Origin: an uncultured Desulfosarcina sp.
Lineage (GTDB): Bacteria > Desulfobacterota > Desulfobacteria > Desulfobacterales > Desulfosarcinaceae
NCBI GenBank assembly: GCA_963674945.2
Contig: CAXXWQ010000003.1
Span: 2,496,001 to 2,560,000 of the forward strand
DNA length: 64,000 nucleotides
Direction of reading: 5' to 3'
Numbering within the stretch: position 1 is the stretch's first letter; each line of letters opens with the position of its first letter. Below are positions 1 to 64,000 of this stretch, piece by piece. The notes under the pieces were generated by a model. It saw nothing but the letters and a program-made list of their open reading frames with translations, did not search any database and was not told the DNA's origin. The translations under genes were made by a program, and so were the position numbers.

Positions 1-846
1 AAACAGGGTCTGGCGTTTGTCTTTGTGCGGCGTGCTGTATACGATTTGGCGTACATCGGGAATGAACCCCATATCGAGCATACGATCCGCCTCATCGATG
101 ACCAGAATCTCTACCCGTTTCAGATCCAAGTCCCGGCGACGCTTGAAGTCCAGCAAGCGACCCGGCGTGGCGACGACGATATCCACTTCTTTTCCGGTCA
201 GTTGCCGGCGCTGTTTCTCATAGTCCATGCCGCCGAAAACACTTACGATGGAGAGCCGGCAATATTTGGATAGGAGCACGGCTTCGTCTGCAATTTGTAG
301 GACCAGTTCCCGTGTGGGGGCGATGATCAGAACCCTCGGGGTTCCGACGGGTCTCTTTTTCGTTGGACGATGTTCGAGCAGCCGTGTGAGAATCGCAACC
401 AGAAAGGCGGCCGTTTTCCCTGTTCCTGTCTGGGCTTGCCCGAAAGCGTCTCTCCCTTTTAATGTGGTAGGAAGGATCTCCGCCTGGATGGGCGTGCAGT
501 ATTGAAATTGGGCATCTGCGATGGCGTGCAAGATGGGATCGGGAAGGTTCAAATCATGAAACCGGGTCGTTCCCTCTTTTTCGGGAACCACAAACAGTCC
601 CGGATGCCAGGAGGGCTGTTGCGAAGCCTTCGTTGGCCTCCTATGGGGCGAATCCTTGCCGGTTTCGGCAAGGCGTCCCTCCCCTTCAGGAGTTCGGCCC
701 GTCCTATTTTTCTCCCCGACACCATGGGATGAACCCGCCTTTAACTTTGATTCTTCTTTCTCGGTCTCTTTCGCGGGGCCGACACTCTTTGCTCGATCGC
801 TCGGTAATAGCCTTTTGCGTATGGCGTTTAACAGTTTTTTTATCAA
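1..846 (-). CDS. DEAD-box RNA helicase (RhlB/RhlE-like); 3' part runs off the window start
   Basis: Not in the ORF track. Manual minus-strand translation from TTG at 846 gives the Q-motif ([13 protein letters not shown]), Walker A (AQTGTGKT) and [13 protein letters not shown], open to position 1. Confidence 0.9.
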
Positions 847-1120
847 AACCCGGTTAACCTGATATTCCTTTCCGTTGAATATTTCATAGTACTATCCCAA
901 CATTATCGGGGCAGACACCAAAAGAGAGGGTCTTTGGATTGTCAAGGTGGTCAATATATGAAGATCCACCGTAAATTGCAAGGGTTATCCGACTGCTTCA
1001 CGGTGACCGCATTCGTCCTGTGCTGTTTTTTTCGTATGTATCGCCCAATTCCAGGTCTCTTGGCAGGTTTGAAAAGAATGGGCGGAACGTCACCACCTGC
1101 ATCATCAAGAGGCTCATATC

Positions 1121-1825
1121 TCAGATATTTTCAGATGTATCGAACAGATCGGATATGGTGTTGAGGCTGAATTCCATCTCCCCGGACAGGAATTGGGAGA
1201 TGGAGTGAAGTGTGATGATGGCATTTTTATCCGCATCCATGTTTCCCAGACTGTGAATCCGTTCCAGGAGTCCTTCGTTCACCTTTTGCACCTTTGCATA
1301 GCGTTTTTCGAGCCTGTCGAAGTCGAATTCCTTTACGAGGCCTTTTTTGAAGTCAAAATATTGACTCAGCAGGAAAAACGAAGTCGTCCGAACCGTTGTT
1401 TCTTCGACGGAAGCAAACGGAAGGTGAAAACGGGCCATGGGCTTGAGAAAGTTCATGACCGGACAGTTGCTTGTGGCCATCACGATACCGAATACGGAGG
1501 TGAGCGCCTCCATGGCAGATGTCTTTTTAAAATAGGTTCGGTCAATGGTTTCGCATTTTACCGTACAGTTTTTATGGGAGAGGATGTTTTTGAAGCCATT
1601 GACAAGATCTGTGATATTCACTGCGACGGGACAATATTTGGTGGTATCCGATGAGAGCGGACAGCACGCGCATTGTTTATATGAAAGTTCGGTCCACGCC
1701 GGATAGGGTGCCGTAGAGGCCGTTTCCATGGTCAACGTGACCGGATCCAAAGCAATATGAAAATGACTGCTTTGTCCATCTTCCAATTCGATGTGATAGT
1801 CGAACCAGTATGCTTTTTCGTCCAT
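1121..1825 (-). CDS. Conserved hypothetical protein (DUF6901-like), Cys-rich
   Basis: ORF (upstream alternative ATG at 1855). WTELSYKQCACCPL..CPVAV and MATSNCPVMNFLKPMARFHLPFAS match my recollection of DUF6901. Confidence 0.7.
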   Translation of the reverse strand: MDEKAYWFDYHIELEDGQSSHFHIALDPVTLTMETASTAPYPAWTELSYKQCACCPLSSDTTKYCPVAVNITDLVNGFKNILSHKNCTVKCETIDRTYFKKTSAMEALTSVFGIVMATSNCPVMNFLKPMARFHLPFASVEETTVRTTSFFLLSQYFDFKKGLVKEFDFDRLEKRYAKVQKVNEGLLERIHSLGNMDADKNAIITLHSISQFLSGEMEFSLNTISDLFDTSENI

Positions 1826-1944
1826 GTTCTTCTCTTTTCCATCACGCGCCGCCATTCTTTTGTGGCAACGAACGGCAGCAAATCACGCACGCAATTTAAG
1901 TACACATTGTATGGTTTCACCATTTCTTCAATGATCAAAAGTTA

Positions 1945-1960
1945 AGCAAAAATCATACCA
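1945..1960 (-). promoter_or_regulatory. Putative sigma54 (-24/-12) promoter for the DUF6901-like gene
   Basis: Minus strand TGGTATGATTTTTGCT has GG-N10-GC spacing and is close to the consensus TGGCACGNNNNTTGCW. Confidence 0.55.
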
Positions 1961-2029
1961 ACAAAATAGTACGAAACGGTTGTTCGCACTTTTGGAAAAA
2001 GAGAGAATCGATTTCATCGTTTGTTAAGA

Positions 2030-3265
2030 TCATCCATAGGCAATGCCATCCACCGGATCCAATGAGGATGCATTGGCTGCAGGGTACAAGGTGGCAATGA
2101 AACAGATCCCCAAGGTGGATAATCCGATGATCATCAAATCAGTGAAATGCAGACTCACAGGCAGTGTGGTTAAAAAATATACGTCACCGGGCAATTTTAT
2201 GAAGGGGTAATGTTGTAAAATTATGCACAGTAAGATTCCCAAAAAACCGCCGATGGCGGTCCCTATGAATCCGATTACCAGGCCTTTGAAAACAAAAATT
2301 CGCCGGATGAGGTGATTGTTGGCCCCCATGGCCTTCAAGATGGCAATATCGCGCGTTTTTTCCATAACCATCATGATAAGGGCGCTTGCAATGTTAAAGG
2401 TGGCAACCAAAACGATGAGGGCGAAAATGATGTAAAAGACTGTCTTTTGAAGCCGCAGCATGGAGAAAAGATTTCGGTTCATCTGCATCCAGTCCCGTGC
2501 CCAATAAGGAAACCCCATGTGGTGGACGATGGATTCGGCTATGTTTGCGGCCAGGTAAATATCCATCACCCGCACCTCGAAACCGGTTGCCTCACCCGGC
2601 ATCTCCAACAGTTTTTGGGCGACATCCAGCCGTGTAAAAGACATGGCGCCATCGTATTCGTTCATACCCGTCTCGAAAATTCCGGCAACGGTAAACCGCA
2701 TCACCGTGGGCATTCGGTTTGCGCCAGCCCCCTTGCCCAGGGGCGATATGAGAAAGATCGGGTCTCCTACACCGACTTCCAGTTTTTCTGCCGTAACCCG
2801 GCCGATGATGATTCCCGGAGCAAGACCCGATGATGGTTCGGCTTTTGTTTTGCCCAGCGCATCACACAAGGCAACCTTCCCATCAACGGTGACGGGTGGA
2901 CACGGTCGCAACGGGTCGATGGCTTTTAATACCGATCCACTCAATCCATTGGCACTTCTCAGCATTACCTGGGTATAAATAAAAGGTGACGCCGATTCGA
3001 TTCCGTCCAATTTCTCGAGGATCTTGACCGTTTCATCGATTTCGGACACCGTCTCTCCGTACCGCATCACCAGAATGTGGGATTCCATACCAAGGATTCG
3101 ATTTTGAAGTTCTGTTTCAAAACCGGTCATTACGGCAATTACAATGATTAGCACCATCACCCCCAGGGCGATCCCGATGGTGGCCAAGAGAGTGATCAAT
3201 GAAATAAACGTCTCTTTTTGCCGGGAACGAATGTAGCGAGAGGCAACGAACCATGTAAAGGACAT
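2030..3265 (-). CDS. Lipoprotein-releasing ABC transporter permease LolC/E
   Basis: FISLITLLATIGIALGV N-terminal TM, MacB-like periplasmic domain, EKTRDIAILKAMGA motif, C-terminal LYPA..A..LDP. Confidence 0.92.
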   Translation of the reverse strand: MSFTWFVASRYIRSRQKETFISLITLLATIGIALGVMVLIIVIAVMTGFETELQNRILGMESHILVMRYGETVSEIDETVKILEKLDGIESASPFIYTQVMLRSANGLSGSVLKAIDPLRPCPPVTVDGKVALCDALGKTKAEPSSGLAPGIIIGRVTAEKLEVGVGDPIFLISPLGKGAGANRMPTVMRFTVAGIFETGMNEYDGAMSFTRLDVAQKLLEMPGEATGFEVRVMDIYLAANIAESIVHHMGFPYWARDWMQMNRNLFSMLRLQKTVFYIIFALIVLVATFNIASALIMMVMEKTRDIAILKAMGANNHLIRRIFVFKGLVIGFIGTAIGGFLGILLCIILQHYPFIKLPGDVYFLTTLPVSLHFTDLMIIGLSTLGICFIATLYPAANASSLDPVDGIAYG

Positions 3266-3282
3266 CCGACACTCCTGGTATG

Positions 3283-4107
3283 TTATCGTACTTTTTGGGC
3301 AAGTATTCTGTTCATGCTACCGGAAACATACCCCTCCAGATCCACGCAGGTGTATAAGAATCCCAGGTATTTCATTTCATGAACAATGCGGCTCCGCATG
3401 GGTTCGGACAAAAGTTTCGGTAGCTGCGGTATCGGCACTTCGATTCGGGCAATATCTCCATGATGTCGCACCCGACATCCCATGAATCCACGATCGACAA
3501 GTATTTTTTCAGCCGTCTTCACCTGCTCTATTTTTTCATCGCTGATCGGCGAACCATACGGAAAACGTGTGGCAATACATGCCATTGCCGGCTTGTCCCA
3601 TACAAAAAGTCCCCTTTTTCTTGCCAATCGTCGGATATCGGTTTTGGTCAACCCCGCTTTTTCGAGTGGCGCAACGACTCCTAACTCCCGGGCGGCTTGC
3701 AGTCCGGGGCGATAATCAGTGATATCATCCGCATTGGATCCATGGGCCAGGACCGAAAATCCCTTTTCCTTTACCAACGACTGCATTTTTCCAAAGAGGC
3801 GCTTTTTGCATATGTAGCATCGCTGTGGTGTATTTTCAAGAAATTCAGGAATCTCCATTTCATCGGAATCGACGATCAGATGGGTCACACCCAAAATGGT
3901 CGCAACCTTTGCTGCATCGGCAACTTCTCCGTCCCAATGAATGGGGGATCGTGCCGTCACCGCAATCATCGTCTCACCGATCACGTCGCGTGCCGAGGCC
4001 AGTAGAAATGCACTGTCCACACCTCCGGAAAGTGCCACGGCAAGACGATCATAGGATGAAAGAAGCGCTTCGAGTCGTCTTTTTTTATCCCCCAAAATCG
4101 ATTCCAT
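3283..4107 (-). CDS. larE: LarE-family ATP-dependent sulfur transferase
   Basis: PP-loop [44 protein letters not shown] and GY.SGSMN. Confidence 0.9.
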
Positions 4108-4254
4108 GTTCCATTCTTTCCGTCAATATGGGATGGGAAGAAGCTGGCCATTTGCCAAAAAAACATTTACAATCAATACGTAATCCATTATAAAAACTCG
4201 TCGTCACACCTTTTTACCATAGCCATTTTCAATACAAATTCAAAGGGGTTTTTC

Positions 4255-5964
4255 ATGGGGAAAAAGAGCCTGATCAAGTCCACTTCCAAAAAAAAGCCAG
4301 CTGCAAAAAAAGCCGCTGCAAAAACCACCAAAAAGAAAAAAACTCCGGCGAAAAAGGTAGCCCAGAAATCAACGTCGAAATCCAAAACAAAGAAAAAAGC
4401 CGTTGCGAAAAAGATCTCACCCAAGTTAAAAGCAATCTCGAAAAAAGATCTGCTTACGAAAAAATTTGACACCCAATCGGCCAAAATCCTCTACACCATT
4501 CCTGAAGAGTTGAAGGAAAAATCCACATTTACGGCACCGGAATTTCTCGCAGGCGTCAGCACCGATGATGCCAAACGCATCAAGGGACTATTGGCAAATA
4601 CATACAGCTCCGCGGAATTGAAAGCAGTCGCCAGAGCGCCTGTCCCAAAAGCCAAACCGGTGTCCGTAGAAGAGCTGTTGAGAAAGAAATTTGATATCGT
4701 AAAGCCCGAAGTCCTCTACACCGTTCCCGAAGAGTTTTCCGAGAAATCCACATTTACGGCGCCGGAATTTCTCACAAGCGTCAGCACCGATGATGTCAAA
4801 CGCATCAAAGGACTACTGGCAAATACTTACAGCGAAGGGGATCTAAAGGCTGCCGCGGAAAAGGCTGCCGCGGAAAAGGCTGCCGCGGAAAAGGCCGCCG
4901 CGGAAAAGGCCGCCGCGGAAAAGGCTGCCGCGGAAAAGGCTGCCGCGGAAAAGGCCGCCGCGGAAAAGGCTGCCGCGGAAAAGGCTGCCGCGGAAAAGGC
5001 TGCCGCGGAAAAGGCCGCCGCGGAAAAGGCTGCCGCGGAAAAGGCTGCCGCGGAAAAGGCTGCCGCGGAAAAGGCCGCCGTGGAAAAGGCTGCCGCGGAA
5101 AAGGCTGCCGCGGAAAAGGCTGCCGCGGAAAAGGCCGCCGTGGAAAAGGCTGCCGCGGAAAAGGCTGCCGCGGAAAAGGCTGCCGCGGAAAAGGCCGCCG
5201 CGGAAAAGGCCGCCGCGGAAAAGCCGCCTTCGGATCCCATTGACACCAGTATCAAACTCTTCGCCGCAGGCCTCGCCTTTCTTCTTTTGCTTGTGGTCTG
5301 GGCAAGTACGTCCAACTCACTTAAATATTATGCCATAGAAAAAGACGGCGCTCTTGAAATATGGAAGGGAAAGTTCGCCCCCCTCGGCAAAAAGATTGTC
5401 GTCGTGCTTCCCGGATACCAGCCCTCCGGGGAGATCAAAGAGACCTACCGCTCCCACGAAGTCTTATCGATGGCGTTCGAATACTATGTCGACAAGGCCG
5501 ATGTTCTTATGGATGTCCCCGGAATTCCGGACTTCGAGGAAATCAAGGCAAATCTCAAAATCGCCCTCTCCTATGCACCAAACCGGGAAAAGCGAAGTGC
5601 CGTATACGACCGCCTTGATAATATCGATCGTTTGATTCTCATGTACAAGGCGGAAACTGCCGCTATCCGGGGAACCACTTCAGGCCTCACCGCCGCCATC
5701 GGCTTTCTGAAAGAGGCCCGGAAACTGTCTGCGGACAAGGCACAGAAAGAGTCCATTGCCCTGACAATTGAAGGGTATGAGGCGGCACTGGCCGCCCTGG
5801 AAAAGGAAAAAGAGGCCGCTGGCCAAGAACAAGCCACTACGGACACTGCTGCACAGCAAGCAGAAAAAACCGAAGTAGAGGAAGAAACGGTCACGCACGA
5901 AGCGAATCCCGATAATGCGGTGCCCCCAGAAGAAGCCCCTGCCTCGAATGCAGAACATCAATGA
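4255..5964 (+). CDS. Membrane protein: Lys-rich histone-H1-like N-terminus, duplicated ~75-aa segment, 25x KAAAE helix, single TM, C-terminal helical domain
   Basis: 569-aa ORF. The TM segment [18 protein letters not shown] follows the repeat. Confidence 0.85.
4846..5220 (+). repeat. Coding tandem repeat, 25 x 15 bp (AAGGCYGCCGYGGAA)
   Basis: Counted directly: 25 contiguous units that differ only by GCT/GCC and two GCG>GTG changes. Confidence 0.97.
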
Positions 5965-6093
5965 TTGGATAATTCATGCATCATCAGAGGGGGAGTTGCA
6001 CGACCGATTCGTGAGGCTCCCCCTTTGTTTTTCCGAAATCCGACTTTTTATGAGTTCATTATTGATGGTTTGACAACCGGAAAGGAGTACCCC

Positions 6094-6510
6094 TTGAACG
6101 AAGAAGTCGCAGCTGAACTGGAAACATTTATCGAAGAATGGCAAGAAACAGAGGAAAATAACAAAGCCGTTTTTCTGGATTTGAAATCTTTTATTGAAAA
6201 AAAATCCGGCGTGGAATTGGATTTTATACCCAGGTCTGGCGTCACTTACTCTTTGCGGGTAGGCCATGAAAACCAAAAAGACAAGTCCCTGTTTGCCATG
6301 ATCGATGTGATTGAGGACGCCCCTCGCTGGCTTTCGGTCTGTTTTTATGGTGAGATGATCTCCGATCCGGATGAAAATGGGGACTTCGTACCCGAGGGTC
6401 TTCTTGGCGAGGACGCCATCTGTTTCGATCTGGAATCCAAGGACGAAGAACTGACGGAATATGTGAAAGCGCGCCTCGAAGAGGCGTATACGTCCGCAAA
6501 ACAGGGATAG
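6094..6510 (+). CDS. Conserved hypothetical protein
   Basis: TTG start at 6094 after AAGGAG. Acidic globular protein (RSGVTYSLR, RWLSVCFY, VPEGLLGEDAICFD). Confidence 0.7.
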   Translation: MNEEVAAELETFIEEWQETEENNKAVFLDLKSFIEKKSGVELDFIPRSGVTYSLRVGHENQKDKSLFAMIDVIEDAPRWLSVCFYGEMISDPDENGDFVPEGLLGEDAICFDLESKDEELTEYVKARLEEAYTSAKQG

Positions 6511-6543
6511 CCCCACCGACGATTGTCCGATTCCCGTTTCCTC

Positions 6544-7332
6544 CTAACATTTCAGGGACGCGGGAATCTCACAAACGGGTATGGGAAGCATTTTGTGGCG
6601 ATTGCTTTGATTGAATGTTCGATAAATCCCCAACACCTTTTTTTGCCTTTCAGTCAACGCTCCCTCATCGCCTGTATCGGCTTCAAAAGCCATGGCCCAT
6701 TCCAATTCGTTGTAGGTTGCACCGATCTGACTCTCGTCGGAACGATTATCTTGCCACAGGCCATCTGTTGGGGGGGCCTGTATGATCTCGTCAATGATGC
6801 CCATGTCCCCGGCCAGGGCATAGACCTCCGATTTCATCAGGTCTGCAATGGGGGAAAGATCCACACCGCCGTCTCCGTATTTGGTGTAAAAACCAACGCC
6901 AAAATCCTCCACCTTGTTTCCCGTGCCTGCCACAAGCAACCGATGATGGGTAGAAAATGCGTATAGCGTCAGCATGCGCAGACGGCTTCTGGTATTGGCC
7001 ATGGTCAAATCATCCTGGATCGATTCGGGCAAGGCGTTTTCGATGGATTGAAACGCAGAAGTGAGATCGATTTTTACACCTTGGACGTTCCCGTAGCCGG
7101 ACTCGAGCCAGCGGATGTGTTTGGCGGAACGGCTGATCTGGTCAGGTGCCTGATGAATCGGCATGTTCAATGCGTAAACCTGTGCCCCTGTGCGTGCGCA
7201 CAATGTGGAGGTGACCGCAGAATCGATACCGCCCGACACGCCAATCACGAATCCCTTCATCTTCGATTTCTCCAAATAATTGGAAAGCCAGCTGACGATA
7301 TAATCGATGATCCCTTCAACCTGCATAGTCAT
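6544..7332 (-). CDS. nadE: NH3-dependent NAD+ synthetase
   Basis: GVSGGIDS, NTRSRLRM, GTGNKVE.GVGFYTKYGDGGVD, PTDGLW. Confidence 0.95.
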   Translation of the reverse strand: MTMQVEGIIDYIVSWLSNYLEKSKMKGFVIGVSGGIDSAVTSTLCARTGAQVYALNMPIHQAPDQISRSAKHIRWLESGYGNVQGVKIDLTSAFQSIENALPESIQDDLTMANTRSRLRMLTLYAFSTHHRLLVAGTGNKVEDFGVGFYTKYGDGGVDLSPIADLMKSEVYALAGDMGIIDEIIQAPPTDGLWQDNRSDESQIGATYNELEWAMAFEADTGDEGALTERQKKVLGIYRTFNQSNRHKMLPIPVCEIPASLKC

Positions 7333-7409
7333 TCCTTTCTACAATTTCATACGACGGATGAAAAAAAAGACACATTTTCCGCATTAAGGAGATTCCCGTC
7401 GATCCAGTT

Positions 7410-8720
7410 TCAATCCGGCAACAGATCGTAGAAATAGACCATGGCATCGGAGCGGGTCAGGATTCCGATGATCTGGCCATCGGACGAAACCACGGGAAGT
7501 CGTCCGATATCATGGCGAATCATGAGTCGCGCCGCCTGAAGCGGACTTCTCCCCGGCGCTATCGTATGTACGAGAGTGCTCATGAATGCCTTTACCGGTG
7601 CATCGAGCTGATCCTCCCTGCGGATCTTTTTGAAATCGCGCCGTGAAATGATCCCCACCAAAGTTCCATCGTCCACCACGGGAAGGCCGGTGCATTCCCT
7701 CTCGCGTAGCTCCCGTGCCGCCTCGGACATGGTGGTTTCCGAAGAGACGGAAAAAACGGGAAATGACATGATGTCACTAACCTGCACCGAAGATTGTTGG
7801 TTTCCGGCGATGAGATCGTAAATCATCTCCTGGGCCACATCGGGATTGACACCCTTTAACATTGCACTGCCGGCACCGGGATGTCCGCCGCCCCCCAGGC
7901 TCTTCATCAGCGTGCCAACATCCAGCGAATCATTGTCACTGCGACCGATGACGATACATTTTGTTTTCCCTTTTTTTTCTTGGCTTACGAACATGCCAAA
8001 GGCCACGTCGACGTTTACGATGTCCCGATACATTCGAACCACCAACGCCAGATTGGAAACGTGTCCTTCGACGGAAATCCGGCTGAGACTCACGGAGTAT
8101 CCGTTTATTTTCTGGCGTTTGCTGTTTTTCAGCATCTCGAACAAGATGTCCTTCTGCTTTTGTCCGTAGGCGGGCCGCAGGAATTTGTTGATCAGGGAAA
8201 GATCCGCCTTCTGATCCAGCAACCAACCTGCTGCATATGCATCCTCGGGCGTCACCGACGGGAAGGATAGATTGCCCGTGTCCTCGTATAGGCCGGTGAG
8301 AAAAAGGGTGGCCTGAATGGGAGAGATCGATTTTTCCATATCCTTGAGCCGATCGATCAGCAAGGTAATGGTAGCACCCTTACGCTCCTGGCATTTCCAT
8401 GTCCCGCGGATCGTCCCCGGCCTGTGGTGATCCCAGACGAACACCTTTAAATCCCTTCGATCCCGTAACCGGGACAAGGGGCCCAGGCGTTTCCAATCAT
8501 CCGTGTCAACGACCACCAGCTCACGGACTCGGTCGATGGGGACTTCGTGGCGGTCCATGTAATCGAATAGATCCTTGTGCATGGAGATGAACGCACGAAC
8601 ATTGGGATTTACATTTTTGGGGATGGCGGCGGTGGCATCGGGGTAAATAAGTGTTGCCGCCGCCATGGAGGCGAATGCATCAAAATCGACGTTCGTATGG
8701 GTGGTGATGATTTTCATCAA
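7410..8720 (-). CDS. DHH/DHHA1 phosphoesterase with C-terminal CBS pair
   Basis: THTNVDFDA, VVVDT, WDHH, LYEDTG and GGGGHPGAG motifs, followed by two CBS repeats. Confidence 0.88.
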   Translation of the reverse strand: MMKIITTHTNVDFDAFASMAAATLIYPDATAAIPKNVNPNVRAFISMHKDLFDYMDRHEVPIDRVRELVVVDTDDWKRLGPLSRLRDRRDLKVFVWDHHRPGTIRGTWKCQERKGATITLLIDRLKDMEKSISPIQATLFLTGLYEDTGNLSFPSVTPEDAYAAGWLLDQKADLSLINKFLRPAYGQKQKDILFEMLKNSKRQKINGYSVSLSRISVEGHVSNLALVVRMYRDIVNVDVAFGMFVSQEKKGKTKCIVIGRSDNDSLDVGTLMKSLGGGGHPGAGSAMLKGVNPDVAQEMIYDLIAGNQQSSVQVSDIMSFPVFSVSSETTMSEAARELRERECTGLPVVDDGTLVGIISRRDFKKIRREDQLDAPVKAFMSTLVHTIAPGRSPLQAARLMIRHDIGRLPVVSSDGQIIGILTRSDAMVYFYDLLPD

Positions 8721-8761
8721 AAATTTTCAGTTAGATTTTTGCTTTCTTTGAAACGCAATTG

Positions 8762-9562
8762 TCATTTGGTCTGCTTCCATTCCAAAGCGCTGCGACCCCT
8801 TTCTTCCTCGGAAGGGTCCGATAATGATAAGAGGGGCTCGTTTTTCGATCTGTATGCCAGCTCGAGGCGATGCTTTTCGATTTCGGTGCGACTTTCGATG
8901 CTTTTTTTGGCCAGCAGATACCGCAGGTAGACAATCCACAGACCCGTTGCCACGACGACGATGCCAATTGAGACAAACACCCACTTGAATCGAATGACCG
9001 TTTCAATACTGGTGCGGCCGAAGCTGGCGATCATATTGGGAATGATCCAATACGAGACCACACCGATGAAGATCAGAAAACCGATAATAAAGATATTCAT
9101 CCGGCTGATACGGTGAAGAACGGACTCCAAACGGGTCTCATACGCCACGTTGCAGGTGTCCGGCGCATTTTCCACGGACAACGCGCCACCGTGGAAGACG
9201 GCCAGATAAGCCTTGACCACGAATCCAAAAAGCAGCATTGCCCCAACCGGAATGCCGATGGCCGCTACGAACCATGCCCGAAACGGGAAGGGAATGTCTC
9301 GTGTTTGCAAGCGAACGGTGTAGTTTTCAAAGGGGCCGAAGGTTTTTTCGAAGTAGTACTTGTTGAATTCGCTCAAATTCTTACCGCTTGTCTCGTGGAT
9401 GACATTTCCGTTGGTATCGATCACCTGAAGCCAGGATTTCCGTCCCGACTTCATGGCTGCCAGGGCGAAGATTTCCAGTTCCAACAAGAACAACCCCACG
9501 ATGATGATAATGAAGAGCGTCTTATGCTCGTTGATCAAATTGCTGATTTGCGTCGCATTCAC
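8762..9562 (-). CDS. Hypothetical multi-pass membrane protein
   Basis: 266-aa ORF (GTG start) with about 4 hydrophobic segments, co-oriented with the DHH-CBS gene and nadE. Confidence 0.75.
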   Translation of the reverse strand: MNATQISNLINEHKTLFIIIIVGLFLLELEIFALAAMKSGRKSWLQVIDTNGNVIHETSGKNLSEFNKYYFEKTFGPFENYTVRLQTRDIPFPFRAWFVAAIGIPVGAMLLFGFVVKAYLAVFHGGALSVENAPDTCNVAYETRLESVLHRISRMNIFIIGFLIFIGVVSYWIIPNMIASFGRTSIETVIRFKWVFVSIGIVVVATGLWIVYLRYLLAKKSIESRTEIEKHRLELAYRSKNEPLLSLSDPSEEERGRSALEWKQTK

Positions 9563-9779
9563 GGCTGATCGTCCCGTCCGTATCTACGAAAAATCCGAAA
9601 TCTTGGTATGCTACATCGAATCACTACCTACCACAGTGCCCTTTTTCTATACAATATTTTTTCCCCTTACAAAAGGTCTTGCAATCTTCGGGCATTAGGA
9701 TAATGCAGGAAAAGATCACGCGAACAAAACACACGCTTCGTACCCGATGGCGAAGTTTGGTTCCTGAAAAGAGGGGGTT

Positions 9780-10334
9780 ATGAAGAAAACGATTATTTCG
9801 GTTCTGGGAAAGGATCGACCCGGCATCATCGCAGCCGTCACCGGCATCTTATTCCAACAGGACTGCAACATCGAAAACGTCAGCCAGACCATTTTGCAAG
9901 ATGAATTTTCGGGCATTTTTATCGTTGCGCTCCCTGAATTCCTTACTGATAAAGAGCTTGCGCACCATTTGGACGCAGGTCTCTCGGAAATGGCGTTGCA
10001 TGTCACTGTAAAACCGATCTTTCCACCGGATGCGGCAGTTGCCCCCATTGATGGCGAACCTTTCGTGGTGACCACGAGAGGACCGGATCGCAAGGGGCTC
10101 GTCGCGGCAATCACCGCCGTCATGGCTGTCCACGGTGTCAACGTAACCAATTTACAGGCCGTCTTCAAAGGCGGCGCAGATCCCGACGTCAATGTCATGA
10201 TCTACGAAGTGGATATTCCGGCCGAAACGGACCAAACGCTGCTACGGCGGGAACTGAAGGAAAAGGCACGACAATTGTCTTTGGACATATCCATTCAACA
10301 CAAAAGAATCTTCGAAGCGATCAATCGCTTATAA
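9780..10334 (+). CDS. Double ACT-domain protein (GcvR-like)
   Basis: Two ACT signatures: ISVLGKDRPGIIA and VTTRGPDRKGLVA. Confidence 0.88.
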   Translation: MKKTIISVLGKDRPGIIAAVTGILFQQDCNIENVSQTILQDEFSGIFIVALPEFLTDKELAHHLDAGLSEMALHVTVKPIFPPDAAVAPIDGEPFVVTTRGPDRKGLVAAITAVMAVHGVNVTNLQAVFKGGADPDVNVMIYEVDIPAETDQTLLRRELKEKARQLSLDISIQHKRIFEAINRL

Positions 10335-10356
10335 GGCGTATACAGGAGAGTCAATA

Positions 10357-11730
10357 ATGTTTACCGATATGGAAATTCTATCCGTCGTGGAGATGCTGAA
10401 AAATGAACACCTGGACGTTCGAACCGTAACCTTGGGTATCAACCTGCTGGAGTGCGCCAGCGACGATATCGAACGTTTCGTCGGCAACATCTATGGCCGC
10501 ATCTCGAAAACGGCCCAGAATCTGGTTCAGATCTGCGACGAAGTGGGAGACAAGTACGGGATACCGGTGGTGAACAAACGCATATCGGTCAGTCCCATCG
10601 CGGTGGTCGCAGCACCGTTTGATGCGGGTGGCATGCTGCGGGTCGCCCGGGCCATGAACGATGCGGCAATGGCTGCAAAAGTGGATTTTATCGGTGGCTT
10701 TTCGGCTCTCGTGGAAAAAGGCATCGCCAGGGGCGATCGGGCATTGATCGAGGCGCTCCCGCAGGCGCTGACCGATACCCAATGCGTCTGTGCATCCATC
10801 AATGTCGCATCCACCCGGGCCGGTATCAACATGGATGGGGTCCTGCTCATGGGAAAAACCCTAAAAGAGGCAGCCCGTCTCTCTGCGGATCGAGGGGGGC
10901 TTTCCTGTGCAAAGCTTTGCGTGTTTGCAAACATTCCCCAGGACATCCCCTTCATGGCCGGCGCTTATCTCGGGGTCGGCGAAGCCGACGCGGTAATCAA
11001 TGTGGGGGTCAGCGGCCCCGGGGTGGTGAAAAAGGCCATCGACCGTGCGTTGTCTGCAAAACCAGAGCTCAACCTGGGAGAACTCAGTGAAATTATCAAA
11101 CGCACCGCCTACAAGGTCACCCGCATCGGCGAACTGATCGGTCGTGAAGTAGCCCAGCAGTTGGGCATCGGTTTTGGAGTGGTGGATCTATCCCTGGCCC
11201 CGACCCCCAATGTGGGTGACAGTGTGGGAGAAATCTTTCAGAGTCTGGGCTTATCCGATATCGGAGTGCCGGGAAGTACTGCTGCCCTCGCCCTTTTGAA
11301 TGATGCCGTCAAAAAAGGAGGTGCATTTGCCAGTTCCAAGGTGGGCGGGCTGAGCGGTGCCTTTATCCCGGTCAGTGAAGATCTCAACATCTCCCAGGCA
11401 GTGGCCGATGGGCGGCTCTCCATAGAAAAACTGGAGGCCATGACAAGCGTCTGTTCGGTCGGTCTGGACATGGTGGCGATTCCAGGTGATACCAGTGCCG
11501 AGACGCTTTCCGCCATCATCGCCGACGAAATGGCCATTGGCGTCATCAATAAGAAAACCACCGCCGCCCGCCTGATCCCCGTTCCCGGAAAAAAAGCCGG
11601 CGAACGCGTCTATTTCGGAGGATTGTTGGGCGAATCTGTTATTATGCCGGTGAACAACGGCGAGGGCGAAAACCGGCTCATTCGTCGCGGCGGTATTGTT
11701 CCATCGCCCATTCACAGCCTTGTCAACTGA
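10357..11730 (+). CDS. PFL-like family protein (UPF0210/DUF711)
   Basis: LDVRTVTLGINL, NKRISVSP, VINVGVSGPGVV, GGLSGAFIPVSED, CSVGLDM. The family is typically paired with an ACT protein. Confidence 0.92.
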   Translation: MFTDMEILSVVEMLKNEHLDVRTVTLGINLLECASDDIERFVGNIYGRISKTAQNLVQICDEVGDKYGIPVVNKRISVSPIAVVAAPFDAGGMLRVARAMNDAAMAAKVDFIGGFSALVEKGIARGDRALIEALPQALTDTQCVCASINVASTRAGINMDGVLLMGKTLKEAARLSADRGGLSCAKLCVFANIPQDIPFMAGAYLGVGEADAVINVGVSGPGVVKKAIDRALSAKPELNLGELSEIIKRTAYKVTRIGELIGREVAQQLGIGFGVVDLSLAPTPNVGDSVGEIFQSLGLSDIGVPGSTAALALLNDAVKKGGAFASSKVGGLSGAFIPVSEDLNISQAVADGRLSIEKLEAMTSVCSVGLDMVAIPGDTSAETLSAIIADEMAIGVINKKTTAARLIPVPGKKAGERVYFGGLLGESVIMPVNNGEGENRLIRRGGIVPSPIHSLVN

Positions 11731-12037
11731 TCCTGCATGGACTCGTTCGTCGGAAATATGACAAGTTACCCACGTATTTCCACGACTTTCTTGTACCCCA
11801 TCTCCATGTCCAGGGTATCTTGAGTCCGATCTGCGATCCGTGGTATAAAATCCCTATCGGCATCTGAAACGATCATCAACGCGCCCTTCTCATCATCCGC
11901 AGAGAGGATGGATGCAGCGAATACAGACACGTACCAAACCCATCGCTGCACCAATTGCGAAAAACGCCTTTTGCCCTTCTTTACACCCGTGAATCGCCCA
12001 TCGCCGTCTCCTGTTCTCCAACTGCGAAGGAGCATCT

Positions 12038-13804
12038 ATGCATCAACAAAAAATCAGCTCGCCGACGGGCCATCGAAAAAATCCGGCGGTTCGGGTGGGA
12101 GAGATCCTCGTCGCCGAAGGGCTGGTCAGCCAGGAACAAGTGGACCAGGCAGTGGCGATCCAAAAAAAAGATCGCAGCAAGAAAATCGGCACGTTGTTGA
12201 TCGAACAAGGGCTGGTCACAGAGTCGCAGATTCTTTCGGCACTCTCCACAAAGTTTCGCATGATTTTTTTGGAGCGCAACGACCTCGTTCCTGAAAAACA
12301 GGCCCTCACCGCCTTGCCGACGGATCTGGTACATCGCCTTGAGATACTGCCGCTGCGCATTCGAAACGATCGTATCGTCGTCGTGACATCCAAGCCCACC
12401 GATCATTCGATCAACGACATCTTGCGGTTTTCCACGAATCGCCAAATTGAGCTTGCAGTCGCTACGTCCAGAGACATCTCGTGGGCCATTCAAAAATTCC
12501 TTCCGTCTGATTTTGATCACCTATCCAAAATTATCGATCAGATGGGGGAAGACGACGTCTCCGTCAAGGAAGAGCATGAAGTCGAAGAGACACGTTATGA
12601 TGAAACCGATTCCAACATTATTATGCTGGTCAATAAAATTCTCATCGAGGGATATCAAAAAGGCGCCTCGGACATCCACTTTGAACCCGGTATCCAACGG
12701 CGTCCACTCATCATCCGGTACCGGATCGACGGTATCTGCAGCGAGGTTCATCGGATTCCGGTAGGATACAAAAACGCCGTCGTGAGTCGGATTAAAATTC
12801 TTTCCAACCTGGATATTGCCGAACACCGACGTCCCCAAAGCGGAAAAATATTTTTAAAATACAAAAAACAGGACATCGAATATCGGGTGGAAATAACACC
12901 CACCGTTGGCGGCAATGAGGATGCCGTCCTTCGGGTACTCTCCTCGGCCCGACCGATTCCTTTGACGGAAATGGGATTTTCACCCGAGAATCTGTCTCAA
13001 TTTTCAAGCCTTTTGACCAAACCCCATGGTATTATCTTATGCGTGGGCCCAACCGGATCGGGAAAAACGACGACCTTGCACTCCGGACTTCGACGGATCA
13101 ATACCAAGGAGAGAAAGATCTGGACCGTTGAAGATCCGGTGGAGATTACCCAAGAAGGACTTCGTCAGGTACAGGTGCAGCCGAAAATCGGATTTACCTT
13201 TCAAGAGGCGCTGCGCTCGTTTTTGAGAGCCGATCCGGACGTGATCATGGTGGGGGAAATGCGAGATACGGAAACGGCCAAGATTGCCGTGAACGCAGCC
13301 CTCACCGGGCATCTGGTCCTTAGCACCCTACATACCAATTCCGCCCCCGAAACCGTCATTCGACTCATGGAAATGGAGGTCGATCCCCTGCATTTTTCCG
13401 ATGCCCTTCTGGGTGTACTGGCCCAACGGTTGACCTTGCGTCTTTGTGACGCGTGCAAAACCGCCTATACGCCCGATACGGATGAATATCTCAATTTTGT
13501 TCGAAGCTATGGGGAGTCCTACTTCAAACTGGATAAACTCCCTGAATTGACATCGAATCTGACGCTCATGAAAAGCGTGGGGTGCAAACGATGCAACTAC
13601 AGCGGATATAAGGGACGCATTGCCATCCATGAGTTGCTGCTCGGAACGAAGACCATCAAACTGGCCGTCAAAGAAAGGCGCAGTGTCGAAGAACTCACTG
13701 CCCTGGCTTTGGATGAGGGGATGCGAACCCTTAAAATGGACGGGATCAAGAAGATATTTCAGGGGATTACCGATTTCGATCAGATTCTGAAGGTTTGCCA
13801 ATGA
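12038..13804 (+). CDS. GspE/PilB-family secretion/pilus ATPase with N-terminal MshEN domain
   Basis: ASDIHFEP, GPTGSGKTTTL, TVEDPVE, LRADPDVIMVGEMRD, TGHLVLSTLHTN, zinc-binding Cys motifs, GYKGR. Confidence 0.93.
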   Translation: MHQQKISSPTGHRKNPAVRVGEILVAEGLVSQEQVDQAVAIQKKDRSKKIGTLLIEQGLVTESQILSALSTKFRMIFLERNDLVPEKQALTALPTDLVHRLEILPLRIRNDRIVVVTSKPTDHSINDILRFSTNRQIELAVATSRDISWAIQKFLPSDFDHLSKIIDQMGEDDVSVKEEHEVEETRYDETDSNIIMLVNKILIEGYQKGASDIHFEPGIQRRPLIIRYRIDGICSEVHRIPVGYKNAVVSRIKILSNLDIAEHRRPQSGKIFLKYKKQDIEYRVEITPTVGGNEDAVLRVLSSARPIPLTEMGFSPENLSQFSSLLTKPHGIILCVGPTGSGKTTTLHSGLRRINTKERKIWTVEDPVEITQEGLRQVQVQPKIGFTFQEALRSFLRADPDVIMVGEMRDTETAKIAVNAALTGHLVLSTLHTNSAPETVIRLMEMEVDPLHFSDALLGVLAQRLTLRLCDACKTAYTPDTDEYLNFVRSYGESYFKLDKLPELTSNLTLMKSVGCKRCNYSGYKGRIAIHELLLGTKTIKLAVKERRSVEELTALALDEGMRTLKMDGIKKIFQGITDFDQILKVCQ

Positions 13805-13821
13805 TACGAAGACCCTGAATC

Positions 13822-14874
13822 TTATTTGCTCCAGGAAAAAAGTATCGCCCCAACCGTTAAAAAGACGATCGTCATCAGACAGACAATGGTCATTTCCGGC
13901 ATGACCGCGAGGATCCCCTGTCCTTCGTTCATCACTTTGCGTGCCGCGGAGAGAATGTGGGTAAGGGGAAGCGCCTGGGCCATGGCCCGTAGCCAAACCG
14001 GCGCACCTTCAATGGAAAACCAGACCTCGGACAGAAACATCATGGGCCAGCAGATGAAGTTGAGCACCCCGTTGGCAAACTCTTCGCTGGTTCCTCTGGA
14101 GGCAATCACCAGGCCAAGGGCCGTCATGCAGATGCTGCCAACGAAAAAAACGAAAAACAGACTGACGAGACTTCCATACACCGTAAAATCGATGATCAGA
14201 TCGCACCCCACCCAGACCAGAACCAGAGTGAACATGAGGAGGAAGATCCGGGAGAGCAGTTGGGCGGTGAGGTACTCGAATGCGGTCAAAGGTGTGGCCT
14301 TGAGCCGTTTCAAGACACCGTTTTTACGGTAACGGACCACGACCCAACCCACGCCGTAAAGGGCGCTGAACATCATGTTCATGCCCAAAATACCGGGGAA
14401 AAGCCAGTCGATGTACCGGATCGGCGCCCCCCTGATATTCATTTTCTCGAATTTGCTGCCGACGCCCTTTGTTGCCAGGGCTCCGGTCAACAGCCGTTCG
14501 ACGATGGCCCCCTGGGGTGAGGAATCGCTCACCCAATATCGTACCGGCCGGCTGCCCGCCTCGATGAGCAAGTCGATCTTGTGGTGTTTGAGTTTTATCA
14601 TTGCCGCGTCCTGATTTTCAAACCCCAAAAAAGTGATGGCGCCAAAGCCGGAAAACGTATCGGGCAAGTCCTCGATGGACTGGTTCACCGGTATGGGTGG
14701 CGATACGGGAAAGACTCCGACCTTGAACTTGGATTGAAAGTCGCCTTTGAAGATCACGGCGAATCCGAGAATCAGCAAAAAAGGAAAGAGAAAATTCCAA
14801 CCGAATGCCGCCCGATCCCGGAAGAACTCATGGTTTCTCGCCGTGAAAATCGCCCACATTCTCGTAACTCGCAT
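13822..14874 (-). CDS. ABC-2 type exporter permease
   Basis: N-terminal TM, YIDWLFPGILGM, GVLKRLKATP, several C-terminal TMs. Confidence 0.88.
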   Translation of the reverse strand: MRVTRMWAIFTARNHEFFRDRAAFGWNFLFPFLLILGFAVIFKGDFQSKFKVGVFPVSPPIPVNQSIEDLPDTFSGFGAITFLGFENQDAAMIKLKHHKIDLLIEAGSRPVRYWVSDSSPQGAIVERLLTGALATKGVGSKFEKMNIRGAPIRYIDWLFPGILGMNMMFSALYGVGWVVVRYRKNGVLKRLKATPLTAFEYLTAQLLSRIFLLMFTLVLVWVGCDLIIDFTVYGSLVSLFFVFFVGSICMTALGLVIASRGTSEEFANGVLNFICWPMMFLSEVWFSIEGAPVWLRAMAQALPLTHILSAARKVMNEGQGILAVMPEMTIVCLMTIVFLTVGAILFSWSK

Positions 14875-14887
14875 GAATGCCTCCCGA

Positions 14888-15790
14888 TCACTCCCGCAGG
14901 CTTCGCCCTGTCAGCTGTAAAAACACATCCTCCAGGGTGGGTGTCTTCACGTTCATACCGTGCATGTCCACACCATGGGACAAGAGTTTTTCGATAACCC
15001 CGTTTACATCCCGGGTTTGAAATTCCACTTGCCCGTCTCTTTCTTTAACGTTGCCGTGAAAGCCTTCGAGCCCATCGGGCAGATCTTTCCTCGGAACCGA
15101 CAATGTGGCCAGTTTGCAATGAGTGGATATCAGTTCTTTGGGAGAGCCGCGGGCGATGATCCTTCCTTTGTCCATGATGGCGATGTCGTCGCACAGTTTT
15201 TCCGCCTCTTCCATGTAATGGGTGGTGAGCACGATGGTGCGTCCCTGGGACTTGACGTCCTTGATGATCCCCCAAAGATTTTGCCTGGCCTGTGGGTCCA
15301 GACCGGTGGACGGTTCGTCGAGAAAAACAAGTTCCGGTCGGTTTAACAGCGCCAGTGCCAACAGAAGCCGTTGCTTCTGTCCCCCGGATATTTTATCGTT
15401 GGCCCGTTTTTTTACCTCACCCAAGTGGCATAATCGAATCAAATGCTGAACTTCATCGACATGTTCGTAAAGCCGGGAGAACGTTTTCAACGTCTCCTCT
15501 ACGGTTAAAAAGGAGAGAAGGGCCGTTTGCTGGAACATGATGCCCACTTCCTGGCGGAATCTGGACGCACGCGGTGCACCCTTGTATCGGATCGACCCTG
15601 CAGACGGTTGGATGATGTCCTCGATGATTTCGATCAATGTGGTTTTGCCTGCACCATTTGGCCCCAGCAAGCCGAAACAGGTCCCTTTGCCTATGGAAAG
15701 ACTGACGCCGTCCACCGCATGGACCTGTTTGTAGCGTTTATGGACGTCCATGACCTCGATGAGCGGATCGCAGTTACCCCCAGAATGCAT
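14888..15790 (-). CDS. ABC transporter ATP-binding protein
   Basis: GPNGAGKTT, ISGGQKQR, FLDEPSTGLD, TTHYMEEA. Confidence 0.95.
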   Translation of the reverse strand: MHSGGNCDPLIEVMDVHKRYKQVHAVDGVSLSIGKGTCFGLLGPNGAGKTTLIEIIEDIIQPSAGSIRYKGAPRASRFRQEVGIMFQQTALLSFLTVEETLKTFSRLYEHVDEVQHLIRLCHLGEVKKRANDKISGGQKQRLLLALALLNRPELVFLDEPSTGLDPQARQNLWGIIKDVKSQGRTIVLTTHYMEEAEKLCDDIAIMDKGRIIARGSPKELISTHCKLATLSVPRKDLPDGLEGFHGNVKERDGQVEFQTRDVNGVIEKLLSHGVDMHGMNVKTPTLEDVFLQLTGRSLRE

Positions 15791-15859
15791 GGTGTTCTTT
15801 CCGGTATTTTGTTTTATTCAGAATATCAATAATAAAAAGGAGTTGTCACTTCTTGACGG

Positions 15860-15888
15860 TTGACAGTACAAGAAGGGTCTTTTATAGT
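15860..15888 (+). promoter_or_regulatory. sigma70 promoter toward the K+ channel gene
   Basis: TTGACA (15860-65), 17-bp spacer, TATAGT (15883-88). Confidence 0.7.
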
Positions 15889-15909
15889 CTCAAAGTCGAT
15901 CCAAGTCAA
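15881..15909 (-). promoter_or_regulatory. sigma70 promoter toward the ABC exporter operon
   Basis: Minus strand TTGACT (15909-04), 17-bp spacer, TATAAA (15886-81). Confidence 0.6.
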
Positions 15910-15997
15910 CGACTGCCCGTAAAACCGGCTGGCAGCCGCATTTGGACTTGGCTGTGTCAGAATTGAGGTCTATTTTTATTACTCTGCAGGGTTGAAA

Positions 15998-16121
15998 ATG
16001 ATGGACGAAGGATGCCGAAAAAGGGACGATGAGAAACCATTCCTCTTTTCATCCCCCTTCCATCGTCCTTCGTCCCTCACTTGGCCCCTATGAATAGCAG
16101 ATCCGAAATGCGATTACCCTG
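15998..16121. repeat. Dispersed intergenic repeat family C, copy 1
   Basis: ATGATGGACGAAGGA is identical to 49236-49250. Inverted GGACGA/TCGTCC arms. 16100-16120 matches the reverse complement of 49168-49188 at 17/21. Confidence 0.6.
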
Positions 16122-16195
16122 GCAAGATGGGTGGCCCGGGCATCCAATGACGTGACAATATCCGATCAATTTTTCCTGCGGGCCGCGAAACGACC

Positions 16196-17194
16196 ATGGA
16201 ACGAAAAACCCAGTTGTTATTATCCATCCTTCTCTCCATCGTATTGGGATTGGTCGGCACGGTCGGTTACATGCTCATCGAGGGATGGGCGTTTGGCGAT
16301 GCATTGTACATGACCATTATCACTCTGGCCACCGTCGGATACGGTGAGGTTCACCAGGTCAGCGCCGGGGGCCGGATCTTCACCATCGCCCTCATCGTTT
16401 CGGGGGTCGGTTGTTTCATGTACGTGGCTGTTCTCATCGTACAATTTGTGGTGGAAGATCGAATACGAACGATTCTCGGGAGAAGAAAATTGGACAAACA
16501 GATCTCCAAGCTACGGTCCCATTACATCATCTGCGGATATGGACGAATCGGCCGTGTGTTGGCCCGTTATCTTACGGAACGGTACCTGGATGTCGTAATC
16601 ATCGAAAAAAATCCTGACCGTCGGGAAACCATGGATGAAGATGGCGTACTCTACCTCGTCGGGGAAGCAACAGATGAGAACCTTTTGATCAAGGCCGGTA
16701 TCGAGAGGGCAAAGGGACTGGTCACCGCAGTGGCCTCAGATGCGGACAATGTCTTTTTGACATTGATCGCCAAACAGCTCAATTCCGATCTGTTCATCGT
16801 TGCCCGGGCCATTCAGAACACCGCCAAACGAACCCTTCAGGCGGCAGGCGCCGGAAAAGTCATCTCTCCCTACGACCTGGGAGCCCGCCGCATGGCACAT
16901 GCCATATTGCGCCCCACCGTAATCAAGTTTCTCGAACTTGCCTTCACCGACGAGAGCACGGATATCGTGATGGAGGAACTGACGGCTCGTTCCACCTCCT
17001 CCTTGATCGGCGTTCCACTAAAGGAATCGGGTATCCGCCAGAATCTGGACCTGATCATCCTGACGATTCAAAAGGCGGATAATACCCTTCTCTTCAATCC
17101 CAAAGCCGACACCCGCATCGAACTCAACGACACCCTGGTGGTTGTCGGTCAGGCCAAAAGCGTCCTTCGACTGGAACGAATGTTACGCCAATAA
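16196..17194 (+). CDS. Potassium channel protein (2-TM pore + RCK/TrkA-N and TrkA-C)
   Basis: Selectivity filter TVGYG, Rossmann motif ICGYGRIG, C-terminal RCK_C domain. Confidence 0.93.
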   Translation: MERKTQLLLSILLSIVLGLVGTVGYMLIEGWAFGDALYMTIITLATVGYGEVHQVSAGGRIFTIALIVSGVGCFMYVAVLIVQFVVEDRIRTILGRRKLDKQISKLRSHYIICGYGRIGRVLARYLTERYLDVVIIEKNPDRRETMDEDGVLYLVGEATDENLLIKAGIERAKGLVTAVASDADNVFLTLIAKQLNSDLFIVARAIQNTAKRTLQAAGAGKVISPYDLGARRMAHAILRPTVIKFLELAFTDESTDIVMEELTARSTSSLIGVPLKESGIRQNLDLIILTIQKADNTLLFNPKADTRIELNDTLVVVGQAKSVLRLERMLRQ

Positions 17195-17209
17195 ATATCG
17201 GAGGTAGAA

Positions 17210-18148
17210 ATGACAAATCACCGTCCCGCATATATCGGTGCGTTGAAAGACGGGACACTGAAAAAGAGAGTGGCGCAGGCCCTGTCATCCCTGGATCATT
17301 GCACGTTATGCCCCAGAAAATGCGGTGTCGATCGAAATGCGGATGAGACCGGGGTGTGCAACACCGGTCGACTGGCCCTGGTAGCCTCCCATGGCCCTCA
17401 CTTCGGAGAGGAACAGCCCCTTGTGGGCAAAAGCGGTTCCGGGACCATCTTCTTCACCCATTGCAATCTGCGTTGTCTTTTCTGCCAGAACTATTCCATC
17501 AGCCACCAGGGTGAGGGTCTGGAAGTTGACGACGAGCAGTTGGCGTCGATCATGCTCGACCTTGCGAAGAAAGGTTGCCACAACATCAATTTTGTCACCC
17601 CCAGTCACGTGGTCCCGCAGATTCTCTCAGCCCTTTATCTGGCCGCACAAAAAGGGCTGTCCGTTCCCCTAGTGTATAACAGCGGCGGGTATGATGACGT
17701 GGACACCCTTTGTCTGCTGGACGGAATCGTGGACATTTACATGCCCGACTTCAAGTTTTGGGATGGCAACGTGGCCCAGGACACTTGCGATGCGCCCGAC
17801 TACCCGGAAGTGGCGAAAAAAGCCATCGCGGAAATGCATCGCCAGGTGGGCGACTTGATCATCGATGAGAAGAGTCAGTTAGCAATAAAAGGGCTTTTGG
17901 TCCGCCATCTCGTACTTCCCGGTGGACTTTCCGGAACCGCCGCCATCATGAGGTTCCTCGCCGAATCGATTTCCAAAGGCACCTATGTGAATGTGATGGC
18001 ACAATATCGTCCCTGCGGCAGGGCAAAGGAGATCTCGGCGCTCGCCAACGCACTGTCACCTGCAGAATACGACCTTGCCGTTGGGCAAGCCCGGGCGGCA
18101 GGTCTCACTCGTCTGGACAAACCGCGACGTGTATTTGCCTTGTGGTAA
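17210..18148 (+). CDS. Radical SAM protein (PflX-like)
   Basis: CTLCPRKCGV, HFGEE, CNLRCLFCQN (CxxxCxxC), DIYMPDFK, RHLVLP. Confidence 0.9.
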   Translation: MTNHRPAYIGALKDGTLKKRVAQALSSLDHCTLCPRKCGVDRNADETGVCNTGRLALVASHGPHFGEEQPLVGKSGSGTIFFTHCNLRCLFCQNYSISHQGEGLEVDDEQLASIMLDLAKKGCHNINFVTPSHVVPQILSALYLAAQKGLSVPLVYNSGGYDDVDTLCLLDGIVDIYMPDFKFWDGNVAQDTCDAPDYPEVAKKAIAEMHRQVGDLIIDEKSQLAIKGLLVRHLVLPGGLSGTAAIMRFLAESISKGTYVNVMAQYRPCGRAKEISALANALSPAEYDLAVGQARAAGLTRLDKPRRVFALW

Positions 18149-18224
18149 CGGTTTCCGACCAGGAAAAGGAATTTTTGCAAATGCATCGAAGAATTGGTCA
18201 ATTTTACTTATGAAAGCGAGGTTC

Positions 18225-18806
18225 ATGATGAAAAAATGGGTATCCGTGGTGGCTATCGTACTTCTGACATTACCGTGCGCAGTGTTGGCCGGCGAAAAAA
18301 TGCCCATGGTAAAGCTTATTACAACCAAAGGCGATATCGTATTGTCCTTAGACAGCGTAAATGCCCCGAAAACAGTGGAGAACTTTTTCCGTTATGTCAA
18401 AGACGGTCATTATGACGGTACCATTTTCCATCGGGTCATTGCAGGGTTCATGATTCAAGGGGGCGGATTCGACGAACAGATGAACCACAAACCCACCCGG
18501 CCGCCCATCGCCAACGAGGCGGACAATGGCCTTACCAATGAAGTGGGAACCATCGCCATGGCCCGCACCAACGACCCCCATTCCGCCAGTGCCCAATTCT
18601 TCATTAACGTGAAGAAAAACGAATTTCTGAATCACCGTGCCAAAAGCATGAAGGGATGGGGATACTGCGTGTTCGGCAAAGTGGTTTCCGGCATGAATGT
18701 GGTACGCGCCATTGAGAACGAACCCACTACGATTAAAAATGGCATGCGCGATGTTCCCGTAACCCCCGTCGTGATTAAAAAGGCGGAAGTGGTCGACGCA
18801 AAGTAA
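18225..18806 (+). CDS. Cyclophilin-type peptidyl-prolyl cis-trans isomerase with signal peptide
   Basis: Signal peptide MKKWVSVVAIVLL..AVLA, FHRVIAGFMIQGGG, GTIAMART..PHSASAQFFIN, GYCVFGKV. Confidence 0.95.
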   Translation: MMKKWVSVVAIVLLTLPCAVLAGEKMPMVKLITTKGDIVLSLDSVNAPKTVENFFRYVKDGHYDGTIFHRVIAGFMIQGGGFDEQMNHKPTRPPIANEADNGLTNEVGTIAMARTNDPHSASAQFFINVKKNEFLNHRAKSMKGWGYCVFGKVVSGMNVVRAIENEPTTIKNGMRDVPVTPVVIKKAEVVDAK

Positions 18807-18882
18807 GGTAGAATCGCGACCCAGAAAGCCAGGCTTTATGATCCGCTGGAAGTGGGTTCAAAGTGATCGTGGAAAACCATAA

Positions 18883-19014
18883 AAGTCAGAATCCAAAATT
18901 CAGGAGTCAGAATGAATCTGATGTCGCTTCGCTCCATCGATTAAATAAGATGAATCGAGCCAAAGGCGAAGACCTTATTATTCTGAATTCTGACTCCTGG
19001 ATTCTTATAATAAT
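18883..19014. repeat. Dispersed palindromic (REP/MITE-like) family A, copy 1
   Basis: Arms ATTCAGGAGTCAGAAT / ATTCTGACTCCTGGAT around the core GTCGCTTCGCTC..GAGCCAAAGGCGAA. Close copy at 52170-52308. Confidence 0.85.
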
Positions 19015-19080
19015 CTTACGGCAGAGCCAATTATCTGGTTCTGAAGACCATGTTTTCTAAGCAAATTCTGATGTGGCGCG

Positions 19081-20454
19081 CTACTTACCGTATACCCGCT
19101 GCCTGGCCTTGGCCGCCGCGACAAGCGGCGGCACCTGCTCGTCAACATAGTCATAGACCCGTGCCCGGTCCTTGCCCCTTGCCGGCCGCAGGATTCGTCC
19201 GAGATACTGCATGACCCGACCGCTGAACCGAATGGGAGTGGCAAGAAACAAGGTGGTGAGATCGGGACAGTCGAACCCTTCGCCGATCAACTGGCCGGTT
19301 GCGATCAGTACCTTTATCTTCCCTTTTTCGAGGCGTGCCAATACGGCTTTTCGTTCGTCGTTGCCAAGGTCTCCCGTGAGAAGCGCGGCTTCCACGTTGA
19401 ATTTGTATCGCAGTATGCCGCGAAGGGTTTCGCAGTGTTTTTTCCGGTCCGAAAGCACCAGACACACGCCATGATCCGACTGAACCGCATCGCGTATGTC
19501 CGAAGCGATGAGCCGATTGCGATCGTCATCGGCAGTGAGTTCAGACAACATTCGCGAATAGTCGTGAACCGGATCGAAAAAGGGGGCGAAGCGGGTTGTA
19601 CGAAAAATCACATCCGCCTTCACGATATGCCCATTTTCTTCCAGACGTCCTTTGTCCACCTCGTGGTGAACATCTCCGAGATACCAGAAGATGAGTTTGG
19701 AGAGATTGTCCCGCCGCCATGGTGTGGCCGATAGCCCCAGCATGTAATGACAGTCAAACGCCGTCACCGCCTCGGTGAAGGTGCGACTCGGTGTGCGGTG
19801 ACATTCATCAACGATGATATGCCCCACATGGGGGACGATCAAGTCCGTTGAACGGTAAAGGGATTGAACCAGGGCAACGGTGATGTGCTGACCGACTTTC
19901 TTCTTTCCTGCGCCGATCATTCCCACTTCGTCGGCGGCAATGCCGAGAAAACGTTCGATGCGTGAGACCCACTGAAAGGCCAGGTCCTTGGTATGCACCA
20001 CGACCACGGCCGGCTGTCGCCGCATTGCAATCAGATGCAGAGCCATGACCGTTTTGCCACTTCCCGTCGGGGCGCTGAGCGTTCCGAATTCTTTTTTGGC
20101 CATGTCCGTCACGGCATCGGTCTGAAAGGACTTGAGCGAACCGGAAAAAGAGAAATCGACCTGGGGCATCAACCGTCGCCGGTCGGTAATTTGATGAGAG
20201 ATATTCTCCCGTTTGAGATAGAGCAGCAATTGACGGGCATATCCCCTGGGAAGGGAGAGGCCGTCTTTCCCAAAACGCCGGTAAAATCGAAGGTTTTTTT
20301 TCGTCTTTCGGTTCCATCGTCCCATGCGTTCGTTTTCGATCCACTTGGGATTGATCATTTGAAACCGGTTTACCAGCATCTCCAGCAGGGCGGACGGCGT
20401 GTTCCGAAGCCGCAAATTTCGGTCGATGACAATGTTTAGTTCGCCGTTATCCAT
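19081..20454 (-). CDS. Superfamily-2 DExH helicase (ResIII/XPB/RadD-like)
   Basis: APTGSGKT, IIVDECH, GLSATP, EGFDCP, QYLGRILR. Confidence 0.9.
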   Translation of the reverse strand: MDNGELNIVIDRNLRLRNTPSALLEMLVNRFQMINPKWIENERMGRWNRKTKKNLRFYRRFGKDGLSLPRGYARQLLLYLKRENISHQITDRRRLMPQVDFSFSGSLKSFQTDAVTDMAKKEFGTLSAPTGSGKTVMALHLIAMRRQPAVVVVHTKDLAFQWVSRIERFLGIAADEVGMIGAGKKKVGQHITVALVQSLYRSTDLIVPHVGHIIVDECHRTPSRTFTEAVTAFDCHYMLGLSATPWRRDNLSKLIFWYLGDVHHEVDKGRLEENGHIVKADVIFRTTRFAPFFDPVHDYSRMLSELTADDDRNRLIASDIRDAVQSDHGVCLVLSDRKKHCETLRGILRYKFNVEAALLTGDLGNDERKAVLARLEKGKIKVLIATGQLIGEGFDCPDLTTLFLATPIRFSGRVMQYLGRILRPARGKDRARVYDYVDEQVPPLVAAAKARQRVYGK

Positions 20455-20485
20455 ATTTCACCAAAAGATGCCAGCGATACGGAGA

Positions 20486-20668
20486 CTAATGGAAAAACCG
20501 AAGATAAACGGGGATCATGAGGGTGATGATGATCAAAATGCCGGGGACTGTCAGGTAGGGGGCGTACCAGGGTTTTTTCGATGCTTTTGCCTTCTTGACT
20601 TCGGAAAGAAACCAGTTTCCCAGAAAAAACGCTGCCAGGAGAATCGGAATGGCTTTGATGATGGTCAT
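20486..20668 (-). CDS. Small hypothetical membrane protein
   Basis: 60 aa with two hydrophobic segments. AAGGAG upstream. Lies just downstream of a near-consensus promoter. Confidence 0.65.
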   Translation of the reverse strand: MTIIKAIPILLAAFFLGNWFLSEVKKAKASKKPWYAPYLTVPGILIIITLMIPVYLRFFH

Positions 20669-20711
20669 GATCGATAAAAACTCCTTTCATCGCATTCGTC
20701 TTTGGGCGGTT

Positions 20712-20740
20712 ACTATAGGTAATCATCTGCGGCGTGTCAA
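20712..20740 (-). promoter_or_regulatory. sigma70 promoter
   Basis: Minus strand TTGACA, 17-bp spacer, TATAGT. Confidence 0.7.
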
Positions 20741-20759
20741 AAGATAAATGATGGGGATT

Positions 20760-20880
20760 GACGGCTTCGTAAAAAGCGTTTCCATGCCAACCATGGCCAA
20801 AAAATCGTATGCAAAAAAACTCGTTAGTATTTTCTTTGCAGATGGACGGAAACGAGGAAAAAGCTTTTTACGAAGCCGTC
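20760..20880. mobile_element. MITE-like element family B, 121 bp
   Basis: Perfect 18-bp terminal inverted repeat GACGGCTTCGTAAAAAGC/GCTTTTTACGAAGCCGTC. Related copies at 61978-62097 and about 62929-63047. Confidence 0.75.
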
Positions 20881-20961
20881 CGAAATCCGACTCTTCATGG
20901 GTTTATCACGGATGGGGAAAGCAAAAAATATAAGTCCAGGGGGTTGATTTTCTCTACAGCG

Positions 20962-21420
20962 TCACGTTTCCGTTACAATGATTCGACTGGAAATCAGACC
21001 GTGAAAATAGCGGCCATCGGCGCTGGAAAAACGCCAGCCCATATGAACGTGGCAGTTGGCGCATACCGCGATTCGCCAGACATATCCCCTAAACCAGGTG
21101 AATTCGGGTGATGCCGGTCCGATGTAACCGCATCCCCATGCCTCCCGGTAGCAGACGATTTCGAAGACGATTCCATCCGGGTTGGCAAAGGTGTGTGCGT
21201 AGGAACCATCGATGAATTTTTGCTGCTCAGGAGAGGTAATCACATGGAGGCATTGGCGGCATAGTACGAGACCGTGATGCGCCGACGAAGTCTTTTCAGC
21301 GGGACCGGTTCGAGGCTTTCCCTGGTTCGATTTCGAATTGGGCCGAAAGAAAAACGTCGGTCCCTGTCGTGCTTGTAAGGGGGAACAAAAGGTCTTTGAC
21401 CCTATCAGGATAGCATCCAT
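20962..21420 (-). CDS. Cereblon-like (CULT/Yippee-fold) protein
   Basis: CRQC and CANC zinc pairs, FANPDG, FTWFRGYVW..HMGWRF aromatic cage. Confidence 0.88.
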   Translation of the reverse strand: MDAILIGSKTFCSPLQARQGPTFFFRPNSKSNQGKPRTGPAEKTSSAHHGLVLCRQCLHVITSPEQQKFIDGSYAHTFANPDGIVFEIVCYREAWGCGYIGPASPEFTWFRGYVWRIAVCANCHVHMGWRFSSADGRYFHGLISSRIIVTET

Positions 21421-21557
21421 GTTTTACAGGGGTGGTTTCGTCCGGTCGTCGGCACCATTTTCTTGGACCCGAAAGTGGAGTGGCTGTAGGATTCGTATGA
21501 TCATGGGCAGATGCGGCAACCGGTTTCCGGAAAGACACGATACGTAGGTTGTGCTTA

Positions 21558-21842
21558 TCAGCCGTTGAGTCGGTCCACCCGTTCCTTCAACTCTTTTCCG
21601 CACCTGAAGAAAGGCAGACGTTTTGCCTTGACCATTACCGATTCACCCGTTTTGGGATTTCTTCCCTTGTACGCACCGTATTCCTTGACGAAAATGCTGC
21701 CAAATCCGCGTATTTCGACCCGATCGCCGTTTGCCAGTGCGTTTGTCATTTCCCCGAAAAATAGATCGATCACCCGCTCGGCTTTTTCCCGAGAAAACCC
21801 GTTCTTTCGTTTCAATGCCTCGATCAAATCTCCCTTGTTCAT
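21558..21842 (-). CDS. ihfB: Integration host factor beta / HU-family DNA-binding protein
   Basis: MNKGDLIE, GDRVEIRGFGS, GRNPKTGE, PFFRCGKELKERV. Confidence 0.85.
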   Translation of the reverse strand: MNKGDLIEALKRKNGFSREKAERVIDLFFGEMTNALANGDRVEIRGFGSIFVKEYGAYKGRNPKTGESVMVKAKRLPFFRCGKELKERVDRLNG

Positions 21843-21874
21843 GCGCCCCCCATTGTATCGTGAATTATATCAGT

Positions 21875-21903
21875 ATCGTAAAAGTAAAATTGTGGATTGT
21901 CAA
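21875..21903 (-). promoter_or_regulatory. sigma70 promoter for ihfB
   Basis: Minus strand TTGACA, 17-bp spacer, TACGAT. Confidence 0.6.
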
Positions 21904-22000
21904 CGACCTGATCCCCATGGGAACCATTTTTTCCGATTACAAAACCGTCAGACCAAGGATCATCCTGACAGATACCCCATCGTCCATGAACCATGGGATG

Positions 22001-22465
22001 TCACTTGCCTGTGTAATATCCGTTGTTGAATTTGGCGATTTCCGTCGATGTCAGCAAAATGCATTGGTCGACGATATTCGTCAGCACATCCTGCGCTGCC
22101 ATATCTTTCGATGAGAAACGCAAAGATTCAGTCTGAGAACCCATCTTTTCCACCAATGGCCAGATATCTTTCAACGTATTGGATTCAGACGATAGTTTTT
22201 GCTGATACACGTCCAGGGTATCGATCAACTGCGACACCTCTTCCACGATAGAGGAAGATGCTGTCTTCGTATCGTTAAGAAATTGGACTGGACGGATCTG
22301 TGAAGCGACATTCACCGATTGTGATTGGTTGTCATTTTTTTTCGTCTCTTGAACGGTATCATGCAAGATCCTGTCAAACTGGCAATTTTTATCCGTTTTC
22401 GGCCCTGCCTTGTTCACAGTTGCCGGAATATTGAAAATCGGCTTGTCAGCGTCGATGGTTCCCAT
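22001..22465 (-). CDS. Hypothetical protein
   Basis: ATG at 22465 with an AGGAG SD. Helical C-terminus ending EIAKFNNGYY. Confidence 0.65.
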   Translation of the reverse strand: MGTIDADKPIFNIPATVNKAGPKTDKNCQFDRILHDTVQETKKNDNQSQSVNVASQIRPVQFLNDTKTASSSIVEEVSQLIDTLDVYQQKLSSESNTLKDIWPLVEKMGSQTESLRFSSKDMAAQDVLTNIVDQCILLTSTEIAKFNNGYYTGK

Positions 22466-22802
22466 AGAGTTCTCCTGTTTCCTAATCATTCCTTTTTTGC
22501 CCGGCGCATCACATCGACGCGCATTTTCAACCTGTTAAAAAAATCTTAGCAATAATCATGCAAAAACGACATTTTTTTTCTATTTGATTTCTATACACAT
22601 TATCGCCCCTCCTCCTCAAAACGTAATGGTTTACGGTGAAAAATTTTCTTCTATCCCCGGTAAATTCTTCCCCGCGCAACATGTCTGCACGGCATATGAA
22701 AAACCGGTACACTGTACTCAATATTGTCATCAATTTTCCGAAAAATGAATCAAATATGCACAGATAAATTGTTTTTACCAATTAAAACTGCTGGTTATAT
22801 TT

Positions 22803-22818
22803 AGGTATAGTTCTTGCG
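22803..22818 (+). promoter_or_regulatory. Putative sigma54 promoter for the flagellar rod-like gene
   Basis: AGGTATAGTTCTTGCG has GG-N10-GC spacing, 40 bp upstream of the ATG at 22858. Confidence 0.5.
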
Positions 22819-22857
22819 TAATGTCAAGTAGGCGGATAACCAGGGAAAGGACAAGTC

Positions 22858-23214
22858 ATGATCACACAACTGAGTGCAGGGGTTTCGGCGCTAACGGCAT
22901 TCTCAAAAAAAATGCGTGTCACGGCCAATAACGTTGCAAATGTCAATTCAGACGGTTTTAAAAAGAGCCGAACCACCCTCGAGGAGGGACCGTCAGGCGA
23001 TGGCGTCCGTGCAAGGGTGAATGTCGTAAATACACCCGGGTATATGAAACAAGTTGAAAAAGACGGTGTATTGCAGGAAGTGGAGACTTCCAATGTAGAC
23101 CTTGCCGAAGAAATTCCAGGCTTGATCGCAACACAAGCGGGATACAAAGCCAACCTTGCGACGATCCGAACCTTGGACGAGATGATCGGATCGTTGTTAG
23201 ATACGATTGGCTGA
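22858..23214 (+). CDS. Short flagellar basal-body rod family protein (FlgC-like)
   Basis: ANNVANVNSDGF N-terminal motif and SNVDLAEE..YKAN C-terminal motif. Confidence 0.85.
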   Translation: MITQLSAGVSALTAFSKKMRVTANNVANVNSDGFKKSRTTLEEGPSGDGVRARVNVVNTPGYMKQVEKDGVLQEVETSNVDLAEEIPGLIATQAGYKANLATIRTLDEMIGSLLDTIG

Positions 23215-23228
23215 TGGAGACATATGCA

Positions 23229-23984
23229 CTATTTAATGCCTCGGGCGTTCTTGATCTGTTCCCACGCTTCCTGGATTTCTCGGAATTTATCCTGGGCGAA
23301 ACGGGTGAATTCATCGGGAAGTCCCTTTGCGGCAATTTTATCGGGATGATACTCCTGAACACGTTGCCGGTAGCAGCGCTTGACCTGTTCATCGGAATCT
23401 TCCGGCCGGCAACCCAAAACCGCATAGGCACTGTCCGCCGTTTGAATGTATTTTGATTTAAGCTGCTGATACCGGGAGGCGCTAAAATTGAACATTTTAA
23501 CTGCCGATAGGATCATCGACTCTTCCGCATCGGTCATTTTGCCGTCGGATACCGCCACCCGCAATAGAATGTCGACCATCAATTCGATCAATTGGGGCTG
23601 GCCGTGAAAATTACCGTAAAACTGACCGGCAAAATCGGCAAATGTCCCCGGCGCATTCAGGGCCGTCCGAAAAATGTTTTCGGCTGCATGCCGCCCCTGA
23701 GGATCCAACCGCAGATCCTTTTCCATGAACGATTCGATACTATCGATCTCCGCTTGGGTGACCCGGCCATCCGCCTGGGTGAGCTTTGCCAGCATGGAAA
23801 AGGCCGCGACGAAAAATGTCAATTGATGTTTTTCGACGGAGCTCAGTTGTGGGCGTCCACTGGCCGTGTCCAGTTCCACACCCGTATCGAAGGCATGTCC
23901 GAAAGTCGCCCCAAGTATGGCGCCAAGCGGCCCACCGAGTGCGAATCCGATGGTTCCGCCTACCAATTTCCCAGTCCACCCCAT
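23229..23984 (-). CDS. djlA: Co-chaperone DjlA (TM + TerB-like + J-domain)
   Basis: GGPLGAILG..GHAFD, ADGRV..EI, C-terminal J-domain with YHPD. Confidence 0.9.
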   Translation of the reverse strand: MGWTGKLVGGTIGFALGGPLGAILGATFGHAFDTGVELDTASGRPQLSSVEKHQLTFFVAAFSMLAKLTQADGRVTQAEIDSIESFMEKDLRLDPQGRHAAENIFRTALNAPGTFADFAGQFYGNFHGQPQLIELMVDILLRVAVSDGKMTDAEESMILSAVKMFNFSASRYQQLKSKYIQTADSAYAVLGCRPEDSDEQVKRCYRQRVQEYHPDKIAAKGLPDEFTRFAQDKFREIQEAWEQIKNARGIK

Positions 23985-24116
23985 GGGGCATTCCTCCTAT
24001 CTTCGTCCATAGTCATGGGTAAAGAGGTGAAAAATGAATATCTCGTACCATAATTCCGTTGGGTTGCCAACAAAAGGGTGGATCTGTAACAAAAGCATTG
24101 GATGATTAGAAATGTA

Positions 24117-24145
24117 TTGAACTTTGGATATCTTATTCGTAATAT
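24117..24145 (+). promoter_or_regulatory. Possible sigma70 promoter
   Basis: TTGAAC, 17-bp spacer, TAATAT. Confidence 0.35.
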
Positions 24146-24205
24146 TAAAAGTTAATAATTCGCCATGCACTTACTCCCATTTCATGCCACGAAAGGTTGT
24201 CACTT

Positions 24206-25030
24206 ATGTTGTCATGGTGGACCAATATGGAATCCGTCGCTGCGGCTAACGATTGGCTCTTAACGGCTACGATTTTATCTGCACTCCTGACAGGCATCCT
24301 CATCTTTGTGAAGGCCGGAAAACAGAAACATGACGTCGAAAGCCTCTCCAGTGCCCTCCGATCTTCCCGCAGACAGGTTAAGGCATTGGAAAAAGCGGCC
24401 GAGGAGATCCGGAAAGAGTTGCTTGAGATCCAACAGCATCAGGACATCAATCAGATCAAACTGCAAAGCAACCAATCTTCCACGCAGGAGTTGCAAAACG
24501 CCCTTGCCGAAGCGCAACATCGGTTGAAGATCACCGAAGCGGCTTTGAATGAAAGGAAGATCGCAGAAGCCGCCCTGAAGAAAAAGAGAACGGCAACCAC
24601 GACAAAAGGCCGTTCGACCGGGTTATCCCAGGAATTGGAAACCGTTGAGGACCTTATGATTGATGTGCAACCTGCCATCGGCCTCAGCGATGACCAGCAA
24701 GAACAATTGATCGGCCTTCTCGATCCGGGACCAAAAGGAAACGTCGACATCTTTTGTATTGTGGATGATGAAAATTCTGAAACGACGGCCAGACAACTGG
24801 AATCGATTCTCAGCTCCGACGGATGGAAAACCAATGGTGTCGCAAAAAGTGCGTTCACCAAACCGCCCAAGGGGGTGGTTTTGGCGGTAAACAGCAAGGA
24901 TACGGCCCCTTCTTATGCCTCGTTTCTGCAGCGGGTCTTCTCGACGATCGGGATGATTGTTTCCCCGAAGATAGACAAGAAATACCGGGAATGGTCACTG
25001 ACCATTATTGTCGGTGATATTGAGAATTGA
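24206..25030 (+). CDS. Hypothetical protein: N-terminal TM, coiled coil, alpha/beta C-terminal domain
   Basis: ORF (alternative TTG at 24197) with TM LLTATILSALLTGILIFV followed by a heptad-rich region. Confidence 0.75.
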   Translation: MLSWWTNMESVAAANDWLLTATILSALLTGILIFVKAGKQKHDVESLSSALRSSRRQVKALEKAAEEIRKELLEIQQHQDINQIKLQSNQSSTQELQNALAEAQHRLKITEAALNERKIAEAALKKKRTATTTKGRSTGLSQELETVEDLMIDVQPAIGLSDDQQEQLIGLLDPGPKGNVDIFCIVDDENSETTARQLESILSSDGWKTNGVAKSAFTKPPKGVVLAVNSKDTAPSYASFLQRVFSTIGMIVSPKIDKKYREWSLTIIVGDIEN

Positions 25031-25069
25031 TTGACCCAAAAATGAAACTTCAGCTATGGAAAAACACCC

Positions 25070-25741
25070 ATGACAGCAAATATTGCCTCTCAAGCAAGCG
25101 ATCCCCAGAACAACCCGATGCTTTCCCGATTGACCTTGACAGCCGCCGGTCTAACGATTTTTTTGGCTGTACTCTCTCTGATTTTTAGCAACCGACTGGA
25201 AACGCTGCGCGTTGAATACCAAGATACGATCCGCAAGGGGGTCGCAACAGAGGCAAATGCAGAGCTGAATTCCGTCACGGCAGAGTTAGATGCCATGAAA
25301 CAATCCATGGAAGCCGAAAAAACGACGAACGACAAGCTCAAGAAAAAGATTGCCGTCATCACGAAAGAGTCGGAGAAGATAAAATCGGAATTGGCGCTGG
25401 CACAAAAAACCATTAAAGAGCTCCGCTCGGCCGAAACGTCTGCCGAAACCATGGAATCGTTGCCTTTTTCCGATTCCCCCATATCCGATGGGTTGCCAAT
25501 GGAAACGCCCCCCAACCCGGATACGGAGTCGAAAGATCTTTTACCCGAATCACAAGTGCAACCTTCCGTTTCATCCCATTCTGCAAAAGAGCCGCAAAAC
25601 ACTTCTTTGACCGAAGAATCGGTGGCGCCCGCTGCTTTGCCAGTTGAACCGGCGGCCCCATCCATTTCCGAGTCAATCCGGCCGGAACCTTCCGCGCCGG
25701 AGGAAAATGAGATTGCGTCCGATTCGAACCAAACGCAGTAA
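25070..25741 (+). CDS. Hypothetical protein: TM, coiled coil, Pro/Ser/Glu-rich disordered tail
   Basis: 223-aa ORF with TM LTAAGLTIFLAVLSLIF. Confidence 0.7.
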   Translation: MTANIASQASDPQNNPMLSRLTLTAAGLTIFLAVLSLIFSNRLETLRVEYQDTIRKGVATEANAELNSVTAELDAMKQSMEAEKTTNDKLKKKIAVITKESEKIKSELALAQKTIKELRSAETSAETMESLPFSDSPISDGLPMETPPNPDTESKDLLPESQVQPSVSSHSAKEPQNTSLTEESVAPAALPVEPAAPSISESIRPEPSAPEENEIASDSNQTQ

Positions 25742-25943
25742 ACGCTAAACCTTCTATATCATTCCACGCTGCACGAAGATACTTGTCCTCGTCACCGTTC
25801 GCGCCGCTTCAAAGGCCGGGCATCATCGTCGAATACAGTAGCTTATCGAATCCGTGCTTCGCCGTTTGAGAGTTCCTCATGATCTTTTCCTGTTTGCCGA
25901 TATTGGTTTATAGTAAACCTTAGCGGAAAGGGAGATCGTTTCG

Positions 25944-27086
25944 ATGAAAGGTGACAATCTGGTATTTCTTGAAAATTTAGAGTGGTTCGACGAAAGCGGT
26001 CAGGAACTGGTACACCGTCTGCCGGAAAAAGGATCCGGTGAGATCAAATGGGGAGCCCAGCTGACACTACGGGAAAGCCAGGCAGGTGTATTCTACTATA
26101 AAGGTAAGGCAGTGGAGGCCTTCGGTCCCGGCCGTCATACGCTTACGACAGGTAACATCCCCTTACTGACAAAGATCGCCAGCCTGCCCTGGGGAATGAG
26201 CAGTCCACTAAGAGCGGAAGTCTATTTCGTCAACATGAAGGTCTTTACCAACCTTAAATGGGGAACAAGGGATCCGGTGGCCTTTAAGGATACGGAATTG
26301 GGACTGATCCGTCTGCGGGCATTCGGTGTATTCAATCTGCGGGTACTTCAACCGATACTGTTCATCAACACCATGGTGGGCACCCAGGGCATGTTTACCA
26401 CCGAAAGCATTGAAGAGTACTTGAATCGCGTCATCGTCTCCCGCTTTAACGATTATATGGGAGAAACCATCGACTCCATCCTTTCCCTGCCCGCCCAATA
26501 CGATGAACTGTCCCAAGGGCTTTCCAAGCGTCTGGAATCGGATTTTAAAAATTTCGGGTTGGGGCTCACCCACCTTTACATGAATGCCATCACACCTCCG
26601 CAGGAGGTTCAGAAGGCCATCGACGATCGAAGTCGAATGGGCGTCTTCGACGATATGAACAAGCTGATGCAGGTGAAGGCGGCCATGGCCATGGAGAAAG
26701 CCGCCGAGAAAGAGGGCGAAGGCGGCATGGGCATGGGAACGAGCCTGGGTTTGATGATGCCGGCCATGTTTGCCAACTATTTCAACGCTTCGAAACAAGG
26801 CAACGGCCATGGGGATTCGATGCCGGCATCTTACGAATCCACCACTTGCCAAGAGTGCCGATGCACCATTCCGGCCAATGCTAGATTTTGTCCCATGTGC
26901 GGTCATCAGCAGATCGTTTTTGACCAGTGCAGTCACTGCGGTAAAAATTTAGTTCCCAATGCACGATTCTGCTCCCGTTGCGGCCACCCGACCGAAGAAA
27001 AACCCGTTCCCATTTTTTGTGCATCCTGCGGGGCCGAAAATGTAGCCGGATCCAAATTTTGCACCAATTGCGGAGAAAAGCATTAA
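25944..27086 (+). CDS. SPFH (band-7-like, YdjI-type) protein with C-terminal zinc ribbons
   Basis: GAQLTLRESQ, FGPGRHTLTTGNIP, EVYFVN, KWGT, IRLRAFG, then six CxxC pairs. GGGAG SD. Confidence 0.9.
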   Translation: MKGDNLVFLENLEWFDESGQELVHRLPEKGSGEIKWGAQLTLRESQAGVFYYKGKAVEAFGPGRHTLTTGNIPLLTKIASLPWGMSSPLRAEVYFVNMKVFTNLKWGTRDPVAFKDTELGLIRLRAFGVFNLRVLQPILFINTMVGTQGMFTTESIEEYLNRVIVSRFNDYMGETIDSILSLPAQYDELSQGLSKRLESDFKNFGLGLTHLYMNAITPPQEVQKAIDDRSRMGVFDDMNKLMQVKAAMAMEKAAEKEGEGGMGMGTSLGLMMPAMFANYFNASKQGNGHGDSMPASYESTTCQECRCTIPANARFCPMCGHQQIVFDQCSHCGKNLVPNARFCSRCGHPTEEKPVPIFCASCGAENVAGSKFCTNCGEKH

Positions 27087-28314
27087 TTTTCTCATCGAAC
27101 ATCAATGCCCCCAATGCGGGGCACCGGCGACACTCGGCGAGACCGACCGATTGTTTCGCTGCGAATTTTGCAAGGTTACGTCATGCCTCGTGCCCCAAGG
27201 ATTCTTCCGGTATCTGCTACCTAACCGTGCACCCTACGATAAAGATCTGCTGTACGTTCCCTACTGGCGGTTCAAGGGCATGCTTTTTTCCTGTCTTTCC
27301 ACCGGGATCGAAAACCGATTCATGGATGTCAGCCATCTGGCGGTCCCGTCACCATTCTTTCCGGCCACCGTTGGACTTCGTAGTCAGGCCCTGAAATTGT
27401 CTTTTGTGGATCCAAAGGTGAAAGGTTGGTTTCTTCGCCCTACCCTTTTTTTTCATCAGGCAATGGAGATGTTCACACACCGTTTTAACCGTCATCATTC
27501 CGAAGATATTTTTCACCAGGCCCATATCGGTGAATCCGTAAGTATTTTGTATGCGCCATTTTATCTCGATGACGGTCTCGTCGATGGGGTGCTCAACCAG
27601 CCAATCCCGAAAGAGCCGGATACGATCTTCGATATCAACCAATTCACTGGGGGGCCGGCCGATTGGCGGGTCCGCTTCATTCCCACCTTATGTCCCGACT
27701 GCGGATGGGACATGAAGGGCGGTCACAAGGACGCCCTGGTCCTTTTTTGTAAAAACTGCGATACCCATTGGCAGGCGACCAAAAATGGCTTGGTCCGTGT
27801 CGAGGCAGCGCACATGCCGGGCAACGATGCCCAAGAGACCATCTACCTCCCCTTCTGGCGAGTCCGCGCAACCGTAACGGGGATTGATCTCTCCTCTTAT
27901 GCGGATCTCGTGAAAACCGCCAATCTGGCAAAAGCCGTCCAACCCGGTTGGGAAAAGCGACCCTTTTCCTTTTGGGGTCCTGCATTCAAAGTACGACCCA
28001 AAAGTTTTCTGCGTCTGACCCACCAGATCACCATGGTTCAACCGCGAGAAGAGTTGGTGGCCAGCGGCCCCAGAGGGAACGTCCACCCTGTAAATCTTCC
28101 CGTTTCCGAATCCATTGAGACCATGAAGGTGAACCTGGCCGGTATCATTCGGCAACAAAAGCACTTTGCAAAAATCATCGAAGCGATTCAGGTCACTCCG
28201 AAAAGCTACCTTCTGGTCTATTTCCCCTTTTCCGTACGTCACCACGATCTGGTTCAGCCGACCCTCAACATCGCCGTGAACCGTAATCAACTCGCCCTGG
28301 CCGGTAATCTATAG
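27082..28314 (+). CDS. Zinc-ribbon-containing hypothetical protein, probable ATT start
   Basis: The frame is open from 27046 and encodes CPQCG..CEFC upstream of the track's TTG (27151). It also has YVPYWR, CPDCG..CKNC and YLPFWR. Confidence 0.8.
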   Translation: MNFLIEHQCPQCGAPATLGETDRLFRCEFCKVTSCLVPQGFFRYLLPNRAPYDKDLLYVPYWRFKGMLFSCLSTGIENRFMDVSHLAVPSPFFPATVGLRSQALKLSFVDPKVKGWFLRPTLFFHQAMEMFTHRFNRHHSEDIFHQAHIGESVSILYAPFYLDDGLVDGVLNQPIPKEPDTIFDINQFTGGPADWRVRFIPTLCPDCGWDMKGGHKDALVLFCKNCDTHWQATKNGLVRVEAAHMPGNDAQETIYLPFWRVRATVTGIDLSSYADLVKTANLAKAVQPGWEKRPFSFWGPAFKVRPKSFLRLTHQITMVQPREELVASGPRGNVHPVNLPVSESIETMKVNLAGIIRQQKHFAKIIEAIQVTPKSYLLVYFPFSVRHHDLVQPTLNIAVNRNQLALAGNL

Positions 28315-28528
28315 TGTTTCTGTATTCGAATATGCTACGGCCCGGCGTGGTTTTTCCTTGAAAGCACGAAATTTTCGTGGTTGAATTCGGTAAGTGGAAA
28401 CTGCCTGCCGAGCCCCTTGAAAAGTGTTGAATCGGGGCATATCCGTTGTCGCTTCCTTTTGGCGCAATGGACACCGACCCGTGCCGGATGGAACATCTCC
28501 AATTTATCCTGCAACCAAAGGAGCGAAT

Positions 28529-29491
28529 ATGGCCCAACCCCTTTCCAGTCAACTGCTTCGACGGTCCTTCGTTAAGACCGTCCTTCGTCGTATCATTGCA
28601 TTCCTTACGTTGGTGGGGCTCGCATATGGTTTGATCGCCATCATCTACGCCACAAAAACCATCTTCAAGGTCAAAATGAATTACGCCGTGGTGCTGGAAG
28701 GGTTCGGCGGCGTCAGACAAGCGGTGACCGAAGTGGGCTGGCATGCCCGCCTTCCCTATTTCACACGGATCGAACAGGAAGTGCCGTTGATGAATCAGAC
28801 CATGCAACTGGGTGGCACACCTGCCCCCATGCGCATCATCTCAAGGGGAAACGTGGCACTGTGGACATCAGGAGTGCTGACATACCGAATCCGTGACCTT
28901 CACACCTGGGCCATCGAAAATCTGAACCCGCTGGATTTACTGCAAGGCGACTACGACGGAATCGTCAAGGACAACCTGCAGGCCCAGGAAGTAGACCGAT
29001 TGATCAGCGACCGGGAGACTATCAAGGAGGCGATCTTCACCGCCTTAAAGTCAAGACCCATCAACATCGGAGGTCCCACCATAGAAGAAAAATACGGAGT
29101 GGAAGTGGTCAGTTTCGTTCTCAAGGAGACTCGGTTCGGAGATAAACTCGTAGAGGCGTCGGAAGAGAAAAAGCGTCGGGAATTGATTGCCGAAGCCGAA
29201 AACTATGCCGCCGACCAGGAGGCAAGCCGGATACGAAAGCTCTATTCCGCCTATCTCGACGGCATTCAAAATCTGCAAGAGGCCTTGGGACGAAAGGATG
29301 CGAGCACCGATACCGCGCTTCTTCAATTTTTGACACAACAAAAATGGGCTACGGCCTACGAGAAGCAACAATTGGGGCAAAACACAGTGGTCATTCAAAA
29401 TACACAGGGCACCGCACCGCCGATCGTCCTTCCCGCTTTCAGTACCACCGAGAAATTGGAGGGAGAAAAAGATGGCCAGACGGCTGACTAA
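28529..29491 (+). CDS. Membrane-anchored SPFH/band-7 (HflK/HflC/prohibitin-like) protein
   Basis: ATG at 28529 after AAGGAG. One TM, then VVLEGFG..GWHARLPY, LTYRI, DRETI, YGVEVVSF and an E/A-rich coiled coil. Confidence 0.85.
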   Translation: MAQPLSSQLLRRSFVKTVLRRIIAFLTLVGLAYGLIAIIYATKTIFKVKMNYAVVLEGFGGVRQAVTEVGWHARLPYFTRIEQEVPLMNQTMQLGGTPAPMRIISRGNVALWTSGVLTYRIRDLHTWAIENLNPLDLLQGDYDGIVKDNLQAQEVDRLISDRETIKEAIFTALKSRPINIGGPTIEEKYGVEVVSFVLKETRFGDKLVEASEEKKRRELIAEAENYAADQEASRIRKLYSAYLDGIQNLQEALGRKDASTDTALLQFLTQQKWATAYEKQQLGQNTVVIQNTQGTAPPIVLPAFSTTEKLEGEKDGQTAD

Positions 29492-32400
29492 AGAGATCAC
29501 CTACGTCCAATTGCCGGAGGGCCGGATCCGGGAGATCAACGAATTGGTGTCCGCGTGGCCCCAGGAAACCAAAGCCTTCATGCGCGCCAGGCTCAATCAG
29601 TACCGTCCTCCAAGGGGTCTTTTCAACAGCGCTTTGGAAACGATCCTTTCTTTTTTCATGGATGCGCCGGAAAAACATTTCAACGTGTTAAAGGATCCCG
29701 ATATTCTGACGGACTGGCAAAAACGATTTGAAATTTCCGGACATACCAACCCGCAGGAGGCATGGAATAAAATCCTGGAGAAAGAGGTGTCTGCAAAAGA
29801 CTACCGCTATCTGCTCTACTTACTGGACAAGGAACTGCAGGACGTTCACGTTCCCGTCGAACTGAAAGATCTGTTCGAAAAAGTATATCGCGCCCACTTG
29901 CGAAAGGAGTACATCTCCGATTCGAATGTCCCCAAGTCTTCCCTTTTGCTTTTCATCGGACCGTCCGGCAGTGGAAAGACCTCCACCGTCACCCATGCCA
30001 TCGATCGTATCATTTTCGGAAACGAGGTGTTACCGGAAGTCGACCTGCACCAGAAGAAGGAAGCGGCGCTGGCCGGCGAGCATTTCTGGAAGACCATCGA
30101 AGAGATCGACCCGACACTGGCCGTGGAGATTTCCCAAAGAAAAAAACTGAATTTCTACAAGCGCATATCTACGATTCCCGTGCTACGCTTACTTCTGAAG
30201 AAGAGAATCGGAAAGAACCTGTCAAAACTCCAGGAACAGGGCGTCTGGGTGGATTATGCCATGGTCACCCCCAACGATTTTCAGACCGCGCTGGCGGGGG
30301 AACCCGGCAATTACTTCAAAAAGGCCCTGGGTGACCCCAGAAAGATGGCCATCCGGCATGTGGAAGAGGCCCACAGTGCCTTCGGAAGGGCCACAGGGCG
30401 TGATTCCGGGGTAGCACGACAACAAAGAACCCTGGTGGATACATCGAATATCGTCCTGGATGAGATCATCAACGGTAGTCGAGACTGCCTTCTCATCGCC
30501 ACAACGGATCAACCCGAGAGATTTGATTCCGCCATCTACCGCCGTTTCGTGGAAAAGGGACGTATCATCAATATTTCCGATTATTGGACGAATCCTGAGA
30601 ATCTACAGGAAGTGGTTCGACTGGAATTGATGCGAAACGATATTTCGGTCCTTTCCGAGGAAGACCATCCTTCTGCCGCCAGATCAAAATCAATCACGCG
30701 TCAGGACCTTTCCACGACGGTGGACAAGCTCTATTCCATTTTCAAGGAACGAACCTTGAAAGTGATCCCCTCTTATGTACGAAAACTGATCCACTCCATC
30801 ATTCAGATCAAAGGTGATTTTTCCGTCTCCTATCTCAACGATGCCATGCTGGTTCGCAAGGCCTTCGAGTTGGTGGCGCAAAACTCCTATGGCGATCTTT
30901 ATAAGAAGGTCGTCGGCCGCATGGACCGAGATGTCAAGTGGGAGGCCTATGTGGGAAGTATTAAGGATATCTTCTCGGAGATGACCAACAACTGTCTCTT
31001 TTACAATGTCAGCGAAGAAAAGGGCGTTGTGCTCAATGGACCACCGGGAAGCGGCAAGACGTTTTTGGCACGAACCTGGCTCAGTGAAAACACGGATGTC
31101 CACGATATCGCCACCAGTGCAAGCGCCCTGCAGGATCCGTCAAACCCCGTGGATGGTGCCGTGGACAACCTGGAAAAAATTTATGACATCGCCAAGATGA
31201 TTGCACCGACGGTGGTCTTTTTCGACGAGGGGGATGCCCTTGCCCCAAAACGAAGTGGCACCGGTGGAAATCCATCGGACAAACTGACCAACAAATTCTT
31301 AAACCTGATCGATGGCGAGACCCCCCTTCACAAGGTGTTTACCGTTCTCACCACCAATCGACTGGATATCCTCGACCCTGCCCTTATCCGCTCCAAGCGA
31401 CTTAAGGTTCTGGAGATCAAGGGGCTATTACAAAAAGACGACATCCTTCAGATTGTGGACAATGCACTGGAAGGTGTTCCCTTGTCGGCGGATCTTACTA
31501 CGGGTAAGATCGTCGATGCGGCAAAAGGCGTATGCAACACCCCTGCTGATTATGCCGCCTTCGTGGAAAAGGCACGGTCTTTGCGCAATACGGAGTACGA
31601 GGTGATCCTGCGCCTTCGGCAGATTCGCAATGACTCCGAAGAAAGTCGTAAGAATTTCATCAAGTTTAATTTCAAGACCCTGATCGGTATTTTGGATGCC
31701 TTTGATAAGGACAATCAGCTGAAGAAAACCGTCAAGGGGAATGCGGATCGTTTTTTGGAGCAGTACGAAGAGATCCTGAAATTGCTGGAACCGGTCCAAG
31801 ATCCAAATGACTATCCCATGGTATCCAGCCATCTCAAATCGGCCCGTCAGGAAATCTCGGAAAGTCCCACCAAGAAGGGAAAGGTGGTCCTGGACGAATT
31901 TTTAGAGGCGGAGTTGAGCCAGGAGCCCCAGGTTGGCTTTATCATCGGCGTGGGCGCGAACGAGGTAACCGGCGTTCTTTTGCCTATCGCCACGAGCCTT
32001 ACCTACCGCCTTTCTTCGGAAAAGGTTATGGTTACAGGTGCCGTCTCTTCCTCCTCGTCAGCCGGTGCGCAGATGGAAATGGCAGTGCAAATGACCCAGC
32101 AAAGCGCCCATGAAGCCCTTACCATGGTAAAAAATTACCTGCAGGAATTGAATCCCAAGGTAAATGCGGCGAGACTGCTTGGTGAATTTCTGGACAAGTA
32201 CACCATTCACCATCAACTTCTTAGTGCATCCTACAACGTGGGAGGCCCTTCGGCAGGATATGCGCTGGCCATCAACACGCTGTCCGCGCTGATGCACATT
32301 CCGGTCTATCATGACTTTGGCATCACCGGTGCTCCCTGGACCAAAGGGGTCAAACGGGGTGAGGTGGGCGGCTCCGTCATCATCGGCGGCCAGCGTAAGA

Positions 32401-32891
32401 AATCAGAAAAGGTTCTCATGTATCTTCGCCGAATGTATATGCCGCTAAAGAATTACATGGATTTGGAGAAGGAGTTTCTCGTTAACTACTGGCTCCAGGA
32501 CAAGGATATTTTAGGGGTAACCCATTTCGGCGACCTGGTTCCGGAAGTAATCTGTCTGGATCCGGAATATGAGCAGATTCTTCAGGATCTCATCGAAGCC
32601 CGCATCCGATACAAAGTAGATAAATACCAGGGGCAGGGATCCGATGAAATGGTGAAAGAGGAGATCCTCAGGAAAAAGGAAATTTTGAGAATTCGTGTTG
32701 AAAAAGAGATCAAGGGCCGGCTCAGCTCCCTGCGCCGTTATCTGAGGAGTCCGGCCAGAGATCCGCATCTCAGCATAGAAGAAATTTTTCGAAGACCGGA
32801 ATCTCCGATGATCCATTTGACCGATCCCTTCAAGCGTCTCATGCGAAAAGTACGTTCCCAGAACAAAATACGGATGAACACAAAACGATAA
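29472..32891 (+). CDS. Tandem AAA ATPase fused to a C-terminal Lon-type (S16) protease domain
   Basis: Walker A GPSGSGKT (aa 163) and GPPGSGKT (aa 523). Walker B HVEE and FFDE. SRH motifs TTDQPERFDSAIYRRF and TTNRLDILDPALIRSKRL. Lon motifs GGPSAG (S927) and IGGQRKK (K977). Confidence 0.88.
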   Translation: MARRLTKEITYVQLPEGRIREINELVSAWPQETKAFMRARLNQYRPPRGLFNSALETILSFFMDAPEKHFNVLKDPDILTDWQKRFEISGHTNPQEAWNKILEKEVSAKDYRYLLYLLDKELQDVHVPVELKDLFEKVYRAHLRKEYISDSNVPKSSLLLFIGPSGSGKTSTVTHAIDRIIFGNEVLPEVDLHQKKEAALAGEHFWKTIEEIDPTLAVEISQRKKLNFYKRISTIPVLRLLLKKRIGKNLSKLQEQGVWVDYAMVTPNDFQTALAGEPGNYFKKALGDPRKMAIRHVEEAHSAFGRATGRDSGVARQQRTLVDTSNIVLDEIINGSRDCLLIATTDQPERFDSAIYRRFVEKGRIINISDYWTNPENLQEVVRLELMRNDISVLSEEDHPSAARSKSITRQDLSTTVDKLYSIFKERTLKVIPSYVRKLIHSIIQIKGDFSVSYLNDAMLVRKAFELVAQNSYGDLYKKVVGRMDRDVKWEAYVGSIKDIFSEMTNNCLFYNVSEEKGVVLNGPPGSGKTFLARTWLSENTDVHDIATSASALQDPSNPVDGAVDNLEKIYDIAKMIAPTVVFFDEGDALAPKRSGTGGNPSDKLTNKFLNLIDGETPLHKVFTVLTTNRLDILDPALIRSKRLKVLEIKGLLQKDDILQIVDNALEGVPLSADLTTGKIVDAAKGVCNTPADYAAFVEKARSLRNTEYEVILRLRQIRNDSEESRKNFIKFNFKTLIGILDAFDKDNQLKKTVKGNADRFLEQYEEILKLLEPVQDPNDYPMVSSHLKSARQEISESPTKKGKVVLDEFLEAELSQEPQVGFIIGVGANEVTGVLLPIATSLTYRLSSEKVMVTGAVSSSSSAGAQMEMAVQMTQQSAHEALTMVKNYLQELNPKVNAARLLGEFLDKYTIHHQLLSASYNVGGPSAGYALAINTLSALMHIPVYHDFGITGAPWTKGVKRGEVGGSVIIGGQRKKSEKVLMYLRRMYMPLKNYMDLEKEFLVNYWLQDKDILGVTHFGDLVPEVICLDPEYEQILQDLIEARIRYKVDKYQGQGSDEMVKEEILRKKEILRIRVEKEIKGRLSSLRRYLRSPARDPHLSIEEIFRRPESPMIHLTDPFKRLMRKVRSQNKIRMNTKR

Positions 32892-32898
32892 GGGCGGT

Positions 32899-34110
32899 TT
32901 ATCCGTTGGTGACGTGAATTCTCTTCCCCCCGGCGACATGGCAGACGATGTTGTCGAGTGCTTCGGGGACTTTTTCCACCGGTGCCCGCACGGCCAGAAA
33001 ATCCGCCCGCATTCCAGGGGCGATCCGTCCTCGATTGGTCAATCCCATGAGAATGGCGCCGTTGCGGCTGGCACAACGTATGGCGCCTTCGACGCTGAAA
33101 CCCGCTGCAACGAAGAGCTGAATTTCCGTTTGGACGGCTTTCCCATGGTGAACGCCCGTGCTACCGGCATCGGTGCCCACGGCCATGGTCACGCCCATTT
33201 CCATGGCCTGCCTCATTTGCGCCAATTGGTGCTGCAAGTTCTTTTCGGGCACCTCGGCAAAAGCTGCATCCTCTCGGCGTCCCTGGTGCGTTAGAAAATC
33301 CATGTACGCCTTCATGGTCACGGCTGTGGGAACCCAAACGACGCCGCTGTCGGCCATACGACGCATATTTTCCCGCCCCATGAAAAAACCATGTTCGATA
33401 CTCTGGCATCCAGCATCGACGGCCAGCTTCACCGGAAGACGACCGTTCGCATGGACCATCGTTGGTTGGCCGTGTCTCTTGGCGGCCGCAATGCCCTCCG
33501 CTAGTTGCGTTTCGTCGAATTGCGGTGACGTTTGTACCCCGAACCGTGTCAGGCTGTTGAGCCCGGAATTGACGATTTTCAAGTGATCCCGTCGGCTCTT
33601 TTCCCGGAATGCACTTTCCGTCAGACTTTCGCCCGCTTTCACGGGAATGCCGATCAGTTTTCCGTATCGACCCGAAGCAAAGCGCGCGCGCCCCGGTGTG
33701 GCAAGGGTGACCCGATGTTCTGTCTCTCCTTGTTGATCGTATTTAAACCGAAGGGTATCGCCATTGTGGTCCCCTCCGTCGCGGATGGCAAACACACCAG
33801 AGGCAAGGTGCTGCCGAAGATGTTGCAGGATCGTTTTTTTACTTTGGTGATAGGTGCTCTTCAGCTGTTCTTTTCGCTTCTTCGCGTCTGTTGTGCCGGA
33901 CATGACAAGGTGCACATGACTGTCTACGAGTGCCGGTATCACAGTACAATCGGTTAAGTCGACAACGGGTGCTCCGGGTTCCGGATACAGGTTGGCATCG
34001 TTGACGTGGCGAATCCGGTCACCTTCGACCACAAGAAGCCGATTGGCAAGGGCCGGTTTCCCGCTTCCATCCACCAACCACCCCGCGTGATATGCCACTT
34101 TCGTTTCCAT
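32899..34110 (-). CDS. Amidohydrolase family protein
   Basis: PALVDSHVH, MVHANG, SIEHG, GTDAG, GRIAPGMRAD. Confidence 0.9.
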   Translation of the reverse strand: METKVAYHAGWLVDGSGKPALANRLLVVEGDRIRHVNDANLYPEPGAPVVDLTDCTVIPALVDSHVHLVMSGTTDAKKRKEQLKSTYHQSKKTILQHLRQHLASGVFAIRDGGDHNGDTLRFKYDQQGETEHRVTLATPGRARFASGRYGKLIGIPVKAGESLTESAFREKSRRDHLKIVNSGLNSLTRFGVQTSPQFDETQLAEGIAAAKRHGQPTMVHANGRLPVKLAVDAGCQSIEHGFFMGRENMRRMADSGVVWVPTAVTMKAYMDFLTHQGRREDAAFAEVPEKNLQHQLAQMRQAMEMGVTMAVGTDAGSTGVHHGKAVQTEIQLFVAAGFSVEGAIRCASRNGAILMGLTNRGRIAPGMRADFLAVRAPVEKVPEALDNIVCHVAGGKRIHVTNG

Positions 34111-34295
34111 CGTATTCGATCACACTTGTTTGCAAGAAAAGTGTATCATTTACCGCAGCAAAAAACTTTTTGTCCAGTTTTTTAAAAAAAAAGAAGACTT
34201 CCGGCATTTACAACGGACGGGAAAAATTTGTATCTTGATCTGAAGAGATCGAAACGATATAAGTATCAGATTTTCTATTTTAAACAGGAGCCGCC

Positions 34296-35774
34296 ATGCA
34301 ACCGGTATGTGTTCGTTTCCCCCCCAGTCCAACAGGTTATCTGCATATCGGCGGTGCACGTACTGCATTGTTCAACTGGCTTTTCGCCAGAAAGCACGGG
34401 GGAAAACTGATTCTACGCATCGAAGACACCGATGCACAACGGTCGACCCAGGCATCCATCGAGGGAATCATCGACGGCCTTCAATGGCTCGGGTTGGACT
34501 GGGACGAGGGTCCTTACTTTCAAACCCAGTTTGCCGATGAACACGCAAAAGCCGCCAAATTCCTGTTGGAAAGCGGTCAAGCCTACAAATGCTTTTGTAC
34601 CAAACAGACGCTGGACGCCAAAAGGGAAAAAGCCCTGGCCGAAAAGAAGCCACTGGGCTATGACGGCACCTGCCGGAACCTCACCGAAGCCGAGGTTCGC
34701 GAGCACGAACGCCGCGGGATTCCTTCGGTAATCCGGTTCAAGGTTCCCAGGAAATCGGGGGTCGTCGGTTTTGATGACCACGTCCTTGGCAGTATTCGAC
34801 GCCCCTTGGCGGATGTGGAGGATTTCGTCATTGTCCGTTCGAACGGAGAGCCCCTTTATCTGCTTTGCAACGTGGTGGATGACATCCGCGATCACATCAC
34901 CCACGTGATTCGAGGCCAGGATCACATGACGAATACCACCCGCCAGATTCTCTTGTACGAGGCCTTGGGGGCGTCGACGCCGATCTTCGCGCACATGCCC
35001 CTTACCCTGGACAGGAAAAAACGCAAGATTTCCAAGCGTCATCACGGAGAGGTGGTCTCGGTCCAGTTCTATCGAGAAAAAGGAATCCTGCCCTGGGCCC
35101 TGTGCAATTTTTTGGTGCTTCTCGGTTGGAATCCGGGCGACAATCAGGAAATTTTCTCCCGGGAATCGCTCATCGAGGCCTTTTCACTGGAAAGAATCGG
35201 AAAGGTCAACTCGGTTTTCAACTACCAGGCCGGTGACCCGAAGTTCTTCACCGATCCCAAACTCATGTCCATTAACGAGCACTATCTTCGTTCCATGGAT
35301 ATCGAAGCATTGGGACGCTTGGTAAAAAACGAGCTGGTTGCCGAGGGGCTGTGGATGGATGCCTATGAGAAAGAACGCAAAGAGTGGTATCTTTCGACCA
35401 TTGCGATGATCCGCGCCCGATTCCATACGCTGAAAGATTTCACCAGCACAGGAAGGGCCTATTTCGGTGAAGATTATGTCATCGAAGAAAAGCCGAAGAA
35501 GAAAAACCTGGACAAGCATCCGCAATTGGAACAGTGGTTGCCGGAACTGGCCAGGCGGTATTCCGCCCTTTCCCGATTTGACGAAACGACCACGGAGAAA
35601 GCGACGAGAGAAATGGCTTCAGCGCTTTCCATCAAACCCGGCATCCTGATTAACGGCCTGCGCACCGTGCTCACCGGCCAACTGGCGGGGCCGGGCATGT
35701 TCGACATCCTCGTAACCCTGGGCCGAAAGACCGTGGTAAAGCGGCTCGATGAAGCAGGCCGCTTCTTTGCCTAA
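34296..35774 (+). CDS. gltX: Glutamate--tRNA ligase
   Basis: RFPPSPTGYLHIGG, LRIEDTD, ITHVIRGQDH, KISKR. Confidence 0.95.
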   Translation: MQPVCVRFPPSPTGYLHIGGARTALFNWLFARKHGGKLILRIEDTDAQRSTQASIEGIIDGLQWLGLDWDEGPYFQTQFADEHAKAAKFLLESGQAYKCFCTKQTLDAKREKALAEKKPLGYDGTCRNLTEAEVREHERRGIPSVIRFKVPRKSGVVGFDDHVLGSIRRPLADVEDFVIVRSNGEPLYLLCNVVDDIRDHITHVIRGQDHMTNTTRQILLYEALGASTPIFAHMPLTLDRKKRKISKRHHGEVVSVQFYREKGILPWALCNFLVLLGWNPGDNQEIFSRESLIEAFSLERIGKVNSVFNYQAGDPKFFTDPKLMSINEHYLRSMDIEALGRLVKNELVAEGLWMDAYEKERKEWYLSTIAMIRARFHTLKDFTSTGRAYFGEDYVIEEKPKKKNLDKHPQLEQWLPELARRYSALSRFDETTTEKATREMASALSIKPGILINGLRTVLTGQLAGPGMFDILVTLGRKTVVKRLDEAGRFFA

Positions 35775-35868
35775 AACATGATCGGATTCGTTTCTGTTCG
35801 GGTAAACCTGAGGATTCTCGCGTTGCCCATGGAAAGATATTGTCATCTCAACACGACAGGAAGCAACG

Positions 35869-37740
35869 ATGCATAAACTACTTACTGACAGCCCCGGAAA
35901 GAAGATGTTGCTGCTCGGCAACGAAGCCATCGCCCGAGGTGCCATCGAAGCGGGTGTCGCTTTCGCCACCACCTACCCGGGAACACCTTCGTCGGAAATA
36001 TCCTTGAACCTGTTTCAGGTTTCACAGCAAAGTGATCTCTACTTTGAATACAGCACCAATGAGAAAGTCGCCCTGGAAGTAGCCGCAGCAGCAGCAAACA
36101 GCGGGGTGCGAACCTTTTGCATGATGAAGCACGTGGGTCTTAACGTGGCGGCCGACCCTTTGATGACCCTGGCGTATGTGGGCGTAAAGGCCGGTCTGGT
36201 GATTCTAAGCGCCGATGATCCTTTCATGTTCTCCAGCCAGAACGAGCAGGACAACCGCTATTACGGAAAACTCTCCGGGCTGCCCTTGCTCGAACCGTCA
36301 TCGGTGGCCGAAGCCCGCCAGATGACAGCCGATGCATTCGATCTTTCCGAAAAACTGGGAGAACCGGTGATCTTACGGACCACTACCCGGGTGAACCATT
36401 CCAGCGCCTTCGTGGAACTGGGATCGGTAAAGCCTTGCAAGCCAAAGGGAGAATTCACCAAGGATCCGTTTCATCTGGTTACCGTACCGGCAGTTTCCCG
36501 AAACCTGCATGTTCGACTGCTGGAGAATTGGGACAAGGCCCAGACCCTTGCCGAAGTTTCGATGTATAACTTCCTGACTGGCGATGGCCCGCTGGGCATC
36601 ATCTGCAACGGTGTCAGTTACAACTACGTCAGTGATGCGGTGGACGATTTGAACTTGGGTGAAAAAGCGAAAATTTTACGCCTCGGATTCTCCCACCCTG
36701 CCCCTTCCGCGCTGATTGAAAGATTCTTGAAGAGTTGCCAAAAGGTCCTGGTGGTCGAAGAAGGGGAACCGTTTTTGGAAGAAACCGTAAAGACCGTCGC
36801 CCAGACTGCGGGTCTCACGGTAAGGATCGCCGGAAAGGGTGAAGCGCTGTTCTCCCGCCTTTACGAGTTCGATCCTGCCATGGTTCGTCGGACAATGGCC
36901 TCCTATTTCGATATCCCCTGCGCTGAGAGCCAAGCCATAGATCTCTCCGATGTACCGCAGATCCCCCAGCGGCCTCCCAACCTTTGTGCCGGCTGCTCTC
37001 ACCGGGCCACTTACTATGCGGTCAAAAAGGCCGCCGAAGGAATGGATACCGTCTTCCCCACGGACATCGGCTGTTATACGTTAGGGTTCCTTCCCCCCCT
37101 TGCCATGGGTGATTTTTTAATCTGCATGGGCTCCTCCGTAAGCACGGCCTGCGGATTTTCCAAGGCCACGGATAAAAAAGTGATCGCCTTTATCGGGGAC
37201 TCCACCTTCTTTCACTCAGGCATGACAGGCCTCGTAAATGCCATTTTCAACAACCACGATCTGACCCTGGTCATTCTCGACAACGGTACTACCGCCATGA
37301 CCGGACACCAGCCCCATCCGGGTGTGGATATGTCAAACTTCAATCTGTCCGGCTATGGACGCATCTCCATCGAAGCCGTCGTTCGTGCCATGGGTGTCGA
37401 GCATGTCAGCGTCATCAAACCCTACAAGGTAAAAAAGAGTGTCGAATCGGTGAAGGCCGCGTTGGACCACAAAGGTGTATCGGTGATTATCTCCCAGGAG
37501 ATGTGTACCCTATACGCCCGCAGCTTGAAAAAACTCAACGTTCGTCCCTTCACGGTGACAGACAAATGCAGGAATCATCGGGACTGCATCAACGAAATCG
37601 GCTGTCCTGCCTTTTTTCTGGATGGCGAAAGGGTTCGGATCGACCCGAACACATGCGTGGGATGTGCGGTCTGCGCACAAATCTGCCCGGAAAATGCCAT
37701 CGTTCCGGCAAAGAAAATAACGGCGGACGAAATCCGATAG
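35869..37740 (+). CDS. iorA: Indolepyruvate:ferredoxin oxidoreductase alpha subunit
   Basis: LLGNEAIARG, YPGTPSSE, MKHVGLNVAAD, RPPNLCAGC, GDSTFFHSG, C-terminal ferredoxin. Confidence 0.95.
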   Translation: MHKLLTDSPGKKMLLLGNEAIARGAIEAGVAFATTYPGTPSSEISLNLFQVSQQSDLYFEYSTNEKVALEVAAAAANSGVRTFCMMKHVGLNVAADPLMTLAYVGVKAGLVILSADDPFMFSSQNEQDNRYYGKLSGLPLLEPSSVAEARQMTADAFDLSEKLGEPVILRTTTRVNHSSAFVELGSVKPCKPKGEFTKDPFHLVTVPAVSRNLHVRLLENWDKAQTLAEVSMYNFLTGDGPLGIICNGVSYNYVSDAVDDLNLGEKAKILRLGFSHPAPSALIERFLKSCQKVLVVEEGEPFLEETVKTVAQTAGLTVRIAGKGEALFSRLYEFDPAMVRRTMASYFDIPCAESQAIDLSDVPQIPQRPPNLCAGCSHRATYYAVKKAAEGMDTVFPTDIGCYTLGFLPPLAMGDFLICMGSSVSTACGFSKATDKKVIAFIGDSTFFHSGMTGLVNAIFNNHDLTLVILDNGTTAMTGHQPHPGVDMSNFNLSGYGRISIEAVVRAMGVEHVSVIKPYKVKKSVESVKAALDHKGVSVIISQEMCTLYARSLKKLNVRPFTVTDKCRNHRDCINEIGCPAFFLDGERVRIDPNTCVGCAVCAQICPENAIVPAKKITADEIR

Positions 37741-37841
37741 CGTAACGACAAACCATCGGCTGCATCGTAACCATTTTCGACAGGAGCGCTGGTTCGACCA
37801 CCTTTCGCAAAAAGCAGCCCGAAATCGAGTAGGAAGACGAT

Positions 37842-38435
37842 ATGGAAACAACGAGACTGATTATCGTGGCAGTTGGCGGTCAGGGAAATCTGCTTGCATC
37901 CAGGGTGCTGGGAGAAGCGGCCCTGCTTTCTGGTGTTCCGGTTCACATGAGCGAAATCCACGGCATGGCACAGCGAGGCGGTGTGGTCGAATCGGCAATC
38001 GTGTTCGGTGACGCGAAGAGCACCATCATATCCGACGGGGAGGCGGACCTTCTGGTAGGATTCGAGCCTTCGGAAACCCTTCGTGCACTGAAAAAATGCA
38101 ATCCGCAAAGCACCGTCATCACCAATCTGGCCACCTTACCGCCCTTTACCGTGGCCATCGGTCGGGGTACCTATCCGGACCTTTCGATCCTTCAGGAGCG
38201 AATCCGAAAAAAAACCAAGCGACTGATCGCCCTCGACGCCGTAGCGCTGGCATCTCGCGCCGGAAATGTGATGTCCGTCAATATCGTCTTGCTCGGTGCA
38301 TTGATTTATACGAAAATCCTGCCCATCACCCGAAAAGATGTGATGACGGCCATTGAGACAAAGACGAAACAACGTTTCATCGACATAAACCTAAAGGCCT
38401 TCCAGCTTGGTTACGAAGCCGCGGATAAAGCCTGA
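37842..38435 (+). CDS. iorB: Indolepyruvate:ferredoxin oxidoreductase beta subunit
   Basis: VGGQG, SEIHGMAQRGGVV. Follows iorA. Confidence 0.93.
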   Translation: METTRLIIVAVGGQGNLLASRVLGEAALLSGVPVHMSEIHGMAQRGGVVESAIVFGDAKSTIISDGEADLLVGFEPSETLRALKKCNPQSTVITNLATLPPFTVAIGRGTYPDLSILQERIRKKTKRLIALDAVALASRAGNVMSVNIVLLGALIYTKILPITRKDVMTAIETKTKQRFIDINLKAFQLGYEAADKA

Positions 38436-38649
38436 AGGACATGACCGTCCCCATTGGAAAAGGTGACGAAGACGCCATCGGGAAAAAAATATTTTTTCAT
38501 AGCAATTTTTTCTACGATAGATTGACTTAATATGAATTTCGGCAGATTATAGAAAAAGATGATCTACACCTTCGATTGGGAACTGGAACACCTTATATGT
38601 GCGACGAGTTCTTGGCAGAGCGCAATAACGTAATCCGGGGAGAGATAAT

Positions 38650-38880
38650 ATGAAGCATCTGGTTGAGGAAATCGCAAAAGCCCTTGTGGATATGCCCGAG
38701 GAAGTATCGGTTCACGACATTGAAAGTCAGCAGAGCATCGTCATTGAGCTGTCGGTGGCCAAGCAAGATTTGGGCAAAATCATCGGTCGTAAAGGGCAAA
38801 ATGTTCAGGCAATCCGAACCATCTTGAATGCCGCATCAGGCAAGAGCAAGAAACGGATCATCCTGGAGCTGATCGAATAG
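38650..38880 (+). CDS. khpA: KH-domain RNA-binding protein KhpA
   Basis: IAKALVD.P, DLGKIIGRKG..AIRT. Confidence 0.88.
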   Translation: MKHLVEEIAKALVDMPEEVSVHDIESQQSIVIELSVAKQDLGKIIGRKGQNVQAIRTILNAASGKSKKRIILELIE

Positions 38881-38891
38881 GAACGAACGAT

Positions 38892-39620
38892 TCACATGTT
38901 TCGCAGGATCGGGTTATGAAGGAAGGATCTTTTTTTCCCTCTCGGAACATGTGGATCGCCAGTATCCGAAGGGTGGATCGCCTTGCTCAGCTGTTCCAGA
39001 AAAACCTTTCTCGGAATTTCCCGCGCACCGAACCGGATGAGGTGGTCTGTTTTCACCTGGCAATCGATGAGAAGGACATCGTTCTGCTTGAGCGCATTCA
39101 CAAGTGCCACGAATGCCACCTTGGAAGCGTTGCTCACACGACTGAACATGGACTCCCCGAAAAAGGCACGGCCCAACCAGACACCGTAGAGACCTCCGAC
39201 GAGTTCACCGTCCTGCCATGACTCCACCGAATGTGCGAATCCATACCGGTGAAGTTCACAATAGGCATATCTCATTTCATCGGTAATCCAGGTTCCCTCT
39301 CCGTAAGATCGCTTGGCCTCGGCGCATCCTTGTATCACACTGGTAAACGCCCGATCGAAAGTGACCTGAAATTGTCCCCGTTTGATTATTTTATGAAGGG
39401 ATCTGGAAACTCTCACTTCATCAGGATATAGGACGAGCCGGGGATCGGGAGACCACCAGAGAATTGGTTCGCCTTTGCAATACCAGGGGAAGATTCCATT
39501 TCGATAGGCAAGAAGCAGGCGATCGACGGTAAGGTCTCCACCGACGGCAAGAAGACCTTCATCGATGGCCAGGTGGGCCGGTGGAAAAGATAACCGACTT
39601 GTCAGTGTGAATACGGGCAT
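38892..39620 (-). CDS. aat: Leucyl/phenylalanyl-tRNA--protein transferase
   Basis: [33 protein letters not shown]. Confidence 0.96.
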
Positions 39621-39707
39621 GGTTTAAACAAAAGGGACATACCTCAGCCGGGTCCAAAGGTGCTGCGATTGGGCCGACACGTTTTCGAATCGTTACACAA
39701 CCGGTGT

Positions 39708-41945
39708 TTACTCGTATTGGAATGTAACCGCGTCTTGTTCCATCTCCAATTTCACCATGCCACCTTTTTGCAGACGTCCAAAGAGAATTTCATGGGCCAG
39801 CATGTCCTTGATTTCGGATTGGATGACTCTCGCCAGAGGCCTCGCACCGTTTTGGGGATCGTACCCTTTTTTTGCCAGATAATTCCTTACGGCATCCGAA
39901 TATGCCAGGGACACTCTCTTTCCGGCCAATTGGTCGGAAAATTCCTTCATGAACTTGTCGACAATCTTTCCCATGATAGTGGAATCAAGAGAGTTAAAGG
40001 TGATGATGCCATCGAGGCGGTTTCGAAATTCCGGGCTGAACAGCTTTTCAATGGCTTTTTTCCCCTTACCGGTACTATCGCTTTTTGGGTCTCCGAATCC
40101 GATGGTGGCGCTGCTCATCTCGCGGGAACCGGCATTGGAGGTCATCATGACGATGACATTGCGAAAATCAGCCTTCTTTCCGTTGTTGTCCGTCAAGGTG
40201 GCATGATCGAGCACCTGGAGCAGGATGTTGAAAAGGTCTTCGTGCGCCTTTTCAATCTCATCCAACAGAAGGACACTGTAGGGGTGCTTTCGGATGCCAT
40301 CGGTGAGCAATCCGCCCTGATCGAAACCAATGTAACCGGGGGGGGCACCGATAAGCCTTGCAACGGCATGCTTTTCCATATATTCGCTCATGTCGTACCG
40401 CATGAACTCGACATCCAATTGTTGGGCCACTTGACGCGCTACCTCAGTCTTTCCAACACCCGTGGGACCGGTAAAAAGGAATGATCCGACAGGTTTTTCC
40501 GGTTGCCCGAGTCCTGCCCGGGATCGTTTGATGGCGGTTACAAGTGCGTCGATGGCATCGTCCTGGCCAAAGACCACCTGGCGCAGCTGATCGCCGAGAT
40601 TCTCCAGCTTGGTCTTGTCCGGTGTGGAAACATTGACGGCGGGAATCCGTGCAATTTTGGCGACGATCTTTTCGATATCCGACGGATGGATCTTTTTCCG
40701 GTTGGCGGGACCGGAGAGGCGAATGGCCGCACCGGCTTCATCGATGACGTCGATGGCTTTGTCCGGAAGGTACCGGTCGTTTATGTATTTTGCCGACAAC
40801 TCGCATGCCGCCTTGAGCGCGCCTTCGGTGTATTCGATCTCATGATGTTCCTCGTATCTGGATCGAAGCCCCTTCAGGATTTTGACGGATTCTTTGATGG
40901 GAGGTTCGAGGATATCGATCTTTTCGAACCTTCTGGACAGAGCACGATCCTTTTCGAAATGATTTTTGTACTCCTCGTAGGTGGTGGAGCCGATGCAACG
41001 AAGCTCACCGGTGGAGAGAAACGGTTTGAGGATATTGCTGGCATCCATGGATCCGCTGCTGGTGGCACCCGCACCGACGATGGTGTGAATCTCGTCGATG
41101 AACAAGATGGCATTTTTCCGCTTCTTCAACTCTTCCACGACCCCTTTGAGGCGCTGTTCGAAATCCCCCCTGAACTTTGAACCGGCCAACATGCCACCTA
41201 AATCCAGGGAAAAGATCCGGACCTCCTTCAACAGTTCGGGGACCTCACCATCCCATATCTTTTGTGCCAGTCCCTCGGCCATGGCGGTCTTGCCAACTCC
41301 TGGATCGCCGACAAAAATCGGGTTGTTCTTCCGGCGACGACAAAGCACCTGCATCGTTCTCGTCATCTCCAATTCGCGACCGATCAACGGGTCCAACTTC
41401 CCCTTTGCGGCCCTATCGATGAGATTGATGGTGTATGCCTCGAGTGGATTCGCCTTTTTCTTGTCGCTCTTTTTTTCGGTACCTTTTTCGGTCTCCGGCA
41501 TCTCTTCAGGCGGATTCCCATGTACTTCATGGGAAATGACCCGCAACACGTCGAATCGGGTTATTCCCTCCTCATTCAGAAAGTATACGGCATGGCTGTC
41601 CTTCTCCATGAAGAGGGAGGCCAGAATATCGCTTACCGCCACTTCCTTCTTTTCCGCGGAACGGACATGATTCACGGCGCGCTGGATGACCCGTTGGAAC
41701 CCGATGGTCTGCTGAAGGACATACTCGCTCTCTTCGGGGATCATCTCCATGTCGTTTTCGAAAAAGGTCTCCAGGCTGGCCTTGATCTTTTCCACGTCGC
41801 CACCGCATTTTTCCAAGATCTCCAGCCCCGTGCTATCATGCAGGATGGCGAACAATACATGTTCTACGCTGACATATTCGTGTCGTCGTTTCTTGGCTTC
41901 TCGAACGGCAAAGCCCAAAGTGGCACTGAGTTCCTTACTGATCAT
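39708..41945 (-). CDS. clpA: ATP-dependent Clp protease ATP-binding subunit ClpA
   Basis: Two AAA modules (GDPGVGKT, GPTGVGKT), GAPPGYIG pore loop, IGF loop. Adjacent to clpS. Confidence 0.96.
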   Translation of the reverse strand: MISKELSATLGFAVREAKKRRHEYVSVEHVLFAILHDSTGLEILEKCGGDVEKIKASLETFFENDMEMIPEESEYVLQQTIGFQRVIQRAVNHVRSAEKKEVAVSDILASLFMEKDSHAVYFLNEEGITRFDVLRVISHEVHGNPPEEMPETEKGTEKKSDKKKANPLEAYTINLIDRAAKGKLDPLIGRELEMTRTMQVLCRRRKNNPIFVGDPGVGKTAMAEGLAQKIWDGEVPELLKEVRIFSLDLGGMLAGSKFRGDFEQRLKGVVEELKKRKNAILFIDEIHTIVGAGATSSGSMDASNILKPFLSTGELRCIGSTTYEEYKNHFEKDRALSRRFEKIDILEPPIKESVKILKGLRSRYEEHHEIEYTEGALKAACELSAKYINDRYLPDKAIDVIDEAGAAIRLSGPANRKKIHPSDIEKIVAKIARIPAVNVSTPDKTKLENLGDQLRQVVFGQDDAIDALVTAIKRSRAGLGQPEKPVGSFLFTGPTGVGKTEVARQVAQQLDVEFMRYDMSEYMEKHAVARLIGAPPGYIGFDQGGLLTDGIRKHPYSVLLLDEIEKAHEDLFNILLQVLDHATLTDNNGKKADFRNVIVMMTSNAGSREMSSATIGFGDPKSDSTGKGKKAIEKLFSPEFRNRLDGIITFNSLDSTIMGKIVDKFMKEFSDQLAGKRVSLAYSDAVRNYLAKKGYDPQNGARPLARVIQSEIKDMLAHEILFGRLQKGGMVKLEMEQDAVTFQYE

Positions 41946-41948
41946 TTT

Positions 41949-42257
41949 CTATTCCTGTTCCATACTGCAACGTAGCGGAAAGCCGCTTTCACGTGCAAGA
42001 TTGTGGACCGTATCGACCTTGGTCTCGGCAACTTCGTGGGTATACACCCCACAAACACCGATCCCTTTCCTGTGAACGTTCATCATGATCTTCACCGCCG
42101 CCTCCGGAGATTTGTTGAACACATACATCAGCACCTCAACGACGAATTCCATGGTGGTATAATCGTCATTGTGCAAAAGCACCCGGTACATGGGCGGTTT
42201 ATCGGTTATTTCCCTGGTCTGGGAATCCGATTGTGATTCTGTCTGATATCGAGACAT
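41949..42257 (-). CDS. clpS: Clp protease adaptor ClpS
   Basis: YRVLLHNDDYTTMEFVV, AETKV, FPL. Confidence 0.96.
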   Translation of the reverse strand: MSRYQTESQSDSQTREITDKPPMYRVLLHNDDYTTMEFVVEVLMYVFNKSPEAAVKIMMNVHRKGIGVCGVYTHEVAETKVDTVHNLARESGFPLRCSMEQE

Positions 42258-42562
42258 CTTCGAGCGTTTTTATCATGCTTGCTGCGGGTTCATATGAAAA
42301 TGGAAAGTCACATGAACTGTTTCGGCATCTTTTTGTTCCCTTGAACCTGGTTTTTCGTGCTCCATTTTGATTTGAATCGCCCGCATTCATCATATCGGCA
42401 ATCGGTGGATCCACTTAACTTAGAATTCCAGTCTGCATAGAAATATAATCACCGCCTGTACGGATTGTAAAGAGTCTTTCTCCGTATCGTCCAGCCTTCT
42501 AACTAACTTCCTTTTTTTATGAGATTTTTTATCATGTCAACGGAACCGGTGGTCGATTTTAT

Positions 42563-43048
42563 TCAAACATCCATTTCTATGATCCGGGGTATCGCCGTAC
42601 CGTTTTTCACTTCGACCAGTGCCACGCTAACGGGGTAGTCGAAGCGTCGATGACCGGCACTTCCCGGATTGAGGTAGATCACACCGTCCTCTTTCCAGAT
42701 TTTGGGACGATGGGTATGGCCATTGACCACCACATGGATCCCGGCGACTGTCGGCAACAGGTCAAGGTGATGCAGGTCGTGGAGAATATAGAAGAATACC
42801 CCCTCGATGGTTACCATTTCCACGCCGGGCAATCGGTTGGACCAGGAGCCATGGTCCATGTTTCCCCGTACAGCCGTAACCGGCGCAATTCGTGCCAGAT
42901 CTTCCAAAACATCTGCACCACCCACATCGCCGGCATGCAGGATTTGATCACATCCGGCAAAAATCGATTTCACCTGTGGACGCAGGATGCCATGGGTATC
43001 CGAGATGACGCCGATGATTCTTTCCGTATTATCCGTTTTCGTCTTCAT
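42563..43048 (-). CDS. YfcE-like metallophosphoesterase
   Basis: ISDTHG, HAGD, VRGNMD, GHTH, NPGS. ATGA overlap with the secA stop. Confidence 0.9.
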
Positions 43049-45576
43049 GCGCCGCAGCATTTTTTGTATTTTTTCCCGCTGCCGCAGGGACACGGTGAAT
43101 TTCTACCGATCTTGTCCGCTTTTCGCTTGACCGGCTTTTTGACCGCAGCCTGATCCTGACTTCCGGAAAAGATCAGTTCCTGCTCTTTGGGTTTGCTAAA
43201 ATCCTCGACCTGTTCCGGCTCGGCCAGTTGGATCCGGAACAAGATACCAAGGGTCTCATTCTTGATCCGCTCGATGGTCTCCTGGAACATTTCGAAACCC
43301 TCTTTTTTATATACCAAAAGCGGGTTTTGCTGTGCGTATCCACGAAGCCCGATCCCCTCTTTCAGATGATCCATGGAAAGCAGATGATCCTTCCACAAAT
43401 TATCGACGGTCTGAAGCATGACCATGCGCTCCAGTTGCCGAAAGTCATCCTCTGCGCCGAGCATGGAAGCCTTCCTTTCGTAAACGGAATGGGCCTGTTC
43501 ATAAATCAGCTGTGACAATCCTTCGTCGTTGAGCCCATCCAATGTGTTTTCGTCAGGCCTTTCCAGCCTGAAGTTGAACTGCTGGAATACGGCATCGGAA
43601 ATGGCATTCCAATCCCATTCCTCGGGAAGCGCCCTTTCATCTGCAAACTGCCCGGCGATTGTTTCGGCCGCCTCGAGCATGATGTCTTCGATGGTGGACT
43701 TTAAGTCCACCCCGGTGAGAAGATCGCGACGCTGCTTGTAGATCACCTCCCGCTGCTGGTTCATCACATCGTCGTATTCCAGAAGGTGTTTTCTTATGTC
43801 GAAATTGTGGCCTTCCACCTTGGACTGGGCGTTTTCGATGGCACGGCTGATGAGGTTGTGTTCGATGGGCTCCCCTTCATCCATGCCCAGTCGTTCCATG
43901 ATTCCGGTGATTCGTTCGCCACCGAAGATTCGCAGCAAATCGTCCTCCAGCGCCAGATAAAAACGGGATGAACCGGGATCCCCCTGGCGTCCGGACCGAC
44001 CACGCAACTGATTGTCGATGCGCCGGCTTTCGTGGCGTTCGGTCCCTAAAATGTGCAGGCCGCCCAGTTCGGTCACCCCCTCGCCCAAGACGATGTCGGT
44101 ACCCCTGCCCGCCATGTTGGTACTGATGGTGACGGCATTTTTCTGGCCCGCCATGGAGATGATCTCCGCCTCCTTTTCGTGGTTTTTCGCGTTGAGCACC
44201 TCGTGGGGAATACCGTGTTTCTTCAGTTTCTTGGCAACTTGTTCGGAAATATCGATGGATACCGTTCCCACCAGGACCGGTTGCCCCTTTTTGTGAAGCT
44301 CCTTGATCTCGTTGATAGCGGCATCGAACTTTTCCTTTCGGGTCTTGTAGATCACATCGGGAAAGTCCTTTCGAATCATCGGTTTGTTTGTGGGAATGAC
44401 CGATACATCCAGGTTGTAAATCTTCTTGAATTCCGCCGCCTCGGTATCCGCCGTTCCGGTCATGCCCGCCAGTTTGTCGTACATGCGGAAATAGTTCTGA
44501 AAAGTGATGGTGGCAAGGGTCTGGTTTTCGTTGGCGATCTTTACGTTCTCTTTCGCTTCCAGGGCCTGATGAAGACCTTCGCTGTATCGCCGACCGGGCA
44601 TGAGACGGCCGGTGAACTCGTCGACGATGATCACCTCGCCCTCCTTGACGATGTAATCCACGTCACGCTTGAACAGGGTGTGGGCCTTGAGCGCCTGATT
44701 GGTATGGTGAAGCAATTCGATGTTACCCGGGTCATAAAGATTTTCCACGCCCAACATCGTTTCGGCGTGTGCCACGCCTTCCTCGGTGAGGGTTACGCTG
44801 CGGGCTTTTTCATCGATCTTGTAATCCACTTCGGCCTTGAACTTGGGAACAACGGCGTTGACCTGATAGTACAACTGCGTGGATTTTTCCGCGGGACCGG
44901 AGATGATCAAGGGAGTTCTCGCCTCGTCGACGAGGATACTGTCCACTTCATCCACAATGGCATAGTGAAGATCCCGTTGGACCAGGGCATTGCCATCGAA
45001 TTTCATGTTGTCCCGCAAATAGTCGAACCCGAATTCGTTGTTGGTCCCGTAAGTGATGTCTGCGCCATACGACTCTTTCCGTTGATCGTCGGTAAGACCG
45101 TGTTGAATCGTTCCCACGGTCATCCCCAAAAATTGGTAGATTTGTCCCATCCATTCCGTGTCGCGGCGGGCGAGGTAGTCGTTGACCGTGATCACGTGCA
45201 CGCCGCGGCCGGTCAGGGCATTGAGATAAGCCGGGAGGGTGGCCACCAGGGTTTTTCCCTCACCGGTTTTCATTTCGGCAATTTTTCCCTTATGGAGGAC
45301 CATTCCACCAATGAGCTGGACATCGTAATGGCGCATTTTCAGCGCCCGTACGGAGGCCTCCCGGACGGTGGCAAAGGCTTCGGGAAGCAACTGATCCAAT
45401 GGTTCTTCGTTGGAAAGGCGTTCCTTGAACCGTTGGGTTTGGCCTTTTAACTGCTGGTCGTCCATGGCTTGTATTTTCGGCTCCAATTCATTGATGGCCG
45501 CAACGAGGGGTTGAAGTTTTTTCAACTCCCGTTCATTCTTGCTGCCGAAAATTTTCGTTAGGAGTGTGCTGATCAT
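43045..45576 (-). CDS. secA: Preprotein translocase subunit SecA
   Basis: [27 protein letters not shown]-terminal [12 protein letters not shown]. Confidence 0.98.
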
Positions 45577-45789
45577 CGATTCATCTCCAATCTGTCAACC
45601 GGATGGGTATCGCCTCGAATGGTGTAGGGAGAATACCGTATATTCTCAACATCGTCGGATAACGATCCTAAACCATTTTTCTGGGTCACTCAAGCGCAAA
45701 GGAGGAATTGATTCGTCCTGTCCGACGGTATGGGGTTGATTCGGCGGGTCGGATCCGGCTGGATTACAATGGCGAAAAGTACGATCCGG

Positions 45790-46719
45790 TCAATTCAGAA
45801 TATAGTTGGCGGGATTTACGGCAACGCCGTTGAGGTGAACTTCATAGTGAAGATGTGGTCCGGTACTTCGCCCACTGTTTCCCATCTGGGCAATGATGTC
45901 ACCTCGTGTGACGCGCTCTCCTCGTTTTTTCAATGTCTTTTCCAGATGGGCATACCGAGTGATCATGCCGTGTCCGTGGTCGATCACGAGAACACGCCCC
46001 ATCCCCCCCTTTTTGCCTGTAAACGATACAACGCCGTCTGCCGTGGCGACGATGGCGGTGCCTTTCCGATTGGCAATGTCGATTCCCTTGTGGAACTCCC
46101 TGTGTCCGGTGAACGGTGACGAACGGTATCCGAATCGGGAGGTCATCCATCCCTGGGTGGGTCGAATGGCCGGGGTGGAGGAAAGCAGGTTACGATGTCC
46201 CTGTACCTGGTCGAGGACGAGATCGAAACGTGACTTCTGCTCGGCGACGGCAGACGTCATGGCATTTACTTGCTGGTGCATCTGACGAAGGAGATCCGAA
46301 TGCCCCTGGTTCAGTTCCACACGAGGATTCAGATCTTCCGGTGCTGCGCCGCCGACACCGAAAACGCTGCCGTCGTCTTCAACCGGATCCAGGTTGGCAA
46401 TGATCCGAATCTTCTCCTCAAAATGGCCAAGCGCAACAAGTTCATCCTTGAGTGCATTGATCTCTTCGGCAAACGTCTGTATCTGCTGCCGTTGCTGGAC
46501 GATCTCGTCCCGTTGTTCCATGACGGTACCGGCCATTTCGCCATTGGCGATGATGGATTGTTGCAGACTTTGGAAACCATATACAAAAAGCCCGCACACG
46601 CCAACCACACCAATACACATCAGAGCCATGAGCGAAAGAAGCGTCGGAGAAAAGCTGATTCGCCGCACGCGTCCGCCCGCTTCGCTCACGACAATGAAGG
46701 ATATCTTTTTGGATTTCAT
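45790..46719 (-). CDS. M23 family peptidase with TM and coiled coil
   Basis: HKGIDIA, YAHL, STGPHLHYEV. Confidence 0.92.
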   Translation of the reverse strand: MKSKKISFIVVSEAGGRVRRISFSPTLLSLMALMCIGVVGVCGLFVYGFQSLQQSIIANGEMAGTVMEQRDEIVQQRQQIQTFAEEINALKDELVALGHFEEKIRIIANLDPVEDDGSVFGVGGAAPEDLNPRVELNQGHSDLLRQMHQQVNAMTSAVAEQKSRFDLVLDQVQGHRNLLSSTPAIRPTQGWMTSRFGYRSSPFTGHREFHKGIDIANRKGTAIVATADGVVSFTGKKGGMGRVLVIDHGHGMITRYAHLEKTLKKRGERVTRGDIIAQMGNSGRSTGPHLHYEVHLNGVAVNPANYILN

Positions 46720-46889
46720 CTCAATGCACCAGATTCTAAAAGATCAAAATTTACAAATAGTTATAAAAAACAGAACATCGCTGCCACGACATCGGGCACA
46801 TGCCATGGCAGTGTTTATGTCCTGGAACCTACCACTTGCGTTTCGAAAACGTCACCGCCGCATTCAACGATGGTGGTGAGGTACCGGTC

Positions 46890-47798
46890 TTATGCGATTC
46901 CGAGTTTGAATTTCAACGACTTCAAGGTGTTGAGCATGAGCATGGTGATGGTCATGGGGCCGACACCACCGGGCACCGGGGTAATATAACCGGCGATCTC
47001 CTTGGCCGCATCGAAATCCACGTCACCCTTTAGTATGGCGATTTTCTTTCCTGTCTTTTCGCTGACTTTCTCACCAACGCGATTCACACCGACATCGATG
47101 ACACAGGCACCGGGTTTGATCCATTCGGGTTTTACGAGGTCCGGTACGCCAGCGGCGACGATGAGGATATCGGCACGCTTGCAATGGGCGGCCAGGTCTT
47201 TCGTCCGGGTGTGGACGACGGTTACCGTGCTGTTGGCACCGGGACCTTTTTGAACCATCATGTTGGCGATGGGTTTTCCAACGATGTTGGACCGTCCCAC
47301 GACGACCACCTCGGCGCCACTGGTCTCCACACCGGCGCGGACGATCATCTCCTGGATTCCCGCCGGCGTACAGGGTGGAAACTTGACTTCGTCGCCGCCG
47401 ATCATCAGTCGGCCGACGTTGACCGGATGAAAGCCGTCCACATCCTTGTCCGGATCGATGGCATTGAGAACTTTCTTCTCATCGACATGTTTTGGAAGTG
47501 GCAATTGGACCAGGATGCCGTTGATGCTGTCGTCTTTATTGTACTTGTCAATCAGAGCAAGCAGATCCGCTTCGGAGATGTCAACCGACTGGCTGTCCTG
47601 AATTTCCTTGAAACCGACACGGTGCGCCGTCTTGATCTTTAAGGTCACATAGGAAATGGATGCCGGGTTTTCCCCCACCAAAATGGTAACCAATCCGGGA
47701 ACCACGCCGTGTTTTTCCTTGATCTCCTTTACCTCGGCGGTGATCTCTTCGAGAATCTGTTCCCTGATTTCGGTACCTTTGATAAGCGTTGCTGTCAT
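46890..47798 (-). CDS. folD: Bifunctional methylenetetrahydrofolate dehydrogenase/cyclohydrolase
   Basis: GILVQLPLP, KDVDGFHP, PCTP, GRSNIVGKP, TPVPGGVGPMT. ATG at 47798 with an AGGAG SD. Confidence 0.97.
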   Translation of the reverse strand: MTATLIKGTEIREQILEEITAEVKEIKEKHGVVPGLVTILVGENPASISYVTLKIKTAHRVGFKEIQDSQSVDISEADLLALIDKYNKDDSINGILVQLPLPKHVDEKKVLNAIDPDKDVDGFHPVNVGRLMIGGDEVKFPPCTPAGIQEMIVRAGVETSGAEVVVVGRSNIVGKPIANMMVQKGPGANSTVTVVHTRTKDLAAHCKRADILIVAAGVPDLVKPEWIKPGACVIDVGVNRVGEKVSEKTGKKIAILKGDVDFDAAKEIAGYITPVPGGVGPMTITMLMLNTLKSLKFKLGIA

Positions 47799-48019
47799 CT
47801 CCAATCTCCTTTCACATTCATGGTTTCCGAAAGGGTCGTCCCACAATACGACGCCCTCGGCGAAAAAATAATGATGGTGGCTTGTTGTACGGATGCGAGT
47901 GCCTGAAAAACGTCAGGCGCGGTTAGGACCATCCCTGCCTTAGTCTAAATCGACACGGATGTCAATAAAACGATAATAATCTCAAAAAGGCAATCCCATT
48001 TAAAGGGTCGGCCACGACA

Positions 48020-49057
48020 TCATAGGGGAAATGGCACGGCATCCAAACCAGCGGTTTCGGAACGTTCATACATCAGGTTCATGTTCTGCACGGCCTGGCC
48101 TGCGGCGCCCTTTACCAGGTTGTCGATGACCGACATGAGGATCAGGCGGCCCGAGCCAGGATCGATTTTCCAGCCGATATCGCAGAAATTGGTCCCCCGA
48201 ACACAATAGGTATCCGGAAACCTTCCGTCTGGGAGCAGTCGAATGAAGGGCTTTTCGGCGTAATACGCTTCAAGACATTTGCGGATCGTATCATCGTCGA
48301 CCCCTTCCGATGGTTTCAGGTACATGGTGCTTTCCATTCCCCGGGTAATGGGCAGCAAGTGTGGGACGAAGGTGATCTTCACTGGTTTGCCGGCCGCCTT
48401 GGAAATATTCTCCTCCATCTCCGGCGCATGACGATGGCTTGCCACCTTGTAGGCCTTAAAAGATTCGTTGACATGGCAAAAGTGGGTGGTCGCGGTAGCA
48501 CCTCGGCCGGCGCCGCTCACGCCTGACTTGCAGTCGGCGACAACCGAGGAGGAATCCACCAGTCCCTCTTTTACCAGCGGAAGCAAGGGCAGCAGTACGC
48601 AGGTGGGATAACATCCGGGATTACCGATGAGATTGGCCTTCGGGATCTCTTTCGGGTACCACTCACAAAGTCCATAGACCGCCTGATCCAGAAGATGGGC
48701 ACAACGATGGGGCTGATAATGGGCCTCGTATGCCGTTTGATCCGAAAATCGAAAGTCAGCGGACAGGTCCACCACCCGTTTTCCAGCGGCAAGAAGATCG
48801 GGCACCATGGACATGGAGACCTTGTGTGGCAGGGCGAGAAAGACCACATCGCTTCGGTCACAAATGATCTTGGGATCGTTCTCTTCATATGAGAGCTGGA
48901 CCAATCCGTTCAAGGCCGGATAGATGGTCGAAAACGCTTTCCCCGCAAACTGGCGGGAGGTGACGAGGGTGAGGGAGACGTCGGGGTGGCCGGAGAGGAT
49001 ACGAACCAGTTCGGCACCGGCATAGCCCGAAGAGCCGACAACGGCTGCACGGATCAT
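48020..49057 (-). CDS. argC: N-acetyl-gamma-glutamyl-phosphate reductase
   Basis: GSSGYAG, DLSADFR, NPGCYPT, SGVSGAG, DNLVKGAAGQAVQN. Confidence 0.97.
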   Translation of the reverse strand: MIRAAVVGSSGYAGAELVRILSGHPDVSLTLVTSRQFAGKAFSTIYPALNGLVQLSYEENDPKIICDRSDVVFLALPHKVSMSMVPDLLAAGKRVVDLSADFRFSDQTAYEAHYQPHRCAHLLDQAVYGLCEWYPKEIPKANLIGNPGCYPTCVLLPLLPLVKEGLVDSSSVVADCKSGVSGAGRGATATTHFCHVNESFKAYKVASHRHAPEMEENISKAAGKPVKITFVPHLLPITRGMESTMYLKPSEGVDDDTIRKCLEAYYAEKPFIRLLPDGRFPDTYCVRGTNFCDIGWKIDPGSGRLILMSVIDNLVKGAAGQAVQNMNLMYERSETAGLDAVPFPL

Positions 49058-49126
49058 GTGGACTCCTGTTATTCTTGGGTATTTCTTTGTTCTCCGTCTC
49101 TATCAACGGAGGATTGGTTTCTTCGA

Positions 49127-49155
49127 CTTATAAAGGAAAGGATTCGGGGGGTCAA
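49127..49155 (-). promoter_or_regulatory. Possible sigma70 promoter for argC
   Basis: Minus strand TTGACC, 17-bp spacer, TATAAG. Confidence 0.45.
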
Positions 49156-49167
49156 GGGTTCGAGCCT

Positions 49168-49300
49168 ATGGTAACCGCATTTCATATCATTGTTTCTAAT
49201 GAATACGGTCTGTTTCCATCTTCGATGGGGCATTCATGATGGACGAAGGACGCGGGACGAAGTACGAGAAAGGCCATATCGGTTCCTCCTTCGTCCTTCC
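49168..49300. repeat. Dispersed intergenic repeat family C, copy 2
   Basis: Shares ATGATGGACGAAGGA and the GGACGA/TCGTCC arms with 15998-16121. Confidence 0.55.
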
Positions 49301-49311
49301 TTTTTTGCCTA

Positions 49312-50028
49312 TCATCCCCCCAAATAGGCCTTCTTCACCTCCGGATCGTTGATCAAGGTTTCGCTGTCGCCTTCGAGCACAAGGTTGCCGTTTTCCAGCA
49401 CATACCCTTTCTGTGAGAATTTCAAGGCCAATCGGGCATTTTGCTCCACCAGCAGGATGGCGGTCCCCTCCTGCCGGTTGATCTCCTTTAGCGCCTGGAA
49501 CACATTCATCATGAGAAGGGGAGACAATCCCATGGAGGGTTCGTCCAGCAGCATCAGTCGTCGACCGCTCATGAATGCCCTGCCGATGGCGAGCATCTGC
49601 TGTTCCCCACCGCTCATGGTCCCCGATGCCTGGGATTTGCGCTCTTCGAGTCTGGGAAAAATCTCGAACACCCGGCGAATGTCTTTTTTCACCTGGTCGC
49701 GATCCTTTCTGGCAAAGGTGGCCAATTGGAGGTTCTCCATCACCGTGAGATTGCCGAACAGACGGCGACCCTCGGGAACATGCGTGATCCCCAGTTGGCT
49801 GACCACCTTGTCCGCGGCAAAAGTAAGCAGATCCTTTCCCATACAGGTCATGGCAGATCCCGCCTCCACCGGTACCATTCGGGAAACTGCGCGCAGTGTG
49901 GTGCTTTTCCCGGCACCATTGGCGCCGATGATGGTGACGATTTCACCGGCGTCGATGTTGAAGCTGATCCCGTGCAGGGCTTTGATCTTTCCGTAGGAGA
50001 CCCTGAGGTTTTCCACTGTGAGAAGCAT
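49312..50028 (-). CDS. livF: Branched-chain amino acid ABC transporter ATP-binding protein
   Basis: GANGAGKST, VPEGRR, MSGGEQQMLAIGR, LDEPSMGL, VEQN. Confidence 0.92.
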   Translation of the reverse strand: MLLTVENLRVSYGKIKALHGISFNIDAGEIVTIIGANGAGKSTTLRAVSRMVPVEAGSAMTCMGKDLLTFAADKVVSQLGITHVPEGRRLFGNLTVMENLQLATFARKDRDQVKKDIRRVFEIFPRLEERKSQASGTMSGGEQQMLAIGRAFMSGRRLMLLDEPSMGLSPLLMMNVFQALKEINRQEGTAILLVEQNARLALKFSQKGYVLENGNLVLEGDSETLINDPEVKKAYLGG

Positions 50029-50801
50029 CAGAATTCCACCTCCTGTTCGCCGATGTACGCCTCGATGACCTTGGGATGATTCTGGACCTCTTCGGGTATT
50101 CCCTCCACGAGCACCTGTCCGAAGACCAGGGCCTGAACATGCTGGCACAACTCGTGAACCACCTTCAACCGATGTTCGATGAGAAAGATGGCAAGATTGA
50201 ACCGTTCGTGGGCTTTTCTGACCACTTCGATCATGGCCATCATTTCGTCCGGCGTCATTCCAACGGTGGGTTCGTCCAGCAGCAGCACCTTGGGCTCGAT
50301 GACCAGGGCGCGGGCCATCTCCACCCGCCGCTGGGCACCGTAGGGCAGATTGATCACCAGTTGGTCGGCGAACTGATCAACGGCAAACATCCTCATGTAT
50401 TCCATGGCCATCTGCGTCGCATGACGCTCCTGTTGACGACGTTTGGGGGTGTCGAAAAAGGCGCCGCGCAGGCCATAGGAGAACTTGGAATAGCGGGCCA
50501 TTTTGATGTGTTCCAAAACCGTCATGTGGCGCCACAGCTTCATCTCCTGGAATGTGCGGGCCAGTCCCATCGCCGCCGTTTCATTGGGTTTTTTCCCGAC
50601 GAGCGGCTGGCCGTCGAATACCACCGATCCTTTTGTGGGACGATGGATACCGGTAATCAGGTTGAAGATGGTGGTTTTTCCGGCGCCGTTGGGGCCGATG
50701 AGGCCGATGATCTGTCCGGGGTCCAGACTGAGATCGTAGTTGGATACGGCCTGCAGGCCGCCGAAGTTGTGGCTCATGTCGGAAACTTGCAAAAGCGGCA
50801 T
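50028..50801 (-). CDS. livG: Branched-chain amino acid ABC transporter ATP-binding protein
   Basis: FGGL.AV, GPNGAGKTT, ARTFQ, LPYG.QRR, VIEAYIG. Confidence 0.92.
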   Translation of the reverse strand: MPLLQVSDMSHNFGGLQAVSNYDLSLDPGQIIGLIGPNGAGKTTIFNLITGIHRPTKGSVVFDGQPLVGKKPNETAAMGLARTFQEMKLWRHMTVLEHIKMARYSKFSYGLRGAFFDTPKRRQQERHATQMAMEYMRMFAVDQFADQLVINLPYGAQRRVEMARALVIEPKVLLLDEPTVGMTPDEMMAMIEVVRKAHERFNLAIFLIEHRLKVVHELCQHVQALVFGQVLVEGIPEEVQNHPKVIEAYIGEQEVEF

Positions 50802-50802
50802 A

Positions 50803-52146
50803 TCAATCCACCTCCTTGGGGCCGAAAACTTTCCTGACATCGAACTCCTTGAAGGCGATCAATCCGGTAGGCCGGTAGATCATCACCAGTATGAGCAGAA
50901 GCGGAATCACGATCCATTTCAGAATTTCCAGGGGACGCAACGCTTCGCCCAGCAGGCTGATGGAGACGGCCCCCACGATGGACCCGTACACGGAGTTGAG
51001 GCCGCCGAAATAGACCATGGCGAGCACTTCCGCCAGTTTTTGTACGCTGAACATGGCCGGATTGATATATCGAATCACATGTGCCAGCAATCCGCCGGCC
51101 ACACCGGCCCAGAACGCACCGAACATGAAGGCGGTCATCTTCGTTTTTCGGGTATTTACGGTCATGGCAGCGGCAGCGGTTTCGTCGTCGCGAACGGCGT
51201 TCAATGCCTTGCCCAGAGTGGATGTGACGAAATTGTTGATGGTCCACACGCCAAAGGCCATGGTGATGAAAATCACGGGCAAAGAGGCCCAATCCGGTTG
51301 CCCGGCGATTCCCCGGCTACCGCCCAGAGCCTGTACGTTTTCAAACAGGCTCTTGACGATGAACAAAAAGGCCAGACTGATGATGGCCAGGTAGTCTCCC
51401 CGGGTTTTGAACGAGGGAATGGCGATGATCAGCGCGCCAATGGCCGCCATGATGCCGCCGAAGAGAAGGGCCAGGGGAAATGTGACAAAGGCGCCGGAAA
51501 AGGTGAACACCGCATCCCCCAGCACCTTATCGTTGGTGAAAAGTCCCACGGTAAACAGGCTGGACATATATGCGCCGATGGCCATGAAACCGGGATGGGA
51601 ACAGGAAAATTCTCCCATGTATCCGTTGATGATGTTCAAGCTCAAGGTGAACAGGACGGCGATCAGCGTCAGTTTGAGGGTGATCAGGCGATAGTCGCTC
51701 ATCTCGGCCCAGATGTGAAGAACCGCGTACATCACCCCCAATTGAACCATTGCGGTGATCACGAGGGGGAACCGCTGCAGGTATCGGCACAATCCATTGG
51801 CCGGCTTGGCAACCGCCCGTGAGACGAGTACCAGGGGTATCAGGTAGATGACGATGAAGTAAGCCAGGGCACCTGGAATATGGAATAGCGTAGCCCAATC
51901 AAACACCTCTCCCTTTAGCAGTAAATTGATGATTCCGGCAAAGACCTTGAACGTGGTGAGAAGACCGAAAAGCACCGGCATCTTGGGCAGACCCAGAATC
52001 GAAGCCAGGTCTTCGCCCACCAATTGTTCCCAAAAGGCGCAGGCCAAAAAACCGATTAAAAATCCCAACAGGGGTACCGGCGTAAAAAACAGGCCAATCC
52101 GATCGAAGATATTGTTCGGTTTGGGGGCAAGGGCATTTTCCATCAT
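50803..52146 (-). CDS. livM: Branched-chain amino acid ABC transporter permease
   Basis: SLNIINGYMGEFS, RGDYLAI, AVRDDE, with extra N-terminal TMs. Confidence 0.88.
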   Translation of the reverse strand: MMENALAPKPNNIFDRIGLFFTPVPLLGFLIGFLACAFWEQLVGEDLASILGLPKMPVLFGLLTTFKVFAGIINLLLKGEVFDWATLFHIPGALAYFIVIYLIPLVLVSRAVAKPANGLCRYLQRFPLVITAMVQLGVMYAVLHIWAEMSDYRLITLKLTLIAVLFTLSLNIINGYMGEFSCSHPGFMAIGAYMSSLFTVGLFTNDKVLGDAVFTFSGAFVTFPLALLFGGIMAAIGALIIAIPSFKTRGDYLAIISLAFLFIVKSLFENVQALGGSRGIAGQPDWASLPVIFITMAFGVWTINNFVTSTLGKALNAVRDDETAAAAMTVNTRKTKMTAFMFGAFWAGVAGGLLAHVIRYINPAMFSVQKLAEVLAMVYFGGLNSVYGSIVGAVSISLLGEALRPLEILKWIVIPLLLILVMIYRPTGLIAFKEFDVRKVFGPKEVD

Positions 52147-52169
52147 GTTCTATCCTTGGAAAGCTACAG

Positions 52170-52308
52170 AAGTCAGAAGCCAGTATTCAGGAGCCAGAAT
52201 GAATCTGATGTCGCTTCGCTCCGTCGATTGGATAACATGGATCGAGCCAAAGGCGAATACCTGATTCTGGATTCTGAGTTCTGACTCCTGGATTCTTTTA
52301 ACAATAAT
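52170..52308. repeat. Dispersed palindromic (REP/MITE-like) family A, copy 2, inside the liv operon
   Basis: Close match to 18883-19014. Confidence 0.85.
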
Positions 52309-52400
52309 ACCTAAGAGCCAATGAACGCTGACCTTTTCCAGAAGACCGAGTTTTCTACACCTCAATAAATTCCAAATCATGATCGAGCGTTATCGACGAA

Positions 52401-53366
52401 TCAAAGCCGCAGCTTCGCACTGTATTCCTGGCCGAAGAGGCCGTGCGGCCGAAAGATCAAAATGATCAGGACGATGGAATAGGCGATAAGGTCACGCAGG
52501 TTGGAGCCGATGTTCAGGGCAAAGAGCCGGTTGACGATCTGGATGGCCGGTACGGTCATGATTTCGATGAACCCCAGCATGAAACCGGCGACACAGGCAC
52601 CCATGATAGACCCTCTTCCGCCGAGGATGGCCGCCACGAAGGCCTTCCACCCGAAGCTCACCCCCATGTAGGGGTCCAGCACCGGATATGCCAGGCCGAA
52701 GAGAATGCCGGCGGCGGCGGCAAGGGCCGAACCGATGGCAAAGGTCAGGGCGGCAATGGTGTTCAGGGGCACGCCCACAAGGGGTACGACCACATAATCA
52801 TAGGCCATGGCACGCATGGCCATGCCCCATCGGGTACGGTTGATCAACTGGTGAAGCGCCAGCATCAGGGTAAGAGAAACCAGCACGATCATGATTTTCT
52901 TGTTGGTCACATAGACACCACCGATGTTGTAGGTGACCGATTGGATCAATTGTGGAAATTTCAACCGCTGGCCCCCCAAAAAAAGGATATTGCCGGTTTC
53001 CAGGATGATGCCGATCATCAATCCGGTAATGGCGGCCGATGCCCGCGGCGCCTCCCGCAAAGGCCGGTATCCGACCCGTTCGACGATGATTCCAACGAAC
53101 GCGGTGAGAAACATGGAGATGAGGATGGTCAGCACCAAAAGAATCCATCCGGGTAGGATGGCAGACGCCCCTGCGCCGAACAATGCCAGGAGGCCCAGCG
53201 AAACACCCAATCCGATATAGGCGCCGACCATGAAGATATCGCCATGGGCGAAATTAAACAGCATCAAAATGCTGTACACCATGGAGTAGCCGAGGGCGAT
53301 CAGGGCATAGAAACTGCCCCATTGCAGGGCGTTGATCAAATTCTGCATGAAAAAATTGAACGTCAT
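52401..53366 (-). CDS. livH: Branched-chain amino acid ABC transporter permease
   Basis: GSFYALIALGYSMVY, NFAHGD, G.AMRA, KAFVAAILGG. Confidence 0.92.
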   Translation of the reverse strand: MTFNFFMQNLINALQWGSFYALIALGYSMVYSILMLFNFAHGDIFMVGAYIGLGVSLGLLALFGAGASAILPGWILLVLTILISMFLTAFVGIIVERVGYRPLREAPRASAAITGLMIGIILETGNILFLGGQRLKFPQLIQSVTYNIGGVYVTNKKIMIVLVSLTLMLALHQLINRTRWGMAMRAMAYDYVVVPLVGVPLNTIAALTFAIGSALAAAAGILFGLAYPVLDPYMGVSFGWKAFVAAILGGRGSIMGACVAGFMLGFIEIMTVPAIQIVNRLFALNIGSNLRDLIAYSIVLIILIFRPHGLFGQEYSAKLRL

Positions 53367-53414
53367 GGAAGGCGGCTCCCGTCGTCGGATAAAAAAGGTA
53401 GGCCCGTAGCGGTG

Positions 53415-53448
53415 CCGGCCGCCTCTCCCAATGGGCAGAAGCGGCCGG
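53415..53448 (-). terminator. GC-rich hairpin after the binding-protein gene (partial terminator or mRNA stabiliser)
   Basis: Inverted repeat CCGGCCGC...GCGGCCGG with an inner stem, between livK and livH. Confidence 0.45.
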
Positions 53449-53494
53449 TGAATCATGATCCATAGATTCGCTTCGGGGATATGAGGATACTATA

Positions 53495-54667
53495 CTATTT
53501 CGGGCAGACCGATTTATAAAACGCGAATTTGCCCTCTTCGTTGATCTTGACCACGACGGCACATTTTTTCGGATCCCCTTCGGGGGTGAAGGTCATCCCG
53601 CCGGTGATGCCGGGATAGTTTTTCACAGCGGCCAGGGCATCTTTCACCTTGGTACGATCGGCCTTGATGTCTCCGGAAAGGCCACCGGTATTCTTGATGG
53701 CCTGGATCATCAGGCCCAGGGCGTCCCAGGTCAGTGCAGCCACGTCGTCCGGGGTTTTTCCATACTCGGCGGTGTAGGCATCGATAAAGGCCTTGGTTTC
53801 CCCCTTGGCACCGGCCGCGGCATAGTGGGTGGAGAAGTAATAGCCCTTGCAGTCGTCGCCGCACAGTCCCATCAGATCGCCACTGCCCCAGCTGTCGGAA
53901 CCGAGAATGGGTTTGTTCCATCCCATCTCCTTGGCGGCACGAACGATCAGGGGCACTTCGCTGTAGTACTGGGGCGTAAACAAAATGTCGGCACCGCTCA
54001 TCATGATGTTGGTCATCTGGGCCGAAAAGTCCTTGTCACCGGTAGTAAAGGTCTCGAAAGCCACGACGGAGCCGGGACCATGAATCTTCTCGAAGGCCTC
54101 TTTGAAAAATTCGGCAAGCCCCTTGGGATAGTCCGCTGCGATGTCGTATAGCACGGCGGCCTTTTTCGCCCCCAGTTCGTCCGTTGCGAAATTGGCGACC
54201 ACCGGTCCCTGGAAGGGATCCAAAAAGCACCCGCGGAACACATAGGGACGATCCAGGGTCGTGTTCGGGTTGGTGGACCAGGGACTGATCATGGGGGTGG
54301 CGAAATTGTTGGCCACCTCACCGGCCGGAACGGCCTGGCTTGAGCTTTGGGGGCCGATGATGCCAAGAACATTCTCCTCAGTGATCAGCTTGGTGCTCAC
54401 CTTCACGGCGGATTCAGCCTTGTATTCGTTGTCATCATAGATGAACTGCAAAGTGTAGGACTTCCCCCCCACTTTGATCTCAGGGGTTTTTGCATGGAAC
54501 ATTTCGGCGGCATTCTTTGACGATGCGCCCACATCCGGGTTGTCCCCGGTCAAAGGAATGTTAAAACCGATCTTGATAGTCTCTTTCGCATCCGCATTGG
54601 CCGCCGGAAACGCGAAAACCAGAACAGCGATGAACAGTACTAAGAAAGATAAAAAACCGTTTCGCAT
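53495..54667 (-). CDS. livK: Branched-chain amino acid ABC transporter substrate-binding protein
   Basis: Signal peptide, IKIG..PLTG, YVFR.CF.D.FQG, DFSAQ. ATG at 54667 with a GAGG SD. Confidence 0.88.
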   Translation of the reverse strand: MRNGFLSFLVLFIAVLVFAFPAANADAKETIKIGFNIPLTGDNPDVGASSKNAAEMFHAKTPEIKVGGKSYTLQFIYDDNEYKAESAVKVSTKLITEENVLGIIGPQSSSQAVPAGEVANNFATPMISPWSTNPNTTLDRPYVFRGCFLDPFQGPVVANFATDELGAKKAAVLYDIAADYPKGLAEFFKEAFEKIHGPGSVVAFETFTTGDKDFSAQMTNIMMSGADILFTPQYYSEVPLIVRAAKEMGWNKPILGSDSWGSGDLMGLCGDDCKGYYFSTHYAAAGAKGETKAFIDAYTAEYGKTPDDVAALTWDALGLMIQAIKNTGGLSGDIKADRTKVKDALAAVKNYPGITGGMTFTPEGDPKKCAVVVKINEEGKFAFYKSVCPK

Positions 54668-54807
54668 GTGATTCCTCCTTGATTCTGCCGTTTGGGTGGG
54701 TAGGTGGGTGAAAATTGGTTCGGGGTTGACAATCATCTTTTTTATCACGGGAATAGTGGTTTTTCAACGCCATTTTCCGGTGTATTTACGATCGCCGTTT
54801 GGTTTTT

Positions 54808-55017
54808 TCACTTCCGGAAGATATCTGCGGCCATCTCCTTTAAAATGGAAAGAACGTTTCCGCCACGTTCACGGGCGATGCGATGGGCGTCGTCCACCAG
54901 TTTTTCTGCTTGTCTTTGCAAAAAAGCCTGATTCGGTCGTTCCGATTCGTTCTTTTCATACTGCCATGAAAGCAGACGAACGGCGGCCTTTATCTGCTGA
55001 TTTCTAAAAAACCCCAT
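54808..55017 (-). CDS. Small hypothetical protein
   Basis: 69-aa helical ORF filling the holA-livK gap, co-oriented with both. Confidence 0.6.
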   Translation of the reverse strand: MGFFRNQQIKAAVRLLSWQYEKNESERPNQAFLQRQAEKLVDDAHRIARERGGNVLSILKEMAADIFRK

Positions 55018-55111
55018 GAACGCTATTCTTCCCTCTTCAATGCTTCCTCTTCTTCCGACTTCATGGTGATTTCAACGTCGGCCCTGTTACCCGTCTTCTT
55101 TCGCCCTTTTA

Positions 55112-56587
55112 CTACCTTGTCGGCGGAAACGCTGAACCCATGGGGGCTGCCGATTGCCGGCAAAAACCCAACAGGAAGTTTTCCAGCAACATCAGTGGGT
55201 CCTGTCCGGTGGATTTCATCCGGCGGTCGATTTCACCGAGATGTACCATGGCTGAAATCAACGTTTCCCGGGAGAAGTAATCGGCTTTTTTCAACGCCTG
55301 GAAGACCGGAAACGGGCTCTTTGGATTTCTTGCCAGAACCAGGTCGCTGGCGGGCTTCTTTTTTCTTGCCGTCCCGTTGCCAACCGGTTGCAGCAACCCC
55401 TCCCACGATTCGAGCAGGTTCCCAAACAGGCCATCGTCTTTTTGTATTTTTGGGAAAATTCCGGTTTTGAACTGGGGAAAAGAGATCTGCGGGGACCAAT
55501 GGAGATCCGGGTTTCGAAGTAAAAAATCCTTGGCAACAATCAGCCTTCGGATCTGATTGGCCACTGCCGACAAAAGCTGGAGGGGGTGCATTCCGTCACC
55601 TGTCAGGCTCTTCAGAAAAAAGAGGCAGGCCGACAGGTCCCGATCCCCGACGGCGTTGGTAAATTCGAAGATGGGGTCCTTTCTTGTCCTGCTCAGCAAA
55701 AAAGTGACGTCGTCGTCGGAAATGGTCTTTCGGTCTCCGACATACTGGATCAGCTTGTCCATATTACCGGAAAGGGTTCGCAGATCGAAGCCGGTCCAGG
55801 ACATGATCCGACGACGGGCATCGGCGGACAGACGCTTGTCGGCCTTTTTCAATGCACCGTCGATGGTCGCATTCATGACCGCATCCCGGGCCATTCGGTC
55901 AGACCGCGTCTCGCCCGCGGGAACGCTGCAGTCCACCACCACACCCGTCTGGCCGATGGCCTTGAACAGGGCCTTTCGTCGATCCACGATATCGGTGACG
56001 ATCAGCAGGCGATGTCCTTGGGGAAAACCCTTTTCCATGGCGCTTGTTACCAGGCTTGCATCGTCCCCCCCCACCGGAACCGTCAGCCTGTTTTCCCGGC
56101 AGTAGTCCAACAGTTCGGAAAACCAGCTTGGCGGCTCTTCCTCCACATCCTCGACCACCTTGCCGCGTCCCGCCGGGCTATCCATGTCTTCCAGGCGCAG
56201 ACCGCAAATGGCCAGTAGACTCAAGAACGGACGGGCCGCCTTTTTCATCTCACCACCAGAGGCCGCCTTCTCCATTTTTTCACGCAAGCCCTGCTGGGCC
56301 CGGCTGGAATAGAAAATTCGGGCGTCTTGTAGTACCACCAGTTTTTTGGGGGACAAAAGGGCATAAGTGGCGAGACTCGCCAGTGCATCGGCGATGTTGT
56401 CCTGACTTCCGTCGAAGGTTTCGACGCCGACGGATCGGTCCGCCTCATCCACCAGGAGATGAATCGCCTGATCCCTGGCTGTTTTGCACAGCATCTCTTC
56501 TCCGAAAATCAGCGTGACGGCAGGCCAGGTGTCGACTTTGGCGCCTTTCAGAAAATCGGGCAGGTTATCGTAGGTAACGGTGGGCAT
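55112..56587 (-). CDS. holA: DNA polymerase III delta subunit (extended)
   Basis: LIFGEE.L, KLVVL.DA, DRRKALFK, MDKL..Y, IFEFTNAV, HPLQLL, D.RMKSTG. Confidence 0.85.
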   Translation of the reverse strand: MPTVTYDNLPDFLKGAKVDTWPAVTLIFGEEMLCKTARDQAIHLLVDEADRSVGVETFDGSQDNIADALASLATYALLSPKKLVVLQDARIFYSSRAQQGLREKMEKAASGGEMKKAARPFLSLLAICGLRLEDMDSPAGRGKVVEDVEEEPPSWFSELLDYCRENRLTVPVGGDDASLVTSAMEKGFPQGHRLLIVTDIVDRRKALFKAIGQTGVVVDCSVPAGETRSDRMARDAVMNATIDGALKKADKRLSADARRRIMSWTGFDLRTLSGNMDKLIQYVGDRKTISDDDVTFLLSRTRKDPIFEFTNAVGDRDLSACLFFLKSLTGDGMHPLQLLSAVANQIRRLIVAKDFLLRNPDLHWSPQISFPQFKTGIFPKIQKDDGLFGNLLESWEGLLQPVGNGTARKKKPASDLVLARNPKSPFPVFQALKKADYFSRETLISAMVHLGEIDRRMKSTGQDPLMLLENFLLGFCRQSAAPMGSAFPPTR

Positions 56588-56590
56588 TCG

Positions 56591-56728
56591 GGTTCTCTGT
56601 TTTCAGTTCACGGTTCTCAGTTCTCAGTTCATGGAACCGCCTACGGATCGCACAGGTCTTTCGTTAAGCTTCCACCAAGACAAAAACGACCCGGAATCAC
56701 GAACCGCGAACCGTGAACTGTGAACCGT
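56591..56728. repeat. Inverted arrays of heptamer repeats (6 x GTTCWC-type, 5 x GAACCG-type)
   Basis: Arrays at 56591-56632 and 56694-56728 are mutually reverse-complementary and span the lspA-holA gap. Confidence 0.75.
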
Positions 56729-56735
56729 TTGTTCG

Positions 56736-57293
56736 TTATTCCGGCATTTTCCCCAAGACCAGGTGGGCGATAAAAATCGCAATCCCGATGGTAATGGCAC
56801 TGTCGGCTGCGTTGAAGGACGGCCAATGGTAACTGCCCAGGTACAAGTCGAGAAAATCCACCACCTCCCCGAAACGGAGCCGGTCGATGAGGTTTCCCAC
56901 CGCACCGCCGAAGATCATGGCCATGGCCGCCGCCAGGCTCCGATGAGTCCTTGGTGTGATACGATAAAAATAGACGATCAAACCCAAGGCGACGACAGAT
57001 ACCCCGATGAACAAAAGGTTCCGGATCCCCTGGCTTCCGGTGGCCATAAATCCGAAGGCACCGCCGGGATTGCGGATGTGCGTGATGTTGAAAAATCCCG
57101 GAATAACGGACATGACATCGTACAGGGGCATCCGGGTCAAGATAAGGTGTTTGGTGATTTGATCGATCACCACCACCGACACGGCGATGAGCACAAAAGC
57201 TTTTGCACCCATGGAAGCCGGCAACGACGCGCCGGCCTGCATTTCTCCGCTTTTTGGGGATTGGCTCCCGGTTTCCGTGGTTTCAGACGTCAT
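56736..57293 (-). CDS. lspA: Lipoprotein signal peptidase
   Basis: DQITK, NPGGAFG, GAVGNLIDR, VVDFLD, WPSFNAAD. Follows ileS. Confidence 0.95.
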   Translation of the reverse strand: MTSETTETGSQSPKSGEMQAGASLPASMGAKAFVLIAVSVVVIDQITKHLILTRMPLYDVMSVIPGFFNITHIRNPGGAFGFMATGSQGIRNLLFIGVSVVALGLIVYFYRITPRTHRSLAAAMAMIFGGAVGNLIDRLRFGEVVDFLDLYLGSYHWPSFNAADSAITIGIAIFIAHLVLGKMPE

Positions 57294-57300
57294 GATCCTC

Positions 57301-60126
57301 CTATTGGTCGGGGGTTTGCGCTGCGGGACCGACATTCATCTCCACAAGGGACTGGCCGCATCTTTCGCAAATGGTTGGGTGATCCGCATCCTTGCCGACG
57401 CTGTCGTCATAGACCCAGCAGCGTTGGCATTTCTCACCGCCGGCAGGGGCCACGGCCACCCAGACCCCTTCCATCTCCCGGCTGGTATAGGCACCGTCGA
57501 TTTCACCCTTTACCATCTTCGCCTCGGAGACGATGAGAATGGATCGAAGATCTTCGGCAAAATCCGCCAGGACGGCATAAAGATCGTTCCCGAGACCCAA
57601 AGTGACCGCCGAATCGAGGCTGTGGCCGATCACCTTGTCGACGCGGGCCTGCTCCAGCGCTTTGGTCACTTCGGCCCGCACATCGATGAGGGTCTCCCAT
57701 TTCTTGGCCAGCGCCACATCCTGCAGTTTGTCATCCGCCTGTGGAAACAAGACGAGGTGGATACTCTCGGCCTTGTCGGCATAGGATGGCATGTGTTTCC
57801 AGATCTCCTCTGCGGTAAAGGGCATGATGGGGGCCATGATCCGTACGATGGCGTCCAGGATGGTATACATGGCCGTCTGGGCACTTCGGCGTTTTCGGGA
57901 GGCCGGCGGACTGGTATAGAGACGGTCCTTTAAAATATCGAGATAGAACGAACTCAGGTCCACGGTGCAGTAGTTATACAGCCGATGGTAGATCACATGG
58001 AACTCGTAGGTATCGTATGCCTCCAGCGCCCTTTTGATCAGGTCCTGGAGCTTGTGCAGGGCGAATCGATCGATCTCCAGCAGTTCATCGTAGGGCAGCG
58101 CATCGGTCAGCGGAGAAAAATCGGAAAGGTTGCCAAGCAGAAACCGGCTGGTATTGCGAATCCGGCGATAGGCGTCGGAAAGCTGTTTTAGGATACCGTC
58201 GGAAATTCTCACATCGTCCCGATAGTCCGAGGCCGATACCCACATACGCAGGATCTCCGCCCCGTATTTGTTGATCACTTCCTTGGGTGCCACCACATTG
58301 CCCAGTGACTTGGACATTTTCTTGCCCTTGGCATCCACCACGAAGCCGTGGGTCAGTACGCTCTGGTAGGGGGCCGCCCCCCGTGTTCCCACCGCGGTCA
58401 ACAGGGCACTGTGAAACCATCCCCGGTGCTGGTCCGACCCTTCCAGGTAAAGATCCGCAGGCCACTTCAGATAGTCCCGATCTTCCAGAACCGCGGCATG
58501 GCTTACGCCGGAATCGAACCAGACATCGAGAATGTCGGTCTCCTTGACAAAGCCGTCGTGGCCGCAGCTTTCACAGACCGAGCCCGGGGGAAGCAGGTCT
58601 GCGGTATCCTTTTCGAACCAGACGTCGGCGCCGTGTGCTTCGAACTGCTTGAAAATGTGATCCATGACCGCCTCGTTCATGTGGACCGCATCACATTTTT
58701 CGCAGATGAAAACCGTGATGGGAACGCCCCAGGCCCGTTGTCTGGATACGCACCAGTCCGGACGGTTTTCGATCATTCCGTAGATGCGCTCCCGGCCCCA
58801 GTGGGGAATCCACGTAACCCTTTCGATCTCTTCGAGGGATTTCTTTCGCAGACCAGTCTTCTCCATGGATATGAACCATTGGGGCGTGGCCCGGAAGATG
58901 ACCGGACGTTTGCAGCGCCAGCAGTGGGGATAGCTGTGGGCGATGTCTGTCCTGGCCAGCAGCACCCCTTTTTCCTCTAAAGTCTGGTTGATGGCGTCGT
59001 TTGCCTTGAACACGAACTGTCCGGCAAACGGGCCGACTTCGTCTGTGAAGACGCCGTTGTCGTCCACCGGTGAATAGGCGTCCAAACCGTACGCCAGCGC
59101 CACGTCGTAGTCCTCCCGGCCATGCCCTGGTGCGGTATGCACACAACCGGTTCCGGCTTCCAGGGTGACGTGATCGCCCAGGATAATCAGGGAATCCCGG
59201 TCGTAGAAAGGATGACGACAACGTTTGTTCTCCAGTTCCCGGGCCGACAGGTCGGCGATGATCGCAAAATCGTCGATACCGAAGATCTTCATGCAGTCGT
59301 CCACCAGTTCCCGGGCCATGACGAGCACCTCGTTACTGCCGGTCTCAACCGCAACGTATTCGAAATCCGGATGAAGGGCCACGGCCAGGTTTGCCGGAAG
59401 GGTCCAGGGAGTGGTGGTCCAGATCACCACGAAGACCTCTTTTCCGGCCAATTCGGAAGAGATCGCCGCCGGGTCGTCTTTTAACGGAAACTTGACGAAG
59501 ACCGATGGCGATGTCTCGTCCTTGTATTCAATCTCCGCCTCGGCCAGGGCCGTCTTACAGCTGCAGCACCAGTGAATGGGTTTCTTGCTGCGAAACAGGC
59601 TGCCGTTCATGGCGAATTTGCAGAGCTCCTTGGCGATGATCGCCTCGTAGCGGTAGTTCATGGTCAGATAGGGGTTGTCCCACTCGCCCATGACACCCAG
59701 TCGCTTGAACTCGTCCCGCTGGATATCGATGAATTTCTCGGCATAGGCGCGACAGCGACGCCGGACCTGGGCTTGGGTCATCGTAAGTTTCTTTTTTCCC
59801 AGTTCCTTGTCCACATTGTGCTCGATGGGAAGGCCGTGGCAATCCCACCCGGGCACGTACACGGCGTCGAAACCGGACATCTGGCGGCTGCGAACGATGA
59901 TGTCCTTTAAGATTTTGTTCAGAGCCGTTCCGATATGGATATGACCGTTGGCATAGGGCGGGCCGTCGTGCAGGATATACGTGGGCTTCCCTTTGGATGC
60001 CTCCCGGATGCGACCGTACAACCCCTCGTCGTACCAGGCTTCCAGTTGGTTGGGTTCACGACCGGCAAGATTCGCTTTCATGGGGAAACCGGTCTTGGGA
60101 AGGTTCAGGGTCTTTTTATAATCCAT
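57301..60126 (-). CDS. ileS: Isoleucine--tRNA ligase
   Basis: [34 protein letters not shown]-terminal zinc finger. Confidence 0.98.
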
Positions 60127-60200
60127 CGATGCCTCCGTATCGTCATTTCATGGTAAACGAGAATTTTTACGTTGAACGCCCATTTATGTCAAGGTATATA

Positions 60201-60256
60201 GTCGCTTCGCTCCGTCAATTGGATCATATGGATCGAGCAAAAAGGCGAATACCTGA
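60201..60256. repeat. Family A core only (copy 3)
   Basis: GTCGCTTCGCTCCGTCAATTGGAT..GATCGAGCAAAAAGGCGAATACCTGA matches 52210-52264, without the flanking arms. Confidence 0.8.
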
Positions 60257-60414
60257 GTGCGGAGAGCCAGGTTTGTTGACCGTACAAAGCGGCTAACGGG
60301 TTGGACCCGGCCTGTGAGTATGGTATCTATAGCAGAAAAAAGCGGAATGACTCAACATTATCGTTATTGGTTTTTCGCTTAAAACGTAACACTTTGTATT
60401 TATATGGAAACGTC

Positions 60415-61044
60415 TTGAACTGGCATCACTACCCCATCGGCGACGGCTGTCTCTGCTGGCAGTTGGGAGACGAAATCTCGCTGGATGTCTCCAACCGTGC
60501 GATCTGCCTGTACCGCATGGCGAAATCCAAGTTGGTCGGCTGTGATCCCCATATCTTCGATGTGGTGCCATCGTATAATTCGGTGGCCATCCATTTCGAT
60601 TCGGCTCTCGTGGACCCGGAATCCATCACCGGGCATATGGAAGATCTGATTCGAGCCCTACCGGGGAAGGTCACCACCGGAAAGGGCAGGCAGCACACAT
60701 TGCCCGTAGCATACACCGGTCCGGACCTGCACCTGGTAGCCTTTTACTGCGGTCTGAAAGAAGCGGAAGTGGTGCGTATCCACACATCGGTGACCTATCA
60801 TGTGGCCATGGTCGGATTCAAACCCCACTTCCCCTATCTGATCGGTCTGGACCCCCTTTTGGCAACTCCGCGCCAGGAGACTCCCAGAACCCGGGTGCCG
60901 GCTGGTGCCGTTGCCATCGGTGGCGCCCAGACCGGTGTCTATCCCTGTGATTCGCCGGGCGGATGGAATATTATCGGTATGACCGATCCGGACCTGCTCA
61001 TCCCGGTGGTACCGGGTGATACGGTCTGTTTTTCACGAGCGTAA
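60415..61044 (+). CDS. pxpB: 5-oxoprolinase subunit B (KipI/AHS1 family)
   Basis: TTG start at 60415. DVVPSYNS, GFKPHFPYL, VPAGAVAIGG.QTGVYP..SPGGWNIIG. Confidence 0.88.
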   Translation: MNWHHYPIGDGCLCWQLGDEISLDVSNRAICLYRMAKSKLVGCDPHIFDVVPSYNSVAIHFDSALVDPESITGHMEDLIRALPGKVTTGKGRQHTLPVAYTGPDLHLVAFYCGLKEAEVVRIHTSVTYHVAMVGFKPHFPYLIGLDPLLATPRQETPRTRVPAGAVAIGGAQTGVYPCDSPGGWNIIGMTDPDLLIPVVPGDTVCFSRA

Positions 61045-61056
61045 GGAACGAAGAAA

Positions 61057-61782
61057 ATGATTCCCGTTAACTGTGACTTGGGCGAACGCGGACCGGAACA
61101 TCCGGTGGACATCCGGTTGATGAAACATATTCAGATCGCCAACATCGCCTGCGGCGGTCACGCGGGCGACGAAGAATCCATTGCGGCCTTCCGAAAACTG
61201 GCCGGGGACAACGGTGTGATGGTATCGGCCCACCTCTCCTACCCTGACCGGAAAAACTTCGGGCGGCGCAGCATCGCCCTGGATGAAGCGGCGTTGCGAA
61301 AAAGCCTGGATGAACAACGGGCCCTGATGCCCGACGTGACGACGGTCAAGTTTCATGGCGCACTTTACAACGACAGCGTGAAAGATCCTGTTCTGGCTGA
61401 ACGATTGGGACAATGGGCAAAAGAGAACAACATCGAGACGATGATCGCGCCGGCTGATGCCGAGATGGCCCGGGTCTGCCGCAAACTCGGGATCCGCCTC
61501 ATGGCCGAGGCCTTTGCCGAGCGGCGCTACACCGTGGATCCGATAAGCGGGCGGCTCGTGCTGACCAGCCGGAAAAAGGCGTATGCCTGCATCCACGACT
61601 GCGCTGCTGCCGTGGCCCAGGCACAGACCATCGCCAACGACAAACGGGTGCAGGCGATCATGGAGGATGAGAACGGCCGTCTCGATTATCGGGCGGTGGC
61701 CATTGATGCGGCCACGATCTGCATTCATTCCGATTCATCCATAGCACTGGAACTGGCGCAGGCACTTGCGGAAAAACAATAA
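61057..61782 (+). CDS. pxpA: 5-oxoprolinase subunit A (LamB/YcsF family)
   Basis: NCDLGE, ANIACGGHAGD, YPDRKNFGRR, KFHGALYN, TICIHSD. Confidence 0.9.
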   Translation: MIPVNCDLGERGPEHPVDIRLMKHIQIANIACGGHAGDEESIAAFRKLAGDNGVMVSAHLSYPDRKNFGRRSIALDEAALRKSLDEQRALMPDVTTVKFHGALYNDSVKDPVLAERLGQWAKENNIETMIAPADAEMARVCRKLGIRLMAEAFAERRYTVDPISGRLVLTSRKKAYACIHDCAAAVAQAQTIANDKRVQAIMEDENGRLDYRAVAIDAATICIHSDSSIALELAQALAEKQ

Positions 61783-61833
61783 GGCACTTTATGGAGGATA
61801 ATGTTGGGCAAACACATTAAAAGTCGAATTTCG

Positions 61834-61959
61834 GACGGTTTCGAAAAAAGTTCGAGATCAAGGCTTGCGAGCCCCGAGGAATGAATCGTATGGTTGGAAC
61901 CGCCGCAGTGACGAGGGACGAAGCGTAACGCAGATATCGGGCTTCTAAGGAACTCGTTC
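61834..61959. mobile_element. MITE-like element with a family-B-type end and a different interior
   Basis: Starts GACGGTTTCGAAAAAAG; degenerate right end GCTTCTAAGGAACTCGTTC. Confidence 0.5.
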
Positions 61960-61977
61960 ATTTTCCCAATTAAAAAG

Positions 61978-62097
61978 GATTTTTTTATAAAAAGCGTTTC
62001 CCTCTTTTCCGTCTATCGGCGGAGAAAATAATAACGAGTTTCTTTCATGCGATTGTTGGGCCATATTTGGCCTGGAAAAGCTTTTTACGAAACCGTC
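61978..62097 (-). mobile_element. MITE-like family B, copy 2
   Basis: The reverse complement aligns over the full length with 20760-20880. Confidence 0.7.
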
Positions 62098-62976
62098 ATG
62101 TTTAAAGCTGTAAGCCAAGGCATATTTCAGATTGTGGGGCCACCGGAATACGGACACCAGGATGTCGGCATCTCCCCTGCCGGCTGCATGGACCGTTTCT
62201 CCTATGAAACGGGAAATCTTCTGCTGGGAAACCCGGAAGACAGCCCGGCCATGGAGATCATCCTCGCCCCGATACTCCAAGCGCAATCGTCCCTCTACTT
62301 CGTTCTAACCGGCGCAGGTCACGAACCGGTAACCCTTGCAACCGGGAACAAAGGGAATACATCCGGTATGACTGTCGAACACGGTCGCGTGACCTTTGCG
62401 CCCGAAGGCAGCCGATTGATTTTCGGCAGCAAATCCTATGGATTCCGCACCTATCTGTGCTGGCGTGAGGCAGACGCGGATGCGGATTTATATTCCAAAG
62501 AGGACATCCGCCGCGGAACCTTCGAAGAGATTGCCCATTGGCCGGATCCCGACGGAATGATACGGGTGCTGAAAGGTCCTGAATACCGGTTCGTACCAAA
62601 CCCGGAAGGATTCACCGGACAGGGTTGGGAGATCGCCGGCGACTCCAATCAGATGGGGCTCAGGCTGATGCATACCCGCACACCCTTGACAATCCATATG
62701 GGAAGTATGATATCGGCGCCGGTCAGCGACGGCACCGTCCAATTGACGCCCAAGGGCCCCATCGTCCTTTTACGGCACCGCCAGACCATCGGCGGCTATC
62801 CACGGATATTCAACGTGATCGGCGCCGATGTGGACCTTCTGGCCCAGTATATGCCCGGACAAATCGTTCGATTCAAAATTGTGGATATGGATACCGCATT
62901 GGCGGCGGCCGGACAAAAACGCAACGACTTGATGTCACTAAAAAGCTTTTCCGAGCCACAGGCGGCCAGACATTAG
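62098..62976 (+). CDS. pxpC: 5-oxoprolinase subunit C (KipA/AHS2 family)
   Basis: G..PAGCMD, N.LLGN, GFRTYL, RVLKGPE, SNQMGLRL, GTVQL, QTIGGYPRI. Confidence 0.88.
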   Translation: MFKAVSQGIFQIVGPPEYGHQDVGISPAGCMDRFSYETGNLLLGNPEDSPAMEIILAPILQAQSSLYFVLTGAGHEPVTLATGNKGNTSGMTVEHGRVTFAPEGSRLIFGSKSYGFRTYLCWREADADADLYSKEDIRRGTFEEIAHWPDPDGMIRVLKGPEYRFVPNPEGFTGQGWEIAGDSNQMGLRLMHTRTPLTIHMGSMISAPVSDGTVQLTPKGPIVLLRHRQTIGGYPRIFNVIGADVDLLAQYMPGQIVRFKIVDMDTALAAAGQKRNDLMSLKSFSEPQAARH

Positions 62977-63047
62977 TTCAAAAGAAACTCATTTTTCCTA
63001 TCGTTTATGGATCGCCGAAAATGGGAAAAGCTTTTTTGATAAAAAAT
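62929..63047 (+). mobile_element. Degenerate family B copy 3, overlapping the pxpC 3' end
   Basis: TAAAAAGCTTTTCC..GCC..GGCC..AAAGAAACTC..GAAAA..GGGAAAAGCTTTTT has the same block order as copies 1 and 2. Confidence 0.5.
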
Positions 63048-63161
63048 TTTTTGATAGTTCTTGACGAACGCGTTTCCAAGTAGTGTTCAACCAGAACTAG
63101 GGAAATTTGGCCATTTCAGTATGAGCACTAAGTAGCGATGAGAAATGAAAGGACACAAATA

Positions 63162-64000
63162 ATGGACACATATTATATCGACGGAGAGTACGTTTTGGAA
63201 GAAGATGCGAAGATCTCCGTAAAAGACATGAGTATTTTACGGGGATACGGGGTTTTCGATTTCCTGCGGACCTATAACCGTCGGCCCTTTTATCTCGACA
63301 CTCACATCGGACGACTGGCCCGTTCGGCCCGCCTCATCAATCTGGCCATGCCTTTGGGAAATGAGCAGATCGAGAAGATCGTCATGGAAACCATGGCGAA
63401 AAACCCCCACCATGACGAAGCCAACATCCGTCTCGTGGTCACCGGCGGCGTCAGCCCCGACTCCATTACGCCGGCGGACAACCCAAAACTGATGGTCATG
63501 GTCACCGGACTGCATGCCTGCCCTGCCGAATGGTACGACGAGGGCGTGGCCATCATCACCACCCATGCCGAAAGATATATGCCCGGCGCCAAGAGCATCA
63601 ACTATATCCCGGCCATATTGGCCTTGAGCCGCGCGAGACAGCAAGACGCCATCGAATCCATTTACGTCGATCACCTCGGACGTCTGCTGGAAGGCACGAC
63701 CACGAACTTCTTCGCCTTTATCGGCGATACGCTGGTGACGCCGTCCGTATCGATCCTGCCAGGCGTTACCCGCCAGGTGATCATCTCCCTGGTCGAAAAG
63801 GAGTTCGATCTTCAGATCCGAGACGTTCACAAGGATGAAATCCGCTTGATGGACGAGGCGTTTCTCACCGCATCCAACAAGGAGGTGGTCCCGGTTGTCA
63901 GGATGGACGACTACCGGTTCGGCGACGGAAACCCGGGCGAGCGCACCCTCCGCATCATGGCGCTCTTTTCGGAATTTACCCGTAAATATGGAGAAGAGAG
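63162..64000 (+). CDS. Class IV aminotransferase (branched-chain/D-amino acid type); 3' end runs off the window
   Basis: Not in the ORF track. Manual translation gives MDTYYIDGEY..RGYGVFDFLRTY..HIGRL..AKSINY..EGTTTNFF..ILPGVTR..DEAFLTAS. Confidence 0.9.
   Translation, partial: MDTYYIDGEYVLEEDAKISVKDMSILRGYGVFDFLRTYNRRPFYLDTHIGRLARSARLINLAMPLGNEQIEKIVMETMAKNPHHDEANIRLVVTGGVSPDSITPADNPKLMVMVTGLHACPAEWYDEGVAIITTHAERYMPGAKSINYIPAILALSRARQQDAIESIYVDHLGRLLEGTTTNFFAFIGDTLVTPSVSILPGVTRQVIISLVEKEFDLQIRDVHKDEIRLMDEAFLTASNKEVVPVVRMDDYRFGDGNPGERTLRIMALFSEFTRKYGEE

Follow-up and report, generated by a model that had tools for sequence, protein, structure and literature searches.

A tandem AAA motor fused to a Lon peptidase and genetically paired with an SPFH protein in Desulfosarcina appears to be a new type of protease for membrane quality control

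Introduction

In the known ATP-dependent proteases, particular motors are matched to particular peptidases, and to our knowledge Lon peptidases have been described with a single HCLR-clade motor. What, then, is encoded by a gene of an uncultured Desulfosarcina sp. in which two AAA modules appear to precede a Lon protease domain? The gene (29472..32891, + strand) encodes 1139 amino acids and lies in the window, by which we mean the whole stretch of 64,000 nucleotides that was analysed. It had been predicted to specify a self-contained double-ring AAA-Lon protease. The gene encodes a predicted protease, so far uncharacterised, which appears to be a new type of machine for quality control at the membrane.

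Domain organisation

Re-reading of the sequence reproduced the open reading frame and its motifs, namely the P-loops at aa 163 and 523, RHVEEA at aa 295, VFFDEGD at aa 582, GGPSAG at aa 924 and IGGQRKK at aa 971, with the codons of the catalytic candidates Ser927 and Lys977 at nt 32250 and 32400. Two PF00004 matches and one to Lon_C had been expected. Lon_C is found above its cut-off (aa 809-998, E 6.5e-7, 29.6 bits against 21.1), whereas PF00004 matches the second module, D2, alone (aa 519-646, E 7.9e-30). Pfam, homologues and fold bear out that two classical AAA modules in tandem are joined to a Lon peptidase, and that the Ser-Lys dyad of this peptidase is conserved. An assembly chimera can be dismissed, because 225 full-length homologues have the same architecture.

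The motor is preceded by a mostly helical, family-specific and conserved N-terminal region (29472..29831, +; aa 1-120; secondary structure from models), in which T6, L25, W29, L41 and R85 are near-invariant in the homologue alignment. This region is not a CDC48 N-domain, with no CDC48_N among the 25 Pfam matches listed, and, folded jointly with D1 only, it gave no specific fold match. The protein ends in a poorly conserved helical hairpin and basic tail (32562..32891, +; helices at aa 1031-1052 and 1059-1092; mean identity 0.21-0.59 by homologue group). No transmembrane helix is present in the protease, the sole hydropathy peak (1.66) being a P-domain strand at aa 821.

The Lon peptidase domain

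The Lon S16 protease domain (31899..32561, +; aa ~810-1030) carries Ser927 in an A-type G-P-S-A-G motif, followed by Lys977. In the survey of full-length homologues, which reach down to 33% identity, the dyad is kept: S927 is present in 224/225, the lone exception being an out-of-frame stretch, and K977 in all 225. The neighbouring lysines are less fixed (K976 in 193/225, K980 in 198/225). The proline before the serine, P926, is found in 225/225, and there is hardly any variation in the G-P-S-A-G, T-G and I-G-G motifs. K977 stands four residues past the second glycine of I-G-G, a register which we take to be that of E. coli Lon. Among homologues below 45% identity the P domain is 48% conserved and D2 43%.

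Among PDB sequences, B. subtilis LonBA (8dvh, E 2.3e-5) gives the best match to the P domain. The modelled fold agrees with 8dvh at Z 19.4 (rmsd 2.9, 181 residues aligned), with 1rr9 at Z 18.9 (rmsd 2.5, 178 aligned), and with Lon P domains overall at Z 18.4-19.4 (rmsd 2.5-3.1, 178-192 residues, 23-28% identity), against Z 15-16 and 10-14% identity for RadA, BrxL and ComM. These scores bear on the possibility that the Lon-like domain serves oligomerisation without catalysis, as it does in RadA, ComM or BrxL, and that the protein is an unfoldase only. The modest Lon_C score would fit such a fold, as would the unusual spacing of Ser and Lys, which is 49 residues in 224/225 homologues and exactly 42 in the described LonA and LonB subfamilies (PMC9569914). 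The near-invariant dyad and motifs, together with a fold nearer to active Lons, speak against it and make an unfoldase-only protein very improbable. Since the dyad is conserved down to 33% identity, we reject a dead fold of the RadA/ComM kind, a rejection to which the fold scores also contribute.

The two AAA modules

D2 (30927..31871, +) is an AAA module that resembles CDC48 D2 and has an additional helical segment in its lid; Walker A is at 523-530 and includes K529, and the other landmarks are D585/E586, N629 and R640/R643. Its Walker A lysine and catalytic glutamate are invariant (225/225 each), and N629, R640 and R643 are also kept. The full canonical K/T/D/E/N/R set is found in 196/196 homologues at 45% identity or above, and is partly missing in 15/29 members below this level. 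The CDC48 D2 profile scores 108.7 bits, compared with 81.2 bits for Cdc48 D1. Each of the three trees that include D2 places it with the CDC48 D2 sequences; their references came from the hits of the protein itself and did not include PAN, NVL or NSF, and support in the cleanest of these trees was 91/93, below the starred level. By profile and tree, D2 groups with CDC48 D2, in support of its predicted resemblance to p97 D2. When the PDB was searched with the family-alignment profile, D2 alone was detected among the alignments listed.

D1 (29832..30926, +) is a divergent module with Walker A at 163-170, Walker B glutamates E298-E299, D346 at the sensor-1 position and R357/R358. Its model matches FtsHi, Trip13, Rix7, NVL, p97 and Vps4 at Z 14-17, and its assignment to the classical clade is confirmed only by this predicted structure and by weak profile matches. 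K169 is conserved in 225/225 homologues and E299 in 224/225. The Walker B motif is E-E and not D-E, with the canonical aspartate missing in 220/225, and the sensor-1 position varies between D, H and R. The arginine finger is Y-R-R-F and thus two residues shorter than the R-x-x-R finger of CDC48 and FtsH.

From the Walker A lysine to the Walker B glutamate there are 129 residues in D1 (196/225 homologues) and 56-58 in D2, so that D1 is longer by about 73 residues in this interval. The interval holds a helical insertion (30018..30245, +; aa ~183-258, helices at aa 192-253) with a polybasic stretch at aa ~223-245. The best 18-aa window of the insertion has a median net charge of +8 in an alignment of 100 homologues, and no other region ranks higher in the profile by position. 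We infer that the insertion is a candidate contact to the membrane or to a partner.

D1 had been likened to p97 D1, a claim that we could not support. The L-A-G pore loop belongs to the close clade and is thus a local feature, because distant members read W-Y-G: an aromatic residue is present at the D1 loop in 59/62 homologues at 45-60% identity and in 25/29 below 45%. The tree position also changes with the taxon set. D1 falls among CDC48 D1 sequences in a quick tree, beside D2 in a second, and outside the 99/99 CDC48-D1 clade, unplaced and on a very long branch, in a third. D1 is a very divergent classical AAA module, and descent from CDC48 D1 is not established.

Pore loop 1 aromatics normally grip the substrate (PMC7973254). 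In the protein studied here, L274 of D1 and V560 of D2 lie in these loops. The D2 loop is usually non-aromatic (P-I/V-D/E-G), and neither ring has an aromatic pore loop 1 in 126/134 homologues of the clade of the window protein. It is therefore conceivable that an active Lon peptidase is served by AAA rings that act mainly as scaffold or gate, with little ATP-driven threading. Unfolded or presented substrates would then be cut, and the role of D1 would be regulatory or its catalysis lost. The E-E Walker B and the variable sensor 1 of D1 would agree with such rings, for which LonC, an ATP-independent Lon hexamer (PMC3391209), offers a precedent. Unlike in LonC, the Walker A lysine is invariant in both rings, the catalytic glutamates and the D2 residues N629, R640 and R643 are retained, and the D1 loop is aromatic in 84/91 homologues below 60% identity. 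We regard mainly structural rings as unlikely, and favour an ATP-driven motor.

The SPFH partner

The protease gene is not alone. An SPFH/band-7 gene (28529..29491, +; 320 aa) overlaps its start by 20 nt. The product comprises a basic N-terminus, one transmembrane helix (aa ~22-40), an SPFH domain (Pfam Band_7, E 3e-15) and a probable coiled-coil tail; the 320-aa start is fixed by homologues, and hydropathy peaks at 2.4 at aa 22. No significant profile match was obtained with the single HflK-like protein tried. The SPFH gene stands directly upstream of the protease gene in all 57 testable loci (of 74) and in 9/9 more distant ones, with an intergenic gap of -20 to +40 nt in 59/63 loci, and both genes occur in the same 10/401 genomes of the phylum. 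The AAA protease is genetically paired with an SPFH protein, as in systems of the FtsH-HflKC type. Such tight coupling to the gene of a membrane protein, which the original prediction had not reported, casts doubt on the description as self-contained. A scan for promoters and terminators gave chance-level results.

An excess of K/R before the helix in 119/120 close, non-independent homologues suggests, by the positive-inside rule, that the SPFH domain faces outward, i.e. to the side opposite the protease.

The strict one-to-one co-inheritance and translational coupling of the genes would also be expected of a dedicated processing pair, for which stomatin-NfeD/STOPP operons are a parallel. The main substrate would then be the SPFH partner itself, or a small complex that it holds, remodelled or cleaved as a signal. 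A double AAA motor on a chambered Lon peptidase should be more suited to degrading substrates processively than to cutting them once, and we find such a dedicated pair improbable.

Distribution

Homologues are found in culturable Desulfosarcina, Desulfofustis and Desulfopila strains, and also in DPANN archaea and CPR bacteria, with members in Woesearchaeota, Nanoarchaeota and Falkowbacteria. AAA-Lon proteins of 909-919 aa occur in Bathyarchaeota. A metagenome scan added three family loci, 52-66% identical to the window protein and all nearer to it than to the archaeal sequence used as query. Neither 72,556 plasmid records nor 50,697 phage records contained a match over 80% of the protease, and five viral-contig matches were short AAA alignments. 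A mobile element is rejected on the basis of these records.

The patchy cross-domain spread, the decayed copies (loci L009 and L039) and the presence of a Lon-like fold in BrxL could hint at an anti-phage or other conflict module, with the SPFH protein as sensor of membrane damage and the protease as effector. PADLOC returned partial AAA matches only (IetA, TRIP13, mad8) and none for the partner. The module is present in 48/65 genomes of the family, with neighbours shared within subgroups, and is missing at 80% coverage from the plasmid and phage records. A conflict module is thus hard to credit.

Comparison with known systems

The complete arrangement is shared by no characterised family and no PDB chain, in agreement with the prediction. 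The literature searched, mostly the main text of open papers, contains no description of it, although a table or MEROPS may mention it. The protease resembles the Lon proteases (MEROPS S16: LonA, LonB, LonC, LonBA) in its C-terminal P domain, Ser-Lys dyad, A-type Pro before Ser and AAA fusion, and the closest solved P domain is that of LonBA. Lon proteases have one HCLR-clade module, whereas here there are two of the classical clade: D2 matches CDC48, PAN and FtsH models, and the best fold matches of D1 are classical-clade AAAs. NCBIfam lon covers aa 613-955 only and scores 39.7 bits where its cut-off is 608, and the protein is likewise far below the LonB cut-off. The N-terminal LON domain of LonA is not among the 25 Pfam matches listed. 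LonB has Asp and not Pro before Ser, and a transmembrane anchor inside its AAA module, where the Walker A-B insertion seen here is polybasic and not hydrophobic. LonC has degenerate Walker motifs and no ATPase activity, in contrast to the canonical D2, a predicted ATPase.

With CDC48, p97 and VAT the protein shares two tandem classical (SRH) AAA modules, as judged by fold comparisons, and they are also top Foldseek matches. It differs from them by the D1 insertion, the fused peptidase, the absence of a visible N-domain and, in most members, of an aromatic D2 pore loop. TIGR01243 covers only aa 513-708, at 85.6 bits against a cut-off of 802.65. RadA/Sms, ComM and BrxL also join a Lon-like fold to an ATPase, but their ATPases belong to other clades, and the catalytic pair is conserved here.

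AAA-peptidases are paired with SPFH proteins in FtsH-HflK/HflC and in m-AAA-prohibitin complexes (PMC12048511; see also PMC13376388). Like FtsH, the protease joins classical AAA to a peptidase. FtsH has one ring and a zinc M41 peptidase, whereas two rings and a Ser-Lys peptidase are found here, with no M41 match, and there is a single SPFH gene. FtsH is membrane-anchored, and it contacts HflKC by its periplasmic domain (PMC12048511); the AAA-AAA-Lon protease has neither anchor nor such a domain.

Proposed mechanism

Sequence and model show a large protein in which D1 and D2 are stacked on a Lon peptidase whose Ser927-Lys977 dyad is intact, and its partner is a co-inherited single-pass SPFH protein. 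We lean towards the view that the two genes form an operon and specify an ATP-dependent protease which works at the membrane together with an SPFH scaffold, much as FtsH does with HflKC. We rate this reading as somewhat better than even. As in Lon and CDC48, six subunits would form a three-tier barrel. ATP hydrolysis, mainly in D2 and probably also in D1, would thread substrates through both pores into the Lon chamber, where they would be cut. The modelled D2 and P domain superimpose as one unit on a Lon AAA-P unit (6on2, 410 residues, rmsd 4.0), and D1 and D2 on double-AAA chains (NVL 9bji, 483-490 residues, rmsd ~8.7).

The least certain steps are modelled on FtsH-HflKC. As the protease has no transmembrane helix, it may dock on the cytoplasmic membrane face by its basic D1 insertion and N-terminal region. 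An SPFH oligomer may organise a patch that holds the protease, and gather or gate membrane or membrane-proximal substrates. The host genome has four FtsH and four Lon-family genes above NCBIfam cut-offs, and the protease would be an accessory system beside these ordinary enzymes.

Several observations count against this reading: the non-aromatic pore loops, the D1 Walker B without Asp, the 49-residue Ser-Lys spacing, the incomplete D2 set in distant members, the predicted outward-facing SPFH domain, and the lack of a periplasmic domain like that by which FtsH contacts HflKC.

More tentatively, and with the balance of our judgement slightly against it, the family may be a separate class of self-compartmentalising ATP-dependent proteases in bacteria and archaea. 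A CDC48-derived double-ring unfoldase would have covalently captured a Lon peptidase, which replaces the separate proteasome, and would extract and destroy membrane proteins at an SPFH cage without an anchor of its own. If true, prokaryotes would have, in one chain, an equivalent of extraction by Cdc48 followed by degradation.

The family shows that selection can maintain a Lon chamber that follows a classical double-ring motor, and it connects such a machine with an SPFH scaffold. Being a single chain, the protease lends itself to studying the division of work between D1 and D2 and threading by non-aromatic pore loops, which is directly testable since homologues occur in culturable strains. 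It also bears on the roles of bacterial and archaeal SPFH proteins beyond HflKC.

Domain architecture and family

The ORF at 29472-32891 (+) encodes 1139 aa. It had been read as a CDC48/p97-like double AAA motor fused to a Lon protease domain, and all motifs quoted for this assignment are found in place, including Ser927 (nt 32250) and Lys977 (nt 32400). Of the Pfam matches anticipated in the original prediction, Lon_C is present at aa 809-998, above its cut-off, and an AAA match (PF00004) covers the second module, D2, at aa 519-646; PF00004 does not detect the first module, D1, here. In a Woesearchaeota homologue (P0125), two AAA stretches are recognised by Pfam. In NCBIfam, D2 is matched best by the CDC48, PAN and FtsH models and the C-terminal part by LonB/lon; none of these scores comes near its family cut-off.

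Word-index and HMMER searches gave 376 proteins, of which 225 count as full-length homologues (at least 1000 aa, with 900 aa covered; the count includes the query and near-duplicates, and 170 are distinct at 90% identity). The 134 close homologues (60-86% identity) come from Desulfosarcina, Desulfatitalea, Desulfofustis, Desulfopila and related genomes, and their origin points to a Desulfosarcina-like host for the window. The 62 at 45-60% include Desulfuromonas and Malonomonas. Homologues at 33-40%, among the 29 distant ones (<45%), are labelled Woesearchaeota, Nanoarchaeota, Falkowbacteria, Parcubacteria and Marinimicrobia, the labels being those of metagenome bins. Within the host's family, 48 of the 65 genomes have the gene; phylum-wide, the figure is 10 of 401 sampled genomes (the host is counted in both cases).

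The Lon protease domain

The proposed catalytic dyad is conserved throughout the family. Ser927 is kept in 224/225 full-length homologues, the sole exception (P0031) being an out-of-frame stretch, and Lys977 in all 225. Since Lys977 is invariant while K976 (193/225) and K980 (198/225) vary, it is singled out as the base. The Ser927 context is of the A type, with Pro preceding Ser, and the best match by sequence in the PDB is B. subtilis LonBA. The Ser-Lys spacing is 49 residues in 224/225 proteins, in contrast to exactly 42 in LonA and LonB (PMC9569914). In the distant group, the protease domain is better conserved than D2 (48% versus 43%). An AlphaFold2 model built from 100 sequences (pLDDT 87.6, pTM 0.78) matches Lon protease domains with Z scores of 18.4-19.4 (8dvh, rmsd 2.9 over 181 aligned residues; 1rr9, rmsd 2.5 over 178), and the same fold matches RadA, BrxL and ComM with Z scores of 15-16. 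The protein is very probably an active peptidase.

Two relatives depart from this architecture. P0149 (595 aa) joins a caspase-like Peptidase_C14 domain (E 5.5e-18) to a degenerate family Lon domain and tail; its catalytic Lys is replaced in the alignment, it lies on a single short contig, and the fusion may be a chimera. At locus L051:9-1934, about 320 residues of unrelated sequence share a reading frame with a family Lon domain and tail (79% identity, both dyad residues kept), through either rearrangement or misassembly.

The AAA modules

D2 is canonical in 196/196 homologues with at least 45% identity and in 14/29 distant ones. It scores 108.7 bits against Cdc48 D2 versus 81.2 bits against Cdc48 D1, and each of the three trees that include it puts it on the CDC48-D2 side, with support of 91/93 in the tree from which D1 was omitted. 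References for CDC48 were picked from the matches of the protein itself and labelled with NCBIfam (14 of the 16 chosen were used). The smaller trees contained 8 of the 17 family members, and all the trees were built without PAN, NVL, NSF and Lon.

D1 is more divergent in its motifs: K169 (225/225) and E299 (224/225) are conserved and R358 mostly so, only 5/225 have Asp as the first acidic residue of Walker B, and the sensor-1 position holds D, H, R or N. Modelled alone (pLDDT 85), it best matches classical-clade AAAs (Z scores: FtsHi 17.1, Trip13 16.9, Rix7 16.3, NVL 16.0, p97 15.9, Vps4 14.9), with lower scores, near 12, for ClpA/C, DnaA and clamp loaders. Foldseek places p97 N-D1 on top, with near ties, and the position of D1 is unstable between trees. 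The L-A-G pore loop, from which D1 had been likened to p97 D1, proved local to the close clade: the loop has an aromatic residue in 2/134 close homologues, 59/62 of those at 45-60%, and 25/29 distant ones. The corresponding counts for D2 are 6/134, 10/62 and 8/29. The window's clade is thus mostly without an aromatic residue in either loop, and most of the family beyond it, with the aromatic in D1 and not in D2, is the reverse of yeast Cdc48, whose D1 loop no longer has its aromatic residue (PMC5511170).

The aromatic-poor loops are the main evidence against strong threading. The modelled D1-D2 superimposes on NVL and Rix7, and D2 with the protease domain on Lon (6on2: 410 residues, rmsd 4.0); among the matches listed for the model, no PDB chain covers all three domains together. 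On balance, ATP-driven threading is likely.

The SPFH partner and the membrane

A 320-aa SPFH/band-7 gene (28529-29491, +) lies directly upstream and overlaps the start of the protease gene by 20 nt. Among 74 loci, 57 cover the beginning of the protease gene plus 1 kb or more of upstream sequence, and all 57 have the SPFH gene there; the remaining 17 are contig ends or broken copies, 3 of which retain a 3' portion of the SPFH gene. It also precedes the protease gene in 9/9 more distant loci, and the two genes are separated by -20 to +40 nt in 59/63. A search for the SPFH gene in the same 401 genomes returned the identical 10 genomes, at adjacent positions, these kin not being independent.

In the SPFH protein, basic residues concentrate before the single transmembrane helix (more before than after in 119/120 close homologues), which suggests an outward-facing SPFH domain, as described for HflK/C (PMC12048511). 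Sequence analysis found no transmembrane helix in the protease. Its most basic conserved stretch, an insertion in D1, is a candidate membrane contact; the charge could also mean binding of nucleic acid or of a partner.

Some copies are decayed: at L009:3490-6087, a deletion has produced an in-frame fusion of the SPFH gene with D2, after which comes a stop; at L039:2973-4280, the SPFH gene and D1 are lost; and D2 is frameshifted in L005 and L027. In one genome (G226), an hflK-hflC-like pair adjoins the SPFH-protease pair in divergent orientation (L126:8324-10278).

In the window, two further genes lie just upstream of the pair. One (25944-27086, +) encodes another SPFH protein, with a Band_7_1 match and zinc ribbons, which places two SPFH genes inside 3.5 kb; the other (27151-28314, +) encodes a Cys-rich protein that matches no Pfam family. 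The two genes co-occur with the pair in 22 and 24, respectively, of 57 testable loci, some with short flanks. Further away are a DjlA-like TerB-DnaJ gene (23229-23984, -) and an apparent clpS-clpA pair, judged from translations (39708-42257, -); both lie no more than about 7 kb from the protease gene, and protein quality-control genes are thus abundant in this neighbourhood. The 152-aa ORF at 20962-21420 (-) contains C-x-x-C pairs and has no Pfam match at E 1e-4; we take it to resemble a zinc domain of the cereblon/thalidomide-binding type.

Relation to known systems and possible role

The SPFH-protease system is assembled from CDC48-like and Lon parts, and its logic resembles that of FtsH-HflKC. 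Membership of LonA, LonB, LonC, CDC48 or FtsH fails in each case. Each of the Lon subfamilies (A, B, C and BA) has a single AAA module (PMC9569914, PMC3391209), and the motor of Lon is of the HCLR clade (PMC7973254). AAA-AAA-Lon_C is absent from the S16 architectures listed in 2008 for 91 genomes (PMC2605481). No description of the AAA-AAA-Lon architecture was found in the main texts of the openly accessible literature searched. The ESM Atlas holds two archaeal clusters (Bathyarchaeota, Thermoproteota) of 909-919-aa AAA + Lon_C proteins (feature score 0.97), possibly a sister family.

The sequences and the model show the architecture, the conserved catalytic residues and the co-inheritance with SPFH. 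By comparison with Lon and CDC48, six subunits would form a hexamer that threads substrate via D1 and D2 into the Ser-Lys chamber. By analogy, the protease may dock at a membrane patch organised by the SPFH protein and serve the quality control of membrane proteins; the reading as a whole, with this membrane role, is somewhat favoured. The host genome also retains four FtsH and four Lon-family genes, and the SPFH-protease system is therefore accessory.

Follow-up and report, generated by a model that had tools for sequence, protein, structure and literature searches.

The window, a stretch of 64,000 nucleotides from an uncultured, sulfate-reducing Desulfosarcina sp., carries a gene for an SPFH protein followed by one for a protease with two AAA domains and a Lon peptidase domain, and it raises the question of whether the two form a proteolytic system of their own. 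ATP-dependent protease architectures are few (Clp, HslUV, Lon, FtsH and the proteasome). In the literature searched we found no Lon peptidase with a Cdc48-derived double-ring motor, and the window protease fails curated family cut-offs; literature searches outside most subscription journals returned no published description of the module.

The open reading frame coordinates confirmed the initial description of a single-TM SPFH gene that overlaps the protease start, with a GGAG inside its coding end (Table 1). GGAG occurs at 29458 and 29462, both inside the 3′ coding end of the SPFH gene, and another at 28520-28523 precedes the SPFH ATG. Across 65 pairs, overlaps occur in 28, of exactly 20 bp in 24 of these, and the other 37 have 1-202 nt between the genes, so we rejected the overlap as a special feature and regard it as a lineage detail. 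A promoter and terminator scan, whose site counts were at the shuffle level and uninformative, gave no sigma-70-like site 5′ of the SPFH gene; a terminator-like hairpin at 28334-28351, of a kind found at chance frequency, lies between the upstream gene and SPFH. One contig in run X1 spans the stretch with 0 differences, which we do not count as independent confirmation because it is possibly this DNA's own source.

Table 1 Features of the SPFH–protease locus (positions within the window)
Feature	Position	Strand	Remarks
SPFH (Band_7) gene	28529..29491	+	320 aa; ATG 28529, TAA 29489-29491
SPFH protein organisation			basic N-terminal helix, one TM helix, SPFH1/2, long helix CC1, helix CC2, short C-terminal strand
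Basic N-terminal helix, SPFH residues 6-21	28544..28591	+	helix in model; predicted cytoplasmic
Single TM helix, SPFH residues 22-40	28592..28648	+	predicted N-in/C-out
Protease ribosome-binding site GGAGGGAG	29458-29465	+	within SPFH coding end
SPFH/protease gene overlap	29472-29491	+	20 bp
AAA-AAA-Lon protease gene	29472..32891	+	1139 aa; ATG 29472; no TM segment
Helical N-terminal domain, about residues 1-150	29472..29921	+	model
D1, divergent Cdc48-D1-like AAA domain	29922..30911	+	Walker A K169, Walker B E299 invariant
Helical D1 insertion between Walker A and B, residues 182-258	30015..30245	+	model
D2, Cdc48/VAT-D2-like AAA domain	30912..31910	+	K529, E586, N629, R640, R643 invariant; helical extension after
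Lon S16 peptidase domain, A-type centre GPSAG	31911..32561	+	Lon_C 29.6 bits vs cut-off 21.1
Lon catalytic S927	codon 32250-32252	+	
Lon catalytic K977	codon 32400-32402	+	
C-terminal long helical hairpin and basic tail	32562..32888	+	

In the protease, an N-domain precedes two classical AAA domains and a Lon S16 domain whose catalytic residues are intact. This bears out the earlier view of a TM-less, p97-like protease. The Pfam matches are AAA (residues 519-646, E 8e-30) and Lon_C (residues 809-998, E 6.5e-7); D1 is a further P-loop domain, with its Walker A motif at 163-170. A hydropathy scan found no TM segment; the highest window (1.66) falls in a β-strand region of the Lon domain. The basic C-terminal tail is missing from distant homologues. 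Across 182 homologues, DPANN archaeal sequences among them, the catalytic residues are essentially invariant: K169, E299, K529, E586, N629, R640, R643 and K977 are present in all 182, and S927 in 181, the sole exception being out of frame there.

The tandem AAA arrangement is that of Cdc48, p97 and VAT, with D1 strongly diverged. VAT and p97 were the best PDB sequence matches, and Foldseek aligned about 700 columns of the protease to p97/Cdc48. A domain tree with long branches and unsettled bootstrap, in which the Cdc48 rows had been picked by similarity to the query, gave a 100/97 split with family D1 beside Cdc48 D1 and family D2 beside Cdc48 D2 plus FtsH, and a Cdc48-D2 profile was the top scorer for 11/11 family D2 domains. 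This grouping of D1 and D2 with their Cdc48 counterparts suggests Cdc48 ancestry. Like Cdc48 and the archaeal Cdc48–20S system, the protein would be a soluble motor feeding a peptidase chamber. It differs from Cdc48 in scoring 85.6 on TIGR01243, where the cut-off is 802.65, in an N-terminal region (residues 1-153) that is helical in the model and has no Pfam match at E 1e-5, to the Cdc48 N-domain or any other family, in a large D1 insertion, in a D2 pore loop without an aromatic residue and in carrying the peptidase in cis, with no ubiquitin system invoked.

The peptidase domain belongs with Lon: it is an S16 domain with an A-type Pro-Ser centre, is fused behind an AAA module, and shows a Ser-Lys dyad by sequence and by alignment to solved Lon domains, K977 aligning with the IGG-x3-K lysine of 1xhk. 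However, its motor consists of two AAA domains of the classical type (clade 3), whereas LonA, LonB, LonC and LonBA have a single HCLR-clade module; the Lon NCBIfam scores are all far below cut-off; and this doubled motor, the lack of a TM segment and intact D2 motifs set the protein apart from LonA, which adds an N-domain to the single module, from LonB, which has a TM insert, and from ATPase-dead LonC. The Ser-Lys spacing is 49 residues in 181/182 homologues, compared with the 42 reported for all Lon subfamilies (PMC9569914).

The SPFH protein matches Pfam Band_7 over residues 47-232 (E 2.3e-15; 57.5 bits against a cut-off of 23.6) and has the N-terminal anchor, CC1/CC2 helices and C-terminal strand of the superfamily. 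Residues 22-40 are its one hydrophobic segment (KD19 2.42), and no second was found across 65 homologues (KD19 maximum 0.97). The monomer model has helices at 203-252 and 261-279 (CC1/CC2); the C-terminal strand comes from conserved sequence only, as model pLDDT is <50 in that part. Foldseek with the model (pLDDT 64) ranked HflK/C, prohibitin, stomatin and QmcA best, and neither hflK nor hflC NCBIfam profiles (TIGR01932/01933) matched at E 0.1.

The two genes are inherited as a unit. Among Desulfobacterota loci, SPFH lies directly upstream of the protease gene in 67/67 informative cases, which upholds both the proposal of a dedicated two-gene module and the expected adjacency of SPFH to protease homologues. 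Of 251 class genomes, 68 match both profiles, 183 neither and 0 one alone; the linkage is far beyond chance and near-obligate. Flanking genes differ between lineages while the pair is retained, and at one decayed locus (L039) the SPFH gene has been lost along with the N-terminal half of the protease. Both genes are under strong purifying selection (in 4 comparisons dN is about 0.09-0.10, while dS, at 1.7-2.4, is close to saturation). Their mirror-tree correlation (r 0.91, 51 pairs) reflects shared descent, and we do not use it as evidence of binding. A four-gene system with an upstream YdjI-like SPFH gene was rejected as the core, this gene being present in 22/55 loci having at least 3.5 kb upstream.

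The first-pass annotation had offered the pair as an alternative to HflKC–FtsH. As a replacement this is rejected: the same genome keeps two hflK-hflC pairs, both passing NCBIfam cut-offs, four FtsH and two LonA. The pair resembles FtsH–HflK/C and prohibitin/m-AAA in its single-TM SPFH protein, whose predicted topology, N-in with a periplasmic dome, would be the same, and in the genetic tie between that protein and an AAA protease of the classical clade that combines motor and peptidase in a single polypeptide. In contrast to FtsH–HflK/C, it has one SPFH gene and no HflK/HflC pair, and its protease has two AAA rings, a Ser-Lys Lon_C domain where FtsH has an M41 zinc peptidase, and neither a TM segment nor a periplasmic domain (TIGR01241 59.8 against 600). 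HflK/C and FtsH make contact through the FtsH periplasmic domain inside the cage (PMC12048511), a domain that the window protease lacks. The pair also recalls the NfeD–stomatin and QmcA–YbbJ systems, in which an SPFH gene and the gene of a partner serine protease make up a conserved operon (PMC2636767), although here the partner is a soluble ATP-dependent protease, not membrane NfeD, and the module has no NfeD gene.

We give about an even chance to the reading that the SPFH protein and the Cdc48–Lon protease form a dedicated membrane-associated degradation module, additional to FtsH–HflK/C. In the mechanism that we infer, SPFH subunits would assemble as a ring, with their TM helices as a fence around a patch of membrane; the dome is predicted to lie in the periplasm, and the conserved basic N-terminal helices would make up a ring on the cytoplasmic side. 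A hexamer of the protease, stacked as D1–D2–Lon, would approach from the cytoplasm and use its D1 insertion to bind anionic lipid and perhaps the N-terminal helices of SPFH, its D1 pore turned towards the membrane. Membrane proteins that are damaged, unassembled or regulated and are held in the patch would then have their cytoplasmic tails threaded through D1 and D2 into the Lon chamber. More specifically, and more tentatively, the pair may be a prokaryotic one-operon analogue of ERAD, in which a single-chain Cdc48–Lon protease docked by a basic hairpin beneath an outer-face SPFH dome extracts and degrades membrane proteins without ubiquitin, proteasome or TM anchor. Erlins form a cage in the ER lumen that is associated with ERAD factors, and p97 carries out the retrotranslocation of substrates into the cytosol (bioRxiv 2025.04.21.649849); the likeness lies in an SPFH cage on the far membrane face, as predicted here.

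The candidate membrane dock is the D1 insertion, which contains a kinked basic-hydrophobic helix at 222-250 (net +10). A basic insertion occurs in 181/182 homologues (median +8 per 18 residues) with conserved hydrophobic positions; the distant homologue P0252 lacks it. The lipid-binding score of the insertion is driven by charge, with a median hydrophobic moment of 0.21, and 26% of 184 control windows pass the threshold too. The membrane-insertion sequence of LonB also sits between Walker A and B (PMC9569914), but the insertion here is basic-amphipathic and not transmembrane. On the SPFH side, the N-terminal helix, in which R12 is invariant and at least 90% of 51 rows have R20, is a candidate contact site for the protease; as both this helix and the D1 insertion are basic, they would not attract each other.

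On which face of the membrane the SPFH dome sits decides between coupling across the membrane and a dome that is cytoplasmic, as in QmcA and stomatin, where it would cap or enclose the protease hexamer against the membrane and gate substrate access. Among 65 SPFH homologues, K/R residues are more numerous before the TM helix than after it in 60, equal in 5 and fewer in 0. The window protein, with 5 before and 3 after, resembles its own genome's HflK proteins (4 and 2, 3 and 2) and is unlike the QmcA-like (0 and 3) or stomatin-like (1 and 3) controls; one HflC has 2 and 2. This modest charge bias predicts an N-in/C-out protein with a periplasmic dome, which makes enclosure of a cytoplasmic protease less likely than coupling across the membrane. 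Enclosure would directly explain why a protease without a TM segment is obligately paired with SPFH. Also in its favour, the segment after the TM helix is basic (+3, without an acidic residue, as in the QmcA-like control), the C-terminal helix-helix-strand is like that of stomatin and QmcA, both among the fold matches, and the QmcA–YbbJ cage projects into the cytoplasm (PMC13086221). Against this stand the charge bias itself and a three-tier hexamer of 1139-residue chains that, by estimate and not computation, fits tightly in cages about 110-165 Å high; we consider enclosure unlikely. The first-pass cage model is thus weakened where it has the cage enclose the protease, and its ERAD-like reading fits better.

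Strict one-to-one co-inheritance and the conserved SPFH N-terminal helix would also suit a regulatory pair, in which the protease acts mainly on its own SPFH scaffold, or on a small number of partners, and grips the cytoplasmic N-terminal helix to dismantle or turn over the ring. Cdc48-type motors disassemble complexes, and one here would be suited to that task. There is a precedent in Pyrococcus, where the NfeD protease PH1510 cleaves its operon partner, the stomatin PH1511 (PMC13086221). A closed Lon chamber, however, is apt for degrading many substrates processively, and the substrates of other SPFH/AAA-protease pairs are third-party proteins, which leaves this reading rather improbable.

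How much pulling power the proposed degradation module would have depends on its motor. The invariant residues predict ATP hydrolysis at D2, which has two SRH arginines (R640 and R643), and probably at D1 as well. In D1 the Walker B Asp and sensor-1 Asn are replaced, and pore loop 1 of the window protein reads ALAG; this position is Leu in 171/182 homologues and W or Y in 8/9 distant and 3/173 near sequences. In the D2 loop (556-562), 7/182 homologues carry an aromatic residue, whereas all 11 CDC48 controls have W, Y or F there, and neither ring of the window protein has an aromatic pore loop 1. Strong ATP-driven extraction is therefore doubtful, and in this lineage the motor probably has a weak grip and a preference for substrates that are loose or were unfolded beforehand. 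These same features would suit a chamber peptidase whose AAA rings extract little and are mainly a nucleotide-gated scaffold, its substrates being polypeptides near the membrane that reach it unfolded; LonC, a Lon without ATP-powered unfolding, is a precedent (PMC3391209). Yet the Walker B Glu, sensors and Arg finger, all lost in LonC, are kept by D2 in 182/182 homologues, D1 retains K169 and E299, and distant homologues retain W or Y in the D1 loop, so that we regard this as very unlikely.

An anti-phage defence system, with a membrane sensor scaffold and an ATPase–protease effector, is the least credible reading and highly improbable: the two-gene layout with an ATPase and Ser-protease, patchy presence (the module is missing from 12/56 family and 183/251 class genomes in these searches) and weak PADLOC IetA/TRIP13 matches (best E 3e-14) are offset by PADLOC 2.0 matches confined to the generic AAA core of the protease, with none for SPFH and no system matched by both genes, by searches of plasmids, phages and viral contigs that returned no match, by stable housekeeping neighbourhoods within genera, by a tree that largely tracks host families and by high sequence conservation.

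If the ERAD analogy holds, the module would represent a sixth architecture of ATP-dependent protease, common to sulfate reducers and DPANN archaea. It also offers a two-gene, presumably homo-oligomeric system for asking how an SPFH cage controls an anchorless protease, a question that is hard to isolate in HflKC–FtsH and that erlin–p97 shares. A natural substitution in the D1 pore loop, from W or Y in distant members to Leu in those of Desulfobacterota, lends itself to testing how pore loops determine unfolding power. A metagenome scan with the distant alignment gave 38 loci, of which 35 were dropped as generic AAA matches and 3 are family members, 52-66% identical to the window protein; a further protein search added 5 matches without gene context. 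Cultured hosts of the module include Desulfosarcina alkanivorans, D. widdelii, D. variabilis, Desulfofustis glycolicus and Desulfopila aestuarii.

The SPFH gene and the gene for the AAA-AAA-Lon protease form a real and conserved two-gene module. Re-reading the sequence bore out the two open reading frames of the first-pass annotation, their 20-bp overlap and the GGAG within the SPFH coding end. From the best 80 of 81 matches, a genome scan with the protease gave 74 loci, whose record titles were all either deltaproteobacterial or unassigned proteobacterial, and a further 5 loci came from the phylum sample and 3 from metagenomes (35 generic AAA loci dropped). Among these 82 loci, 67 were informative, retaining the protease start and at least 150 nt upstream, and an SPFH ortholog lay directly upstream of the protease in every one (67/67, the genome-scan part being the best 80 of 81 matches); the adjacency that the annotation had proposed surveying among protease homologues is thus conserved. 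The 15 loci left out comprised 12 cut by contig ends and L051, L009 and L039. In L051 the protease match begins only at residue 814, near the contig start. L039 (2964-4250) is a decayed remnant that has lost the SPFH gene and the protease N-half, leaving residues 560-984 of the protease; in L009 (3490-6054) an internal deletion fuses the two genes, residue 238 of SPFH running into residue 512 of the protease; and in two other genomes, G314 and G337, the protease is broken into pieces. Assembly error may have caused these four decayed or broken copies.

Features of the window, of the protease it encodes and of the same genome
Feature	Position	Strand	Remarks
DjlA-like TerB/DnaJ gene and two membrane-anchored coiled-coil genes	23229-25741	-, then + for the coiled-coil genes	coiled-coil genes unassigned to a family
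Second SPFH gene	25944-27086	+	soluble, PF13421 Band_7_1 and zinc ribbons, without TM; just upstream of the pair
Cys-motif gene	27151-28314	+	no match in Pfam, NCBIfam or PADLOC
SPFH gene	28529-29491	+	320 aa
AAA-AAA-Lon protease gene	29472-32891	+	1139 aa
aat-like gene	38892-39620		name presumed, from sequence motifs
clpS-like, then clpA-like gene	39708-42257	-	names presumed, from sequence motifs
Protease N-domain	upstream of D1 (~151)		helical in structure model; no Pfam match
Protease D1	residues ~151-480
Protease D2	residues ~481-813
Protease Lon domain	residues ~814-1030
Protease helical tail	after Lon domain (~1030 on)
Two hflK-hflC pairs, one then ftsH	G000:C4 (contig of the same genome) 852714-857236 and 383527-385625

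At the level of whole genomes, SPFH was found in 42 and the protease in 44 of 56 from the host family, the two extra protease matches being fragments; both genes occurred in the same 68 of 251 class genomes and neither in the other 183; and the protease was present in 6 of 301 genomes of the phylum sample, the window's own 7.08-Mb genome counted. Because these genomes are kin, such counts are not independent events. One genome carries two full copies of the pair, with an SPFH gene in each (G348:C39 and G348:C160). The pair persists while flanking genes vary from lineage to lineage, and its spacing ranges from -62 to +202 nt but is at most 52 nt in 64 of 65 pairs, an operon-like arrangement in which the exact overlap is incidental. 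Four comparisons gave dN of ~0.09-0.10 against near-saturated dS. Protease identity to the window protein is 82-86% in named Desulfosarcina species, marking the host as Desulfosarcina-like, and full-length homologues were found at 35-39% identity, two of these distant clusters bearing the names Woesearchaeota and Nanoarchaeota.

The SPFH protein has a single TM helix (residues 22-40) and a Band_7 domain; its structure model (pLDDT 64) matched HflK/C, prohibitin, stomatin and QmcA, with no one subfamily singled out. The protease model has a pLDDT of 81 and a pTM of 0.59, and a search of all 1139 aa for a TM segment found none. Across 182 distinct full-length sequences there is no variation at K169, E299, K529, E586, N629, R640, R643 or K977, while 181 keep S927, the lone exception being out of frame at that position. 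The Ser-Lys gap is 49 residues against 42 in Lon, owing to a 7-residue insertion, despite which K977 aligned to the lysine of IGG-x3-K in 1xhk. The peptidase centre, GPSAG, is A-type by the Pro rule given in the accessible part of PMC9569914.

The motor is distinct from Lon's own. Among solved structures VAT and p97 match it best, both AAA rings were aligned to p97/Cdc48 by Foldseek, and D2 carries two arginines characteristic of the classical AAA clade (PMC7973254, available part). The Cdc48-D2 profile scored best for 11/11 D2 domains; D1 scores were weak, the best profile being Cdc48 D1 in 8/11, FtsH in 2/11 (the window's D1 among them) and Cdc48 D2 in 1/11. A domain tree with long branches, unsettled bootstrap and Cdc48 rows chosen by query separated family D1 and Cdc48 D1 from family D2, Cdc48 D2 and FtsH with support of 100/97. 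The most economical interpretation is that a Cdc48 D1-D2 tandem shed its N-domain and was fused to a Lon domain. A strong unfoldase is disfavoured: neither the Walker B Asp nor the sensor-1 Asn is present in D1, whose pore loop (ALAG in the window protein) has Leu in 171/182 sequences, with W or Y in 8/9 distant ones, and the D2 loop is aromatic in only 7/182. Two archaeal ESM Atlas clusters (Thermoproteota and Bathyarchaeota; 909-919 aa, AAA plus Lon_C, score 0.97) may represent a related AAA-Lon fusion family.

A 77-residue insertion, a candidate site of membrane docking for the protease, lies between Walker A and B of D1, the position occupied by the LonB membrane anchor in the part of PMC9569914 available. 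Its residues 222-250 form a kinked helix in the structure model, with a net charge of +10 and conserved hydrophobic positions, and this basic helix is present in 181/182 sequences. The lipid-binding discriminant applied to it, which we take to be HeliQuest's, is charge-driven here and is also passed by 26% of control windows, so that the insertion may instead bind nucleic acid or an acidic protein.

K/R counts around the SPFH TM helix favoured N-in/C-out in 60/65 proteins, with 5 ties and no reversals. The charge pattern of the SPFH protein resembles that of its own genome's HflK proteins and not that of the proteins presumed, partly from neighbourhood, to be QmcA-like and stomatin-like. On this sequence evidence the SPFH dome and the protease probably lie on opposite membrane faces, HflK/C being predicted periplasmic and QmcA cytoplasmic in E. 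coli (PMC10434171, available part). Such an arrangement would rule out an FtsH-type contact, which in the accessible part of PMC12048511 is made through the FtsH periplasmic domain, and it would match that of erlin/p97 (bioRxiv 2025.04.21.649849, in part). The candidate links that remain would be a fenced lipid patch and the predicted cytoplasmic SPFH N-helix, which is conserved, with R12 invariant in 51 rows.

The module is predicted to work like an SPFH-associated AAA protease and, judged by the features tested, is outside HflKC-FtsH, Cdc48 and every Lon subfamily. The best mechanism, at roughly even odds, is a coupling across the membrane that serves to degrade membrane proteins. The first-pass suggestion of an alternative to HflKC-FtsH gives way to an additional system, because the same genome retains two hflK-hflC pairs, four FtsH and two LonA, all passing NCBIfam cut-offs. 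A defence role, also raised there, is unlikely: PADLOC matches were only generic, a search for plasmid, phage or viral copies found none, the loci are stable, and the tree follows host families for the most part. The protease architecture is apparently undescribed so far: the literature searched, with few subscription journals and no supplements, gave no account of the module, nor did the available parts of PMC10354927 and PMC13086221, and PMC2636767, in the portion accessible, reports NfeD partners and FtsH links with no further conserved partners.

Upstream of the pair, the soluble SPFH gene and Cys-motif gene may be a lineage-specific accessory, since the two are retained together at 22 of the 55 loci with 3.5 kb or more of upstream sequence, most of the 22 being Desulfosarcina and Desulfobacteraceae records. 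The DjlA-like and coiled-coil genes precede this cluster in a synteny seen in Desulfosarcina. The clpS-like, clpA-like and aat-like genes lie ~6-7 kb downstream of the pair.
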